A DNA stretch of 64,000 nucleotides from Dimorphilus gyrociliatus (lineage: Eukaryota > Animalia > Annelida): the NCBI GenBank assembly GCA_904063045.1, contig CAJFCJ010000004.1, positions 494,195-558,194 on the forward strand. The letters are read 5' to 3'. Below the pieces are notes generated by a model. The model worked only from the letters and a program-made list of their open reading frames with translations. It did no database searches and was not told the DNA's origin. The translations under genes were made by a program, and so were the position numbers. Below, piece after piece: positions 1 through 64,000 of the stretch (the stretch's first letter is position 1; each line of letters opens with the position of its first letter).

Positions 1-3000
1 GACTTTACTCCTTTCTGTTTTATATAACACCCAGTCTAAAGTACCTTTCTAAAAACACAAAAATGAAACCGATTAGTATTTAATTAAGCTAAAAACATTT
101 CCGATATTTTGACTAGAATTTTCCTTTCATTACGCACTATACAGTGAACAACTGAAAGGAAATAATAGACCGATAGTTTGTTTGAAATATGCCAGTTGAG
201 CCGTGAAGTGTATCGTGAAGATGTCGGCAAATTCCTTTCAACTTGAGAATTCGTGCACGAGAGAAAACGTGGGCAACGGCTATATCTTGGTCTAATTATA
301 AATTACAATATAATTATTAATAAGTCACATAAAGTTAACGATGTTTTTTGAAAGATGACAAAAATACTGTTTATACAATTTATGATTTTATCGTTTACTT
401 AGACTAATAATATTAATAATGCTATTATTATTATTATAGTTTTTTGTGTAAATTATCTTATTATCTTTATTTTTCAACAAATACAATTTATATATTGTTA
501 TATGGAGATTAATAAGACTGAAAAAACATTAGATTTTCTATTAATAAAATATATAAATACTTTATATAGTTTATATATTATTTATATATATATATATATA
601 TATATACAGTACACATATATCTTTTTCTATTGACTTAAAAAGAATTGAGAGCTAAAGGATAGTTTAAAAAGAAAGAAGCTTCTCCATTGAAGTGTAAACA
701 ACAATTGCAAGTTACAAATTCTTAAGGCTTTTGATGGCACGTTACGATGACGTAGGGAAATCGGTTTTTTTTCTCGCCTAGCTGAAATAATAGAAGGTTT
801 AAGCAGGGGAAAAAATGGGAAAATAAGTTGGAGAACGAAAAATTGATACAAAAAAGAAATGGTAAATATTAGTATTGACTGTTGGTATAGTCAGAGTTCG
901 TGCATCACACCTACCTAAGGGGATGGTAAATGGCTGGGGAGAAGAAGGAAGATAGAAAAAGAAGTAGGTCAACAATTAGAATGCCTCAACTCTATTTGAA
1001 ATTACCTTTAATTGGAATAAATGAAAATAGGAAAATTGGGGATAAGAAGAATTATGTAACATATAAATTGGAGGAGAAAGAACTGGGAAAGAATAAAAGT
1101 AGAAAGATTGGAGGCAGGAAGCAATTAATTCAAACTAAAGGAATCCTATAAATTCTATTGCCTTTTTGCGGCATAGAGGAAATATATAGGGAAACGAGTG
1201 AAGAGAACCGATTGACGACTATATTTGCAGTTCGGCAAACGGTTTTAATTTATTACACGCTCGACTTGGCAGTTTCGGATGACAGATTGCCCCATGTTTC
1301 AATGTATAATTGGGGAAAGTGAGAATAATTTTAAAGTTCATCAAATCAATATTTTCTCTATTTTAATTAAGTAAAAACTATCATTCTAAAAATAGAAAAA
1401 TTCGATATACTTTTCTATAAATTCTCCCATCCTTTTTTGTCACTCCAAATATGTATTTACAAACATTTCATACACACTAACATTACCCTATTCACAAGCT
1501 AACTTTATAATATATAAATATATGGTATTTTCTGCAAATATACTATATATATATATATATATTGTATTGTAATACTGGATATTCAGTATTCTGGAAATAT
1601 ATACAAATAGATATACATATATATATATATATATATATACCAAGTACACCTGAATATTTTTTAAAATTGCAGAAGCCTGTAAAAATATTTTGATATATAG
1701 AATACTCTTTTTTGCTGGTGAAAAGGAAAGAATAGTTGTCTACCCTAGAACTTAATTGGAATTGGGATTGTAGTAAAGGCCTACCTGCGTTCCTTTATAA
1801 GCATAAAAAAGGGGTGGAAATTTTATTGATTTTTTTTATTATGTATAAATCACTCTATCAAAACCTAATAGATAAAACTTGAAACAAAGAAATATGTGCA
1901 ATTTATTTACCGTTTCTCTCTCGTGAAGAGTAATGAATATTCCACAAACCGGTGTGTATTTAGAGATCTTCATGAAAGTACCATTTGAAGTGGATGGGCG
2001 TCATAAAGTATCAGGTAGAGCCTTCTGGTGGTATTAATATTGAAACGTCTAAAAAAAACGCTAGTGAAATAAGCAAAATAATGGTTTGGTCTTTCGCAAT
2101 TTAACTAGATTTTTTTTCTTATCTATTCTTTCATCGAAGCGAAACTCAACCTGAAGATTCTGATCACGTAGTTCTTTAATATACAAGCAAATCTGCCGTA
2201 AATAGTCTCTTAGTCACTTTCAAAAAAAATTGACATATTTTTCCAAGCTTCTCATCGATTTTCCTATTTATTAGATTTCATCTTTTTTTTCAATTTCATA
2301 TGTTTTTCTTCTTTTATCTTCAATTGTGGTTAACACATTTAACTTGTTTTATTTCTTATCTCTGCTAAAAATCTGTCAACTCTAAAAAACGTATCAGAAT
2401 TTGTTTTCTACTCATTTTTTTCTCTCTATTCGCAGAAAAATAAGAGGGAAAAAGATGTTGAAGTGGCAGAAAAATTGAATGAATCTGTAAAGCCTGGTAA
2501 AATGCAAAGAGATTTATATGTATTCCCTCACATCCGGACGATTTCCATACCGCAATACACCCTAGAATTAGGGTCAACGCATTGTATATGAAAAGCATAG
2601 TCAGTCATCCAACGTAAGAAACTGACATCTATTCTTAAGATCAGGGGAGGGGAGGGGGGAGAAGTTTACAATAGAAAATAGATTATTTACCATTAAAATC
2701 ATACATTTTTCTACCACTTCCGCTGTTAAAACGAAGAAATATGCCTTCTATCGCAGGAATGTTTTTACAAAAAACTACAATTATTATAGTTCTAGTTGTA
2801 AAGAGAGCAAGAGGGAAAAGAAAAAGAGCTCAAAGTAAAGGGGGCTAAAATAAAAGAAAGAAATAAAAAATAAAGTGATACGACTACTCTAGTACGGAAA
2901 ATATAATATTAATGTTATTAGATTTAAGGGATTGAGCCTTGTCTTATTTCGTAGTTCGTGCCTTAAACCACAAAGAGAATATTTGAAAATCATTCGGCCT

Positions 3001-3684
3001 GTGACTATATCCTACGGAGAATCTTTTGTCGTTTTGCCAAATTAGTCTTTATATAATTTTACTACTCTGTATAGCCCTTAGCTAAGTTGGAACTGTACAA
3101 CTGTACTATGATTTTCTAAGTTGAAAATTGTATTAGTTCCTTCCTACAACTCCCTTATTACAGATTGGAAAAAAGCTGAATAACCTTTCTAAAACCATAG
3201 TATTCTGTCCCTATCCACTTTTATTGCAGTACAAGATGAATTGAAGTCAATTAATAAAACAAGGACTTCCGTTTTCTTCCTTAAACTAAATTTCTAGCAT
3301 GGCTCAGCAAGGTAGATGGAGAATATCAAAGGGAAAACAACTTGGCGAGATAAGATTACAATAAAATATTTTTCCTTAGAAAAAAAGAACAATACACACA
3401 ATAATCACGTGATCAGGTGAAAAAAACGCCCACACCTGGTAAAGATACGAACATATTACATTTATGAGTGTATGAGTATACGTACATATTGGTATAATAT
3501 AGTAATATATAGTATATTTATAAATATATATACTTTTTATATATATTATTGTTTGATATAATGTGAAGATTTTCTATATCAAATATTTTATACGCCTACA
3601 AGATATGCATATTAGTAAAAACAAGCAAAAACATAATTACTATAGGGATTATGAACGAGTAAATAGACTTTTCTTTATATACTA

Positions 3685-6600
3685 TCAAGCATGGGATGAA
3701 TTATTGTACACATGTACAAATGAACCGGTTCGAGATAATTGAAAATCGTTCAATTTCATTTTCTCTGGTAAATCTTCAACAAATTCGGGTGTCTTCTCTT
3801 CTTTTTCTCGCTTTATTCGGACCCAATTAGCTCCCATACACATAAGGAAGTGCACCATACTTAAATTAATTAGTACAGATGCTATAAAAGCAGCTATTAA
3901 GTTGACTTGAGCACTTTTCAACTGTTTAAAAAATAGATTGAAGAACCAAACTAATATTTCTATACTTAGAAAAATTATAATACTTTTTCTAATATCGTCT
4001 TTAATAAATTAATTTTTAAATAAATGTAAAATATTACTGCTATAACAAAGCTATTTTTGTATAGTGGCGCCATCTTACTAAAATGAAAAGCGAATAAATG
4101 CAAAATAAATATACAAACTTTGGCACAAAAGAACACTTTAGCATCTGAACAATATGTGTTAGTGTTATTTCCGTCTTGTCTAATACCAAAATGTTGAGCT
4201 AACATAAGGAATGTTTCGTAAACGTTTACAATCTCATCTTTGGCTCTAGCAACAACGTTTGCTACTTGTTTAGCGTTTCTGCCAACTTCCCTTGCAGCGT
4301 TTCTTGCGCCTCTTAGAAAGCTTGTTGCTAATTTTCTACTATCCTTTAAGGCCTGTCTAGCCCATTTTACGCCCTCTCTCATTGCGCGTTCAATTATTTC
4401 ATCAGCTTTTCCAGCTAATTCTGCAGCTTTTTTAAATGCTGTCTAAAAAAATAAACAAGAGAAGAATGAATTTTTTTATACTATTATTATCCGATAGATG
4501 GAGTTTTATACAGAGAGTATTTTTCTCTATTAAGTATTAGGTTAAGGATGGACTTACATCAGCAAATTCAGTTGCTTTTTGGGCTGCTATTCTGGCCTCT
4601 TTTTCAGCTGTCTTCGCTAATTCCTTTGCCTTCTCATCCACCTCCATCCTTAATGCGTTAGCAGCCTCTTTAGCTTTTTTCCAAGCTTCTTCGGCTTTTT
4701 TCTTTGCTAATTCTGCTGTTTCTTTGGCTTTATCTCTCATATCTTCAGCAATTTTCTTTACCTGTTCAACTTTATCCTTTGCAAATTCCTCAGCCGTTTT
4801 TAATAATTTCTTGGTTTGATAAAGAACTTCTTTAGAACCTTTTTTTATAATTGCCAAGGTAGCATTCTTTAGAGGAACGATTTGAGCTTCTCCCCTCTTT
4901 ATCATCTCCTGTATATTCTTTGGAGCATCTTCTAAAGCTTTTCTTACTGCATCTTGATATTCCTTCATTTTTTCAACTGAATTTTTCACTTCTTTCTCAA
5001 TATTTTCTTTAGCTTCTTCAGCAAACTGCAATGCAGTTTTAAGAATGTGTTGGCTTTTTTTTAGAATTTCTTTTGTAGTTTTATGAATTAACTTTAGAGA
5101 CCCATCTTTCATGGTCTCTATTTCAGCCTTGCCATCTGCCAATAAGTCTTTTAGATCTTTAGATAAGGAGTTCCTAAAGTCTTTCAGTTCTTCAGCCTTC
5201 TCTTTTGCAAACTCTTCAGCAGTTTTTAAAAAAGACTTACTTTTATGTAAAATCTCCTGGCTCTCGGTATTAACAACTTGGAGAGAACCATCAGCCAAAG
5301 AGACTATTTTTGCTTTTCCATCTAAAACAAACTTTTTTAAATTTTCGGGTAAAAGTCGCCTATATTCTCTTAATTGCTCTTCCTGAAATTCTTCAACAGT
5401 TTGAAAGAGCTTTTCACTTTCATCAATTATTTCATTGGTTTTTGTATTTAAGACTTTTATAGTTCCTCCTTCGGTTGGATAGATTATTGCAGCTCCATCT
5501 TTAATTAGCTCTTTTATTTCTTCTGATAGTGTATCTCTGTAATATTTTATCTTTTCTGCTTTCTCGTTTGCAAAATCCTCTGCTGTTTTCAAATAATGAT
5601 CACTCATATGTAAAATTTCACCATCGCTAGTTCTTACGAGCTTAAATGTATTATCTGAAAGTTCAATAACTTTTGCCTCTCCTCTACTAAGCATATCTCT
5701 GTAATTGTCAGTTAAAGAATCCTTATATTCCTGCAGTGTCTCTTCTCTATAGCTGTCAAAGTCCCTCCTCCGCCGGTTTCCTAAAGGATTCCGACTTTCA
5801 TCCCATTGTTTCAATGTAGAATTTGCCATTCCAACAAACTTATCACCTACTTCCGATACCATGGCCTGCCACTGCTCGGTATCTATAGCATCTTGTACGT
5901 CATCTACCAATTTATCGAGTTCTTCTTCGCTAGGAAGCATCCCCTCAAACTGGGTGATTAATTTATCTAATACTCCGCTCTTTTCAACCTCAGTTAGGGT
6001 CTTTTCAACAGCTTTGGATGCCTCTTTAACTGCAGTCTCAACATGAGCTGGATCGAATGATTTAATTGCTCCTATTACAGACGCTGGGTTGAACTTTTCC
6101 ATGTGCTCGGGTTTAATACCGTAATCGGACAAATTAAAACAATCAGGGATCATCCCACAGACAACTACAAATACAGTAACTATCACAACAGGTATCAGTA
6201 AAATTGCTGGTAAGATTAGCCATAACAAATGTAAGCCATACGCGCTTAAAATAGCTAATACATGCTGGCATTTGGCAAAGAATCCCATACTATCCCCACA
6301 CCGAGCACAAGCCTCCTTCCTTGTATGACCCGTAAATAAGATAGCTAGGAACAAAAACCAACCAGCAGCCCCAATATGCATAAACATAACCAACCAGACA
6401 ATCTTTTTTACCCTAAAAAATAAATGTCAGTTATCTATTCGCTTGTAACAAAAGATAGTAATCTCTTACATATCAACTTCAAATTTCATAACGATGTATG
6501 AAAAGGCCGCATACAGACAAACGCAACAGATAACGGCTCCCGATACGCACATTGCAAAGGCGACAACCGATGCATATGGGACTCTTCTCATTTCGTGTTG

Positions 6601-7312
6601 GACGTCTTTCCATTCTGGTGCTGTTTGATAAAAAGCAAACTTGACTATTACCGCCCATCATTGAAAAAACTCTTATATGTTTCGTATCTATTATATCATT
6701 GAACTAGCCTTTGGGCAGTTTTGAAAATCAACATCAAAAATATATAATACACATTATATATACTATATATACAATGTATTGTATATAGTACAATATATAC
6801 TTTTTCTCTGATTTGCAAAGCGTCAGCTTGTTAACTTGAATATTATAAAATTAAAATAAAAAACAACAGTCTATTCAAAACTTTGACTAGACGAAACAAA
6901 AAAGTTATTTAATATTTTCAGGCGCCTCGTTTTCTATTTTTTTATCTATGTTAGATTCTCTCTCTCTCTCTCTTTCTCTCTCTCTCGCTCTATTTCTCTT
7001 TCTCTTTTCATTTGCAAAATGCATATATTTTAACGTAAGAAGCTAAAAGACGACCTTAAGAAGGAAAGTTTATAATCTTAAGCAAAGACGATGCAATATA
7101 TAATTTTATTACTTTACTAGTTAAAATTACTATGGAAACGTGATATATTAAACTTATACAAGATGGAATATGGAAGAATATTTATTAAAAATAAAGAAAA
7201 AACAATACAAACCGTCACTTTTGGTATTTCTGCATAAAAAGAAGTCTTTTGTCCTAGTCCAAAGGGACCTTGGTTTCTTTCTAGACCTTTGCTTTTCGTT
7301 TTTCGACGCCAT
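3685..7312 (-). CDS. M6/proteolipid (PLP/DM20/GPM6) family tetraspan protein with a giant second extracellular loop, about 888 aa, 5 exons
   Basis: Exons 7312-7213, 6620-6470, 6412-4558, 4442-4119 and 3921-3685 have GT-AG ends and consistent phases (1,2,0,0); total 2667 nt. Family motifs: RVPYASVVAFAMCVSG (TM1; cf. M6 IPYASLIA), TM2 HIGAAGWFLFLAILFTG, TM3 AYGLHLLWLILPAILLIPV, CFNLSDYGI (cf. CLDLRQFGI), TM4 SMVHFLMCMGANW (cf. AMVHYLMVLSANW). Four loop cysteines retained. Confidence 0.85.
4771..5727 (-). repeat. Five tandem ~60-aa coding repeats inside exon 3 of the M6-like gene
   Basis: The conserved Gly of the motif L..G.A.I....DG...V..T.T.EIL..S...LKT.EEF falls at residues 238, 300, 359, 421 and 501 of the 4537..6393 ORF (spacing 62, 59, 62, 80). 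Confidence 0.85.
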
Positions 7313-10300
7313 TAAAAGTTTCCAGGAGCCAACTGGATATAAAAATTTTTGTGTAAAAGGTTTTAGCACCGGCTGTTTATACAGTTAAAAATTTTACAAT
7401 TCTTTTTTTTCATCTGTTACAGCTTTGGTATCCATTGAACGGTGTTGAATATTTACAGTCGTTGGTTTCGATAGACGGTCTACTGGTATAACAAAAGAAT
7501 AATAACTGAATTAATAATAGAAAATTAGTCTATTTCAATCATTTGTATTAAGAATGAAATGTATTTTAAAAAAACATAATTTATATACACGATTCTAATA
7601 TGTTAATTTTGTACTATAAAATAACGTTTTGCAGTCGAATAGTTATAATATTCAATATTTTTGTAGGTTTGAAAGTAATATTGAACTGCAATTTTATATT
7701 TAAAAACAACGTAATTATTAATAAATTATGTTATTGATTAGGCGTAAAGTTGAAATTTTTATGCATCCTAACTATTAAGAAATACCATTTTACTACCTAT
7801 CTTTTTAAATTAAAAGTTTTAATACACCATACAAAATAGATATTCGCAAAAAGACAACGCCACCTTCTGGATTAATCGCTTTGTTTCTGGATTTATAACT
7901 CATATTTATAAAGCATAACAAGTAAAGTATTCTAATTGTTATTATTAATATTTAAATAGGTTAAATTTATACAAAATTACTGATTTCTTTCAAAATTGCA
8001 GTTTTTTTTTCTTGATTCTTTAAAAAATTTCTAAATATCGAACAGCGCCCTCTAGTTTTTGTTAACTTAGTTTTAATAGTTTCGATAAAGAGAGAATCAA
8101 CTTGATAGTGTATAAAACACTAAGCTAAACAAATCTCTTAGCAGAGAAGAAAAATGACTATATCTTCGCGTGAGAGGCGTCGATGACGTACGATACTGCA
8201 TCGTTCATCAGCCGGAAAATAGACGCCGCTGTTGCAGTCGAAACGGTTGCAGTTGGCGCGTGAAACAAACGTTGATTGGGTGCATGATTTATGAACCCCG
8301 AATTTTTTCTATTTTATGCATTAGTTCGCTTCCTTCTCATTTCATTGAAGAGTCCAACCCCCATTTCGGTCAGAAAAGAGAATTAAATCTATTGGAAAAT
8401 CTCTTTCACTCTTTTGTCCCAAAAGATTCGCTAATTCTAGGACCAAAGTAGATAGATTCATGTTCGGCATTGATGTATTACTTAATTTAATCAAGTTTCA
8501 TATAGAGTTAATTTTTTTCACAATATTACACAGAATAAATAAACTGTAAAGCAGATTCTGAGAGAAATGATACACTACTAGCAATGGTATCTCCATTCTC
8601 TTTATCACTAGAAACGAATGATGCATCGTTCTTCCAGCTGGACTATCAACGTGCTATCTGACAAACCGCAATTCCATTCTGTCTGCAGTAAGTGGAGGGT
8701 GGGGACTAAATACTCTAAAAGTAATATAAAATTGCTAAACAGTCTCGGAAAAGAAAGTGATAGAGATAGAGAGACAGAAGGACAGAGAGATATCAATTGC
8801 CTACTCATTCCTGGAAAGTTATATTAAAGCTAATTTGATTTTTTGGATGGGCGGAAAATTTTCCAGAGTAAGAGGGATAAAAGTGATAAATAGAGATTTA
8901 TATACGGTCGGCTAAAAAAAGAAAATAGTAGTCAATCAGAGATATAGATGTGCAAACGATTCGGAAACTGACGGTAGAAACAGGCATCTGTTTACTCTTT
9001 TGATAGACAGATTTATTTATATCTTTAGTTGACTTAAACTTTTCGATTTTTCGATTGTAAAATACAAATACCATTTTCCTATTTAAATAGTGTTTTTAGC
9101 CGAGTTTCCTGGAATTCTATAATGTAACATCACTAAAAGTATATTGTTTTTTATACTTCCCTTATCAGCATCTTATCCTCTTTCTGTGACTTCTAATATT
9201 ACGTGCTAAAAATAACTGTGTTATAGAACAGGAAGAAACTAAAAATATACGTACTCTTTTACAATAGACGTTTATGAGCGTCGGCTCTTCCGGGTCAATT
9301 ACATAATACAGACGCTTGAGTGCAGTTAATTTAGAAGCATACGAAAATACATACGAAAGCCAATTTCATGGTAAATCAAATAACGAAAAACTTATTTATT
9401 ATTACAGTTATTAGACGCAGGAACGGACAATCTTCCAATATTTTCTATTCTTCAACTGACCCAAATTCTAACTGAAAGAAAGGCGCTGAACTAATAAGGC
9501 ATATCTTAATATAGTACAAAGAAGACCTAAATCTATTCATTAATAAAAATAAGAGAAGAAAAAAAAATGTTTCTTTCAAAGTGACATTTTTACCATCTCT
9601 TAATGACGTTTCTCTTGTCCTTGAGGTATTTCATGTCAAGTTAGATTATTATTTTCTTTATTATTATCATTATTATTATTATTAATAACAATATTAATAT
9701 AATTATCACTAACTGACATTGCAGTATAAAAAAAATGAAATATGGAACTGTATTTAGTTAGTTTTCAGATCATTGGCGATTTAACGCATTAGAGTCTTAT
9801 TGAGAGTTTTGTTACAATTGTCTTGCAATCCCTAAGCTGAGTTAACAAACGGCGTCTCTGCCCGGGCCCATCAACACTAAAGCAAGCGAGTGAGAAAAAC
9901 AAACGCAATCAGACAGAGACGCCGGTCCGCAAGGGACGTTCAACGTGTGTGATTGATGAGAAGTGCACAAGAGGGCGCTGCCGAGGCGCCGAAGCTTATC
10001 TGAGATAGTGTCCCCCAAGACATTAGGGCTAGAGGCTGAATCTAAGGACTATATGTAGATAGGGTGTAATATGTATAAGTCTATGTACAACTGTACTTAA
10101 TCTTCTTTATCCCCCCTCTCCTTACTTGAGTTAGACGGAAAATCCCACCGAAGTAAACACATATATTATAAAGCGACTAGACCGGCCATTTACTGACCGA
10201 TTGCGGTTTAGACTCAATGAGGCGTCGCTCGAACCGTCTTGTATTAGACGCTTGATGAAGCATTGCAGGGCGAGATTGCGGCCGGCGGCCATCTTGATTT

Positions 10301-13300
10301 GTCGACCGATTATGAGAGGGGTTGAGAGAGGAAGTTTTCGAAATCTGAGTAGCGAAGAATTAAAGGCGTCGTTTCTAGAAATCGAATTATTTCAAAAATA
10401 CTACCGCTCTTCTCCTGTTTTTCCCCCTTCTTTTTATTCGATAAAGTAGATGGCTTTCTATTCTGTTTAGTTTTTAGGAGAATCTTTTTTTTCAAAATAT
10501 AGGCCTATTTTAGAGTGAATTAACTGACTGGCACGTCGACGATTATCAGTCTTGTGTTAAATTATAATATATATTCAGTTGAGTGGAAGAAGGAAGGATT
10601 GTTTTAAGGTATTAACTAATTCTCCCAATGCTCTTCCATCTTTTTCGAATGGCCAAAACGGTTTTGGACAATAAGGTAATATGTAATAAGAATAGTGAAA
10701 AAAGACAGAAAGACAGCAGTTGGACGCTTTAACGCGATTGTTTTCGACGCCCAAACAGACGAATGACGGGACCGTTTGTCTGCCTAAGCAGATTATCGGA
10801 TTACGATTCGGATTTTCGCGTCGCATATTTTTTACGTAATCCTTCAAAGAATGGAAAAAATTCCACGCTTCCCTTTCCGCATCCTCTTCCTCTTCCTAGT
10901 TCGTGTTCACTTCCTTGTTTCACTTCTTTCTTCAAGCGGTATCAAGGGAGTGTATAGGTATTTTGAGTCGCGCATGCGTGTATATCTTCCTTGTCATCCT
11001 TTTCCCATCTTAAAGACGAGCAGCACTTTAAAAAGCGCCATATGCCGCCCGGACGTCCCTTAGGAGACGGTCGTGATTCGCGTAAGGCACGCGTAACGTT
11101 CCCTTTTGTTATTCGCCCCTAAAATCGTCGCCTTTACGCCTTATTTCATTCTTGAGCAGTTTCTTTCACCTGCCATTCTTTTCTTCTCCAGCCAAACCTA
11201 TTCTTCTAACTCGTTCATTTTCATACTTGTATTTTCAAGTACATAGGCCGCTTTCATCACACCTAACTGCCATTACTTCCAAACTACCTATAACAAACTA
11301 ACTCTCACTTTTTATAATATCTTATCAAACATATTCAACTCCAAATGTCCTCTCCTTCTTACTTTTTTATGAAAAGGTATTTAATCATTTTGACATGATT
11401 GACGTTAATAATATTACGCAATTTTCTCTCTCATTTCCAAAATTATGTCAAGTTAGTTGAAAAGAAAGTATTATTTATCTTAAACATTTCTATTCAACTA
11501 TCGTTTAAAATATTTTAGATTTGGAAGAAGATATAGTAGAGAAAGCAAAATTATTCTTCCATAAGGACTTTTGAAGCAACGCTAAGAAATTTGTTTACGC
11601 TATGTTTAAGGCGTTGTGACGCCCTCACGTCGATTAGTCATACGATATGTTACTCTTTTTAAACAAGAAAATTGTTCAAAATGAACACAGAAGATTAAGA
11701 AATTGGCAAGAAATGAAAAAAATACATGAGTAAAGAACACAGCGAGAGAGAAAGAGAAGGGGAAAAGATAAAAAGAGAACAAATAATTGATTAATTGGTG
11801 TTAAATAACTCTTGTCATAATTGCAATAAAACTTGTATACTCTGCATACGAAATGAAGGAGGAAGGATAAGATGAAGGAGAAGGATGAAAGGAAAATTGA
11901 TAAAAAAAAGAATTTTTTTGAATAAATTGCCATATGTCCATGGAACAAATTCAAAAAGGATTTGTCACGGTCTAAAAAAAGAATACCTTTTATGTTTGTG
12001 TATAAAAAAAGCATGAATAATTATAAAAAATATATAAAAAGTGTTCACTGACCCTTTTATAAACTAGCCCATATTATTCTTTACTGTTTTGTTCAATTCT
12101 CGTATGCATTCGGGGCATGCCAACTCTTCTTTTTCATATATAAATATATAGGATTTAGAGTATGCGTAAGCTCTTGTGACAATAATTATTTCTACATTAT
12201 ATTGGGATTTGTCACATTCTCTTATATTCCCGAATTTACACCATCTCCCATTTCCATATAACGACAGCTGACTCTTCTTCAAATCCCCGAACGTCTGAAA
12301 AAAAATCTTGGAATATCATTTACTTAATTGACTTGTATTTTTTCTTGTTTATCTTTTTCCTTTAGACTCACTCATTCTCGTTCACTCATTTTATTCCTTC
12401 CTATCATATATTCTTATATAACTTAAAGTTTGCGTCATCCGTTTTTCTCCGAGAAACTAAAGGAAGAAATAAAATTGAGAAACAGACAGAAACGGAGAAT
12501 GAGATGGAAGCAGGGAATGAAATATTGACATTTATTTTATCTTGAATAAAGATTACTTAAGTTAAGCCAATTCTTCCGCTAACAAGCTATTAAGATAATC
12601 CTCCACTATAAGTAGACTAAGCTAAGAGGAAACAGGAGAACGGTAAATAGCAAAGTTATAACAGATAAGAATCTAATCAGTGCTGTATATCTGCTTGATA
12701 GTTCGTTATATCACATATGCGTGTGCAGATACAATTTGCAAATAGCGTTATTATTTCTGTAGCTATGAATAAAATTAATAGCCATATGAATATTCATCCA
12801 TTTTGATAATTTTAGTTTAGATTATTAAAATCTCTATAAGAATATCCTTTAATTTATTTCATAAGTATCCCTGATGCGCATGCGCTTTAAAAACTGAACC
12901 TTAGCTAAATCCTCTTCTCGAGTCCAATTTCGAAAAAATCGAATCGAAAACGAACTAGATAAATGTGACGCGCAACGTGACGCGCGCGCGGCGTCTAATC
13001 AAGTCTATCTGTCTCCATCTAGAAAGCGACGGCATTCGCCAGTTCGATACAATCTGCAATCGAACTTATAAGCTTCCGACTAGTCCATAGATACAGATTA
13101 TATTATATAGACTACCGAAACTGGCGCTTTAACTGTATTATTGTTACATATCACTACGAAAATGAAGTTTATAATTAAAAGCTGACAAATTTAGGCCTAT
13201 ATTTTTGAATAAATTATTTTCTATAAACATATTTATTTTCGACTATATTATAAAAAATACCGTTTCCTTCATAAAAATAGTAATATACATAATAATATAT

Positions 13301-14276
13301 GTATAATGTATATTATTTGTACTAAAAAACAATACACGCAGTTTCTCTCCACCAATAGAAACTTTCTAACTTAGCTGAAAATAGAGGTCGCTAAGGTTGT
13401 TGAGCGACGCGCGGCACTTTCACCCTCTTCTCTTTTTTTACTCTCTTTTAAAAATTCAGGGCCATTCAATACGTAGATAGAGACGCCTATATATCCTATG
13501 AGTATCATATAGTATGGAAAAAGAAATAAAATGTAACATTGATAAAGGATACGATTTCCCGTCTTAACGCCTCGTTATATTTATATATAAAATATCGCTT
13601 GAGGCTGGGTTTTCTTACTATAAAAATCATATTTTTATGTCTTTTTAACTGTGGGGCATACATGAATTGCTTTATTAACTCCCATTTAGCCTATACAGTA
13701 TGTTCTTTAGCTTTTTCATATGAATTTACATAAAATATCTCTTGTTATGTTAATATAGACTAAGACAGGAAAGAGAAATAGATTAAAAGATGCTATTCAA
13801 TAGAGCAAAAATGGAAAAACTCGTTTAAAGTAAAAATGTTTCTTTCCTATATGTTTTCTCCGTCGTCACTTGTTCCTTGTTTTGTTTTTTACTATTAGTT
13901 ACATAAGAATATGACTTAGGGCAAACTTTGCAGTGTCGCCAATCACAGACTGTCTTTAAAAATAAGTTTATCATCTATGTTTTCCTTTTTTTTTCATTTA
14001 TAAGTAAAATAAACAAAAAAGAAGACAAACTAGGATAGAGGGAGAGAAAACAAACTGTACAGCCTTCTAATTAACATTCTATAATTGCTGTAGGCAAATT
14101 TTTCGAAAAGCTAATTTCTATAAAAATCCTTAATTTAGTCTATTTATTGACCTAATTTTGTTATTTTACAGATTTATGATAATATAAACTTAAAGTTTGT
14201 AATATAGAATACAAGGTACAAACATATAGTGCATAGATGGTAATATATATATATATCGATTATATACTCGGATACA

Positions 14277-14278
<2 letters not shown>

Positions 14279-14308
<30 letters not shown>
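14279..14308. repeat. (TA)15 microsatellite
   Basis: Read directly from the sequence. Confidence 0.9.
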
Positions 14309-14312
<4 letters not shown>

Positions 14313-15643
14313 TTTATTTATGTTTAGTTTGTTTGAGAAAATCTCAGTTATCTCTTTTTTGTGTTTAGATATTTCATTCAATTTTTCATTTTATCTTCCC
14401 AAAAGGAAACACCGCCTTAGGTTATATTAAGCTAATCTAAAATATATTTAATTTTGGCCTATATATTTTCCTATTTTCCTATATTAGCCCTCTCCATTTG
14501 ACTCTATATTATTTTCATTCTTTCCCTCATACGATGCTTTAAGGTATTGTAGGAAATAGGATTTTTATGTCGTTAGCCATGTACGTAATTAATAATTTTA
14601 AGTATAATCTTAAGTTAATCGCTATTATGTGTGTGGTGCATAAGGTTCCAACAGACCGAAAATTCGCGACTTTCATCTTTCCTAGATTGCGTAATAATCC
14701 CATTTATACATAATATTAAGCCTATAAATATACGGATTATCTTTGTACCAGTTTTAAGTATAAAAGAGGATGGATCAAAAACGTTTCCATCTCGTTCAAA
14801 AATGTTCGTGGAAGGTAACGAGCGACGAATAAGATATTTAAACTATATTCAATTATATAACTGAACTATAATGACTAGAGGTAACGCCTGTTTTTATTAG
14901 GTGCTAATCATTGACGTATAAATATTTAGACCCACAAATCCATTTGATTATCTCCCGTACAAACCGATAACGACAGCCTGTTCGTACATAATTTAGTAAG
15001 CCCACCCTTTCACGTTTCACCGCTATCATGTTCGGTAAATTGCTTCAATACAAGAAAAATTCCTACCTCCTTATCCAAAAACTATTCTATTTATGATACA
15101 TAGTCTCCAAACTTTATACTACATATAACAAGTAAATTTGATCCTCCGACCCTCTCCACATCTGGTGCCATTCCTTTCGAATGAAAGAGAATTCCTTATC
15201 ATAGGAGGGGGGAAGGCGATTTGGTGGGTGGAGAAGGAGGAGGATAGTGAAGGGGAATTTTCTAGTTAATCCTATTTAAAAGAAGCTGGAAGAGTCAGAA
15301 TGTTGGGAAGTCGAGTGTTATAATTTTGTTTTTACTATCAACTAGTACATTTGTTTGTACAAGTAATTTACATATTATATTACAGAGGAAAAAAGAACAA
15401 CCAAATAAATACCAAACTACCTTGAATCGTTTTAATCTCTATACGGTAAACATATGAAGTAATGAAAATTTGAGTTCTTTTAAACGAATAAGTATATAAT
15501 GCAGACTTTTTCGTTAGAATAATACTGTATGCATATGCATATGTTAATTATCATAAAATATAGAAAAGACAAACTTCTCTCGAAAAAAGGAAAAGTTTTT
15601 TTTTTTTGAAACGTTCTCTCTCTTCTTTTTAAAATAGACTATG

Positions 15644-16108
15644 TTAGACGTCAATTCGATCCATTCTCGGTCTTTTAACATCAGGTGCGAAACTTGACGA
15701 TGGCGATGTGGTCGAGGCGGCATTCGACGGTGAACGAGGGAAATTTGGGAAGACGTTACCATCAGTTCCGGTTGGGGAGAGATGGCCGAAATTGCCTCCA
15801 GCGTTCATATAGGCGATTAATCTGCGCAATTCTTCTAGGGCATTAGCTTGCATTAGTATGTAATTCTTGGCTAGTAGTAGAGTTGCGATCTTGCTCAATT
15901 TCCTTACGGACGGTGAATGAGCATAAGGTATAACGCTCCTCAGTTCGTCTAGGGCATCGTTCAGATCATGCATTCTTCTCCTTTCCCTGGCGTTTATGTT
16001 TAATCGTACAGTTTTCTGTGCTCCTGGTTTAATTTGCTTTTGTTCGTCAATATCATCAACACTAATTTCTTCTTCGTCGAAAAGTGGAGAGTCTGGCGAT
16101 GTTGACAT
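15644..16108 (-). CDS. BHLHE22: Beta3/Olig-class bHLH transcription factor (BHLHE22/23-like, Drosophila Oli-like), single exon, 154 aa
   Basis: b[69 protein letters not shown] is nearly identical to the BHLHE22/23 domain as I recall it. First ATG is at 16108; the ORF-track start at 16135 is TTG. Confidence 0.93.
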
Positions 16109-16219
16109 GACTGCTGGAAGACGTTTGACGGCCAAGGAGGAGACGCGAGTGCCACCAGACGGAGCTGTTGACCGAACATCTGCCCTGATTTTTCCCTTTA
16201 CCCAGCTCTTTTTCTGTCA

Positions 16220-16227
16220 TTTTTATA
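16220..16227 (-). promoter_or_regulatory. Candidate TATA box (TATAAAAA) of the bHLH gene
   Basis: Minus strand reads GGTATAAAAATG about 115 nt upstream of the ATG. The transcription start is unknown. Confidence 0.3.
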
Positions 16228-19200
16228 CCGTATTAAAACTGTCTTTCGGTAGGATGAACGCGTAAGATTATAGGATATCCGAGATGACCGAAGCTTATTC
16301 CATTTTCCCTTTTCTAGTCTTTAATTTACTTTACAATGGAACCTTGAAGCAGTAAGACAGCACAAAGAAAAATGAAATATTACATAATCCACCGTAAAAT
16401 CTTCCATTCAACCTAATAGATTTGATAAATAACGCGTAGCAGTTTGACATTGAAAGATGTCACGTTCAAGAGTATGGAAATAGATATTTCCGATAGTTAA
16501 GAGGAACAGATTGAACGCTGTCATTCGATATCTAACCAGGACTGGAAGGTAAATGGACTTAAGACTTATCACAAAGAATATCGTAATTCAAGATGACCGA
16601 AACGCTGACCTGAACGTTCTCCCATTTGTTCAAAGGTTAGGAAATTCTATAAAGACAGAATCTGTTCTTTGCCCCTAACTCAGACGGTTTTGATCATTTG
16701 ATATTCTAGAATCTGTCGTATATAACTAAAGTCTTTTGAATGGAAAGTAGAAACATTAACGCCCAATCAGTAGGTGGTAAGAAGTTCATGTGGGTGGTAT
16801 TGAATCTGTAAAAGAGGTGGAGATGACATAAAGAGACGTTCAAATTATACGATTTACTAAATGCCACCGAGTCAACGGTTTGGCATGATGTCATTAAAAT
16901 TAGGAGAATTTCGTTGTGTAAAAAGATCGAATAGCGGAGCTAATCTTATTGACAGGATTAAGCGATCGAAACGAAACAATAGAATAATAAAAAAAAGGGA
17001 CGTTTATTTCTCCTTTATCAGAGTTTCTTTCATTTGCTATTTGTTACGATTAATATGCCTTATTCCATATCAAAAAGATCGATTAAGGGGTCGAGTACCT
17101 GGTCGGGTCAGGAATTGGATGGGTCAACAGGTCAATAAACTATAGTAACCCATTTTACTTCAGCATCACGGGGGTTTGAAAAATTTTGATCACAAAGGTG
17201 ACATCAATTGAGAATTTTCCATTGTGAAATTCCATCCTTCTATTCAAATCATACAACAAATGTTACTTTAAGGGAATTTTAGTTATTTTAGTTATTATAC
17301 GCAGCTTTTTCAAAAATATAACGATAAGTTATAGAAAAACATTTTTAAGATTAACCGATTAAGTACAATACATAAACCAACTGCAACAAAACCACGCATC
17401 TTTAATAAATCGGCTAGAAACGAAATCGCTCTGTACGTGACAGCCAATGTCCTAATACGATTACACAACAACCAAGACCGTGACGTAATCGAATCCAACA
17501 AACGTCTGCCATATCACTTCTCCCATCGTCGATTTCATTTTATTATTTTTATTGAAATAAGCCTATAATATGGCAAAAAAAGTTCCTCCGAGATATATCT
17601 TAATCTGGGGGAATGATCTGTTTGAAAGCGCTCGATGATCCTTGAAAGAATAGAAAAAAAGAAGGGGGTGGAGAGTATGCAAGTTGAAAAGCATCTAAAG
17701 GAGTTGGGCGGCCATATGGCACGATTTTTTAGCAAGAATACTCTAAAAAAAAGCAGGGAACTGGTACCCATTATTTTGGGTGCTCACCGTAAGTTTCCCT
17801 CTCTTTGGGCTGCCGCTCTACCACTTTAAGAGAGGCATTCGATGCTGTTTTCTTCTTTCGACCGAAGCGCACACAATGGACCCATCTGGCGCAGCGTCGC
17901 CAATCACTTTAGCAACATAAGCGCGTTAGGGGCGTTACAATATGGCGAGGCGGCGTCGCTAGCGCAATCAGGCGCGTTGACCAGCTGCGGCTCGGAATGA
18001 GTCTCGGAAGAGATTTGTATACGAGAATAGTTTACGATTGTTTCATCTTGTTTACTCCCCACCTTCTCACTCCCTCTTGGTCTCTTTTTCATCGAGTATG
18101 CTTCATTGGTGCTAGTGATTCTTAACTTATTAGTCCAAGAATAGAAATTGACAAGTGAATTGTCTGCCTTTAATAGAAAATCAAAATTAGCTATTGATTT
18201 TATAATATCTTTGAAATGGAGACATTAAAAGGGAATTTTCTTCATAATTAGGAAAAGAATTTAAAGCTTTTGAACTATGAGAAGGGGATACATAAGATTA
18301 GAGAAAGGATTTATAGGACCCGATCATATTTAGAGTGGGGGAGGAGAAAGAGAAGGAAAGAAAAAGGGTAAAGGGGAGGAGGAAGGGGGATTTTGAAATA
18401 TTGACTGACTGTTGATTGCGATATAGCGGTACTAAATTTTATGAAAGCTCCTGATGAGCCAGGAATTCGGAACAATTTAAGCAAAATGACCTAAATATCG
18501 CCAAAGGAATGATTCTTTTTCGAAGGAATTTTCTTCAGAAAACAACCTATTCTTATTGGTTTGGCTTTGTCCATAAATAAACACAATATTCGAATAAAAT
18601 GATAGGTTACCAGTCTAGCCGTAAGGATAAAATAACATATCTAATTGGAGATTAATTTGATAAAGAGGCAACTAACAGGTTTAAAAGCGTTAAAAAAAAT
18701 AAGAAACACAGATTTCCACGCTTTGCGGTTCTGACAGAAAGTAAAAAAACTGCGGTTTCGATAGATGCAGCTAAACGACTCTCGGAAGAGATTTGTTAGA
18801 CGTCGACGAGGCGTCGCTTATCGCGACGTTTATCGCTTAGACAGTAGCGTCCACGCGCTCGTAAAGTGACGCCTCGATGACGTAACGGCCGTGACTTCAA
18901 TCGCCAATCGCCCTTAAACGCCGCCGAATTAGACGGCAAAGCGGGACGTCCCGCCGGAACGAGTGGCCTTGTTATGATGCTCGTTTATAGACGCGTTGAC
19001 GTTGGTGAGGCGTCGCCCAGGATAATTCTATATACTTTGCTGTTTGCCGCCTGTCAAACTGACGATAGATTTCTTTTCTCTACGTATTCCCTCCTCTTTA
19101 TTTTCTTTCTATTTATATAGTAAAAATGCATTCAGTATATATACATGTGTATATACATATGCATATATTATATCGAGAGAAACACGGATAAGGAAAAAAA

Positions 19201-22200
19201 GAAATTTGTCTTCTCTCCACAGAAGAATTTCTTGCAGTTAACAAGGTTATTTTGAACCGAAAAGAAACAGCTTTAATATCGATATGGAAAAGGGAAACGG
19301 AATAGAAAACTCTGTTAGAGAAAGTATATGTCTGAGTAAGTGAGTGAGTGAGGGGGAGAGAGGGAGAGAGAAGAGACAGAGAGGGAGAGACTAGTTAATA
19401 AAGAAAGATTGTATCTCATGCAGTAGCTAAGAATAGGGAGTTTTTATCGATAAAAAAGAAAATCCGTCGCACGCAACTTTACAATCGGAATGTGTATGAA
19501 AAATATACAAAAGCGACAGTGCTATTAGAATCCTTTGGGATACGCAATTAAGCAGCAGACTTCCTCCATTAAATGATCTGCATTTTACAAGCAGTACCAC
19601 TCTTTCTTGACAAGATTTTGTCCTATTCTACAAACCTTCACTTGAATTTATAATATATTTTATCTTATGAATACTCATTTATTCATTATGTGTACTCGGT
19701 ACATATATGGTAATTATTTATCTATATATCTGTAATAAAAATGCGTGTTTGTACAACTGCCATCCCTGAGGCTAATCCACCTTCTTCTACCCTTTTTTAT
19801 GTCCAACACTTTCTCCTTCCTAAATATCAAACTTGACACGCGAATAACGAGTAAAAGTTTGAAAAGACACAATAAATTTAATCCCTTTATTGCCCTTAAC
19901 ACCATGCCTTTTCATCTCTGCCGCAGGGCGATTAGCGAACTGTTTGCGCGAACACCTGTTCACCTGCTGCGGCGATTTGCTATGCACTCTATACAGTGTG
20001 TTTATTCCGATTTATGTAAATGAGCTGTAAGATTTAGCTTGAAAAGTCATTTGTGAAGTTCGAGCCCCATTTACCGCCCCGCCCATTATCTTTTATTCTT
20101 CCTTATCCAATTCTAACTGCCCCTTCCAAAGGCAACATTTATTCCATTCTCTCTTCAGCCCCTAGTTTCAATTTTGATTGATATCCGTTCTAGCATTTCC
20201 TTACCGGCGGGCCGATCCGATTCTTCAATAGTTATTTCGACTTTGGCAAATCCTTTTCAAAAGTTTGCACATATAAATCAATAAAAAAGTTTCATAAACC
20301 TAGTTTCTTTTTATTAATGAATATTCATTAAAAGAATATATAGAATATAATATAAAAAAACTTGTTATAGGTTTAATTACGTTGACTATAGAAATTTTTC
20401 CTCTTTCTAAAAAAAACTCGTTTATTTGACCACTAGAATTTTTTTTATTGTCGATTGCATTTTATTAAATTATTCACTGTATCATATTTCTCTAGATGGC
20501 GTATTGCTACTATTCATACATATGTGGTGCCATCTGGTTTTTTATAGATAGTCTTTTTCATAAGATTTTGTGTGAATATACAAATACTGTATATATCTGT
20601 ATATACATTTATAAATTTTCTTACTTGAACAAATAATTGAATTATATTCAAGTTTTCTTTTGAATATTGAAAATTCCCAAGAGGTTTCTGCTATTTTTAC
20701 TAAAGGAAAAAAAGTAAATTCCATATCTCAGAGCTTAAAAGTTGAGGTATAAAGTTCGAGACATACTTCAATATTTTATATCCTTTCTCATTTTTGTCGC
20801 ATTCCTATCTTTATGAGCAATAATCGAATGTTCGTCTCGTGGAATAGTTTTGAGACGTTAGACACTTTTCCACTGAGATTTAGTGATTTACTGGTGTCAT
20901 TTAGGAGAAAGCACGGGAGGGAACTTGAAGAATAATGATATAAGTTATAGATATATTGTGCCATTTTTTTTTGGTACAATTAATAAAATGATAAATGTTA
21001 AATAGTATAAAAGAAAACTATATAATAGGGAACTAGAACTATATACAGTATATATACTGTATATATAAAAGCCAGTTGCATCTACGCACTTCTTTTTTAG
21101 TTCTGTTCAATATTATTGTTGCTATAACAACACGAGGACTTCTAAAAAAAAAACAAGAACTTTATTTAGACTCTTGAGTTGATAATTGAAAGCGGCAATT
21201 GGAGACCTTCGGCAAAATGAACTTGGCAAGGGTAGTAAAAGAGTATGATATACTTTACTTAAAGTAAGTAAAGTATTAATAATATCTTGTTTGCATATTG
21301 AAATTGAAAATAAAGATTCCATTTAACTTTGTAGCGTTCATTTAGACTAATAGTAAAAGATAAAAAGACTTGTTTTACAAGAAAATTAATCTATTATTCT
21401 ATTGTATTACTTGAAATGGTAGTGTAAATTCATATCTTAGAAAGAACTATAAATAACTTGTATCAATAACTCATGTTTTATTCAAAAAAGTATGTTAATT
21501 TCATAAGAGATTGAAAGAGAGGAAGAGAAGAAATATTCGTTTAATCACAATAAAATAAAAAGAATAATGATATACATATTATCTCTATAGGAAGCTTTAT
21601 ATATATGATAAAAAAAACTTAACTTTATTTGAAGAGATTCTATTCCAGAACATAATTAGGAACGTTAAGTCCACTTTGCTCTGGTACTCAGATCCATCCT
21701 TCAACATAAAAGGTTGCGGTTTTCTTTTAAGTGAAACGAAGACAATCCAAAAATAGTTTCGGCTACCCTTGAAATATTACAAATCGTATTATAAACTGTT
21801 TCTTTTTGTAACGAATAATATGAATAATAGAGTACATAATTTCATTTTATCTTCTACTCTTCAGACACATTGACCTGGAGAATAGACGAGGAAAAAGCTA
21901 TTTTTTTTATTAGAGTTTTTCCATTGTATTCATCATCTCCTTTTGATATAATGGATTTTTGAGATAATACATTCGTATGATAAATATTATATATGAATAG
22001 CGAAATTCAGGGTCGTCGTATAAAGTTTTATCGAATTGGTTTCGGATTGTCATCGAGGGGCTGACTATGAATCAATAATGGGAGGTAACGCCATAAGATA
22101 TATGCTATTTGTGTAATTTTGTAAGGTACTTGAACTAATGTATCAATATATATACTGTATTATACCTCCTTAATTAAATGCATTATGTTCGATATAGAGA

Positions 22201-23133
22201 AATACATATATATAGATATACTAGTATATATACTGCATATACTCTATGCCAAAGGATTCCTTCGTCATTGGTGTTGTTGTTGTTGATATTGTTGCTTTAA
22301 TTAATTAAAAAATGGTTACTTGTTGATTAATCATCTTGAAATGCTGTCTGTGAAATAAGTGATCCTAATGTTAATACTCTATTTACATTTTTTTCCAATC
22401 GATTTATTGATACTGTACTATATGTCTTTCTTATTAGCCTTTGCCTTGGATTGATGTATGTCAGTCAAATGAGTGCTATAATTTATACTTTTTGATATAT
22501 GATCAATGTACCAGATAGAATCAATCATTGTTGTTTTAAAACTGTCATAAAAAATAAGGTACTGTTGAAAACTCCATCTATCGGTTAAGATAAATTAAAC
22601 GTAAATTTGAGGTTACGATGAGTAGAATTGTTATTATCTTTCCTATCTCATTTTTTAAGTCTTTATTTATTTTATAGGTCATGTTTACTGGAAAGAATTT
22701 CCAATTAATTAGTTGTAATCAAATCTGCAAAAAGAATCCTAAAACATAAACAGATAATATTTTTTAATATTGATATTTCAACAAAGGTTAAACATCAATA
22801 TTATGATTTGACATCCTACGGATATTATCAAAGTTTCTGATAAATAATTGAATTAGTTTATATCCAAATGGGTAAAGGTCATTCTAATTAGTATGACCTT
22901 TTCTTTCTCTGCAATAAGCTACTTGTAAAATTCGTCTAAGACTGTCTAGTGTATCATTTACAACTTCATATATTTTTTCCTATTTGAAGATTTCTTTCAA
23001 TCCTAATATACAAAGAGAAAAGAAAATTCTTCGTAACAAGATTATAGAGAACTTTCAAAAATTCCAACTGCTATAAGTTTAATACAAAATGGTCTTTTGA
23101 CTAGGTCTTAACGTTGTTTTTACTCCATCCTCC

Positions 23134-23165
<32 letters not shown>

Positions 23166-23613
23166 GTATATATGAATATAAGTATAATAAGCCATTAATA
23201 AACAAATACAGTATATACAATAAATAGTATTTAACATTTGATATTAAAACAGTTTATTTATTTAAAAAAAATATAAACTAGTTTAATATAATATCTTAAC
23301 TTTTATTAATAGTTGGCATAGCTTTGCATAAATTTTCTTGTTTCATCAACCATTGTATAGAGAAAGAAAGTAGAGAGATATTAATAGGACAGATAGATAT
23401 TTAGATAGATATATAGATGGACAGATACTAGAGAGAATAGTAACATTTTTTTTAATTTATTAGTAATGTGTTATATCTCTTATCAAAATCAAAAGATCTC
23501 TGGTAGATTCTTCTATTTTTTTTTAACGTTATTTTTTCTCTTCTCTTTAATTCACCTAATTCTTAAGCAGTTTAGAATAATAATAAAAAAAGAAACAGAA
23601 AACATGTTAGCAC

Positions 23614-26600
23614 CTACGAGAACTGAATATTATTCGGTCTAGGATCGGAACAAACACCCTGAAATTTCGGCGTTTCTCCTAACAGTTTTAAAATATCATC
23701 AACTGTGGTAAATAGACGTTTTTCTAACCCGTCCATTCTAGCTGTAAGGTTACCGAGTCTTTCGTCTATGACCATCAAGTCAGATTCGGTGCTTGGAGAA
23801 ACAAGAGGAGGAGGAGGAGAAGATGATTCGGTTTCGGATTTTATTGGATTTGGTGAAACGTGATTCGAAGGACTGTCTTTCTTTAGAGATTGAGATTTCC
23901 CTGCATTTAATGAAGAGCCAGGACTTCGACATTGTAAACGAGGTCGTTTCTGGCGAATAAACTTTAGCGTTTCATCATCAATTGTCTTATTTAATTGTAG
24001 AAACGGAGAACCAAAGGATTTATCCTGAATAAAAATGATATATTTTTTATAAAAGCATTGGATTAATGTATGTAATACAATTACGTCAGTTAGATCGAAG
24101 GTGACTCGAAATTTGTCGAGAAAGTCGCCGGCAAATTCTGGATACACGTAGAGTATTTCCTTTAAATCATCCAACTGGATCTTGTGAAGATCACAGTAGC
24201 TCAAGGCTCTTACGCAATAATTAGATTTACCAATTTCTGATTTAGATCTTTCTTGCCAAGTTTTCTTAACGTTCTCTCCAAACATGTCATCCTTTCCCAG
24301 AATGGCCATAACAACATCATCCTTTAGAATTTCTATAGAACCCCGAGCAATGAAGTAGACTGACTCCAAAATGTCACCAGGGTGGATGAGGGTGTCGCCG
24401 GGCGGAGCATGGGTGGATTTGAACTTGAGAGACAGAGCCCGAAGGCAACCTTTTATTTTTTTAAGGGTTAGTAGGGAGAATAAAATTCTGTCTTGGAAGC
24501 TAATAATATAGAGATAAAAGATGGAGAACAAATGATGAAAAGGAGAAGTACAGCGTGAATTCTAGAACTTGTTTATTAAGTAATCGTTAATTTAGTATTA
24601 ATTGTTTGTCCTAATTAATCTTTGATTAGAGAAGCAAAATGATTTCATCATCTTAAGAAGGTTTGCCTCCCTGGAAAAAGGGGAAACAACAGATTCTCTT
24701 TCAAGCTTTATAGGTAGATGGCGCTAATCAAGAAGAATGAGGTATCAGAGCCAAGAATAGATGGTAATAATCGATTTGTTCGTTATGGAGAAAGGATAGA
24801 GTATGTATTATGTAATTTCTATCAAGGTATATACAATACCTATAGAAATAAATCGTTGAAGCGAGTATAAATACCCAAAACAATAATCTTATCCGTAAAC
24901 GAAAACGAGACTTCATGAGAAACTTGTTTCGCATAAGAGTTAATAATCTTAAAAAAATTTGTATACATCCTTAATTGTACTGTTAATTAGTTCTCTTCTA
25001 GTTTCTATGATACTATTTATATGTTATTTAGCTAAAGTAAATCGTGTAGGCATATTTAAATACATATTGTTCCTCCACAGGCGATTTTTCTTTGATAATT
25101 CGTATCAATAGGCATCAAGAAGTAAAATCTCCCTTTTATATACCTTGTATAAAAAAATACTATATTTTAAAGAGGGCTCTTTTACCTTTTCTTATAGCTC
25201 TAAAACCTCGTTATCTTACGACTATGAAATTTGTTTTTCATGTCGAATTCTTCGACTTACTCTTACCTAGAATTCTATCTATATCCTCTTTATCTGTTAT
25301 AAAAGTCAATCCTAATATTTAGCAAATATATTTAGTTCATTAACGCTTTATCTCCTTAATATCTCCTTTGTAATCCTTCGTTTAATCTATCTCTTTTTAA
25401 TAGAGACGTCTTACCGGGTGATGCTGCAGAAAATGCAGCACAATTATGCAGTAACTTCCTGTTTAAGTGAAGGCAAATGTCGGCTTGTAAACAATCGGGA
25501 AAGTTCTTCAACACCTGTAAACAAAGGATGAATGAATGAAGAAAAGTATAAGAAGGAGTAAATCAGCTATAGAATGAGGGGCGGCCGGAAATTTTCGGCA
25601 TTGATCGACTGATATACATACGCTGTTCATATCGATTCCGTTCGTATAGCTCCAAGTATGTTGATAGGATTCTATTAAACGATTAGCCAACTGTTTTGGT
25701 ATATGATGAAAATTGATAAATTCCTTGATACTCGTTAACATTTCTCGATACTCTTCTGTTCCTTGATAAAGTCGAAGCATGATGCTTGAAACGTTACCAA
25801 AAATCGCGGCACTCATTAAAGCTGCGGAAAGGAGATGCGATGCATTTCCGTTGAATAATTTAAAATATAGAATGAAGGTAGGCGAAAAAAATTTGTATTC
25901 TTAAATCGCTAACATATTTTGATTGAGAGTTTAGCTTCCAGGATATAATAATTTACATTCTGCTTAATATAGCCTAAGGCTATATGAATACATAATTCAA
26001 TCGTTTTCCCTTTACTGCTGGTCAATAAATATTTCTTTAAAGTATGCGCCTAGGCCTACAAAAATATTGCAGAATTTTCCAAAAGTTTTAATACTTCACA
26101 CTAACATTAAAATACGTTCAGATGAAAGAAAATGCAGTATAATTGTTTAAGAAAATGATATGCCTTTTTCTGTAACAAAAATAAAACGGAAAACTATAGA
26201 GTTTTATATTTCGATTTTTTTTCCTTTATCCATCAACCTAACATCCTTTCTCCCCTCTCCCCCCTCCCTTCCCTCTCCCTTACATAGCTCTTTTACCTAT
26301 ATCTCTTTCTCTTTATAATTCCCTCTATCTTTCCCCCCTAGTCACCCTCTCTACCTCCTTTCCGGCTCTATTACCACTTTTACGGTAAAATTTCGATGTT
26401 TCATACATCTAAAACATAAATTAACTTTATTTTTTACTATTATTATAAAAAATTAATAACTCTCCCCCTTAATAGCAAAGAATTTAATACGAATGAAGGA
26501 TAATAAAATGTTTCACCCTCGATAAATAGCGGCAAAAGGTAATCGCTTAAGATTTAATCTAGTTAAAAGGTTGTAAAAAGAAACAGGGGTATAATTATTT

Positions 26601-28694
26601 TAAGAATCTTCTTCAATTCATTTAAATCACATAAATTTTATTGAGGAAGGAAAACAACAAAAAAAACAGAGGGAGAGAAAAAAACAAGGAAAATTATGGA
26701 TTGGGAACTTTTTAAATTGAAAGAAGAAAAATTGTTTTTTTTTTATATTGAACATTTAAAGGAAATAGGGTATTGTCCAGTCTTTTAAGCGTAATAATCA
26801 ATTTCGATAGACAATCCAGAGTGTAAACAACCAGGAGCTTAAATAAATATTATCATTTATTAGCCCCAACGCGCTCGAATAGTACTCAGGCTTATTGTAT
26901 CATTCAATTCAACTATTCAATACAGTATTTTCTCGCTATCTCCCCTATTTTGCTCTCACACCAGGATCATTTTCTCTAACTAATTTTTGCTTTTATATTA
27001 GAGCTATTTAGTGAACATGCGTAAAGAGAAACCAGATGGAGATGGAATAAAACTGGGAAATGTAAGAAAAAAAGAAGAAATTAGGTATATACTTACAACC
27101 AAGTAGCATTGCAAAAACTGAAAAGATCTTCTCAGCATTCGTATTAGGAGCAACGTTGCCAAAACCAACGGAAGTTAAACTTGTAAATGTAAAATAGAGG
27201 GCAGTTATATACCTTGTCCTAATATCTGGCCCTCCAGTTGTATAACTAGAATTTGAGTATGGTTTATTCATAGTGTGCGATAAAGTATCTAACCATCCAA
27301 TAGGTTCATTTAATTTAGTTTGTTCAAAATATGCTATTGCGTAGAAAATGCAGGCTAACCAATGCGCTATCAAAGTGAATGTAGCCATAAGAAGGAACAG
27401 CATTGCAGCTCCGTACTCGGAATAGTGATCAACCCTTCGAGCCACCCTCAATAGACGTAGTAGTCTGGCAGTTTTTAAAACGCCTAATATCGTAAATTAA
27501 AGAATTGTATTAATTACTTTACAAGAAAATCGAGTAATTTTCAAATGAATCTGCTATACAGTATAATGGGGAAATCAAATATTTTTACCTGTAATTGTCA
27601 TTGTATCCGAACTTCCGGAACCAAAGAGCAGCAAGTCAAACGGAATAGCTGCTACAGCATCTATGACAAACCACCCTTTCACGTAGTTAACAGCTATTTT
27701 ACGAGCATTAGACACGACCTCGCCGTCCTGAACGAAGGTTGTTCGAAAGTTTATAATTATATCAGCTCCAAAGAGGACGTCTACTATAAGATCAATTAAA
27801 ACAAGCGGATCTGCTTTTTTTATTTGGGCATCACGAGTACCGGAATCCTTGTTGAGTTTGTTCCTCGTTTCATCTTCGTTAATTAGGAATGCTGCTACAT
27901 AAGGTGTGAATACTGCAGTATATAGCACAACCAATAGAATTATCCAATCCCACACAGCTTTAAATGGAGAATAATGAAGAATAATAAATTTAGGGACGAC
28001 GGCAGCTTTTCTGTTTTTTGAGATTCTTGTGCTGTTAGTTCTTCTATCGTCCATTTCATCCGTATCTCCCTAGAATAAGTATGATGTTTAATGACTGTAA
28101 AAAGTGAATTTCATCTCAAAAATCGAACAATTTTCGCAATTACATTGAATAAAGAATTCTCTTCCTAATGAGAGCCTTTATTGCCGAAAAATAACGTATG
28201 CTAAACAATCAATAAGAAAAATCCCATACGAACTAAAAGAATTAAGTCGTCCGTTGGCCATAATCTGCTATTAAAAGCTATCTCGACTCAACAACTGGAA
28301 TATCCTCTCATTTAGGCCTATGAATCTATCATCCAATAATTCGTATTAGCCTCTAGGTTATCAGTAGTTTATATACATCTATACTTTCGTATTGATACTT
28401 AATTTCTGAGAATACTCTAAAAGATTAAAATGCTATAATTTATAAATCTTTTCTTTTATCACTTATTCAATATGAAATTTCCAAGCTTTTGCTTATATTA
28501 TTAAATTGCTTACTAAAACTTTTATTTAGTTACAATTAAGAGCAAAACTTAAAAGTTACATATATAAACAAGAAAAAGAAACCGTGCAGTTACCATAGAA
28601 ACTGTTCATGGACAAACAACACATTTTACGGAAGAAAAAGAATGCAACAGGAAAAAAAATATCGCCTTACTGCGAGTAAACTAGTTCGTTCCAT
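23614..28694 (-). CDS. KCNH2: Erg-subfamily (KCNH2/6/7, seizure/unc-103-like) voltage-gated K+ channel, about 655 aa, no PAS domain seen
   Basis: Exons 28694-28671 (MERTSLLA, least certain), 28069-27589, 27483-27097, 25821-25622, 25514-25415, 24449-24085 and 24024-23614; all GT-AG and phase-consistent (1968 nt). Motifs: [13 protein letters not shown] (S1), [13 protein letters not shown] (S4), SLTSVGFGN filter, C-linker [26 protein letters not shown]...[12 protein letters not shown], intrinsic ligand TFDL. Confidence 0.92.
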
Positions 28695-31600
28695 GTCTGC
28701 AATCTTACTGATAGCCTCTGACGCGCTCGACCGTTTTAGACGCTTCTTTCCGGACGCCCTCGTATACAAATTAGATAGTAAACATAAAAAAAACAGAGAC
28801 GCCCGAAAACTAGCCTAAACAGCTGCTTTACAAACAACATCAAACTTAGTTTTCCCTACCTCCTGCATTCCTCTTTTTCTTTGTTGCAATGTATCCGGTT
28901 CAGCGTTGCTCAGTTCCCTCAGTATTTTTAACATGACAAACTTATTTTTAGCCTGTTTGGAGCAAATGAAACGATTTAATGTGAGAGACGCCTTGTATAT
29001 AGACGATTATATATGTTTAAGACTTTAAGACTAGACGGCGTTGGAGTTTGTATTACGTGTTGGAATTAGGCGTTTGCGGAGAATTCGGGCGGATTATATC
29101 GATCTCGTGTAATTTTTCTTCCACTCTTAACGTCTACCTTTACTCGCCTTTTCAGAACTTTTCCATTTTTGCTTCAACCAATTTTTTATCGGATAGATGG
29201 CGTAACTAGTACAGTTTTGATAAGCGTCCAATTACAAATTTACCTCTTAGTATGTAACTTTACTTGAATAAATAGATACAAGAAAAAGTTGGACTATTTA
29301 CATTAAAAATCTAGCTGTGTATATAAGTGTATGCAGTATATACTGTATATATACATATATTAATATATTGCATCTTTGTATATATGCATATATATATACA
29401 GTATTTTTAATGTGTATATATGAATGTATGACGTAAATGAATATCTTTAATTCACATATCTGTATATCCTAAGGCTAAGTACACAATAAATAATCAACTA
29501 CATCCATTATCAATAGGTAAAAATCGATTGAATTTTAAACTTTGTAATTTAGCACTATGAAATATTGGAGAAATTATTATGAAATAATACGTGCTACTCC
29601 TATTCTATTTCATGCTTTCTTCTATACCATTTCATAGTGTGACACCTGGAAGTGTAAACTCTCAATACATTGTCCATTATCTAGTCGCTAGACGCGTCAC
29701 TAGTATACGCTTATTTAGCTATTCATTCAGTCCAATTTAAAATAAAAGTATTCACATTTAAAACAGAAGTATGACGTCATCAACAAAATTAATAAAATAT
29801 AGGTAATAATTCTTGAATGACACGTATGAAATAAAACTGAAGAATTCTCTTTTATCTGACACTTTGTTTATTAAACGTAGACTTCAATTGTCTAAAACAA
29901 TTTCCAAGCTGACGAAATGGAAAGGAGAAAGTTGAGAATGATGAGGAGACTATTATTAAATTTGAATTTAGAGAAAGATACTCTTAAAGACAAAAGCATG
30001 TACAGAGCCAATGACTAAGAGCGATAGAGAAAGAGAGAGAGGAGACACAGAGAGAGCGAGAGAAAGAGAGTAAAAGAAATGAAGGTATAGGTAGGAAAAA
30101 AATGATATATAAAACAACAGACTTTTTTCTTTGTTTCCTCTAATATTTACATAGCAAAAAAAAACAAAAGAAAAAAAATCCCATAGAAATGAGATTAAGT
30201 CTTTCCCTTTCTCTTCTTTCTTTTTATACTCATAAAAATTAGTATATAGCAAAAAGCTTCGGTACTTTTTTGGACGCCTTTGAAAGGTATCTCGAGTTCT
30301 TGATTATGTTGTTTGTATTGTGTTTGTTTTTTATTTTCTATATTTTTGTCTTCTCCAGCATACACTCAAATGGGTTTGAAACAGATGGAAGGATTCAGGG
30401 ATTCAGAAGCCAAACAAAATATAGATATAAATATCTTTTTCTATATTTAAACATTATGATCATTATAAATATTCCACAAAAATGCTAAAACTCAGAATAT
30501 CTAAACAAGGGTTTGAGCTATAATGAGACTAATTGACAAAAGTCATATTTTTCTTTTATCAAGATGCATCTAATGAGAAAAAGAACTTGTCTATAATCTG
30601 AAGAGAATCAAAATTTATTATACAATTATAGACTTAATTAGAATTTCTTTTTTTTTAGCATCTTGTACCATTATTAATTTGTATTTTCAATAGAGAATAT
30701 ATAAGATAGTCGTATGGAAAATTTCTTGGAAAGAAAGATCTATTAATATTCTATTTCTATCTCTACTTTTACAATAAATTATAATATTAAGAATACGAAA
30801 CATTGGTAAGTTTTCAATCTTCAATTAACCGTCAAACCTCTTTTTATATGAAATGATTAACCAATTTCTGCTTTCTAATAGGAGAATATATGCAAATTTT
30901 GGTACTTTGGGTATTTCCTAGGGCTAGATTTTCCATCTGTGTATGTAGTAACTTACTACTGCCACAACGTTCTCTTCTTTATTTCGCTTTCTCCCCTTGT
31001 TTTTTTTTAAGCACAGCTCTTATTTTATATGGAACTTTTTCACAATCCCAGGGTGCTCCTATATCACAAAGTCATCTAGCTCATCAACAATCTCCCTTTA
31101 TACATTTTTCAACGATAATTTAGCTAAAGGGAACAGTAGCTCTTTTAACATCCTCAATCCATTTTAAGCTATCAATTTTAAAAATTGAATTATCGTGCTC
31201 TTTAACTTTTAATTTAGCCACTTAAGTAACAATCTTTTCCCTTAAAGAAACGACTGTAAAATTCTCTAATGAGTATTTCTTTTTTATATTATAATATTTT
31301 ATAAGAAAAAATATTCTATGTACAGAGTACTTTATATCTAAACGTTTTGTTGATTTTTATACGTTAACTCACATTATCTTCATCACTCACATCACTCACA
31401 AACACCGACAAATAGAGCAATTGACCTTGAAGACTTAAGATTTGTAAAAGTCCAAACTAAAACCCTTCTCTTCAATTAATATAAATTAGAAGAACCTGAA
31501 ATCAATTTGAAGAAGATTGATCTAGTTGAAGATGTTATATATATATAAGAAACGATAATCAGAGAGAAAAATCCTGAATAAATCAATTGTTCTACTATGA

Positions 31601-33429
31601 TATTTAATAAATATTAATATTAGCTTTGTAACTAATCTAACAGTGTATACAGATATGTAAAAATATACAGTATGCATAGTGTATACATGGTACATAGATA
31701 GTCTATATTCTATATATATAGAGAGAGTTTATAGATTGATTAATCCTTGAATAATTTCCCAAAAATAGTGTGTATATTCGTAATATCTAAATATATATTA
31801 ATTTAGTCACCTGGATAGGTAACTCGGTCCATACTAGAAAAATGTGAGACAAAAGAGATTGTACTTAAGGATTAGCTTTTAATTATATGTGTATTTGCGA
31901 TCATCTCCTTTGTTATCGTGATTAAATTGATTTTTCTCTTCCGCCTATTCCGCCTTAAATTTCTTTAGATAACGAGAAAAAAGGGAGATTCTTACTCCAT
32001 TAAAACTGAAACGAACCTTAAATGCTTATGACTTATTTAGGCTAAAGATGGCGTTGAAATAGCTTCTCAAATAAAAAGATAATAGTGGTCCTCAATCCCT
32101 TCCAGAAGTGAATTTAACCGAAACGAAATTTGTGCGCATATACCATCCTTCGTGAAAGATATATGAACAATAATAGAAAACTAGAAAAGTGTCTATCGGA
32201 AATCAAAGATGTGCAGTTCGTTCTGCAAGCGTTTCTTCATCGACCTCTCTAGCCGTCTATAAAAAAAAAGAGGTCAATACCTACTAAATGACGCTATAGG
32301 CCTAAGCCCTTGTAAAACTTCGGAAAATCTTACGAAACCAGTTTTCTGTTTATATTCTCTGACGTTCTAAATTATAAAACGAACTGGATAGTCGATTTAA
32401 TTAGCGGTGAAGACGATTTGCGTGATAAGCGCTCACTAGTTGTGGCGTTATTTTCTTTGAAACTGCGCTTTTCCGGCATTTACTATTGGTTTATTCATAG
32501 TCTTACGTATCTCGCTATTCAAAGAAAAAACAACTATAATTTTCGGTGGATGGGGCGTGGCAGTTTTTTATACATGTACAGTATAGACTGTACAAATATA
32601 CTGTGTATAATATTTCTTTTATAAAGCTACTGGAAAGCTGAAAAATTAGAGTTCTAACATTTTCTAATAAAAATTAATAAAAACATAAAGAAATGACAAA
32701 AAAGACGAGTTTTTTTTTAACAAAATATTTTAATTAGAAAATTCTATTTGGTCAAAATAAAACTGTTACGAATTTTTGTTGTCGATTTTATTCACTTTTA
32801 TAATTTTAAAGAGAAAGAACAAAAGCTTTTTATAAACATTCTAGTTTAAAATTGTGTACTCTTTCAAGGTCCAATGAATCTGCTTAATTGGCTTTGTAAT
32901 TTTCTCTTCATTTAACCGTTAGTTGCGCGTTTATGGAATAAGTTGTATTGAAAATAGAAAAATGGTTAATTAATCTGTTGACGACACATCTATTAATTAA
33001 CTATTATATAAATTCTATTATTTTAAATTATACATCCATTTACGGTTTTATATGCAAAGTTAACACTTTATGGTCAGGGGAATGCCAAAGTTAAGCAACT
33101 ATTTATCACCATCTAGCCAAGTGCAAGTTAAGAGAAGTAAGATGGATTGAAAAACATCTATAGGCCTATAAGTAAATTTCATGGTTTAATTACGTGACTT
33201 TGACGGTTTGGAATTATAAAATACTTTTCAAGAATAAAGGTATATCCAGGTAAAAAGAAAATTTGATATATTGATAAAGGTCGAAAAAAAAAACTAAAAG
33301 AAAGAGAGAACAATAAAAGTTATACATAGTTCAATAATAGAATAGAAAGGGAAAGAGAAGGAAAGGAGGAAATAGTTTTTAATAGATGAATAAAGTCATT
33401 TGAAAAAATATGGATAAAATCGAAACCCA

Positions 33430-33432
<3 letters not shown>

Positions 33433-33462
<30 letters not shown>
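33433..33462. repeat. (AG)15 microsatellite followed by a GA/GACA-rich tract
   Basis: Read directly from the sequence. Confidence 0.9.
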
Positions 33463-33466
<4 letters not shown>

Positions 33467-34326
33467 GGGGGAGGGAGAGTGAGAGACAGATAGTCAGACA
33501 GAGACAGAGAGAAAAATTATAAATTCGATTTTCATTTGTCAATAACCATTCATGTTTTGTTCTGCTTTTTGTCATTTTCTTCAGTTTAATTAATGTATAT
33601 ATATTTGTTTAGTTAATATTCTAAGGCCCTCATATTAGTTTTCTCAGCTTTTTTTGCAGTTCTTTTGAAGAACAACATGAAAACCAGCAGTAACAATTAG
33701 GGATATTTGTATATTAAAAGATTAAATTAAAAAAATATGATGGAACGAATATGATATATTATACCTTGACCGTCATATAAATTTTGTACTTGACAGATTG
33801 TAATTGCCAATTTGCCCTGATATTGCGGGGGAATTAGCTTGTTTTTACCAGCTGTGTTGTCCATAAATACGCAATAATCAATGGATTGGAATGATAATGA
33901 CAGCATTTTACAAATACTCGATTTGAAAATTCCATAATTCAGTACTTCAAGCATATAGATGTGAATTAGAGTACATTGATAGCTCTTTTCGAGGCATTAA
34001 CGAGCAAGAAAGGTGGAGAGAGAAGAGAAAAAAGAGGGATGAAGGGGAAAGATGGGAAAAAAATTTAAATTATACTAATTATCTTGTGACATTTTACTTT
34101 AAATGTTACTTTACATTTTCGTTTGAGAAGAATAATTAATGTTAAATACGACTTTGGTTCGTTGAGAGTATCGAATGACAGTAATGCACTGGAAAACATA
34201 CCTTTTCGTTTTAATGTAGTGAAAAAAAGGTAAATTTTCTAAAAATACATGCAATATACATGCTTCAGTCGTCTACCTAATTCAACGTCACTTTTTGTAC
34301 TCGAAAGAGGAATTTTTATAAATGTT

Positions 34327-34520
34327 AAAGAAGAAGAAAAGAAGAGGACGAGAGAGGGAGGGAGGGTGAACGAGAGAGAGAGAGAGAGAGAGAGAGAAAG
34401 AAAGCAAGAAAGAAAGCGCTAGACAGGCAGATAGACAGACAGACAGTGGACGGACCGGGTAAAAAGGAATATGTGGAAATAGACAACAGAGAGAAAGGAA
34501 GAAAGAGAGAAGAGAGGAAA
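34327..34520. repeat. Polypurine tract with (GA)n and (GACA)n microsatellites
   Basis: Read directly; it generates the spurious 34325..34528 ORF. Confidence 0.85.
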
Positions 34521-37500
34521 ATTTTCAATGATGATAAAATAGTACTTTATAACTTCTTTTTGAAATAGCGAAAATTTACCATCATTTCCTAATAATTCTA
34601 TATAATACATCTATTATATTAATATTATATAACATCAAAAAAGGCTTGGATATTAGCCAAAGAATGTGAAAAATGAGCAAAAGTTATAACTTTCATCAAA
34701 CGCTCATTGCATCAACTATACAGCTAGTTTTCTATCATTAATTGAAGCTGCAAGGCATAAAAGCATTCCAATTAGTGAAAAGCCCAATTAATCAAACGTC
34801 AAAGTGCCACTAATTTAATTAAGAATAATACTCTTTATCATTCTGCAATTTGAAAGGTGAAGAACACAAAAGTTAGATAATTAAAGCGTTAAACGTATAA
34901 CGCCTATCATTCATTACTGAAGGGGATAGAATTCAAAAATTTAGTCAATTGTAATAGATAGGATTATAAGGTTTACAGGGTGTGGGTGGAGAAAAGTAGC
35001 GGAAGTAAATAAGATAAAGATTTGAGCTTGCGAGAATGAGAAAAGAGACCAACAGGGATTTTACGTAAATATAAAAGTATATATAGTAAACTTAGTTGTA
35101 TAGCATTTACACTAATATTTATTCTGTTTATGCCTATATATAGTATATATGACTTTTGACATTCGAATAAACTATGATAATGCAATATATCCTAGAAGAT
35201 GGGTAAACCTTGAAAACTTCCAATTAACCTAAATTCCAATTAAGGAGTTTTCCAATTAACGAGAGTACATTGTGTCTACCTTTATAACAATTCTCTTCTC
35301 TAGTTAAATAGCTACTATATTAAGTAAAAAAGAAAAATGAATAAATACGTGTATTCGTATATTTTTTAAAATTTACATAGTAATGATTGATTGTTAAAAA
35401 ATCTTATTAGTCTTCGTTATTTCCAATATTTGGGAGGTAATTTCTCCTAATAGAATGAACATGATAAAAGCACGAAATGATTTATTATTCCCTTATCTAT
35501 CACAGTTGCTTACATATTCTCAAGACATTCTAACTAATCAGCTTCACCTGGCTAAAAACACTCTTGATAGATAAGGATATTAGAGAGGGATTATTACATA
35601 ATTAGTTTCAAGCGCCCCTTTTCTTTCCCACTCTGTAAATCAACTTCTAATATGAAAGTAAAATTAGGGCATGATCCCTTTTTCTCTTAAGTCATAATCA
35701 TTTAAAAAGAGTGAAATAAAAACGGCCAGTCATTTCACTCTTGATGCATCTATAGAGAAGAGAAAAGAACTAGTGAGTGTGAAAACAAAAACAACTATCA
35801 ATTTTTTTTTCATGTGCATAAATACGAAACTATGCGGAAATATTTCATTTTTTATATCTCGAATAAAACTTTTCAGCACCAATGGAGAGTACCATTTGTC
35901 TGTCAAATTTAATAATACCCAACGTGGGAGAAAATGGCACATAACGTTATCTTTTTACTTTAGCTGGGATAGGAAACAAAGATATGTATATAGAATTTTC
36001 CTCCTTATTAATTAAAGGTCATATTTATATACAACAATAATTTAACAATACGCTTGTAGATAATCTTTTATATTCAGAATAGATTGCAATTAATGATTAA
36101 GTAGTCTTTAGTTTAAACTTACAAGTATATGATTATTTATTAATTTCTCTCTTTCTTGTAATTTTCGCATCGGATTCTACGGATCAATGAAACATTTCCG
36201 TTCCTGAATATGCCCACATTTTCTAATTTATTGGAGCGTGTCTAAAAGTCGGATTCGGTTAAGAAGCACATTTTTTACAAACAAATTGCCAAAATATTGA
36301 TATCTTCTTAGTCCTACATTTTTCTCTTTTATACACCATTTAGAGCATATTTACTGTTCTATTCATAATGTTATTGTCTTAAGTATTTAATATAAAAATG
36401 AAAAATACAAATAAGAGTAACCCAGGAATATTCGGAGAGGGAAATGATGATTAATTATAATTATCATATCCCTTCCTCATGATTATGCGAGTGTGTTGAT
36501 GTAAAAAAGAAATAAAAGGCTTTGCGTGACTTTTACATATAACGTATGATGAAAAGACAGAATTCTGCTTTTTTCAGCCTATTTAATAATGAAGAACGTA
36601 TATCGAAAGCAAACTAAAAGTACGACTATCTATTGATAAAAGTCGAGACTTGTAATTAACTTTTCATACGCGCTCGACAAGTTGGGGAAACTGTTGATAT
36701 TAACTTTTACTTGGAACTTATTAGTGCTTAGAGAAACGTGTTCAAACATATATTTATATATGATATTTGCAAATAAAAAATATATTTTTCCAGAATATGT
36801 ACCATACACATATATAGTATATAGATTATAAGTATATACTGGATATCAACTATTTACACCTTATGTTTTTTAGTATAAATACAATATATAGTGTATATAC
36901 TATTTACTATTTATACATAAGACAATTCCTTAGAGAATTTGAGCTTACAAGTGCAAAAATCTCAATATGTTATGTCGTCTTATTAGATTGTTGCAAAATT
37001 GGTAATAAACGGATAATTCTGCAGTACAAATAAGCTTTTTGTAGGTTGGATCAGAAGTTCAGGCCCTTCTTATAAACCTCGCTTAAGACTACGTCTATGA
37101 CAGTTCCTCAGTATGCCATTTATCAATTCCCAACCTCCATCAACTCTCTCTATGGGATTACGTCACCAATCCTGTTCACAGATGGCACTGTGATAGCAAC
37201 GATTTTCAATATAATAAATAATTCTCTATCTATAATTGAAAATCAACTATGTCCATACAATAAAAACAGGGAATAAGTAGGGAGGATGGAAAGAGAAAAA
37301 TTCAATATGATTTACAAGGCCATAGACATTCGTAACAGACGGAGAGAGGGAGTTAGGGGGACGGAAGAAAAATCGAAAAAACGCTTTTCGCTTTAAAATT
37401 TGCAAATTGCCAAGAGCCGGCTGCGGAAATAGAATTCTTCACGGTTAATACTCGAGAGTTTTCCAGCACGACGCCTTGTTACTATAGTAACAAATTTTTT

Positions 37501-39244
37501 TTCTTCAAAAACTCTTTCCCTACCCCTCCCCCTCCTCCTTTAGATTCCTCAGAACTCAAGATTTATCTTATTTTATTTTTATCTTTATCGGTTTAGCCTG
37601 TGTATTCCTATTTTTTCTTGTTAAAGTCGCTTCTGTCTGCTCGATTAGTTTTATTATGGCTGTTTGTTATAATAAGAAGATATTGTTATGCAGAATGTGG
37701 CTGCAATAACCTAGTAGCTAGTGTAATTTTTCCGTTATTATGGAACTATCTGTCATATTCCCAAAGCTTTCCCCCCACTTTTCTTTAAGTTTCAAAGTAT
37801 AAAATAGTAAAGGCGAATGTCTAATACTAAAATTTAGATTCTCTTTAAAAGTATTCAATAGACAACAGTTAGAATAGTCATAATATTTCACGATCTCTGT
37901 ATAGTTCTTACTGTCTTTTTGACTAATGTTTGAAAGTTTTTATAAATAATGTTTTCATTTCAATTATGTAGGGATTTTTTTGTATAATATATATATATAT
38001 ATATGTATATTTATATGTATGTGTGTGAGTGTGTGAATACACTTGTATATTATAATTATTTAACAAATAGATTATCACGTAATTTTCGAACGAGATTAAA
38101 AACCCTAAAGGATAATTAATTTTTAAGATGCTATTTGAATAATATCCCTAATGAATAATAATAAATGTGTTGTACATATAGTGTTCTTTATAGAAATTAA
38201 AAACTTTTAGCAATAGAAGAGTATACACTATAGCACAATAGATGGAAAATATACCAAAGTGGGAAAGAGAAAGAGACTAAAAGATAGAAGAGGGAAGAGA
38301 GAAGATCTCATATTGCCCAGCGTTTTTGAATAATCATTAGCAGATGAAAAGTATTCCAACCAATCGCTACTCTCATGATGGATTTCATGATCGAATCATT
38401 TTGCAAATCAATGTCGTATTAATATGACAAGAACCTTATGAAGAGAAGAATTATAAAGAAAAAATATTATCCATTGAATTCAATGAAGCAAAGAAAATAG
38501 GAAATTTTCCCTTTGTTTTTTAACTAAAACCCTAAAAGATATGTTGATTCATTACTAATTATCACGAAACTGCATTCAAAGTAGTACAAACTCACCTCTG
38601 TGTGATCTTTTTGTATTATTACACTACAATTAAAGTATTAAAATGAAAGATAAATACGCTTTTTTCTAGTAATAATTCATTAAAATTTCTTAAAGCGCAT
38701 GCGTACTTTTAGCAAATCTCTTAAATAATCACGAATAAGGTAGAGAAAAATATATCTTGCTAGAATGCAATGAGGTTATGTACAGAAGATGCGAAATTCG
38801 AGTTTTTATACACATTTCAGACATCCAGTATATCCTAAAAGTGTTTCAAGTCGCCTTTCTTTTTTTTCGCAGTTTACTGCACCCCGTTCGTTATTCGATT
38901 AGGTACAATTATTGAGCAGCCGCCTTTGTTCTGGCAACAATGTATAATGCATTTACATCTCTAGGCCTAAAGTTACGGTAGGTTGCGGTTTAGTATAATT
39001 AAGCATCTGCATGGTGCGTTCTTTCCGCAGAGAGCGTTAGTTATTCAACGAGCGATATCTGCTGTCAATTTGCCGTCGAGTGTGACTTAAAACGTTGCCA
39101 TAGGCCCGCAGCGAAATTCTCTATTGCTGTGGTCTTAAGCAGAAAATTTTCCAGAGCGATATAAGCTAAACGGTAAATTTTCATCCCTATTTCACTAAAC
39201 GTTCTCTTAAGAACTTTTTTTAAAAAATAAAGACAAATGAATAC

Positions 39245-39367
39245 CTTTTGAACTAAAACAGCTTTGCTTGGTGTAACGGGTAATCTCTGCAGTTCCATTG
39301 ATGCATTACTTGTTTCATCGGCTCTTCGCCGACTATCCGCCCATGGATTATCTATCACTGTGTCCAT
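39245..39367 (-). other. Orphan coding-like first exon (41 codons, phase-0 donor); possible distal alternative first exon of the Erg gene
   Basis: ATG at 39367 gives MDTVIDNPWADSRRRADETSNASMELQRLPVTPSKAVLVQK, then AAG|GTATTC. The phase matches the phase-0 acceptor at 28069. Confidence 0.35.
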
Positions 39368-40075
39368 GATTTTATTTTTTTTTAAATCCAAGACTTATTT
39401 CGCTAATCCATCCGTGTTATAGCTGATTCAAATATCTACTAAGAAACCTCAATCGCCTAGGTGGCGCTGTAATCGACAGTTGAAATTGAGAAACGCTATC
39501 TGTCGTCCTATACTGAATAAGCAAAATGAGATAACAGAATACTAGTAAGAGCGAAGAAAGGTTTATAATTGCGAATTTAGTAGGTATAGCTACTTGAATG
39601 CTAGGAATTTTATCTCCAAAAATATATGAAGATTTCTATTATCCGAGGAAAGTATTTTGGCTAGATATTAAAAAATATAATAGATATTCCATTTCCGCAA
39701 TGCCCCGTGGCAAACAGATCGAGTGTAAACAAATCGGATTTTGTCAGAGGGACTATGCTAGTCATATTTAAATTAATACCACTTAGAGTGAGAATATTGC
39801 AAGAACGCAACTATTTAATAAATAAAATTTCAGAAAAGACAAAAACATTGTACAGAATATTAAATACGTATTTATTTCCACCTATTATAATGTTCATTAC
39901 AGGTGCGATAGACAAGATAAGGTTAGAATAAAACACACTCACTTTTTCATTTGTTTTAGCATGGCTAGCCTCTAGTAGAGTAGTTTGTAAATTACAATAA
40001 AAACATTTATTAAATCAAGAAACACCGCTGACTACGTATAAACTAAACGTAAAGAAACGCTTTTTGTATCTTTTG

Positions 40076-41221
40076 TTAAGGAACATACGGGGGTGGGGTT
40101 GGTTGATCATCCGTAGTCATTCGAACAGCGTCTTCATATTTGGGTGGCATAACAATCTAGAGGAGTAAAAGAATCATAAGAAAAATAATCAAAATACGTA
40201 AAGAGGATTTTATATAAGCCTAAGTCTCTCCCCTTACGCCCCCAAATCACAGCAAAGCCTAAGTAGCTGCAGACGATCAGACGACTTCCTAACGTGATCG
40301 CTTTATTTTTTTTTTGTGCGGTTACTTTAGATTTGGAGCTACAGATAAGATTTAGATAAAGATACTTATTAATTTCCTCAAAAAAATTTTCAATATAACT
40401 CTGATAAATAAAACCTAAAATGTTCTTATTGATTTATACTTACGTTTGCCTGTGCTTCTGCGGAATGTGTACTATCTGCGCTATCCAACTCTCGAATATC
40501 ATATATTCTTGATCTATTTCTAGCATGAAGGTACTTGTAACAAGACCAAACGATACCAATAAAATAAACTTTAACCGACAAGACCAGAACGAAGAAAACC
40601 ATTACGAACAACATGAGCCAATCACTGTTCATTCTTAAAATTGATTCATGGTATGGAAAATGCGGCTGTAAAGTATAATAAGCAAGTTATTTTTAAATAA
40701 TGTAAAAAACAAATAATAGTGCATTTGTTCTAAAGCACGATGGAAATAGTATATATATATATATATGCAATTTGACTGTAATGTATGTTCAAATGAAACC
40801 ATCTAGAAAAACGATGCTAATTGATCAACAAGAATTTAATTAAATTTAAGAAAACTAAGCAAAATTTTGATAAATATGTATATATAGGTTCAGAAATGAT
40901 GAAATGTTCAGTAACATATTGCGCTTGAACATAATCACATAATATCATAAAGTAATATTATACTAAAACAAAAATCAATCCATCCCTAATTAATAAGTAT
41001 CAGATACATAAAGAAGCTAAATACAAAGGGATAAGTTTACTTTAGACCTTTATTTCAAAAGATATAATATCATTGATATATTTTATAGCAGTAAATTAAA
41101 GATGATCAATATTTTAATATAGGATAAAGTATAATTTTTTGTTGTTTTAATCTTTAGTTAATTGATTATGGATTTTTATATACTAATTACTTTTTTATTT
41201 TGTTCATACTTTTAGTAATAA

Positions 41222-41257
<36 letters not shown>

Positions 41258-42321
41258 AGCGCTTTATAACCATATGAGTGTCTACTTACAGGCAGTTGGG
41301 TTCGTAGCCAGCTCCTTATATGCGGCATGTAGGTAAATGCTCCAATTGCTACTAAGCAGGTAACGCAAAATTGAAACACTTGTACACAGAAAAATGGCAT
41401 CAAATATCCAGGTCGATTCTATATAGAAAAATTACACTTTTTATTTTCACCTACAATAGAAAACGTCTAGCAATAATAAAGAGATAAAAAATGGACATCT
41501 TTTTTTAATAAGTCTTTTTTATACATGTACGAAATGTTTTATATACACTATAATTTATCAAACATATTTCTTATATTGCCACAATACTCATAAATAGTTG
41601 TATTTTCATTTTAATTTTATGTAATTTAATATAATAGTTTTAATAAAAAAGTTATTGAGTATATTCTTTTTTTAAATAAACCTAATTTTAAAATATCTCT
41701 CGAAAACAATAATAGCTATGGTGTAAATTTCAGAGAAAACTTAGTATAATATAATATCTCATAATATTTCAAATACATGATCGCGAAATCGTGCATCATG
41801 GGACTAAATTAACTGCAGTAATAGCTTGAAAAATATCAATATCTTACTTTCAAAGCTCCATAAACAAGCATTAGGGTGAAACATATCATAAAAAACACTA
41901 TCATTAAACCCCAGAAATTGTCCTCTGAAACGATGAGTAATAAAATTAATTTAACCTCAATGTATAATATATAGAATATCTACCTCTGATATAATTTTTA
42001 TGTTTATAGATTAGCATTGGGAAGCTGTTCTTATCAACTGTTTCCGAAGCATTGAAATCATTGGACACAATACTCGCGACAGTTGGAAAATGTTTTTCAA
42101 GCGCGTCATTCTTTACAAGAACAACACCAAGTGTGCATAAAGTCAGTAGCTGGATCACCTGTAATAAAAATATCACCATGTCACTTATTGATTTTTTCAT
42201 ACTTAATTTACAAATATACCAAATGAAACACTCCAATCAAGATTGTACCATGACGAACATGAAGACAGCCACAACATATATAAGATTCCTGTGTGTTTGA
42301 AGATGTTTTCCAAGGAAACAT
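40076..42321 (-). CDS. LAPTM4: Lysosomal-associated transmembrane protein 4-like (LAPTM4/Mtp family), 261 aa, 6 exons
   Basis: Exons 42321-42220, 42158-41984, 41924-41848, 41418-41290, 40665-40444 and 40156-40076. Motifs CCGCLHVRHGTILIG, YLMPFFCVQVFQF, KVYFIGIVWSCYKYL and C-terminal PY-type motifs PPKY and PPPYVP. Confidence 0.9.
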
Positions 42322-42663
42322 TCTCGTTTTTACGTCAATGCGCTGCTAAATATGCTATTTTCTTTTAATTACTCAACAAATTGACGTCCATAACAAATAT
42401 GGCGGTTATTACAAAGCAGTTCGGTAAGATTACCTGTATTCATCCGCTGCTTGCGTAGTCTTCATATATTAGTTAAATTTACCTTCAAAATTTGTTTATT
42501 TTTTAGTAGAAATTTTTTTGCATAAAAAAAGATATTTTACGAATTAAATTACTCTTTAATTTAGCCAAAATATATTCCTTTCAGAAAAGTGGGCCCAAAT
42601 ATCGCGGACGAATAGATACCAGGCTAAGGTTTGTCTCTTGCGCATGTGTGGCAAATCGTAAAC
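42322..42663. promoter_or_regulatory. Bidirectional promoter region between LAPTM4-like and HM13
   Basis: Head-to-head ATGs with only 342 bp between them. Contains TGACGTC (CRE-like), AATATGGCGG (YY1-like) and TGCGCATGTG (NRF1-like). Confidence 0.6.
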
Positions 42664-45024
42664 ATGGCTGACGTTGTCGTAAACGAAACCGCTAAAACTT
42701 TAAATGAATCGGCACAAAATGCCACCTCAAAAATTCCTGCTACACCTGAGGGAATTGCAGTTGCTTATGGGAGTTTGGTTATCATGGCTTTGTTACCCAT
42801 TTTCTTTGGCTCTTACCGCTCTGTGAGACACCATAAGGAACAGAAGGTAATTTTTGAGTTCGGCAAATGGTAAAATGAAAGTATAAACATATTAAATTTG
42901 TTTAGGATTCTGGGGAAAAGTCTGAGAGAATGACTCTCAAAGATGCTGCCATGTTTCCAATTATAGCTAGCGGAGCACTTGTTGGATTATATATTTTCTT
43001 TAAAGTAATGATATAGTATACGTGGCTCAAATAGGCCTATATTACTCATTGTTTGCTACCCTTTTAGCTGTTCTCCAAGGAGTACATAAATCTGCTGCTC
43101 TCCTCCTATTTCTTTTTTCTCGGAGTTTTGGCATTAGCACACATTTTAAGGTAACGATACATCTTTTTGCTAAACATATGTTTTAATAAATTCAACTTTT
43201 TAATAGCCCTTTCATCAACAACTTAGTTCCTGTTTCTTTTCCCAATAAGAGTTATCACCTTATTTTCTCTGAAGGAGAAGATAAAGATAAATCAGGTAAA
43301 TAAAAAGATTTATTTGAAATTTGTCTATAAACTTACGCTATGAAAACAATTCTCTCTAGTTTAGTATTTAGGCTGTTTTCAATTAGCTTGATTCTTTGGG
43401 TTCTTTCTAAAACAAATTCAATAATATCTATTAGTCCGTAAGAGGGCGACAGACAATTACAAATAAATCATTTTATTAATAGTCTTCATTTTATTCCTAA
43501 TACTTTATGATTGTTGCATTTTAGATGTTATAAATTACAAGTTCGATCGTCGTGACCTACTGTCTCTCGCCATCTCCACAGTTGTTGGCGTTTGGTACTT
43601 ATGGAAAAAGGTAATTTCAAGCAAATTTTACAATATATTATACCTAAAAACAATACGTAAATATATATATATATATATATACAGTATAAACCCATATACA
43701 TTTTTAGCATTGGATAGCTAATAACCTATTTGGATTAGCATTTTCCGTAAATGGTGTAGAACTGCTTCAACTAAATCGTTTCAGTACTGGATGTATGCTA
43801 CTAGGAGGTCTTTTCATTTACGACATATTTTGGGTAATAAAAACTCTAGTAAATATAAGATTTTACATTATAGCTTGATTGTTGTATCTTTAGGTTTTTG
43901 GAACAAATGTTATGGTTACAGTTGCAAAATCGTTTGAAGCTCCGATAAAATGTATGTATCAGATTAATCTTAAGTTTTATTATTATAATAAATTATTAGT
44001 ACGCAAAAAAATTTTTTTAAATAGAATCAATTAATCTGCTTTATATCATCGCGGATTAAGAAATAAATGCTTTATAGCTATATAATAATACTAATACTTA
44101 TATACTTTTCAGTGGTATTTCCTCAAGATCTACTAGAGAAAGGTCTTGGAGCTACGAACTTTGCTATGTTAGGTTTAGGAGATATTGTTATTCCCGGAAT
44201 ATTTATTGCACTTTTGTTGAGATTCGACTATAGTAAAAATCCTAAGCAACGAATTTATTTTTATTCATCGTTTCTTGCTTATTTTCTTGGTCTTTTGACA
44301 ACAATATTTGTTATGCATGTATTTAAACATGCTCAGGTAAATTAATAAAACATTTTTCACCCTTAATACTATAAATAATAAATGAACAGCCTGCCTTACT
44401 TTACCTCGTTCCTGCTTGTATTACTGCTCCTCTATTAGTTGCTGTAGTCAAGGGTCAATTGAAAGATCTATTCAGGTAAGCAGAAAAATATTATATTTTT
44501 TTAAAAATACTAAAATATTAAAGAACGGGAAAATTATTGAATTAAATCGAAAAATCGTTAAAAGATATTAGTTCTTTCTCTTACTTTTTAAATATAAATG
44601 TAATTTTGTATTTGGAAAGTACTTAGTTAAAAATACAATCGTTAAATTTAATTCACAATTTATTTACTGTAACTTATTGAATTATTTAAATTGAATGAGG
44701 TAAAAAGCATTTTTTTTTTGTATAATAGTTCCTCATACATTTCCAAATTCGCACTCTAGTGTGCTTAGCTAATTGAAATTAAATAACTAAACGATGGACA
44801 TTTTTTTCGTTTTCAAGAAACATCTTATGAATATAATAGACTTTATTTTGAGTTTTTTTTATTGTGCTCTACTTTTTAAGTAAAAATATACATATAAAAT
44901 TTATTGATCTGGAAAACAACATTCAATAAATAACACTAATTAATGCTATTTCCCTAGTTACGAGGATAATCCGGAAGAAGAACCTAAAAAGGAAAAATCC
45001 AGTGAATCAAAAAAGGCTAAATAA
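42664..45024 (+). CDS. HM13: Signal peptide peptidase (minor histocompatibility antigen H13), 366 aa, 10 exons
   Basis: Exons 42664-42846, 42906-43004, 43068-43150, 43207-43295, 43525-43610, 43708-43833, 43894-43951, 44113-44336, 44390-44475 and 44958-45024. Catalytic YD (FIYDIFW), LGLGD and QPALLY motifs; C-terminal KKAK ER-retrieval signal. Confidence 0.96.
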
Positions 45025-45620
45025 TAATTTGAAAAATTTAGGATTTAACAAAAAAATTGAAATATAATGTGAATGTAATGTTTGTCCGTCATCTTCGTCA
45101 TTGTTGAATAAATACCTCTGCGTTCATGTTAAATGTCGTTTAAAATATTTTCAATAATTCAATAAAAATAATTCCTTTCTAGACGAAAAACGTTACATTG
45201 CTGAAAAAGAGTAAAAATATCGACTTAATGAATTTTGCATAATTAACTACACTGTTGCAGAAAACGTCTTATTAATTCTGAGTTGGTCAGTCAACTGAAC
45301 ATAGATAGTCTATCCTTAGTTGTTTGCGGTTTGTCAATACTGAAACAACGCCTATAATCCGATTGCAATTGTTTGGCAGTTCACTGCTTGACGTTTTCAA
45401 GAGCTGTCTGTCAGTTTTATTTGCTTGTACATGACAATTGTATGGGAAAAAATACTATCTGGCAAGTTACTCTTTCTTTAAAAGTAGATAAAGATTCACT
45501 AGGTTTTGTTTTCTTAAAAACATATATCTTATTCTTCACTCGACAGGCATAAGCATTCTTTGCTTATTTAATTGGACTTGTTCGGAAGATATCAATGGAA
45601 CCTCTAACCTCTCAACAACA

Positions 45621-45872
45621 ATGACGGAGGTCATTGGCAACGTTACTTCTAGTAATAGTGATATTACAGACAACCCATGGGATGACGCCAAAAAAGATCA
45701 AAATAAGCAAGGAAAGAAAATGTATATTATAATAGGAAGTATAGTTGGAGGAATTCCTTTATTATGTATTTTTATTTGCGTACTTAAAGCCGTATGTTCA
45801 TCCAAAAAAAAAGTTACTGCTAACAACTCGGATAAATATTCTCGAAAACGTGCAAAAGTTAGTCATAATTAA
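45621..45872 (+). CDS. Small single-pass membrane protein, 83 aa, uncharacterised
   Basis: ATG ORF with one hydrophobic segment (MYIIIGSIVGGIPLLCIFICVL) flanked by Lys clusters and an N-terminal NVT sequon. Putative 5'UTR intron 45440-45546 and AATAAA at about 46058 support transcription. Confidence 0.6.
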   Translation: MTEVIGNVTSSNSDITDNPWDDAKKDQNKQGKKMYIIIGSIVGGIPLLCIFICVLKAVCSSKKKVTANNSDKYSRKRAKVSHN

Positions 45873-46383
45873 GTCATGCTGATAGCTTGCATTGATTTTA
45901 TCTTATTGTTGAACGGGCCTTTATTATACAGCTACCTAAAACTATAATTTTAAGCTAATTTTTTTCTTTTTTTCCATACAAAAAATGACTAATGTAGCAA
46001 ACTACACATGCTTAGAAAATGTATCTATTTTCTTACATTTTGAGCTAAATATTTATAAATAAAGTCTTTTTCATTTAAAAATACTGAAATACAGTTATTT
46101 TAATATCTTTTCTTGATTACAATTTGAAATATAGTTTCTTTTTGCTAAACTTTCTTTTAGTAATGAAAGTAGGTCACATACGCAGAAATAACGGAAAATT
46201 CTTTTTTGTAAGCTCAAAAGTTTTCGGAAAAGTATGTTGAAATTTCAATAACAAAGATTTTTTTGCCATTTTTAAAATAGAATTTTCTAATTAAGAAAGA
46301 TCAAACAAGTGTTTCTACGAAAATTAATAAAAATCTATTAATTTCTACTTAAATTGTGTTGTAATGCGCGCTAGTCTATAAAA

Positions 46384-46392
46384 CCGGAAGTG
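46384..46392 (+). promoter_or_regulatory. ETS-type motif (CCGGAAGTG) in the promoter of the 46495 gene
   Basis: Perfect ETS consensus about 110 nt upstream of the ATG. Confidence 0.4.
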
Positions 46393-46494
46393 CTTGAGAC
46401 TGGGACTTCAGTACATTGAATTTTCAACTACTAGTTATATTTCCAAAGAATTAGTTTTCTTGCAAACGTGTTCTCTCTTTGGTAATTTTTTGAA

Positions 46495-48521
46495 ATGCCA
46501 TCCTCAGAAGATTTTAAGCTTGAGATTCTTGTAAATAAGCAGCCAATTCACGAATATGTGGATAATAAAACAGGGAAAGTGTTCGTTGAAAGTAATCTTT
46601 ATTCCCCAATTTCTTATCTTCAAAAAATTACTGAAAAAATTGAGGGACAAACTGTAACTCAGGTAATTAAATATAGTGACTTTAAATATTGTTTAATAAA
46701 TTTGGAAAATCATCACTATTTTCTTATTTTATCTATGAGCGATAATACAAGATTTTCCCATGCAGAACGTTCCTGTTACTCCATATGAAATTCGTCTTAC
46801 TACATCAAATAAGGCTAGAGGTCAATACTTTAGAATCATGGTTGATGGAATGAAAATAAAAGGAATGTCTATTACCCCTGGAAAAGAAAAGTATAGACTA
46901 AAATAGTTTACTAAAGAATATTTTTTCAAATTTTTTTCAAATGCTAATGTTACAGGTACGTTACGGGATTCCGAGATGGTAACAAAGTTCGAGAACTTTT
47001 ATTTAGTCTACCAAACATGTCAGAAGTAAGGTTTTATAAATACTTTCGTTAAATTTGTATATGTCTGAATATTCTCAGCATAAGGATAGAATGACAAACG
47101 TTAATCGATCTGAAATTGGTACCATCAGTGTTGAATGTTGGAAAGGCGTTTTAAGAGCTCGCATTGAGGACAAGAGAAACCCTCTGAAATTCACACAAGC
47201 AACTAAGAAGGATGCTTATTTAGTGACAAAAGGCCAAAGCCTTTTGCCAACGTCCTGTGCAGGGAAAACTATAGAAAAAAAGAAAGATACTCGTAGTGTT
47301 GATAAATGGAGTCTAGAGAAAAAAATGAGCACACTAACTGTTCATTATCGAATGGCGAATGAACTTAGTGCTATTGGATTTACTGTAGCTGGCGGTAATA
47401 TAAATGCTCCTGACGTAAAAGAAAAGAGAATTTCTGACCCTGAGAGAAAAAGGCCCCTAACAGCAGTTATAGACTTAACTGGCGATGATATTATCGAAGA
47501 AAAAGTTCGTAAGATCGATGTAATTAATATCGAAAATGAGAAAAATCAAACACGGCCGAATAGAAATAAAAAGAATGGTGTAAACAATACTGTGATAAAC
47601 AGCCAAACTATGGTTAAAATTGAAAATTCAGAAAAAAGAGATTGCTCTGATAAATTGAAATCAGTCCCTACTGAAAAAGCAACTCAAAATGAGGATATTG
47701 CCGAAGACTCAGAAGAGGAAGTGTCAACTCTCATAGAAAATAACAGTAAATCAGAATCCGAGAATAATAGCAGCTTAAGTAACCACGAAGAAGATATGGA
47801 TACAGAAGAGGAGTCAAATGAAGATGAAGAACAAGCTGAAGAAAATGATAAAGAGGAGACACTAGCTAAATCAAATGACGGAGGGGAACAAACTGATGTA
47901 AACAAGAAAGATAAGCAAAGCGAAGCAAATGAAGAACAACAAAGCAAAGCAGAGGTAAATCAGAAAAGTGAAGTTAAGGAAGATCCGCAGAATGAAACAA
48001 GGGAAGATCAGCAAGATGAAACAAAGGAAGAAGATCAGCTGGATGAAACAGAGGGAGATCAACAAAGTGAAGAAAATAACGAAGAGAAACAAATTGCAAT
48101 AAGTGATAAAGAGGAAAAAACAGAAGAATTGGAAAATATTGAAGAAAGTAATACTACAAAAGAAGACGATCCATCTTCCCAAAGCTTACAAAATGAAGAA
48201 ACAGCAAATGGGGAGAAAGAGAAGGAAAAATGTACAGGTGATAAGGAAAAAAACTCCGTTGGGAATATAGATAATAAACATACCATGGAAAACATTGATA
48301 AGGAAGCCGACGGCAATCAAAGCAATTCAGAATCATTTGACACTCAAAAACAAGAGTCTCAGAATGAATCATTTGCCAATGTAGATACTAGTCAGAATGT
48401 CCATTCTGTGTCTCAATTCAAAGCCATTAATGAGGATAGCGATAGTGAAGACAATTATGTATTATCTGAACCCGATGAAGACGGTGATCTAATGTCAACA
48501 TCCTCTACAGTGATGGGATAA
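46495..48521 (+). CDS. Uncharacterised protein, 601 aa: N-terminal globular domain (DUF7918-like), SIM-like motifs, long Glu/Asp/Asn-rich disordered tail
   Basis: Exons 46495-46662, 46766-46890, 46956-47025 and 47079-48521, phase-consistent (0,2,0). Motifs FRIMVDG, YVTGFRDG..RELLFS, IGTISV, VHYRMANELSAIG, then VIDLTGDD and KIDVINIE. Confidence 0.85.
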
Positions 48522-48887
48522 ACTTTTCGTAGATCTTTATAGCACATGAAAAAAACTGATCAGGAAATTTTATTTTTTTCTTATACATTTATGCTCTCGG
48601 TTGCTGTAGAACCGAAATGTCAAATTTTATCGCGAAAAAACAAAGTTTTATTTAAAAGTTATACAATGAAAAGCTTTAACTTACATAATAGGAAATCTTA
48701 ATTATAGCTTAAGAGGCTTCTAGTTGAGATCTTAATTATTCATAAAGAGTCCAAATTAAACGGCAACAAAAGATTGGATATTTATGAATATTCGATTGAC
48801 GGCACACTAAATCAGCACATTCAATTGAAAACCTCATAAATACCAACCTCAATATGAGTCACAAAGACTTTATTATAAGTTCAATAT

Positions 48888-49826
48888 TTATAGCAAGAAA
48901 TCTTTCCTACTCCTGCTTAATGATACGTTACTTTTATTCAACTTTGATTTCCTATAATGCGACCATATAGAACTTTTCCGAGTTAAGTTAGTATTAATTG
49001 ACTGCTTAGGTAATATAGGGTAACTTTGAATTATAGGCTGTTCCGATGCTTCTCTATAGAATATGGGCTGAGAAAGCCTGCTGAATGTATAACGAGGCAA
49101 TTGCGTCTGAGTTTCAGGATCGAATATGCTATTTATCTCTGCCATTGATAAATTACCAGGTGATACAAAAACAACTTGAGGTGCGGCGGAAACTGTTGAT
49201 ACAGATAATTCGCTTCCCCTTGACTTATTTTTTAATGAATTAGCGGCCCAAAATGGTACAAACGACGTGAAAAATGTACAAATAGTTGCAAATATGGCAA
49301 AATAGAAGCAGAAATTTAAAGCTCCTCCACTTTTCTCAAATTCTTTTGTTTTATTAGAAGTCACTCCCAGCCTGCTTACAAATTGTTTTCTGACGTCTTT
49401 CAGCTTCCAAAAATAGACTATCCAAGATACAGCTACCATTAGGGCGGCTATTACACAGATTGTAGGTATAATTATCTTGAGGCTAATTGATTCAAAACAA
49501 TTAACCAATAATGTTATTATCCAAGCAATAAAAATTATTATTGAAGAAGTTATTAACAACGCCGGTAAGGCCTGCTGCCAATCCTTTGTTTGATCTAGCT
49601 TAACACAAGAATTTCCCATTTCTATTCCATCCATCCATACTATAGTACATTCTTCGAATAAACCAGCATCTATTTGAACGCGAGTTTTCATTACACGATT
49701 AGTGAATTTCGTAGATATTGTTTCATCTATATGAAACCAAAAATTTAAGCCTACCGCTAATGATATAATAACAAAGTTTAAAGGAAGTAAAAACATTGTT
49801 AAGCAAGTTAATTCGCAAGATGCCAT
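48888..49826 (-). CDS. Claudin/PMP22/EMP superfamily four-TM protein, single exon, 312 aa
   Basis: Four hydrophobic segments; first loop carries W...GLFEEC...C, a variant of the W-GLW-C-C signature; about 115-aa cytoplasmic tail. Confidence 0.75.
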   Translation of the reverse strand: MASCELTCLTMFLLPLNFVIISLAVGLNFWFHIDETISTKFTNRVMKTRVQIDAGLFEECTIVWMDGIEMGNSCVKLDQTKDWQQALPALLITSSIIIFIAWIITLLVNCFESISLKIIIPTICVIAALMVAVSWIVYFWKLKDVRKQFVSRLGVTSNKTKEFEKSGGALNFCFYFAIFATICTFFTSFVPFWAANSLKNKSRGSELSVSTVSAAPQVVFVSPGNLSMAEINSIFDPETQTQLPRYTFSRLSQPIFYREASEQPIIQSYPILPKQSINTNLTRKSSIWSHYRKSKLNKSNVSLSRSRKDFLL

Positions 49827-50214
49827 GATGTTATTTTAATTTAATCAATATAAAATCTATTACTTCGGATTAATTAAGTTTTTAAATTTAAATCGAAACA
49901 ATTCTATGATATCATGTAATACAGTATTAAAAAAAATTGGCCATACTTTCGTCTTTTCTCCTTTCTTTTTTAATTGTTAACAAGTTTATTTGTTAGTATT
50001 ACAAAATAAATAGGCTAAAAAAAATTAAGTTAAAATATCTATTCTAACTCACTACCTTATAATTATCATAATTAATGTAGGCTATAATTATTTTAATTAT
50101 TCTCTATTATACAACAGCTAGTAAGTAGATAAGACACCAATACGGAAAATGTTATTGTTTGATAAGGCGAAAACAAAAGTTAAATACTAAAAGAAATTGT
50201 CAATTTTGTTTTTG

Positions 50215-50217
<3 letters not shown>

Positions 50218-50245
<28 letters not shown>
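50218..50245. repeat. (GA)14 microsatellite in the 3' region of the METTL24-like gene
   Basis: Read directly from the sequence. Confidence 0.9.
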
Positions 50246-50249
<4 letters not shown>

Positions 50250-50296
50250 ATAGAAAAAGAACAAATTTATATTTTTTTCTTTCTATTTTTCGCTTT

Positions 50297-52116
50297 TTAA
50301 CCTGTAAGCATACTTAGATTCAAATAGTAGACCTCAAATATATAAGTTCTTAATTCTCTGTCAATATAAAATCCTTTAGGATTCGCATGCGCGTGCCATC
50401 TTGCGAAACCCTTCTCTTCTAATCTCTTCAATAAACGCCACCTCATAGTAAACATTTTGGAATTAAAAAAGTCCAATGCAGCTGAAGGGTCACCAAAGTG
50501 AATTTCAAATCCCAACTGCTTAACATTTTTCAATCCATCTCCTTTAAAGAAATTTTCTAAAACGTCCCATTCAATCCATTCAATATCAAATTTAAGATAA
50601 TCAATTACAGAATCAACTTCGTCAAACTTTTTCAAGATTGAATGAAATGTAAAAAATTGAGCTTTCCGTCCTTTAACATCAATATTTGTATCTTTGCCAT
50701 TAAGACCATATGGATAGACGGACACGAAAGAGTTTCTTTCTGCTTCATTACTTAAAGTTGGATCGAAACTTCTTACTCGGCATCCATACTTTAGTCCAAT
50801 GGTGTCCTCAAAAGAGAGATCAGCTTTATAACCGAAAGAGTAAATAAGGCAAGGTGCTCTTGGTTTATAAATTCCGGCCGTGCAAATATTCCATCCACCT
50901 TCTTGTAAACTCCCTAATCTTTCTGATGAATGACAATGGATATCGGATTTTTGAAGCCATCTATATAAGCGTTCTTCGGCAATTTCGGTTGGAAGAAATT
51001 CATGAAGGTGAGTATCGTAGAGCGGTTCACTTCTGAATTTTAAATCATCTGGCAGTTTAACAGCTGGTCTTGAAGGAGATACAAAGTGATATAACTCGGC
51101 CTTATCATTAAACTTTTTATTATAGAAATATAGCGTGTAATATTCTGGATAATCTATACCAGTTCCTGACTTGTGTTTGTATTTCGATGGAATTGTCAAA
51201 TAATTTACAAAACCAGCACTTTTAAGCTGCAGGAGCATTTCAGCATATCGCTCGTAACTTTCAGAGCTTGTTAATCGACTCAGGTACAAATTCATAACAG
51301 TATGCCTTATTCTTTTAATAGCATTCGAACCAAGCGCCGATTGAATAATTGGTAATTCATTTCCCTCATAATTTAAAATTAGTAAATCGACAGCAGAATG
51401 ACCGTACTGGATCATAGTACTTGATATGGACTTATGGCGTTTTGAACCGATTTTAATATTCCTTGTTGAAAGCAACGAGTCTTCCAAATGAATATTATGA
51501 GGAGGTTTATTATTAGGTGATCTTGGAGCAAAGACGATAATATCACAGCCATAGACTCTCTGAAATGTCTCTTCAGCTTCAAAATCCTTCTCTGGATTTG
51601 ATCTCGCAGAATAGACAATACATGGTATACCAATTTTCAAGCTTGCAGACTCGTCTCTTCCATTAGATTCGCATATGTTCAGGCCAGGATAAATATGCTG
51701 AATTTTTGAACATTCGCTACGATTGGCATTAACAACTGACTTGTGTAACAACTCCGCTGCAACACTCAAAGGAAGAAATCTACTTATGGAATAAATGTGT
51801 GGTAAATCATCTTTCTTTGAGGATAGTTCAGCCGGTGACATGAAATTGTCAACCTTAGAAATAGCTCTTTCGGTCTGTAAATAGTTTGGGTAAAGTTACC
51901 ATAAATGAAACAAGTGTTAAAAATGGAATGGTTACCAATTGTCTGCCAGTTCTTCGGTATGTTATTAGAACTAGAACATACACTAAAACCGCACCGAAAA
52001 TCGCTACTGCTTTTGTGTGAAAGAAGAATTATAATTATCTTAATTAACATCATAGATCAACACAACAAGAGAAATTTAGTTAAATAAAATTACAAACTTG
52101 TTTTGAATACCATCAT
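50297..52116 (-). CDS. METTL24: METTL24-like (Methyltransf_22/FkbM-type) type II membrane protein with two tandem domains, about 556 aa
   Basis: Exons 52116-52098, 52009-51936 and 51874-50297 give the signal anchor VAIFGAVLVYVLVLITYRR. C-terminal domain has GGWNIC, CLIYSFG, YGCRVRSFDP, IDYLKFDIE and VKQLGFEIH. The N-terminal domain is a degenerate copy. Confidence 0.8.
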
Positions 52117-52825
52117 AGCTGACCAAACACCGAATGCTCTTAATTCTTAAAGTAGAACTCGCTGTTATACAACTCAGATACACGTCTAATAAACAACACA
52201 TGACTTGAGCAGAGTTCTTTTAAACGTCTCTTTTCTACATTAATTTTTTACATTACAAAAAAAATTTAGCTCGACGATCGCCCATTTTTATTACACGAAG
52301 TATTGATATAAAAATCCATGTAGTTGATTACTTAAAAAGATCTTTGTGTCTAGTTTTACAAATTATACGACTAATTCTAAAATAGAATAAAAATTTTATA
52401 ATTGTATTTCAATAAACAAATATTGTAAATTCTAGTAATTAATCCATTTACGAAAGGCCTAACTTTTTTCCCGCTGAAAAGTTATCTCACGTGATGCGCA
52501 TATTTACCCGGTTTCTGTTCCCAGTCGGTAATGAACACTGTTTATACAGATTGATCATCATTAGTATTAGAACCCATCTATTAATGCAGCCATATTTGTA
52601 TTAACTGACCATAGATTTTTTCATAATTTCTAATTGAAAATATCAACTGCTAAGGAAAAATTTTTGTCACAGATAGATATGTAAATAAACTATTAAATGC
52701 TCTCGTCGTTGACTTTTTTAAATAAATGTATAAAGCTTTCCTTTCATCATTTTTTTTAGACTGATTCTTTTTTGAAAACATTGTTTCATTTCTCAAGTAT
52801 ATTTTCAAATATCAAATAAATTAAA
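52117..52825. promoter_or_regulatory. Divergent promoter region between METTL24-like and CHTOP-like
   Basis: Head-to-head genes; TCACGTGA E-box at 52487-52494 directly followed by TGCGCAT. Confidence 0.5.
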
Positions 52826-53677
52826 ATGGTGCCAATCAAAATTCCACAAAAGATAGTACTAAGAATGTCAACTTCAATTTCTCTGCATGATAGGTAAGGG
52901 GTAAAAATGCAAGCCCATTTATCACGATATATATCACTGAGAGATGCCTCATTAAAAATAGATTTTCTAAAATTGCCGAATCCTCAAGCCATGAAGACAC
53001 TCAGCTTTTTGATATTCTGCAAAGACCTACCAATGGCGATGCAAGTGACACACTTACAGATAATAGCTCGGAAATTGAAGATTATTATAATAATCGCAAG
53101 AAAACTCCCAAGCAAAGAATCGTTCTAGCTCGACCTCTCCCTATTGGCATGCGATATACAAATGTGGATAAAATTAAAGTAATAGAATCTAATTTATTAT
53201 ACAATAGACCTCAACGAACATGCCATATTTTTCCCTCTCTTTTTATTCAGACGCAAAGAATCAGCGTTTTTGAGAGATTAGGATATCCTCGGAACAGGAG
53301 GTACTATAGAAATCGCAAAAATCGTTCACATCAAATAATCCAGAGATTGAATATATATACTCAGGACTACCACTTCAGAAATAGATTGTCGAATCTCAAA
53401 CAAAATTTTCACTTAGGCATAAAAGGCTTTAAAAAAAATCACAAACAGTTGAGAGAAAGACTGAATATAGGTTCAAGAATCAATAAAAACCATTATCGTT
53501 CAGAAGTATTTCAATATCAGTAAGAAATTATTACTTTATTAGAAAATTAAATATAAATAATATTTTTTTTTGTTCAGTTATTACAAACAACCTCAAGTTA
53601 AGTCAGTTACAAAAGAACAATTGGATAAGGAATTGGATGATTATATGATAGAAGGTGATAAAATTTTCAACTCTTAA
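52826..53677 (+). CDS. CHTOP: CHTOP/FOP-like mRNA export adaptor with a C-terminal UAP56-binding motif, 217 aa, 4 exons
   Basis: Exons 52826-52893, 52962-53178, 53251-53519 and 53578-53677. N-terminal PQKIVLRMSTSISLHDRF (cf. CHTOP PKVVLKSTTKMSLNERF); C-terminal TKEQLDKELDDYM (cf. TKEQLDNQLDAYM). Confidence 0.72.
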
Positions 53678-54066
53678 AGGAACAAGTGATTTTGTATATA
53701 TTTTTTTATTTTAATATATTGGTGTTTAGCGAAAGATGAGTAAAAATTGTTGTTTCTTTTTGTTGTAAGAGTTTTGTTCATTATCTTATTTCGTACAAGT
53801 TTTGACTTTAATTAGTCAGTGAAATGGGGTTAAAGTTTAATAAAGACAAACAATTAAAGTAAAAATTTAACCTTGATTATATTATTTAATTCATTTATTC
53901 TTCTATTCTTTTTATATTTAGATATTTAAGAAGGAAACTTAACCTTCGTTGAGAAAAATTGATTTTATTCCTCTTATATAAGATATATATTTCGTAATAT
54001 TTAAATTTAAAATATAATACTATAGGTGTCGCTCTTAATTCGAAAACGTGCCATACTTTTATCGCA

Positions 54067-54686
54067 ATGTCAGGCGGTCGAGCACTAACAGCAACTGTAA
54101 GAGCTGTTTCACAGCGAAAATTTAAACCAACGAAAGCCCCAATAATTCTAGTAAGTGGATGAGACATGTGTAAACATTATAGATAAATGTTTTAGCGAGA
54201 ATACTTTTTCATACTCGTTTGGATTGATATAAAAAGAGGGTTATAAAATAATATCGAAATTAAAGTTTCCTACGAATTGTACTGTTTATGCATAGAGGTT
54301 ATCTTAATAAAAGTCACAACATCTCTATTTAGGTTTATTGTGTTACATTATTCATTGCTTATTTTAAATATTTATAGACAGAAGCCGCCGTATCTCAAGT
54401 AAAAACTCTGCTGAAGTTAAAGCCAAATTCACAAGGTCTAAAAATTGGAGTGAAAACAAGAGGCTGTAATGGCTTAGCTTACACATTGGACTACTTCACG
54501 GAAAAATCTAAATTAGACGAGCAAGTTAATCAAGATGGTGTGACCATATTAATTGATAGAAAAGCTCAGCTTTCTTTATTAGGGACTGAAATGGACTATG
54601 TTCAAGAGCCTCTCAGCTCGCAATTTGTGTTCTACAACCCAAATATTAAAGGAACGTGTGGTTGTGGAGAAAGTTTTAACATATAA
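54067..54686 (+). CDS. ISCA1: Iron-sulfur cluster assembly 1 homolog, mitochondrial, 130 aa, 2 exons
   Basis: Exons 54067-54150 and 54378-54686. Motifs ATVRAVSQRK presequence, RGCNGLAYTL and NPNIKGTCGCGESF. Confidence 0.96.
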
Positions 54687-55523
54687 TAACACTAATGTAT
54701 AAAAAATAATAATAGACTTTTTATTGGCTGTTGAGGTAATTTATTGTTAATATCTAATATCAACAAGATTGTCTAAGAACACAACAAGGTGCTGATTTCT
54801 ATGACGATAAACAAAAGCGCTTATTCTCAAGTTAGTCGACCGGAGAAGCTTTCTCTTGTAAAAGATTTAAGTTTTGTTTAGTTCTTTCTTCTCTGTAAAA
54901 CACAGAGAAATATAAATATCATATGTAATGAAATTAAGTAAGCTATTAAGTAGGGAGAAGATTATGCTTGTAAATGACTTTCAAGTCTCTGAAGATTTTG
55001 TCAAAGAAGTATGCAAACTTAGACAGCAAACAACAAGTCATCCATCGTGTGGTTGGACAAAGGATAAGTATCACTTATAAGCTATAAAATAATAAAGAAC
55101 CTCTTGGAGGTTGCCTGGATATGCTCTGTTATACAGTTTATATTTATTCTACCCTCTGCAGTCATCCATAAACAATTGCAGACAAAAAAAATATGAATAA
55201 TATATGATTGGGAAAATTATTACTTTTGATGGTTTCTCTTTTATCGGTGAAACCATTTTTTTTTTCTTAAAGCTGGAATAATCTCTAAGAATCTTTCTCT
55301 CTTTTTCTGCTTACTTAATTTGCGAATTCCTTTTTCAAAGTAGCGTATTCTTCTTGGTTTCCTTTTTCTCTTTCTCATAAGTTCATTACAGCCCTTTTTA
55401 CCAGAACAACTAACCTTTTGGTAAAATGGGGTATAAAGAAATCAAATTCCTTCTCTGATCGACTATTCATAGAATTTACAATTTTTGCCATAGAAAAATA
55501 AAATTACATCTGAAAAAAACTTT

Positions 55524-58500
55524 TTATTTGGCCGAGGAAGTCTCTGCTTCACCCCCAGTTGGCGCTGGCCGTACTGAATCTGCTGAACTTTCCCTGGTCA
55601 CGCAAGCCGATTTCTCATGTGGCCAGATTTGTAATAGATATTCTAGAACTTGGCTGTACTGCCTTAAATTAGACGCTGCGTCAGGGACGGTTGAAGGTGA
55701 TGGACATAATAAAATAGGGCCGAATATTGACGCCAGAGCACCAGGCGTCATTTTGTTTATGTCGCTTTTCGAGGTCACGTGTCGCAGATGATCAAGAATT
55801 AGGTTAATTGTCAACTGATTACTTTTTGGTAGGCAATCTAAAATTGAGAGCATGAGTTGAGCGTTTCCGGCGGGATCCGATGGCAAGCGAACGCTTAAAG
55901 CATCCAAGAGCATTCGACAGAGGGCATTTGTAAATAAGGGTTCAGGTAGATGGCGTAAATAGTCTTTTAAAATCCCCGTCACAACGTTGATATCCGAAAC
56001 GGATTGTGGAGATAAATCAACTGTTTTGGAACATTTCTCGAACTCAGCCTTTAATTGAGACTTTCTAATAGCAGACCCACAGAGTCGATAAATACCAGCG
56101 TGTTCCAAGCCCCTCTTTTCTACTTCAGCTATACACTTTGATACTACATAAGGAATCGGAGTGTCTTCCCTTCTTAGAACACTTTCAATTGGCATACCGA
56201 ATAAATTAGTATGCCGTAAAGTTCTTTGAAAGAGTGTGGAAGCATCAGTAAACTGAACTTGCATATATAATGTCCCCTTAGGTTCTAAACGCAACGCTAC
56301 TTTGTGGATATCCTTACTGCTTCCCGTTAAGAGAGCATGAAGGGGTAATGAAGCAGTAAAACAAAGTCTATGTCTTGTACTTGGATCCCACGAATAGATA
56401 TGCACAAAAAAATTTCTTGATTTATCAGCCTCCATGTCGAATTTCTCATCCCAATCGAAATTTATTGCCCCTGTTCGAATCATTGTTCTTGCGACATGAG
56501 CGCCATCTAATTGAAGAACGCAATACAAATCTCTAAGAACAGTTCTGGCAGATTTTAATCCATGGGCGCTAAATAGATGGGTACTTAATAAACCCGTGTA
56601 AACTGAATTATTAGCAACTGATTTTCTTCTAGCCTCGTCGCATTTGATTATGTTGAACTCTTCAAGACGAATTTTCAATGGTTTCCGACCAAGTTGGAGC
56701 GATTTGCATTGGCCTTCACCTTCCGGTCTGCTGGGCCATTTCCGTTGCGGCGTTCTTTTTGGAACGCTGTTGTATTTGGAATTCCGACGCAATGAAGCCC
56801 AACTCCAATATTCCGCTGATGTATACGTTTCCTCTTCTGTTCCATTAGAGTTGCTACTTCTTTTAGATGCAGTAGCTAAGTAAAACAATAAAAAAGTTCA
56901 ATTATCTGTCCAATTGCGACAAAAAAAGAAAAGTAGGTGGGAGGGTTAGAGGACGTCGCCTGCCCGATTCCGTGATAATTAAACGAATCAGACGATATGT
57001 AGGCTGAATTCCCTAACGGCTCTACCGGCTATTTTCGTTTACGTTTCCTAAATCACATGACGTGAACCGGCATCACAGTGTATTAAGGGAAAAAAAATTA
57101 CATGGTCAGAATAGAAACAAAGAGAAGGACAAATGGAATATTTTATAAAGCCTTTTAGGCAGATTTTAAGCGAAAATTTTATTATTATATTATTGTATAG
57201 ACATCTCTTCGCTCTCTCTCTTTCCTGCATAGTTTGATTTGAAATTCATAGCCTGCGTTTGATCGATATTTTCTATTATAAGTTTGACGGAAAAATCTAT
57301 CTGTCTACTGTAAATTTTGATGAACCGATGACGTATCTGTTGGAGGATAAAACTTCCATTGTTTCCCCCCACCTCCAAATCCCCAGGCTACAAATCCTAT
57401 GCTGTAAATATTCGTTCTTTTTGCCTCCCTTTCCGGTTCACCCATACAAAAAAAAAACTAACGATTTTAGCCGAAGGTTATCATTGCTATATTGCTTTAT
57501 ATCTTGTTTTTTTTTTTAAAAAATAAATAAATATAATATATAAAATATATAGGTCTAAAGCTAATTCAATAGCTTTGCAATCGTTGCAAAGAATATTACT
57601 TTATGAGTACTATTCCAAAGGACTGAGGGCCTAGGTATGCATCACATTATTTACGTATGCTCATCGGATTAGTAGAGAGTTTAATCTAATCTGGATTTTA
57701 CTTTTTTTTCAACGATTTTAGCTAGATTTCTCAATTATTGTTGAGTATCTGAAAGATAAAACTATATAATATATCCTTAATAGGATTTAGCATTGTCGGT
57801 AAACTCTTTTCTTGTTCAATTTTCAGATTTGCTAAGTGCTGACATCTCTTGGTAAATTATTGATGTATGGAAGTTAATTGATAGGAATTGAATACGATTA
57901 GGCGCTTTATTTTCTGTTTAATGGATTGGGATTGAATATTTAGACAAATAACTCTTACTTTGCACAGGTATAGTATTCGAAGATGACGTCAGAACGGCCT
58001 GCAGTTCCGATTGCAAATGGTCTAATTTCCTCACCCAATCCTCTTCAGCGGCACCATCTTTCCCCGTATCAGCTCCGTAAACAAGTTCTGAATCCGATGT
58101 ATAATCATTCCTTTGAGGTTTTGAATAATGTCTAACCGTACTATATAAAAGAGAACCGTCTGAATAATTCTTTTCACTATCTGAAGAGTAATTCGTTCTT
58201 CTTCTCCTTCTGGAAGCGGGTGTTTGATATCCTAGTTCCGAGTCGGAAGTGTAACTATCCCTTAATTCGTATGGAGATAAGTTCATATAAGTATTGTTCT
58301 TTTCGTGTAGATGAGTAGCCGAGGTGGACCTCGTCGTATTCCTGGGAACATAGACTGGTTGTTGTTCTATGGCGGCTAGCGACGGACAACTAGCATTTTT
58401 AGACGCCGGTCTTCTTCTTATATTTAAGACCAATCTTTTCGGAATAGACATTAAAATCACAACATCGTCCAAACTCATTTTTTTCACTGTTACAGAATTA

Positions 58501-58691
58501 ACTGTCAAAATTTCATCTCCAACGTGCAATAGGCCATTCTGCTCAACCACGCTTGCAGCAGCTATCCGTGATATAAAAACGCCGTCAGCACGATCAGATC
58601 CGTTTCCTTCTCTTATATAGAAACCTAAAGATTGACCGGGACGTTTCAAAACTTCAACGGTCTGAAGTAACGACGTATCGGTGGACGCCAT
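55524..58691 (-). CDS. RhoGAP100F: Syd-1/RhoGAP100F-type PDZ-C2-RhoGAP presynaptic protein, about 694 aa, 2 coding exons
   Basis: Exons 58691-57959 and 56875-55524 (phase 1). [23 protein letters not shown]...GVFISR; C2 HLFSAHGLK...LYCVLQLD...WDEKF; Rho[36 protein letters not shown]. Confidence 0.92.
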
Positions 58692-60017
58692 TCCTGTTTT
58701 TGCTGTAGAGAACGTAGCCAACGCCCTCTAGACACCTGCAAAAGTCTATAATCGATACGGCGTCTCTTTTCCATAACCGTTGTTTGTCGGCGGTTAATTG
58801 AGGGCGGTTTTTCCTCTTTTTCTTTTAAAATTGCTACCAGAGCATTCCTGTTAACAGCTTAATCTAATTTGATAAGTTTACGACTGGATAAAAAAGAAGA
58901 AAACCTCATTTAATTAGGGTACCTACGCATTCGTACTACCATTTTATTTTACGGTTTCAATTTATTCCTCTATAAATCCCTATATAGCCCCTCGGGAATT
59001 TTTTTGGACGGTTTGGTTGATTTAGTCCTATCAACGGGTATCTCTAACCCAAAAATAATGATACAGTCTGTTGGTCTCGATAGATTTTTTTCGTTGAAAA
59101 ATATTTTTTTTTCCTCTTTTTGGTCTTTTCATTCTTATCATTTAATTCCATAAAGATCAAGTCTCAAGCCAGAAAAACTTTAAATAATCTCTTCTAAAGT
59201 AATGCTAATTTTTTATCCCTTGAAAAGACTTGAAACAGGAAATAGATGTTCTTTACGACTTTAACGCTCCAACGCATTCGCAAAATGACTGCAATAGTCT
59301 AAAAAATATTTTTTTCCAGTTTATATATTTATTGCTTAACGCCCTTTTATTTTCATCTCTTAACGAAAAAGTAGAAGGGAAGAAGGGGTGGGGGCTAACT
59401 AAACATTATACTGTAAGGAAAGAGAAGCTGGAAAATCCAAAGTAAAATGTGAAATCAGACGACTGATGTAAACGCTTTTAAAAATAGACGCCTTCGATTA
59501 ATCCTCATAGATTGGTGGAATTTCTTAATAAATTAGGCAAAGAGTTGAATCTCTTTTTTTTTCACCTAATTTATTAAAGGAAAATAACTAATAAAGCTAT
59601 AATAGATATGAACAGTTGAATAAAATGTAACAGAATACAGGGAGGAATAATAATAATTAGCAGAAAAAGGATGTTAATTCGTTTTTATGGCTTCAGAGAC
59701 CTTTGCAGGCAATAAAACTAGTTAGTTTTTTCCTTCTCCAATTTATTCATTTCCATACCTATTCCTACACATATTAATGACATCAATGTAATCAAACTAA
59801 TCTCGTTCATTATTGATTATTTAGCGATTTTACAATTATAGAACAATAAGCTCAACGTTTAACAATATAGTAAACAGTACTAGTTTTTTTTTATTAATAA
59901 TTATAGGCTTATCATAAAACATGAAAACTTTTTTATCCCTTTTCGTTCCCCTCCGTTAAATAGTAAAATAGCACAACAAAAATAAAAAAAAACAGAATAT
60001 ATAGAGCGAAAGAAAAG

Positions 60018-60020
<3 letters not shown>

Positions 60021-60050
<30 letters not shown>
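60021..60050. repeat. (AG)15 microsatellite
   Basis: Read directly from the sequence. Confidence 0.9.
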
Positions 60051-60052
<2 letters not shown>

Positions 60053-63000
60053 AAGAACGCGATGATACTATATATTCTCTAATTAGATAGAAAAGAAAGG
60101 AAAAGGAAAAGAGAAAAGAAAAGGCGTACAAAAAAAATAAAAAAATGGGAAACTATTATTTTGTTGTTTGTGGTCTTTTCTACAAACTTTTGCAATTGTT
60201 TTATTTAATAATTTAATAAAAGAGAAATTTTATACTTATTCTATAAAAATCAATTAGACTTAGATACAAAAAAAATGATATTACTTTAGATGAAGACATT
60301 ATCGGGAATATATTTATGCAAGACTATATACGTTATACATTTATAATGTACATTTTGTATAGTTTTCCGTATTAGGAATAAAAAGTTAATAATAGAATGA
60401 ATTATATAAAAATTACACTCTAAAAAAAGATTTCGTATTATTACGTAACAATAGATAGACAAACTCTATCTTTTTTTTTATATATAATAAATATGCTTCT
60501 ATTTATTCGGTGAAGGTATAATTTGTATATATTTTAAATAGTCGATTCTACGAGTTTGTCAACAGTAATCCATTAATTTAACGCTAATTAAAACATTCTA
60601 TATTTATATGTAATAAGGGATATTTTGTTTTCAACTTGATTGTTTTTAATCAATGTAGTACAGAACCCTTCCAAGTTTGTACATGTACAATATATATTGT
60701 ATTTATATATTTATTTATATACAAGATTTGTCTTAATATAGTCCCACTCCCATTTTCTATCGTTTACTGCTCTCTCTTTCTTATTCCTGATTCTCTGCCT
60801 GATCCTAATTAAAGGGTTTAATATTCAACGGTGCTTGATTATATATCTATGTTGGAAGTATAATAAAGCCGTTAAGTGAGAAACTATTTTTACCGTCAAC
60901 TGTAAATACATGCCTCGTATATCTCGTGACCTTTCAGCATTATCGGTTTTTTTTTGTAAAAAAAATGACCGCATACAAAAAATATCATTTCTCGAATAGA
61001 GGATTAAAAAAATAAGATAGATAGGGGCTCAGACAGTAAAAGAAAGACGAATCGAAGTGAGAGAGACAGAGAGAGAGCGGGAGAGGAGAGATAGAAAATA
61101 ATATGTTGACATCAATTGTATCGCATATCTCGACAACAGCTTGTCTTGGCAAACTTGGTTCATTTGTTGTAAAACAATCAAATGATAAAAGAAAATAAAG
61201 CTATCATCTAATATATAATCTGCTCTTTCTTTCCTAAAGGAAAAGGTACGGAAAAGGGGAAGGGGCGGGAGAGGGAAGAGAAAGAGAGAGAGAGAGAGAA
61301 AGAGGGGGAAACGCGAGTCCTGACGCCACGTTAGGTGGCGCATTATATAGAGAATTATTGACTAGGATACTTTTTTATATTCTTCATTAAACACATGCGT
61401 ATAAGCCTAATTAATTGGGGTCGTTCTAATTAATTCCTCGCAATAGAAAGGTTTGAAATAGCTATCTACATTGATACTATAGTACTATTTAAAATAACAT
61501 AGGGCTGAAAATCCTTAAAAGATTAAGAGTTATCTCCTTTTCATTTTAAAGAAGGGCGTGGCTTTTAAAAGGATAATTTATCGTGTAATATATACGATAC
61601 GTTAATTCTTTTTACAAGTGTTGGTAATGTTATTACAAAGAATAAATTATTTGTATTTTAAAAGGGAAAAAAGGGGTAGAGTCATAATAAAACCGAAAGA
61701 GAGAGGGAGAGAGACAGACAGACAGACAGACAGATAGAATAATAAAAGAAACACCAGATAGATTATAGTATTTAAAAAAATTGACACTTGTATAAGCCTA
61801 TTTTTTTGTTTTGAATAACTTTCTTTAAATGAGAAAGGAAAAAAAAGGTTTGTAATTGTTTTAAGTTTATAATAGGAAGTGAAGAAATTCGAAAAAAAAG
61901 CTTTTTTGTATTTATCCATAAATAAAAAATGTCTTACGGAAGAGAGATTCTCATCAATTTATATATTACAAACTCCCTACTGAAAACTATTAGATAAAAG
62001 AACTTATGTAACAGTAAGGCAATTGTTAAGGGTATAACGCTCTACGTCTTCGTAATCCTTTTCCGGATCCGGGATCAGTTGAAAAGGGCGGACCGGACAA
62101 ATAATAGCCCGCATCGACCCCCATCAAGAACCGAAGCTAACAAATAATATAGTAGTAAATAAACAGACGAAATTTCCCGCTTACCAATGACAAAACTATT
62201 AAATTTGAGAAAATTACTTAATTAATTCTCCTACGTCCTGTTGTAGTTTCTTTTTATTTTAAGGATAAAAAACTAATTGAATAGATAAGCGTCACTTTTT
62301 CTTATCTGTTTGTTGTCTGTCCCTCAATCTCCTCCTCATATTCATTTCAGCTCTTCGTTTCTATTCCTAAAAAGAGAAGCGTGATAAAAAAATTAAAACG
62401 AAAAGACATAAATAAAGGAGAGATCGTATTTGTTAAGAAACAATTCTAACCAAGTTTTCCCACCTTCTCAAGTGGTTCAAGTGTTGGATGCTAAGGAATC
62501 GAATAGGTTAAATTGATTTCTCCATTTTAGAGTAATATGAATCTTAAAGATTTGTGATTTTCGTTTGGTTAATAAAGCTTCCGGTATAATCGTTAGAAGA
62601 GACTCTCCAATTTCGGCCTTTGAACGATTTTGAACGAAAATCAATAGAATTGGACTAATTATTGGACTGAAATGTTCATCTATCGGCTTTAATTTACGTG
62701 AAAATGTATTGCAAATTCTCCCAATAAGGCCTATAGTTTCTCAACCGTTTTAATTTATGCAAAAGTCTATTCCTTTGACATGCCCTAGGTTCAGACTTAA
62801 TACGTTACTTTAATTCGGCGAGTTTCATCTCCCCCTTGGACACGCCAATTCGAAGGTTAACCGATATAAATATAAAAGAGAATTATTATACCAATTTATA
62901 TAATGTTTTTTAACAAACTACTCTATAAATGACATACATTTTGAGCAAACTATACAATTTCTAGATAATTTAGAAGCTTTAAACTCGAGTATTAACCGTT

Positions 63001-63561
63001 CGATTTGTCATTATTAAAAAAATTCGTGCGAGAATTTTTAAACAATCATAGTAGTCTTTTACGGGTAAAACTCCAATCAATAGAAGCTTCCCTGGAGAAT
63101 TTTAAAATATAGGTCAAAATTGACGAACATATTATAATGTTAAAGACGAAAGAAATAAAAAGGAAAAAACATTTTTTTAAAAAAAAAAAGTAATAAAAAA
63201 ACTAAAAATCAAACAAACATTTAATAGAGCTTTGTCTTAATTTTGTTTAAATTAAAGATTATATAGAGGAAATAATACTAATTTGTATAGAAAAAAGTTC
63301 TTGCTTTTTATATCAAAATTCGATCAAATATGCTTATGATTTGAAAATATTAAGTATTAATAGAAAAATACACTGTATTATAGGGTTTTACCGGATAAGA
63401 AAACAGGAAATTGCCTATATACACAAAAATGCCATAATGAATAATTCACAAAATACATAAATGTATATATATATAAATTTATATATTACTACTGTAAAAA
63501 AAATATAGTACATTGACCACTCTAAACTAAGCTGTACCACAAATATATATATTTATATACA

Positions 63562-63562
<1 letters not shown>

Positions 63563-63608
<46 letters not shown>
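63563..63608. repeat. (TA)23 microsatellite
   Basis: Read directly from the sequence. Confidence 0.9.
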
Positions 63609-63610
<2 letters not shown>

Positions 63611-64000
63611 TATAGATACACTATATATATATTCATCATCATTCTTGACTTCAAAAGATATGCAATAGTAGGCCTAGTTTCACTTAGAAAAACTCATCCC
63701 ATTCTTCCTATATAAACAGATTCACCAGGGAATGCAGCAATAAGGAAGCGAGTGACTAGAGAGTCAGCCAACTGCAAAGATTTAAAGTAACTTATCTGCC
63801 TGAAAACTACTAATCGAAAAATTTCCAGTAAATTTAGTAGATAAGGAAAAAAAACTGTATACTTTGTATAAGTAACATACATTTATAATAGTAATATTAT
63901 AGTTAGGATTAGTTTTTATCTATCTATCTATCTATCTCTATCTACGCTTTCAAAAACATTACATAAATATTTGACATCCACGCAAAATTCAATTATACGA

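Follow-up and report, generated by a model that had tools for sequence, protein, structure and literature searches.

Proteolipids of the PLP/M6 family have been studied as compact tetraspan proteins whose short second extracellular loop (EC2) is essential for myelin apposition and for filopodium and synapse formation; in flies, the family is associated with tricellular junctions. PLP1/DM20, GPM6A/GPM6B and Drosophila M6 feature four transmembrane (TM) segments, a short first extracellular loop (EC1), a TG-x-TR loop and four cysteines in EC2, all of which are also found at the locus described here. These shared features of PLP, DM20 and M6 proteins are summarised in PMC3438117, with family members of ~190-320 residues and Drosophila isoforms of 187-319 residues. 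In mouse M6a, the EC2 cysteines are C162, C174, C192 and C202, with 18 residues from Cys2 to Cys3 (C174 and C192; PMC3438117).

The window analysed, a stretch of 64,000 nucleotides from Dimorphilus gyrociliatus, encodes a protein that differs from PLP1/DM20, GPM6A/GPM6B and Drosophila M6 in its length (888 aa), in a Cys2-Cys3 distance of ~624 residues and in its divergent core, which lies outside canonical M6 in a phylogenetic tree. Judged from its sequence, the gene belongs, as a divergent member, to the PLP/DM20/M6 proteolipids, and the length of its insert is a distinguishing point, not grounds against homology. What is new is a long-EC2 variant of a well-known proteolipid family, conserved and so far undescribed.

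Gene model and proteolipid core

Five exons are predicted on the minus strand (Table 1), with GT-AG splice sites throughout and consistent phases, joining into a coding sequence of 2667 nt for 888 aa. The first-pass annotation had assembled the same protein from the open-reading-frame fragments 7154, 4537, 3975 and 3685 and an exon at 6620-6470; the splice sites, the matching phases and the junctions of the public annotation all bear this out. A frame check agrees that this exon does not use the reading frame of the 6479 ORF.

Table 1. Features of the long-loop proteolipid gene (positions within the window; Cys, cysteine)
Feature	Position	Strand	Description
Exon 1	7213..7312	-	aa 1-33 + 1 nt; polybasic, predicted cytoplasmic N-terminus, juxtamembrane Cys
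Exon 2	6470..6620	-	R-V-P-Y-A-S motif and TM1; AG acceptor, GTAAGA donor
TM1	about 6511-6582	-	hydropathy
Exon 3	4558..6412	-	618 codons; TM2, intracellular loop with TG-x-TR, TM3, Cys1/Cys2, bulk of insert
TM2	6334..6405	-	aa 87-110; hydropathy; aligns with TM2 of normal-length M6 proteins
TM3	6157..6264	-	aa 134-169; long hydrophobic segment ending at Cys1; hydropathy
Cys1-x5-Cys2, N-L-S sequon and L-S-D-Y-G signature	6118..6159	-	C169, C175; insert start
Head module	5776..6117	-	aa 183-296; conserved across subfamily (alignment A1)
R-R-R-R furin-type motif	5764..5775	-	directly after head; kept in L001
Five tandem repeats, ~60 aa each	4708..5685	-	aa 327-388, 389-448, 449-510, 511-590, 591-652
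Tail module	4179..4776	-	aa 630-790, across intron 3; A/K/E-rich amphipathic helical, 3.64-residue periodicity
Exon 4	4119..4442	-	108 codons; tail end and Cys3-x7-Cys4 PLP motif
Cys3-x7-Cys4	4125..4151	-	C800, C808; conserved N-x-T sequon just before
Exon 5	3685..3921	-	TM4, predicted cytoplasmic C-terminal tail, stop codon
TM4	3829-3912	-	within exon 5

The public model DgyrCDS2779 (P0001; 845 aa) has identical junctions at 6470/6412, 4558/4442 and 4119/3921 and differs only at its start, beginning at the methionine of exon 2 without exon 1. Since it is already in NCBI, unnamed and with PF01275, the novelty lies in how the sequence is read and not in the sequence itself. The start codon and GT donor of exon 1 are kept in the contig of a related worm (L001), with 24 nucleotide differences across the exon (3/6/15 by codon position; pN 0.12, pS 0.75); the L001 frame upstream is interrupted by an indel and stops. 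Merely non-coding conservation of exon 1 was rejected on this third-position bias and the broken upstream frame, and adding this conserved exon, with its 33 codons, at the start of the coding sequence corrects the public model.

The D. gyrociliatus annotation gave PASA transcript assemblies tenfold weight (PMC7854359); an entry for the gene or its family was looked for in the supplements of the genome paper and is absent. The transcript evidence is indirect. In run X1, 0.70 of the sampled words from 3600-7400 are present, equal to the exon fraction. Across the four small runs X1, X3, X4 and X5, 0.47 of those from 3922-4557 are present, equal to the exon-4 fraction, against 1.00 in a genome-source run. 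The shares in the small runs fit transcripts from which introns 3 and 4 have been removed. Transcripts ending at the 4537 stop or skipping most of exon 3, the contrary outcomes that the first-pass annotation had raised, were not observed.

Kyte-Doolittle windows over the 888-aa protein reveal four hydrophobic clusters, at aa 47-82, 87-112, 134-179 and 814-841, in agreement with the four PLP/M6-type TM segments read earlier. EC1 comprises ~16 aa, and from the cluster positions ~645 residues therefore lie between TM3 and TM4, forming an EC2 of the size first proposed. TM3 shares 48-64% identity with the TM3 exons of five further, more distant loci (L002-L006). The annotated protein matches Pfam Myelin_PLP (PF01275) at 50.1 bits (E 3.9e-13; gathering cut-off 23.8) in two pieces, aa 1-128 aligning with profile positions 8-148 and aa 744-806 with 165-229, such that profile positions 148-165 are spread over about 615 residues. 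Each half alone scores 32.7 and 31.3 bits, respectively, and single exons also match (exon 2, profile 8-39, E 1.9e-5; exon 5, profile 195-229, E 8.7e-6). A split match is what had been predicted, and the opposite outcome, N- and C-terminal segments with no PLP profile match, is not observed.

The only cysteines between TM3 and TM4 are the four listed in Table 1, all kept in L001. Alignment with normal M6 proteins locates the insert in the Cys2-Cys3 stretch, which comprises 624 cysteine-free residues, compared with 8-24 residues, counted after a conserved glycine, in the ordinary family members compared. Normal M6 proteins likewise carry C-x7-C just before TM4 (C-x10-C in Lineus), and TM4 is conserved. 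In M6a, two conserved N-terminal juxtamembrane cysteines are palmitoylated; exon 1 encodes C27 here and C25 and C27 in L001, and these do not stand in the C-x-x-C setting that usually precedes R-x-P-Y-A.

Conservation and recurrence of the long loop

The L001 gene has the same five exons and encodes 887 aa with 74% identity to the D. gyrociliatus protein (exon 3, 73%; exon 4, 75%; exon 5, 80%). Every splice site and phase is kept, and the insert contains zero indels. Nucleotide differences between the two genes number 177/97/411 by codon position, and pN in the insert is 0.16, with pS saturated at 0.73; by this codon-level measure, strong purifying selection acts along the whole insert. Because L001 keeps the exons, splice sites, phases and insert length at saturated synonymous distance, the joining of the gene model goes well beyond chance.

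These data bear on the reading that the gene is a prediction artefact, in which two or three genes, or a retained or repetitive element, have been misjoined to an M6 gene. The frame of exon 3 does run on beyond its donor, with a stop seven codons downstream, which counts in favour of this reading. However, exon 3 is one open frame in which PLP-type TM2-TM3 (Pfam profile 81-148) and Cys1-Cys2 are physically continuous with the insert, and exon 4 by itself joins insert-type helix to the Cys3-Cys4 end of EC2. The same order of parts is found at six other loci, L001 combines an indel-free insert with strong purifying selection, and both the public junctions and the word shares match the exons. The artefact reading is close to refuted.

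The long-loop architecture occurs in at least seven further assemblies, for six of which the DNA was read (L001-L006). In L002, L003, L005 and L006, insert exons of 500-700+ aa come after exons for TM1, TM2 and TM3, with C-x7-C and TM4 exons also present in L002 and L003; L004 contains a TM3 exon and insert. L002, L003 and L006 carry C-x5-C with LSD[YF]G, and L004 and L005 the variants LSEYG and PSELG, respectively. In a homologous-protein search with the insert alignment A1, the matches listed included P0004 and a 93% copy of it. At one of the other loci, a neighbouring gene hints at an annelid source. Two N-terminally extended proteins, P0020 (508 aa) and P0021 (804 aa), were considered as long-loop forms and rejected, their EC2 being of normal length.

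Its recurrence in at least seven further assemblies marks the design as a real, conserved and so far undescribed variant. In the tree, the long-loop cores group together in one clade (90/95), next to short nemertean proteins (99/96) and away from canonical M6; the nemertean grouping is provisional because the branches are long. No paper on such a proteolipid was found in the literature, in keeping with the earlier statement that none of this architecture had been described, the protein itself being already deposited. The structural proposal made at that stage, of a PLP/M6 tetraspan as the anchor of a very large EC2, stands on the split Pfam match, the retained cysteines, selection and recurrence.

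Modules of the insert and their possible roles

The insert has a modular organisation in which the head (A1) by Cys2 and the tail (A7, ~160 aa) by Cys3 align across members, while the middle is lineage-specific, consisting of five ~60-aa repeats in D. gyrociliatus and of sequon-rich or Ser/Pro-rich sequence elsewhere. The head is 86% identical to that of L001 at the amino acid level (pN 0.07). The repeats are 24-48% identical in pairwise comparison, and each is nearest to the same-position repeat of L001. A repeat HMM finds none in L002-L006 and matches L001 only, and the possibility that the repeats are common to the whole subfamily was rejected. An alignment of shifted repeats (A6) collapsed onto identical overlaps.

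An AlphaFold2 model of one repeat unit (pLDDT 78.7) folds as a small beta-meander followed by helices. Foldseek searches of PDB and AFDB clusters with this model gave best E values of 0.09-0.23, with none below 0.08, to single propeller-blade-like beta-meanders only, and no Pfam family matched the unit at threshold; it is a new unit without a recognised fold. For the whole protein, phmmer against PDB sequences reached a best E of only 0.089, and matches in the ESM Atlas did not exceed 0.52, or TM 0.21 for structures. MAFFT misaligned A2 and A3, in which the long protein was combined with normal-length M6 proteins or fragments, and these alignments were left out of folding.

The periodicity of the tail is pronounced, with a Fourier power of 327 against a shuffled 95th percentile of 78. 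The same peak (3.62-3.66 residues; power 184-327 against ~80 for the shuffled 95th percentile) is present in five members, including L001, P0003, P0004 and P0005, at 4-6 times the shuffled maximum. Sequons number four in the D. gyrociliatus insert, 15 in that of P0003 and 14 in that of P0005, and those adjoining Cys2 and Cys3 are conserved.

This is a selected gene for an M6-family tetraspan, and we consider it likely that the insert between Cys2 and Cys3 forms an outward, disulfide-closed helical ectodomain with a role in display, spacing or adhesion. We infer the outward orientation from the established topology of the family; the conserved sequons by Cys2 and Cys3 and the numerous sequons of P0003 and P0005 are consistent with it. 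Disulfides between Cys1 and Cys4 and between Cys2 and Cys3, as in PLP, would tie both ends of the insert at the membrane. Head and tail, running antiparallel, may form a helical stalk tipped by the variable middle, a geometry that we infer because the whole-protein AlphaFold2 model (pLDDT 43.6, pTM 0.24) is unreliable and was kept out of the fold search. At the conserved R-R-R-R after the head, cleavage by a proprotein convertase may give two chains held together by disulfides. The middle regions of L003 and P0005 likewise contain R-x-[KR]-R motifs (RTKR and RYRR, respectively), but their positions are not aligned across these distant members, which counts against this reading. The tetraspan would act as a membrane organiser displaying a rod-like, partly glycosylated helical ectodomain, most likely for membrane-to-membrane or membrane-to-matrix spacing or adhesion.

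The tail also invites a different reading, in which the ectodomain, tethered to the membrane, binds lipid or lipoprotein and has a tail bundle that opens on lipid surfaces, like an exchangeable apolipoprotein, for lipid capture or transfer at the cell surface, and is not a spacer. PLP-family proteins are cholesterol-associated. The periodicity of 3.64 residues, coherent over ~160 residues and in all members tested, is nearer to 11/3 than to the heptad value of 3.5, and weak apolipoprotein matches recur: ApoLp-III (PF07464) at 21.4 and 18.6 bits (E 3e-4 and 2e-3) in the D. gyrociliatus protein and Apolipoprotein A1/A4/E (PF01442) in three of six subfamily members (best E 4.4e-5), the first member having no match. 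However, the ApoLp-III scores do not reach the Pfam cut-off of 36.3 bits, and a tail profile searched against PDB sequences ranks designed helical bundles first, with apolipophorin-III at E 0.84 only. On account of these sub-cut-off scores and this ranking, the resemblance may be one of composition and helicity only, and we regard the lipid-binding reading as unlikely.

A broader proposal is quite improbable, namely an annelid-wide proteolipid subfamily in which the EC2 tip has become a modular, convertase-processed ectodomain whose tail is a membrane-tethered, apolipoprotein-like lipid-binding bundle. If true, it would link cholesterol-associated PLP/M6 organisers directly to extracellular lipid capture or to the bridging of apposed membranes, and would provide a possible invertebrate analogue, built from a different protein part, of the membrane-apposing role of PLP in myelin.

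An 11-residue periodicity in amphipathic helices is typical of cytoplasmic proteins that bind lipid droplets and membrane surfaces. This likeness, together with just four sequons in the D. gyrociliatus insert, would suit an insert that is not extracellular, with an internal membrane or unusual topology placing its helices on a cytoplasmic or luminal surface in perilipin- or LEA-like fashion. We hold this to be very improbable, since the EC2 cysteines, which form disulfides in PLP/M6, flank an insert without cysteines, sequons are conserved by Cys2 and Cys3 and reach 14-15 in other members, and the basic N-terminus and TG-x-TR loop are placed on the side away from the insert, as they are in other family members.

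Significance and comparison with known systems

Under the favoured reading of a selected, outward-facing helical ectodomain, the Cys2-Cys3 outer loop has expanded from some 20 residues to some 625, mostly helical, and EC2 overall is some ten-fold larger. The disulfide-closed tip of EC2 would thus tolerate, and can evolve, a large modular insert with conserved base modules and a lineage-variable middle. The long-loop subfamily offers a natural experiment on EC2 function, for which D. gyrociliatus is a suitable model animal, being compact and tractable.

Among proteins of normal length, those closest to the core are the nemertean proteins XP_074654865.1 of Tubulanus polymorphus (222 aa; E 5e-9) and XP_064637827.1 of Lineus longissimus (257 aa; E 2e-8). 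The Lineus protein has a G-L-E-P motif after Cys2, as found here, and the short nemertean proteins, which are without the insert, have 8-12 residues from the G-L-E-P point to Cys3.

Exchangeable apolipoproteins (PF07464, PF01442) resemble the tail in their long amphipathic helices, ~11/3 periodicity and weak recurring HMM matches. They are soluble and secreted, whereas the tail region here is the loop of a membrane protein. By language-model features, the nearest named clusters are Prominin, Tweety/TTYH and DC-STAMP-type proteins, at 0.45-0.52, values below 0.9 serving as leads only. These proteins build long helical ectodomains from loops between TM helices; they show no sequence or fold match to the D. 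gyrociliatus protein and differ in TM number and family. Tetraspanins likewise have no sequence relationship to the D. gyrociliatus protein, which gives no Pfam tetraspanin match, and their loops comprise ~80-130 aa compared with 645 here. They nevertheless embody the same design principle, a four-pass anchor with a disulfide-closed EC2 and a variable region between conserved cysteines.

Gene model and family membership

The first-pass annotation had joined the pieces between 7312 and 3685 into one 888-aa protein, and the sequence bears this out. The GT/AG sites agree, the exon phases are compatible, and splicing of the five exons yields a CDS of 2667 nt with introns of 592, 57, 115 and 197 nt. 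Exon 2 is indeed read in a frame different from that of the longer overlapping ORF. A ~50-nt (GA)n/(CT)n microsatellite occurs in intron 1 (window 6945-7000).

Exons of the long-loop M6 gene and parts of its insert
Feature	Position	Strand	Description
Exon 1	7312-7213	minus	ATG, GT donor
Exon 2	6620-6470	minus	AG acceptor, GT donor
Exon 3	6412-4558	minus	618 codons; AG acceptor, GT donor
Exon 4	4442-4119	minus	AG acceptor, GT donor
Exon 5	3921-3685	minus	AG acceptor
Insert head	aa 183-296 (D. gyrociliatus)		helical, conserved (alignment A1)
Insert middle			variable; five tandem repeats of ~60 aa in D. gyrociliatus and L001, mutual identity 24-48%
Insert tail			~160 aa, Ala/Lys/Glu-rich, conserved up to Cys3 (alignment A7)

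The four PLP/M6-type transmembrane (TM) segments claimed for the product appear as four hydropathy clusters (aa 47-82, 87-112, 134-179 and 814-841), together with a Pfam Myelin_PLP match. Exon 3 matches at 100% the unnamed 845-aa NCBI protein DgyrCDS2779 of Dimorphilus gyrociliatus, whose database entry already carries Pfam PF01275. This protein is identical to the 888-aa model from the exon-2 Met on and therefore has the same three downstream junctions; the annotation behind it weighted PASA transcript assemblies 10x relative to ab initio predictions (PMC7854359). Against whole DgyrCDS2779, Myelin_PLP scores 50.1 bits (E 3.9e-13; Pfam cut-off 23.8 bits) in two stretches, residues 1-128 corresponding to profile 8-148 and residues 744-806 to profile 165-229. 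The match is thus split between the two ends, as anticipated, and 17 profile positions stand for ~615 residues.

Conserved features of the PLP/M6 family were taken from PMC3438117. An R-V-P-Y-A-S motif precedes TM1, TG-x-TR follows TM2, and C-x7-C lies immediately N-terminal to TM4. The second extracellular loop (EC2) has four cysteines (169, 175, 800 and 808), and inspection of all 624 residues between Cys2 and Cys3 found no further cysteine. The structural reading as a PLP/M6 tetraspan with a very large second loop is supported by the split profile match, these cysteine positions and the relatives described below. A literature search found no paper on a long-loop proteolipid or on the DgyrCDS2779 gene, in keeping with the earlier remark that no proteolipid of this architecture was known to its author. 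The sequence is already public as an unnamed prediction; as far as could be found, the long-loop proteolipid is undescribed.

Constraint on the joined model and indirect evidence of splicing

Within exon 3, one open frame links TM2, TM3, Cys1 and Cys2 to insert sequence, and exon 4 physically joins an insert-type helix to Cys3 and Cys4. The model rests on trust in one junction only, the phase-0 junction of exons 3 and 4. On L001, a 19-kb contig of a related worm assembled from SRR23372228, the gene has an orthologue that retains all five exons together with their splice sites and phases. Its product of 887 aa is 74% identical to the D. gyrociliatus protein, with a single-residue indel at the extreme C-terminus as the sole length difference. 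Synonymous sites are saturated (pS 0.73), pN in the insert is 0.16, and differences number 177/97/411 by codon position; this shows that the entire insert is translated and under constraint.

The extra coding exon 1 is also supported. Its ATG and donor are kept in L001, and the 24 nucleotide differences are weighted to third codon positions (3/6/15). In L001, an indel and stops interrupt the frame 5′ of the ATG. Exon 1 encodes a polybasic N-terminus, absent from the 845-aa public model, with one Cys in D. gyrociliatus and two in L001. The 120 nt 5′ of the start codon (window 7313-7432) show 84-87% identity to L001, exceeding the 74-85% of the coding exons although the frame is broken there, and are probably a conserved promoter or 5′ UTR element.

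Word sampling in small sequencing runs provides indirect evidence on splicing. Of the words sampled from 3600-7400, run X1 contained 0.70, equal to the exon fraction. For 3922-4557 (intron 4, exon 4 and intron 3), the share was 1.00 in the genome-source run and 0.47, the exon-4 fraction, in each of X1, X3, X4 and X5. These shares fit spliced transcripts without introns 3 and 4. Separately, 13-16% of sampled words of 3922-4557 occurred in environmental data from one study, in a marine metagenome run of 2025 and in a metatranscriptome run; these data include D. gyrociliatus or a close relative.

A subfamily of long-loop proteolipids

A full HMMER scan over 1.84 billion representatives returned 24 proteins at E <= 0.001. 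Ordinary M6-like proteins of 194-313 aa, with named examples from nemerteans, a tardigrade, a nematomorph, a nematode and lampreys, matched the ends of the long-loop protein only, and the insert was matched by the unannotated ORFs P0003, P0004, P0005, P0013 and P0014. P0003 and P0026 both come from one further assembly. Besides L001, the same architecture was seen on contigs carrying such ORFs (L002, L003, L005 and L006; L004 has the TM3 exon and insert). In L002, L003, L005 and L006, exons for TM1, TM2 and TM3 precede insert exons that encode 500 to >700 aa. The TM3 exon ends with C-x5-C and L-S-D-[YF]-G, the latter replaced by P-S-E-L-G in L005. G-x-D-T-[YF]-C-x7-C closes the insert in L002 and L003, where TM4 comes next and is split by an intron. 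Long-loop M6 is a subfamily conserved well beyond D. gyrociliatus.

Maximum-likelihood analysis of the membrane cores, in a tree with long branches and an arbitrary root, united the four long-loop sequences (90/95). This clade was joined by the short nemertean proteins (99/96), and canonical M6-like proteins stood separate (96/91). By features, the nearest named ESM Atlas cluster comprises 84 flatworm proteins of ~415 aa with a Myelin_PLP domain, at a score of only 0.52; being longer than ordinary M6, these may be another enlarged form.

Gene structure and surroundings differ among the contigs. In D. gyrociliatus and L001, TM2 and TM3 share one 1855-nt exon (4558-6412) with most of the insert, and no intron interrupts TM4. 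L002 (7712-11575) and L003 (1822-5879) distribute TM2, TM3 and the insert over different exons, and an intron divides their TM4 at I-N-L-S-M / V-H-F-L-M. The lineage of the compact genome seems to have lost at least three introns. About 3.5 kb downstream of the gene in L002 lies an intronless ORF (15693-18413, ~880-906 aa). It encodes an ebony-like, AMP-binding adenylation enzyme whose homologues have a carrier domain as well. Its best named relatives are from Capitella teleta (50%), Lineus (41%) and Owenia (40%), so the L002 organism is probably an annelid, judging from this neighbour. Directly downstream of the gene in L005, on the opposite strand, is an apparently intact LTR-retrotransposon-like ORF set (9985-16578; aspartic protease, RVT_1, RNase H and integrase).

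Anatomy of the insert and proposed function

Alignment of six members (A1, A7) divides the insert into three parts. The head is followed by R-R-R-R in D. gyrociliatus and L001, and R-x-[KR]-R motifs occur at non-aligned positions in the middle of L003 and P0005. Between D. gyrociliatus and L001, each ~60-aa repeat is most similar to the one at the corresponding position. AlphaFold2 folds one unit, with ten copies as alignment, into three short strands and two helices (pLDDT 78.7); Foldseek with this unit gave a best E of 0.09, its matches being single propeller-blade-like meanders. The repeat HMM found no such repeat in L002-L006. It also matches a partial unit, the helix half only, before repeat 1 (window 5686-5763, aa 301-326; L001 ORF residues 237-261), and the array may once have had six units. 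The middle of L003 is Ser/Pro-rich, and P0003 and P0005 have 15 and 14 N-x-S/T sequons overall.

Hydrophobicity along the tail recurs coherently every 3.62-3.66 residues in 5/5 members tested, with power 4-6x the shuffled maximum. This lies near 11/3, whereas heptad coiled coils have 3.5. Matches to ApoLp-III and Apolipoprotein A1/A4/E recur in Pfam. The ApoLp-III scores fall under the Pfam cut-off, and against the PDB the tail profile ranks designed helical bundles first, with apolipophorin-III only at E 0.84. The likeness is therefore one of analogy rather than of membership in the apolipoprotein families.

A PLP-type core carries, between Cys2 and Cys3, an insert of conserved base modules and a variable middle under strong selection. 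The insert would lie outside the cell, judging from the topology of the family, from the disulfide cysteines that flank it and from sequons kept next to Cys2 and Cys3. Its two ends would be joined to each other at the membrane surface. Head and tail would then run antiparallel as a helical stalk presenting the variable middle, and the basic site may be cut to leave two disulfide-held chains. The AlphaFold2 whole-protein model (pLDDT 43.6) is too poor to judge stalk geometry. Spacing or adhesion, by a rod-like ectodomain that a membrane-organising tetraspan carries, would be the most likely function, and a tethered apolipoprotein-like lipid binder the main rival.

In PLP, Cys2 pairs with Cys3 as the C200-C219 disulfide. 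Because the insert separates Cys2 from Cys3, it sits at the EC2 tip, between cysteines that are paired in PLP. In normal-length relatives (n = 11), 8-24 residues lie between the conserved Gly after Cys2 and Cys3. Mouse M6a has C174 as Cys2 and C192 as Cys3 (PMC3438117).
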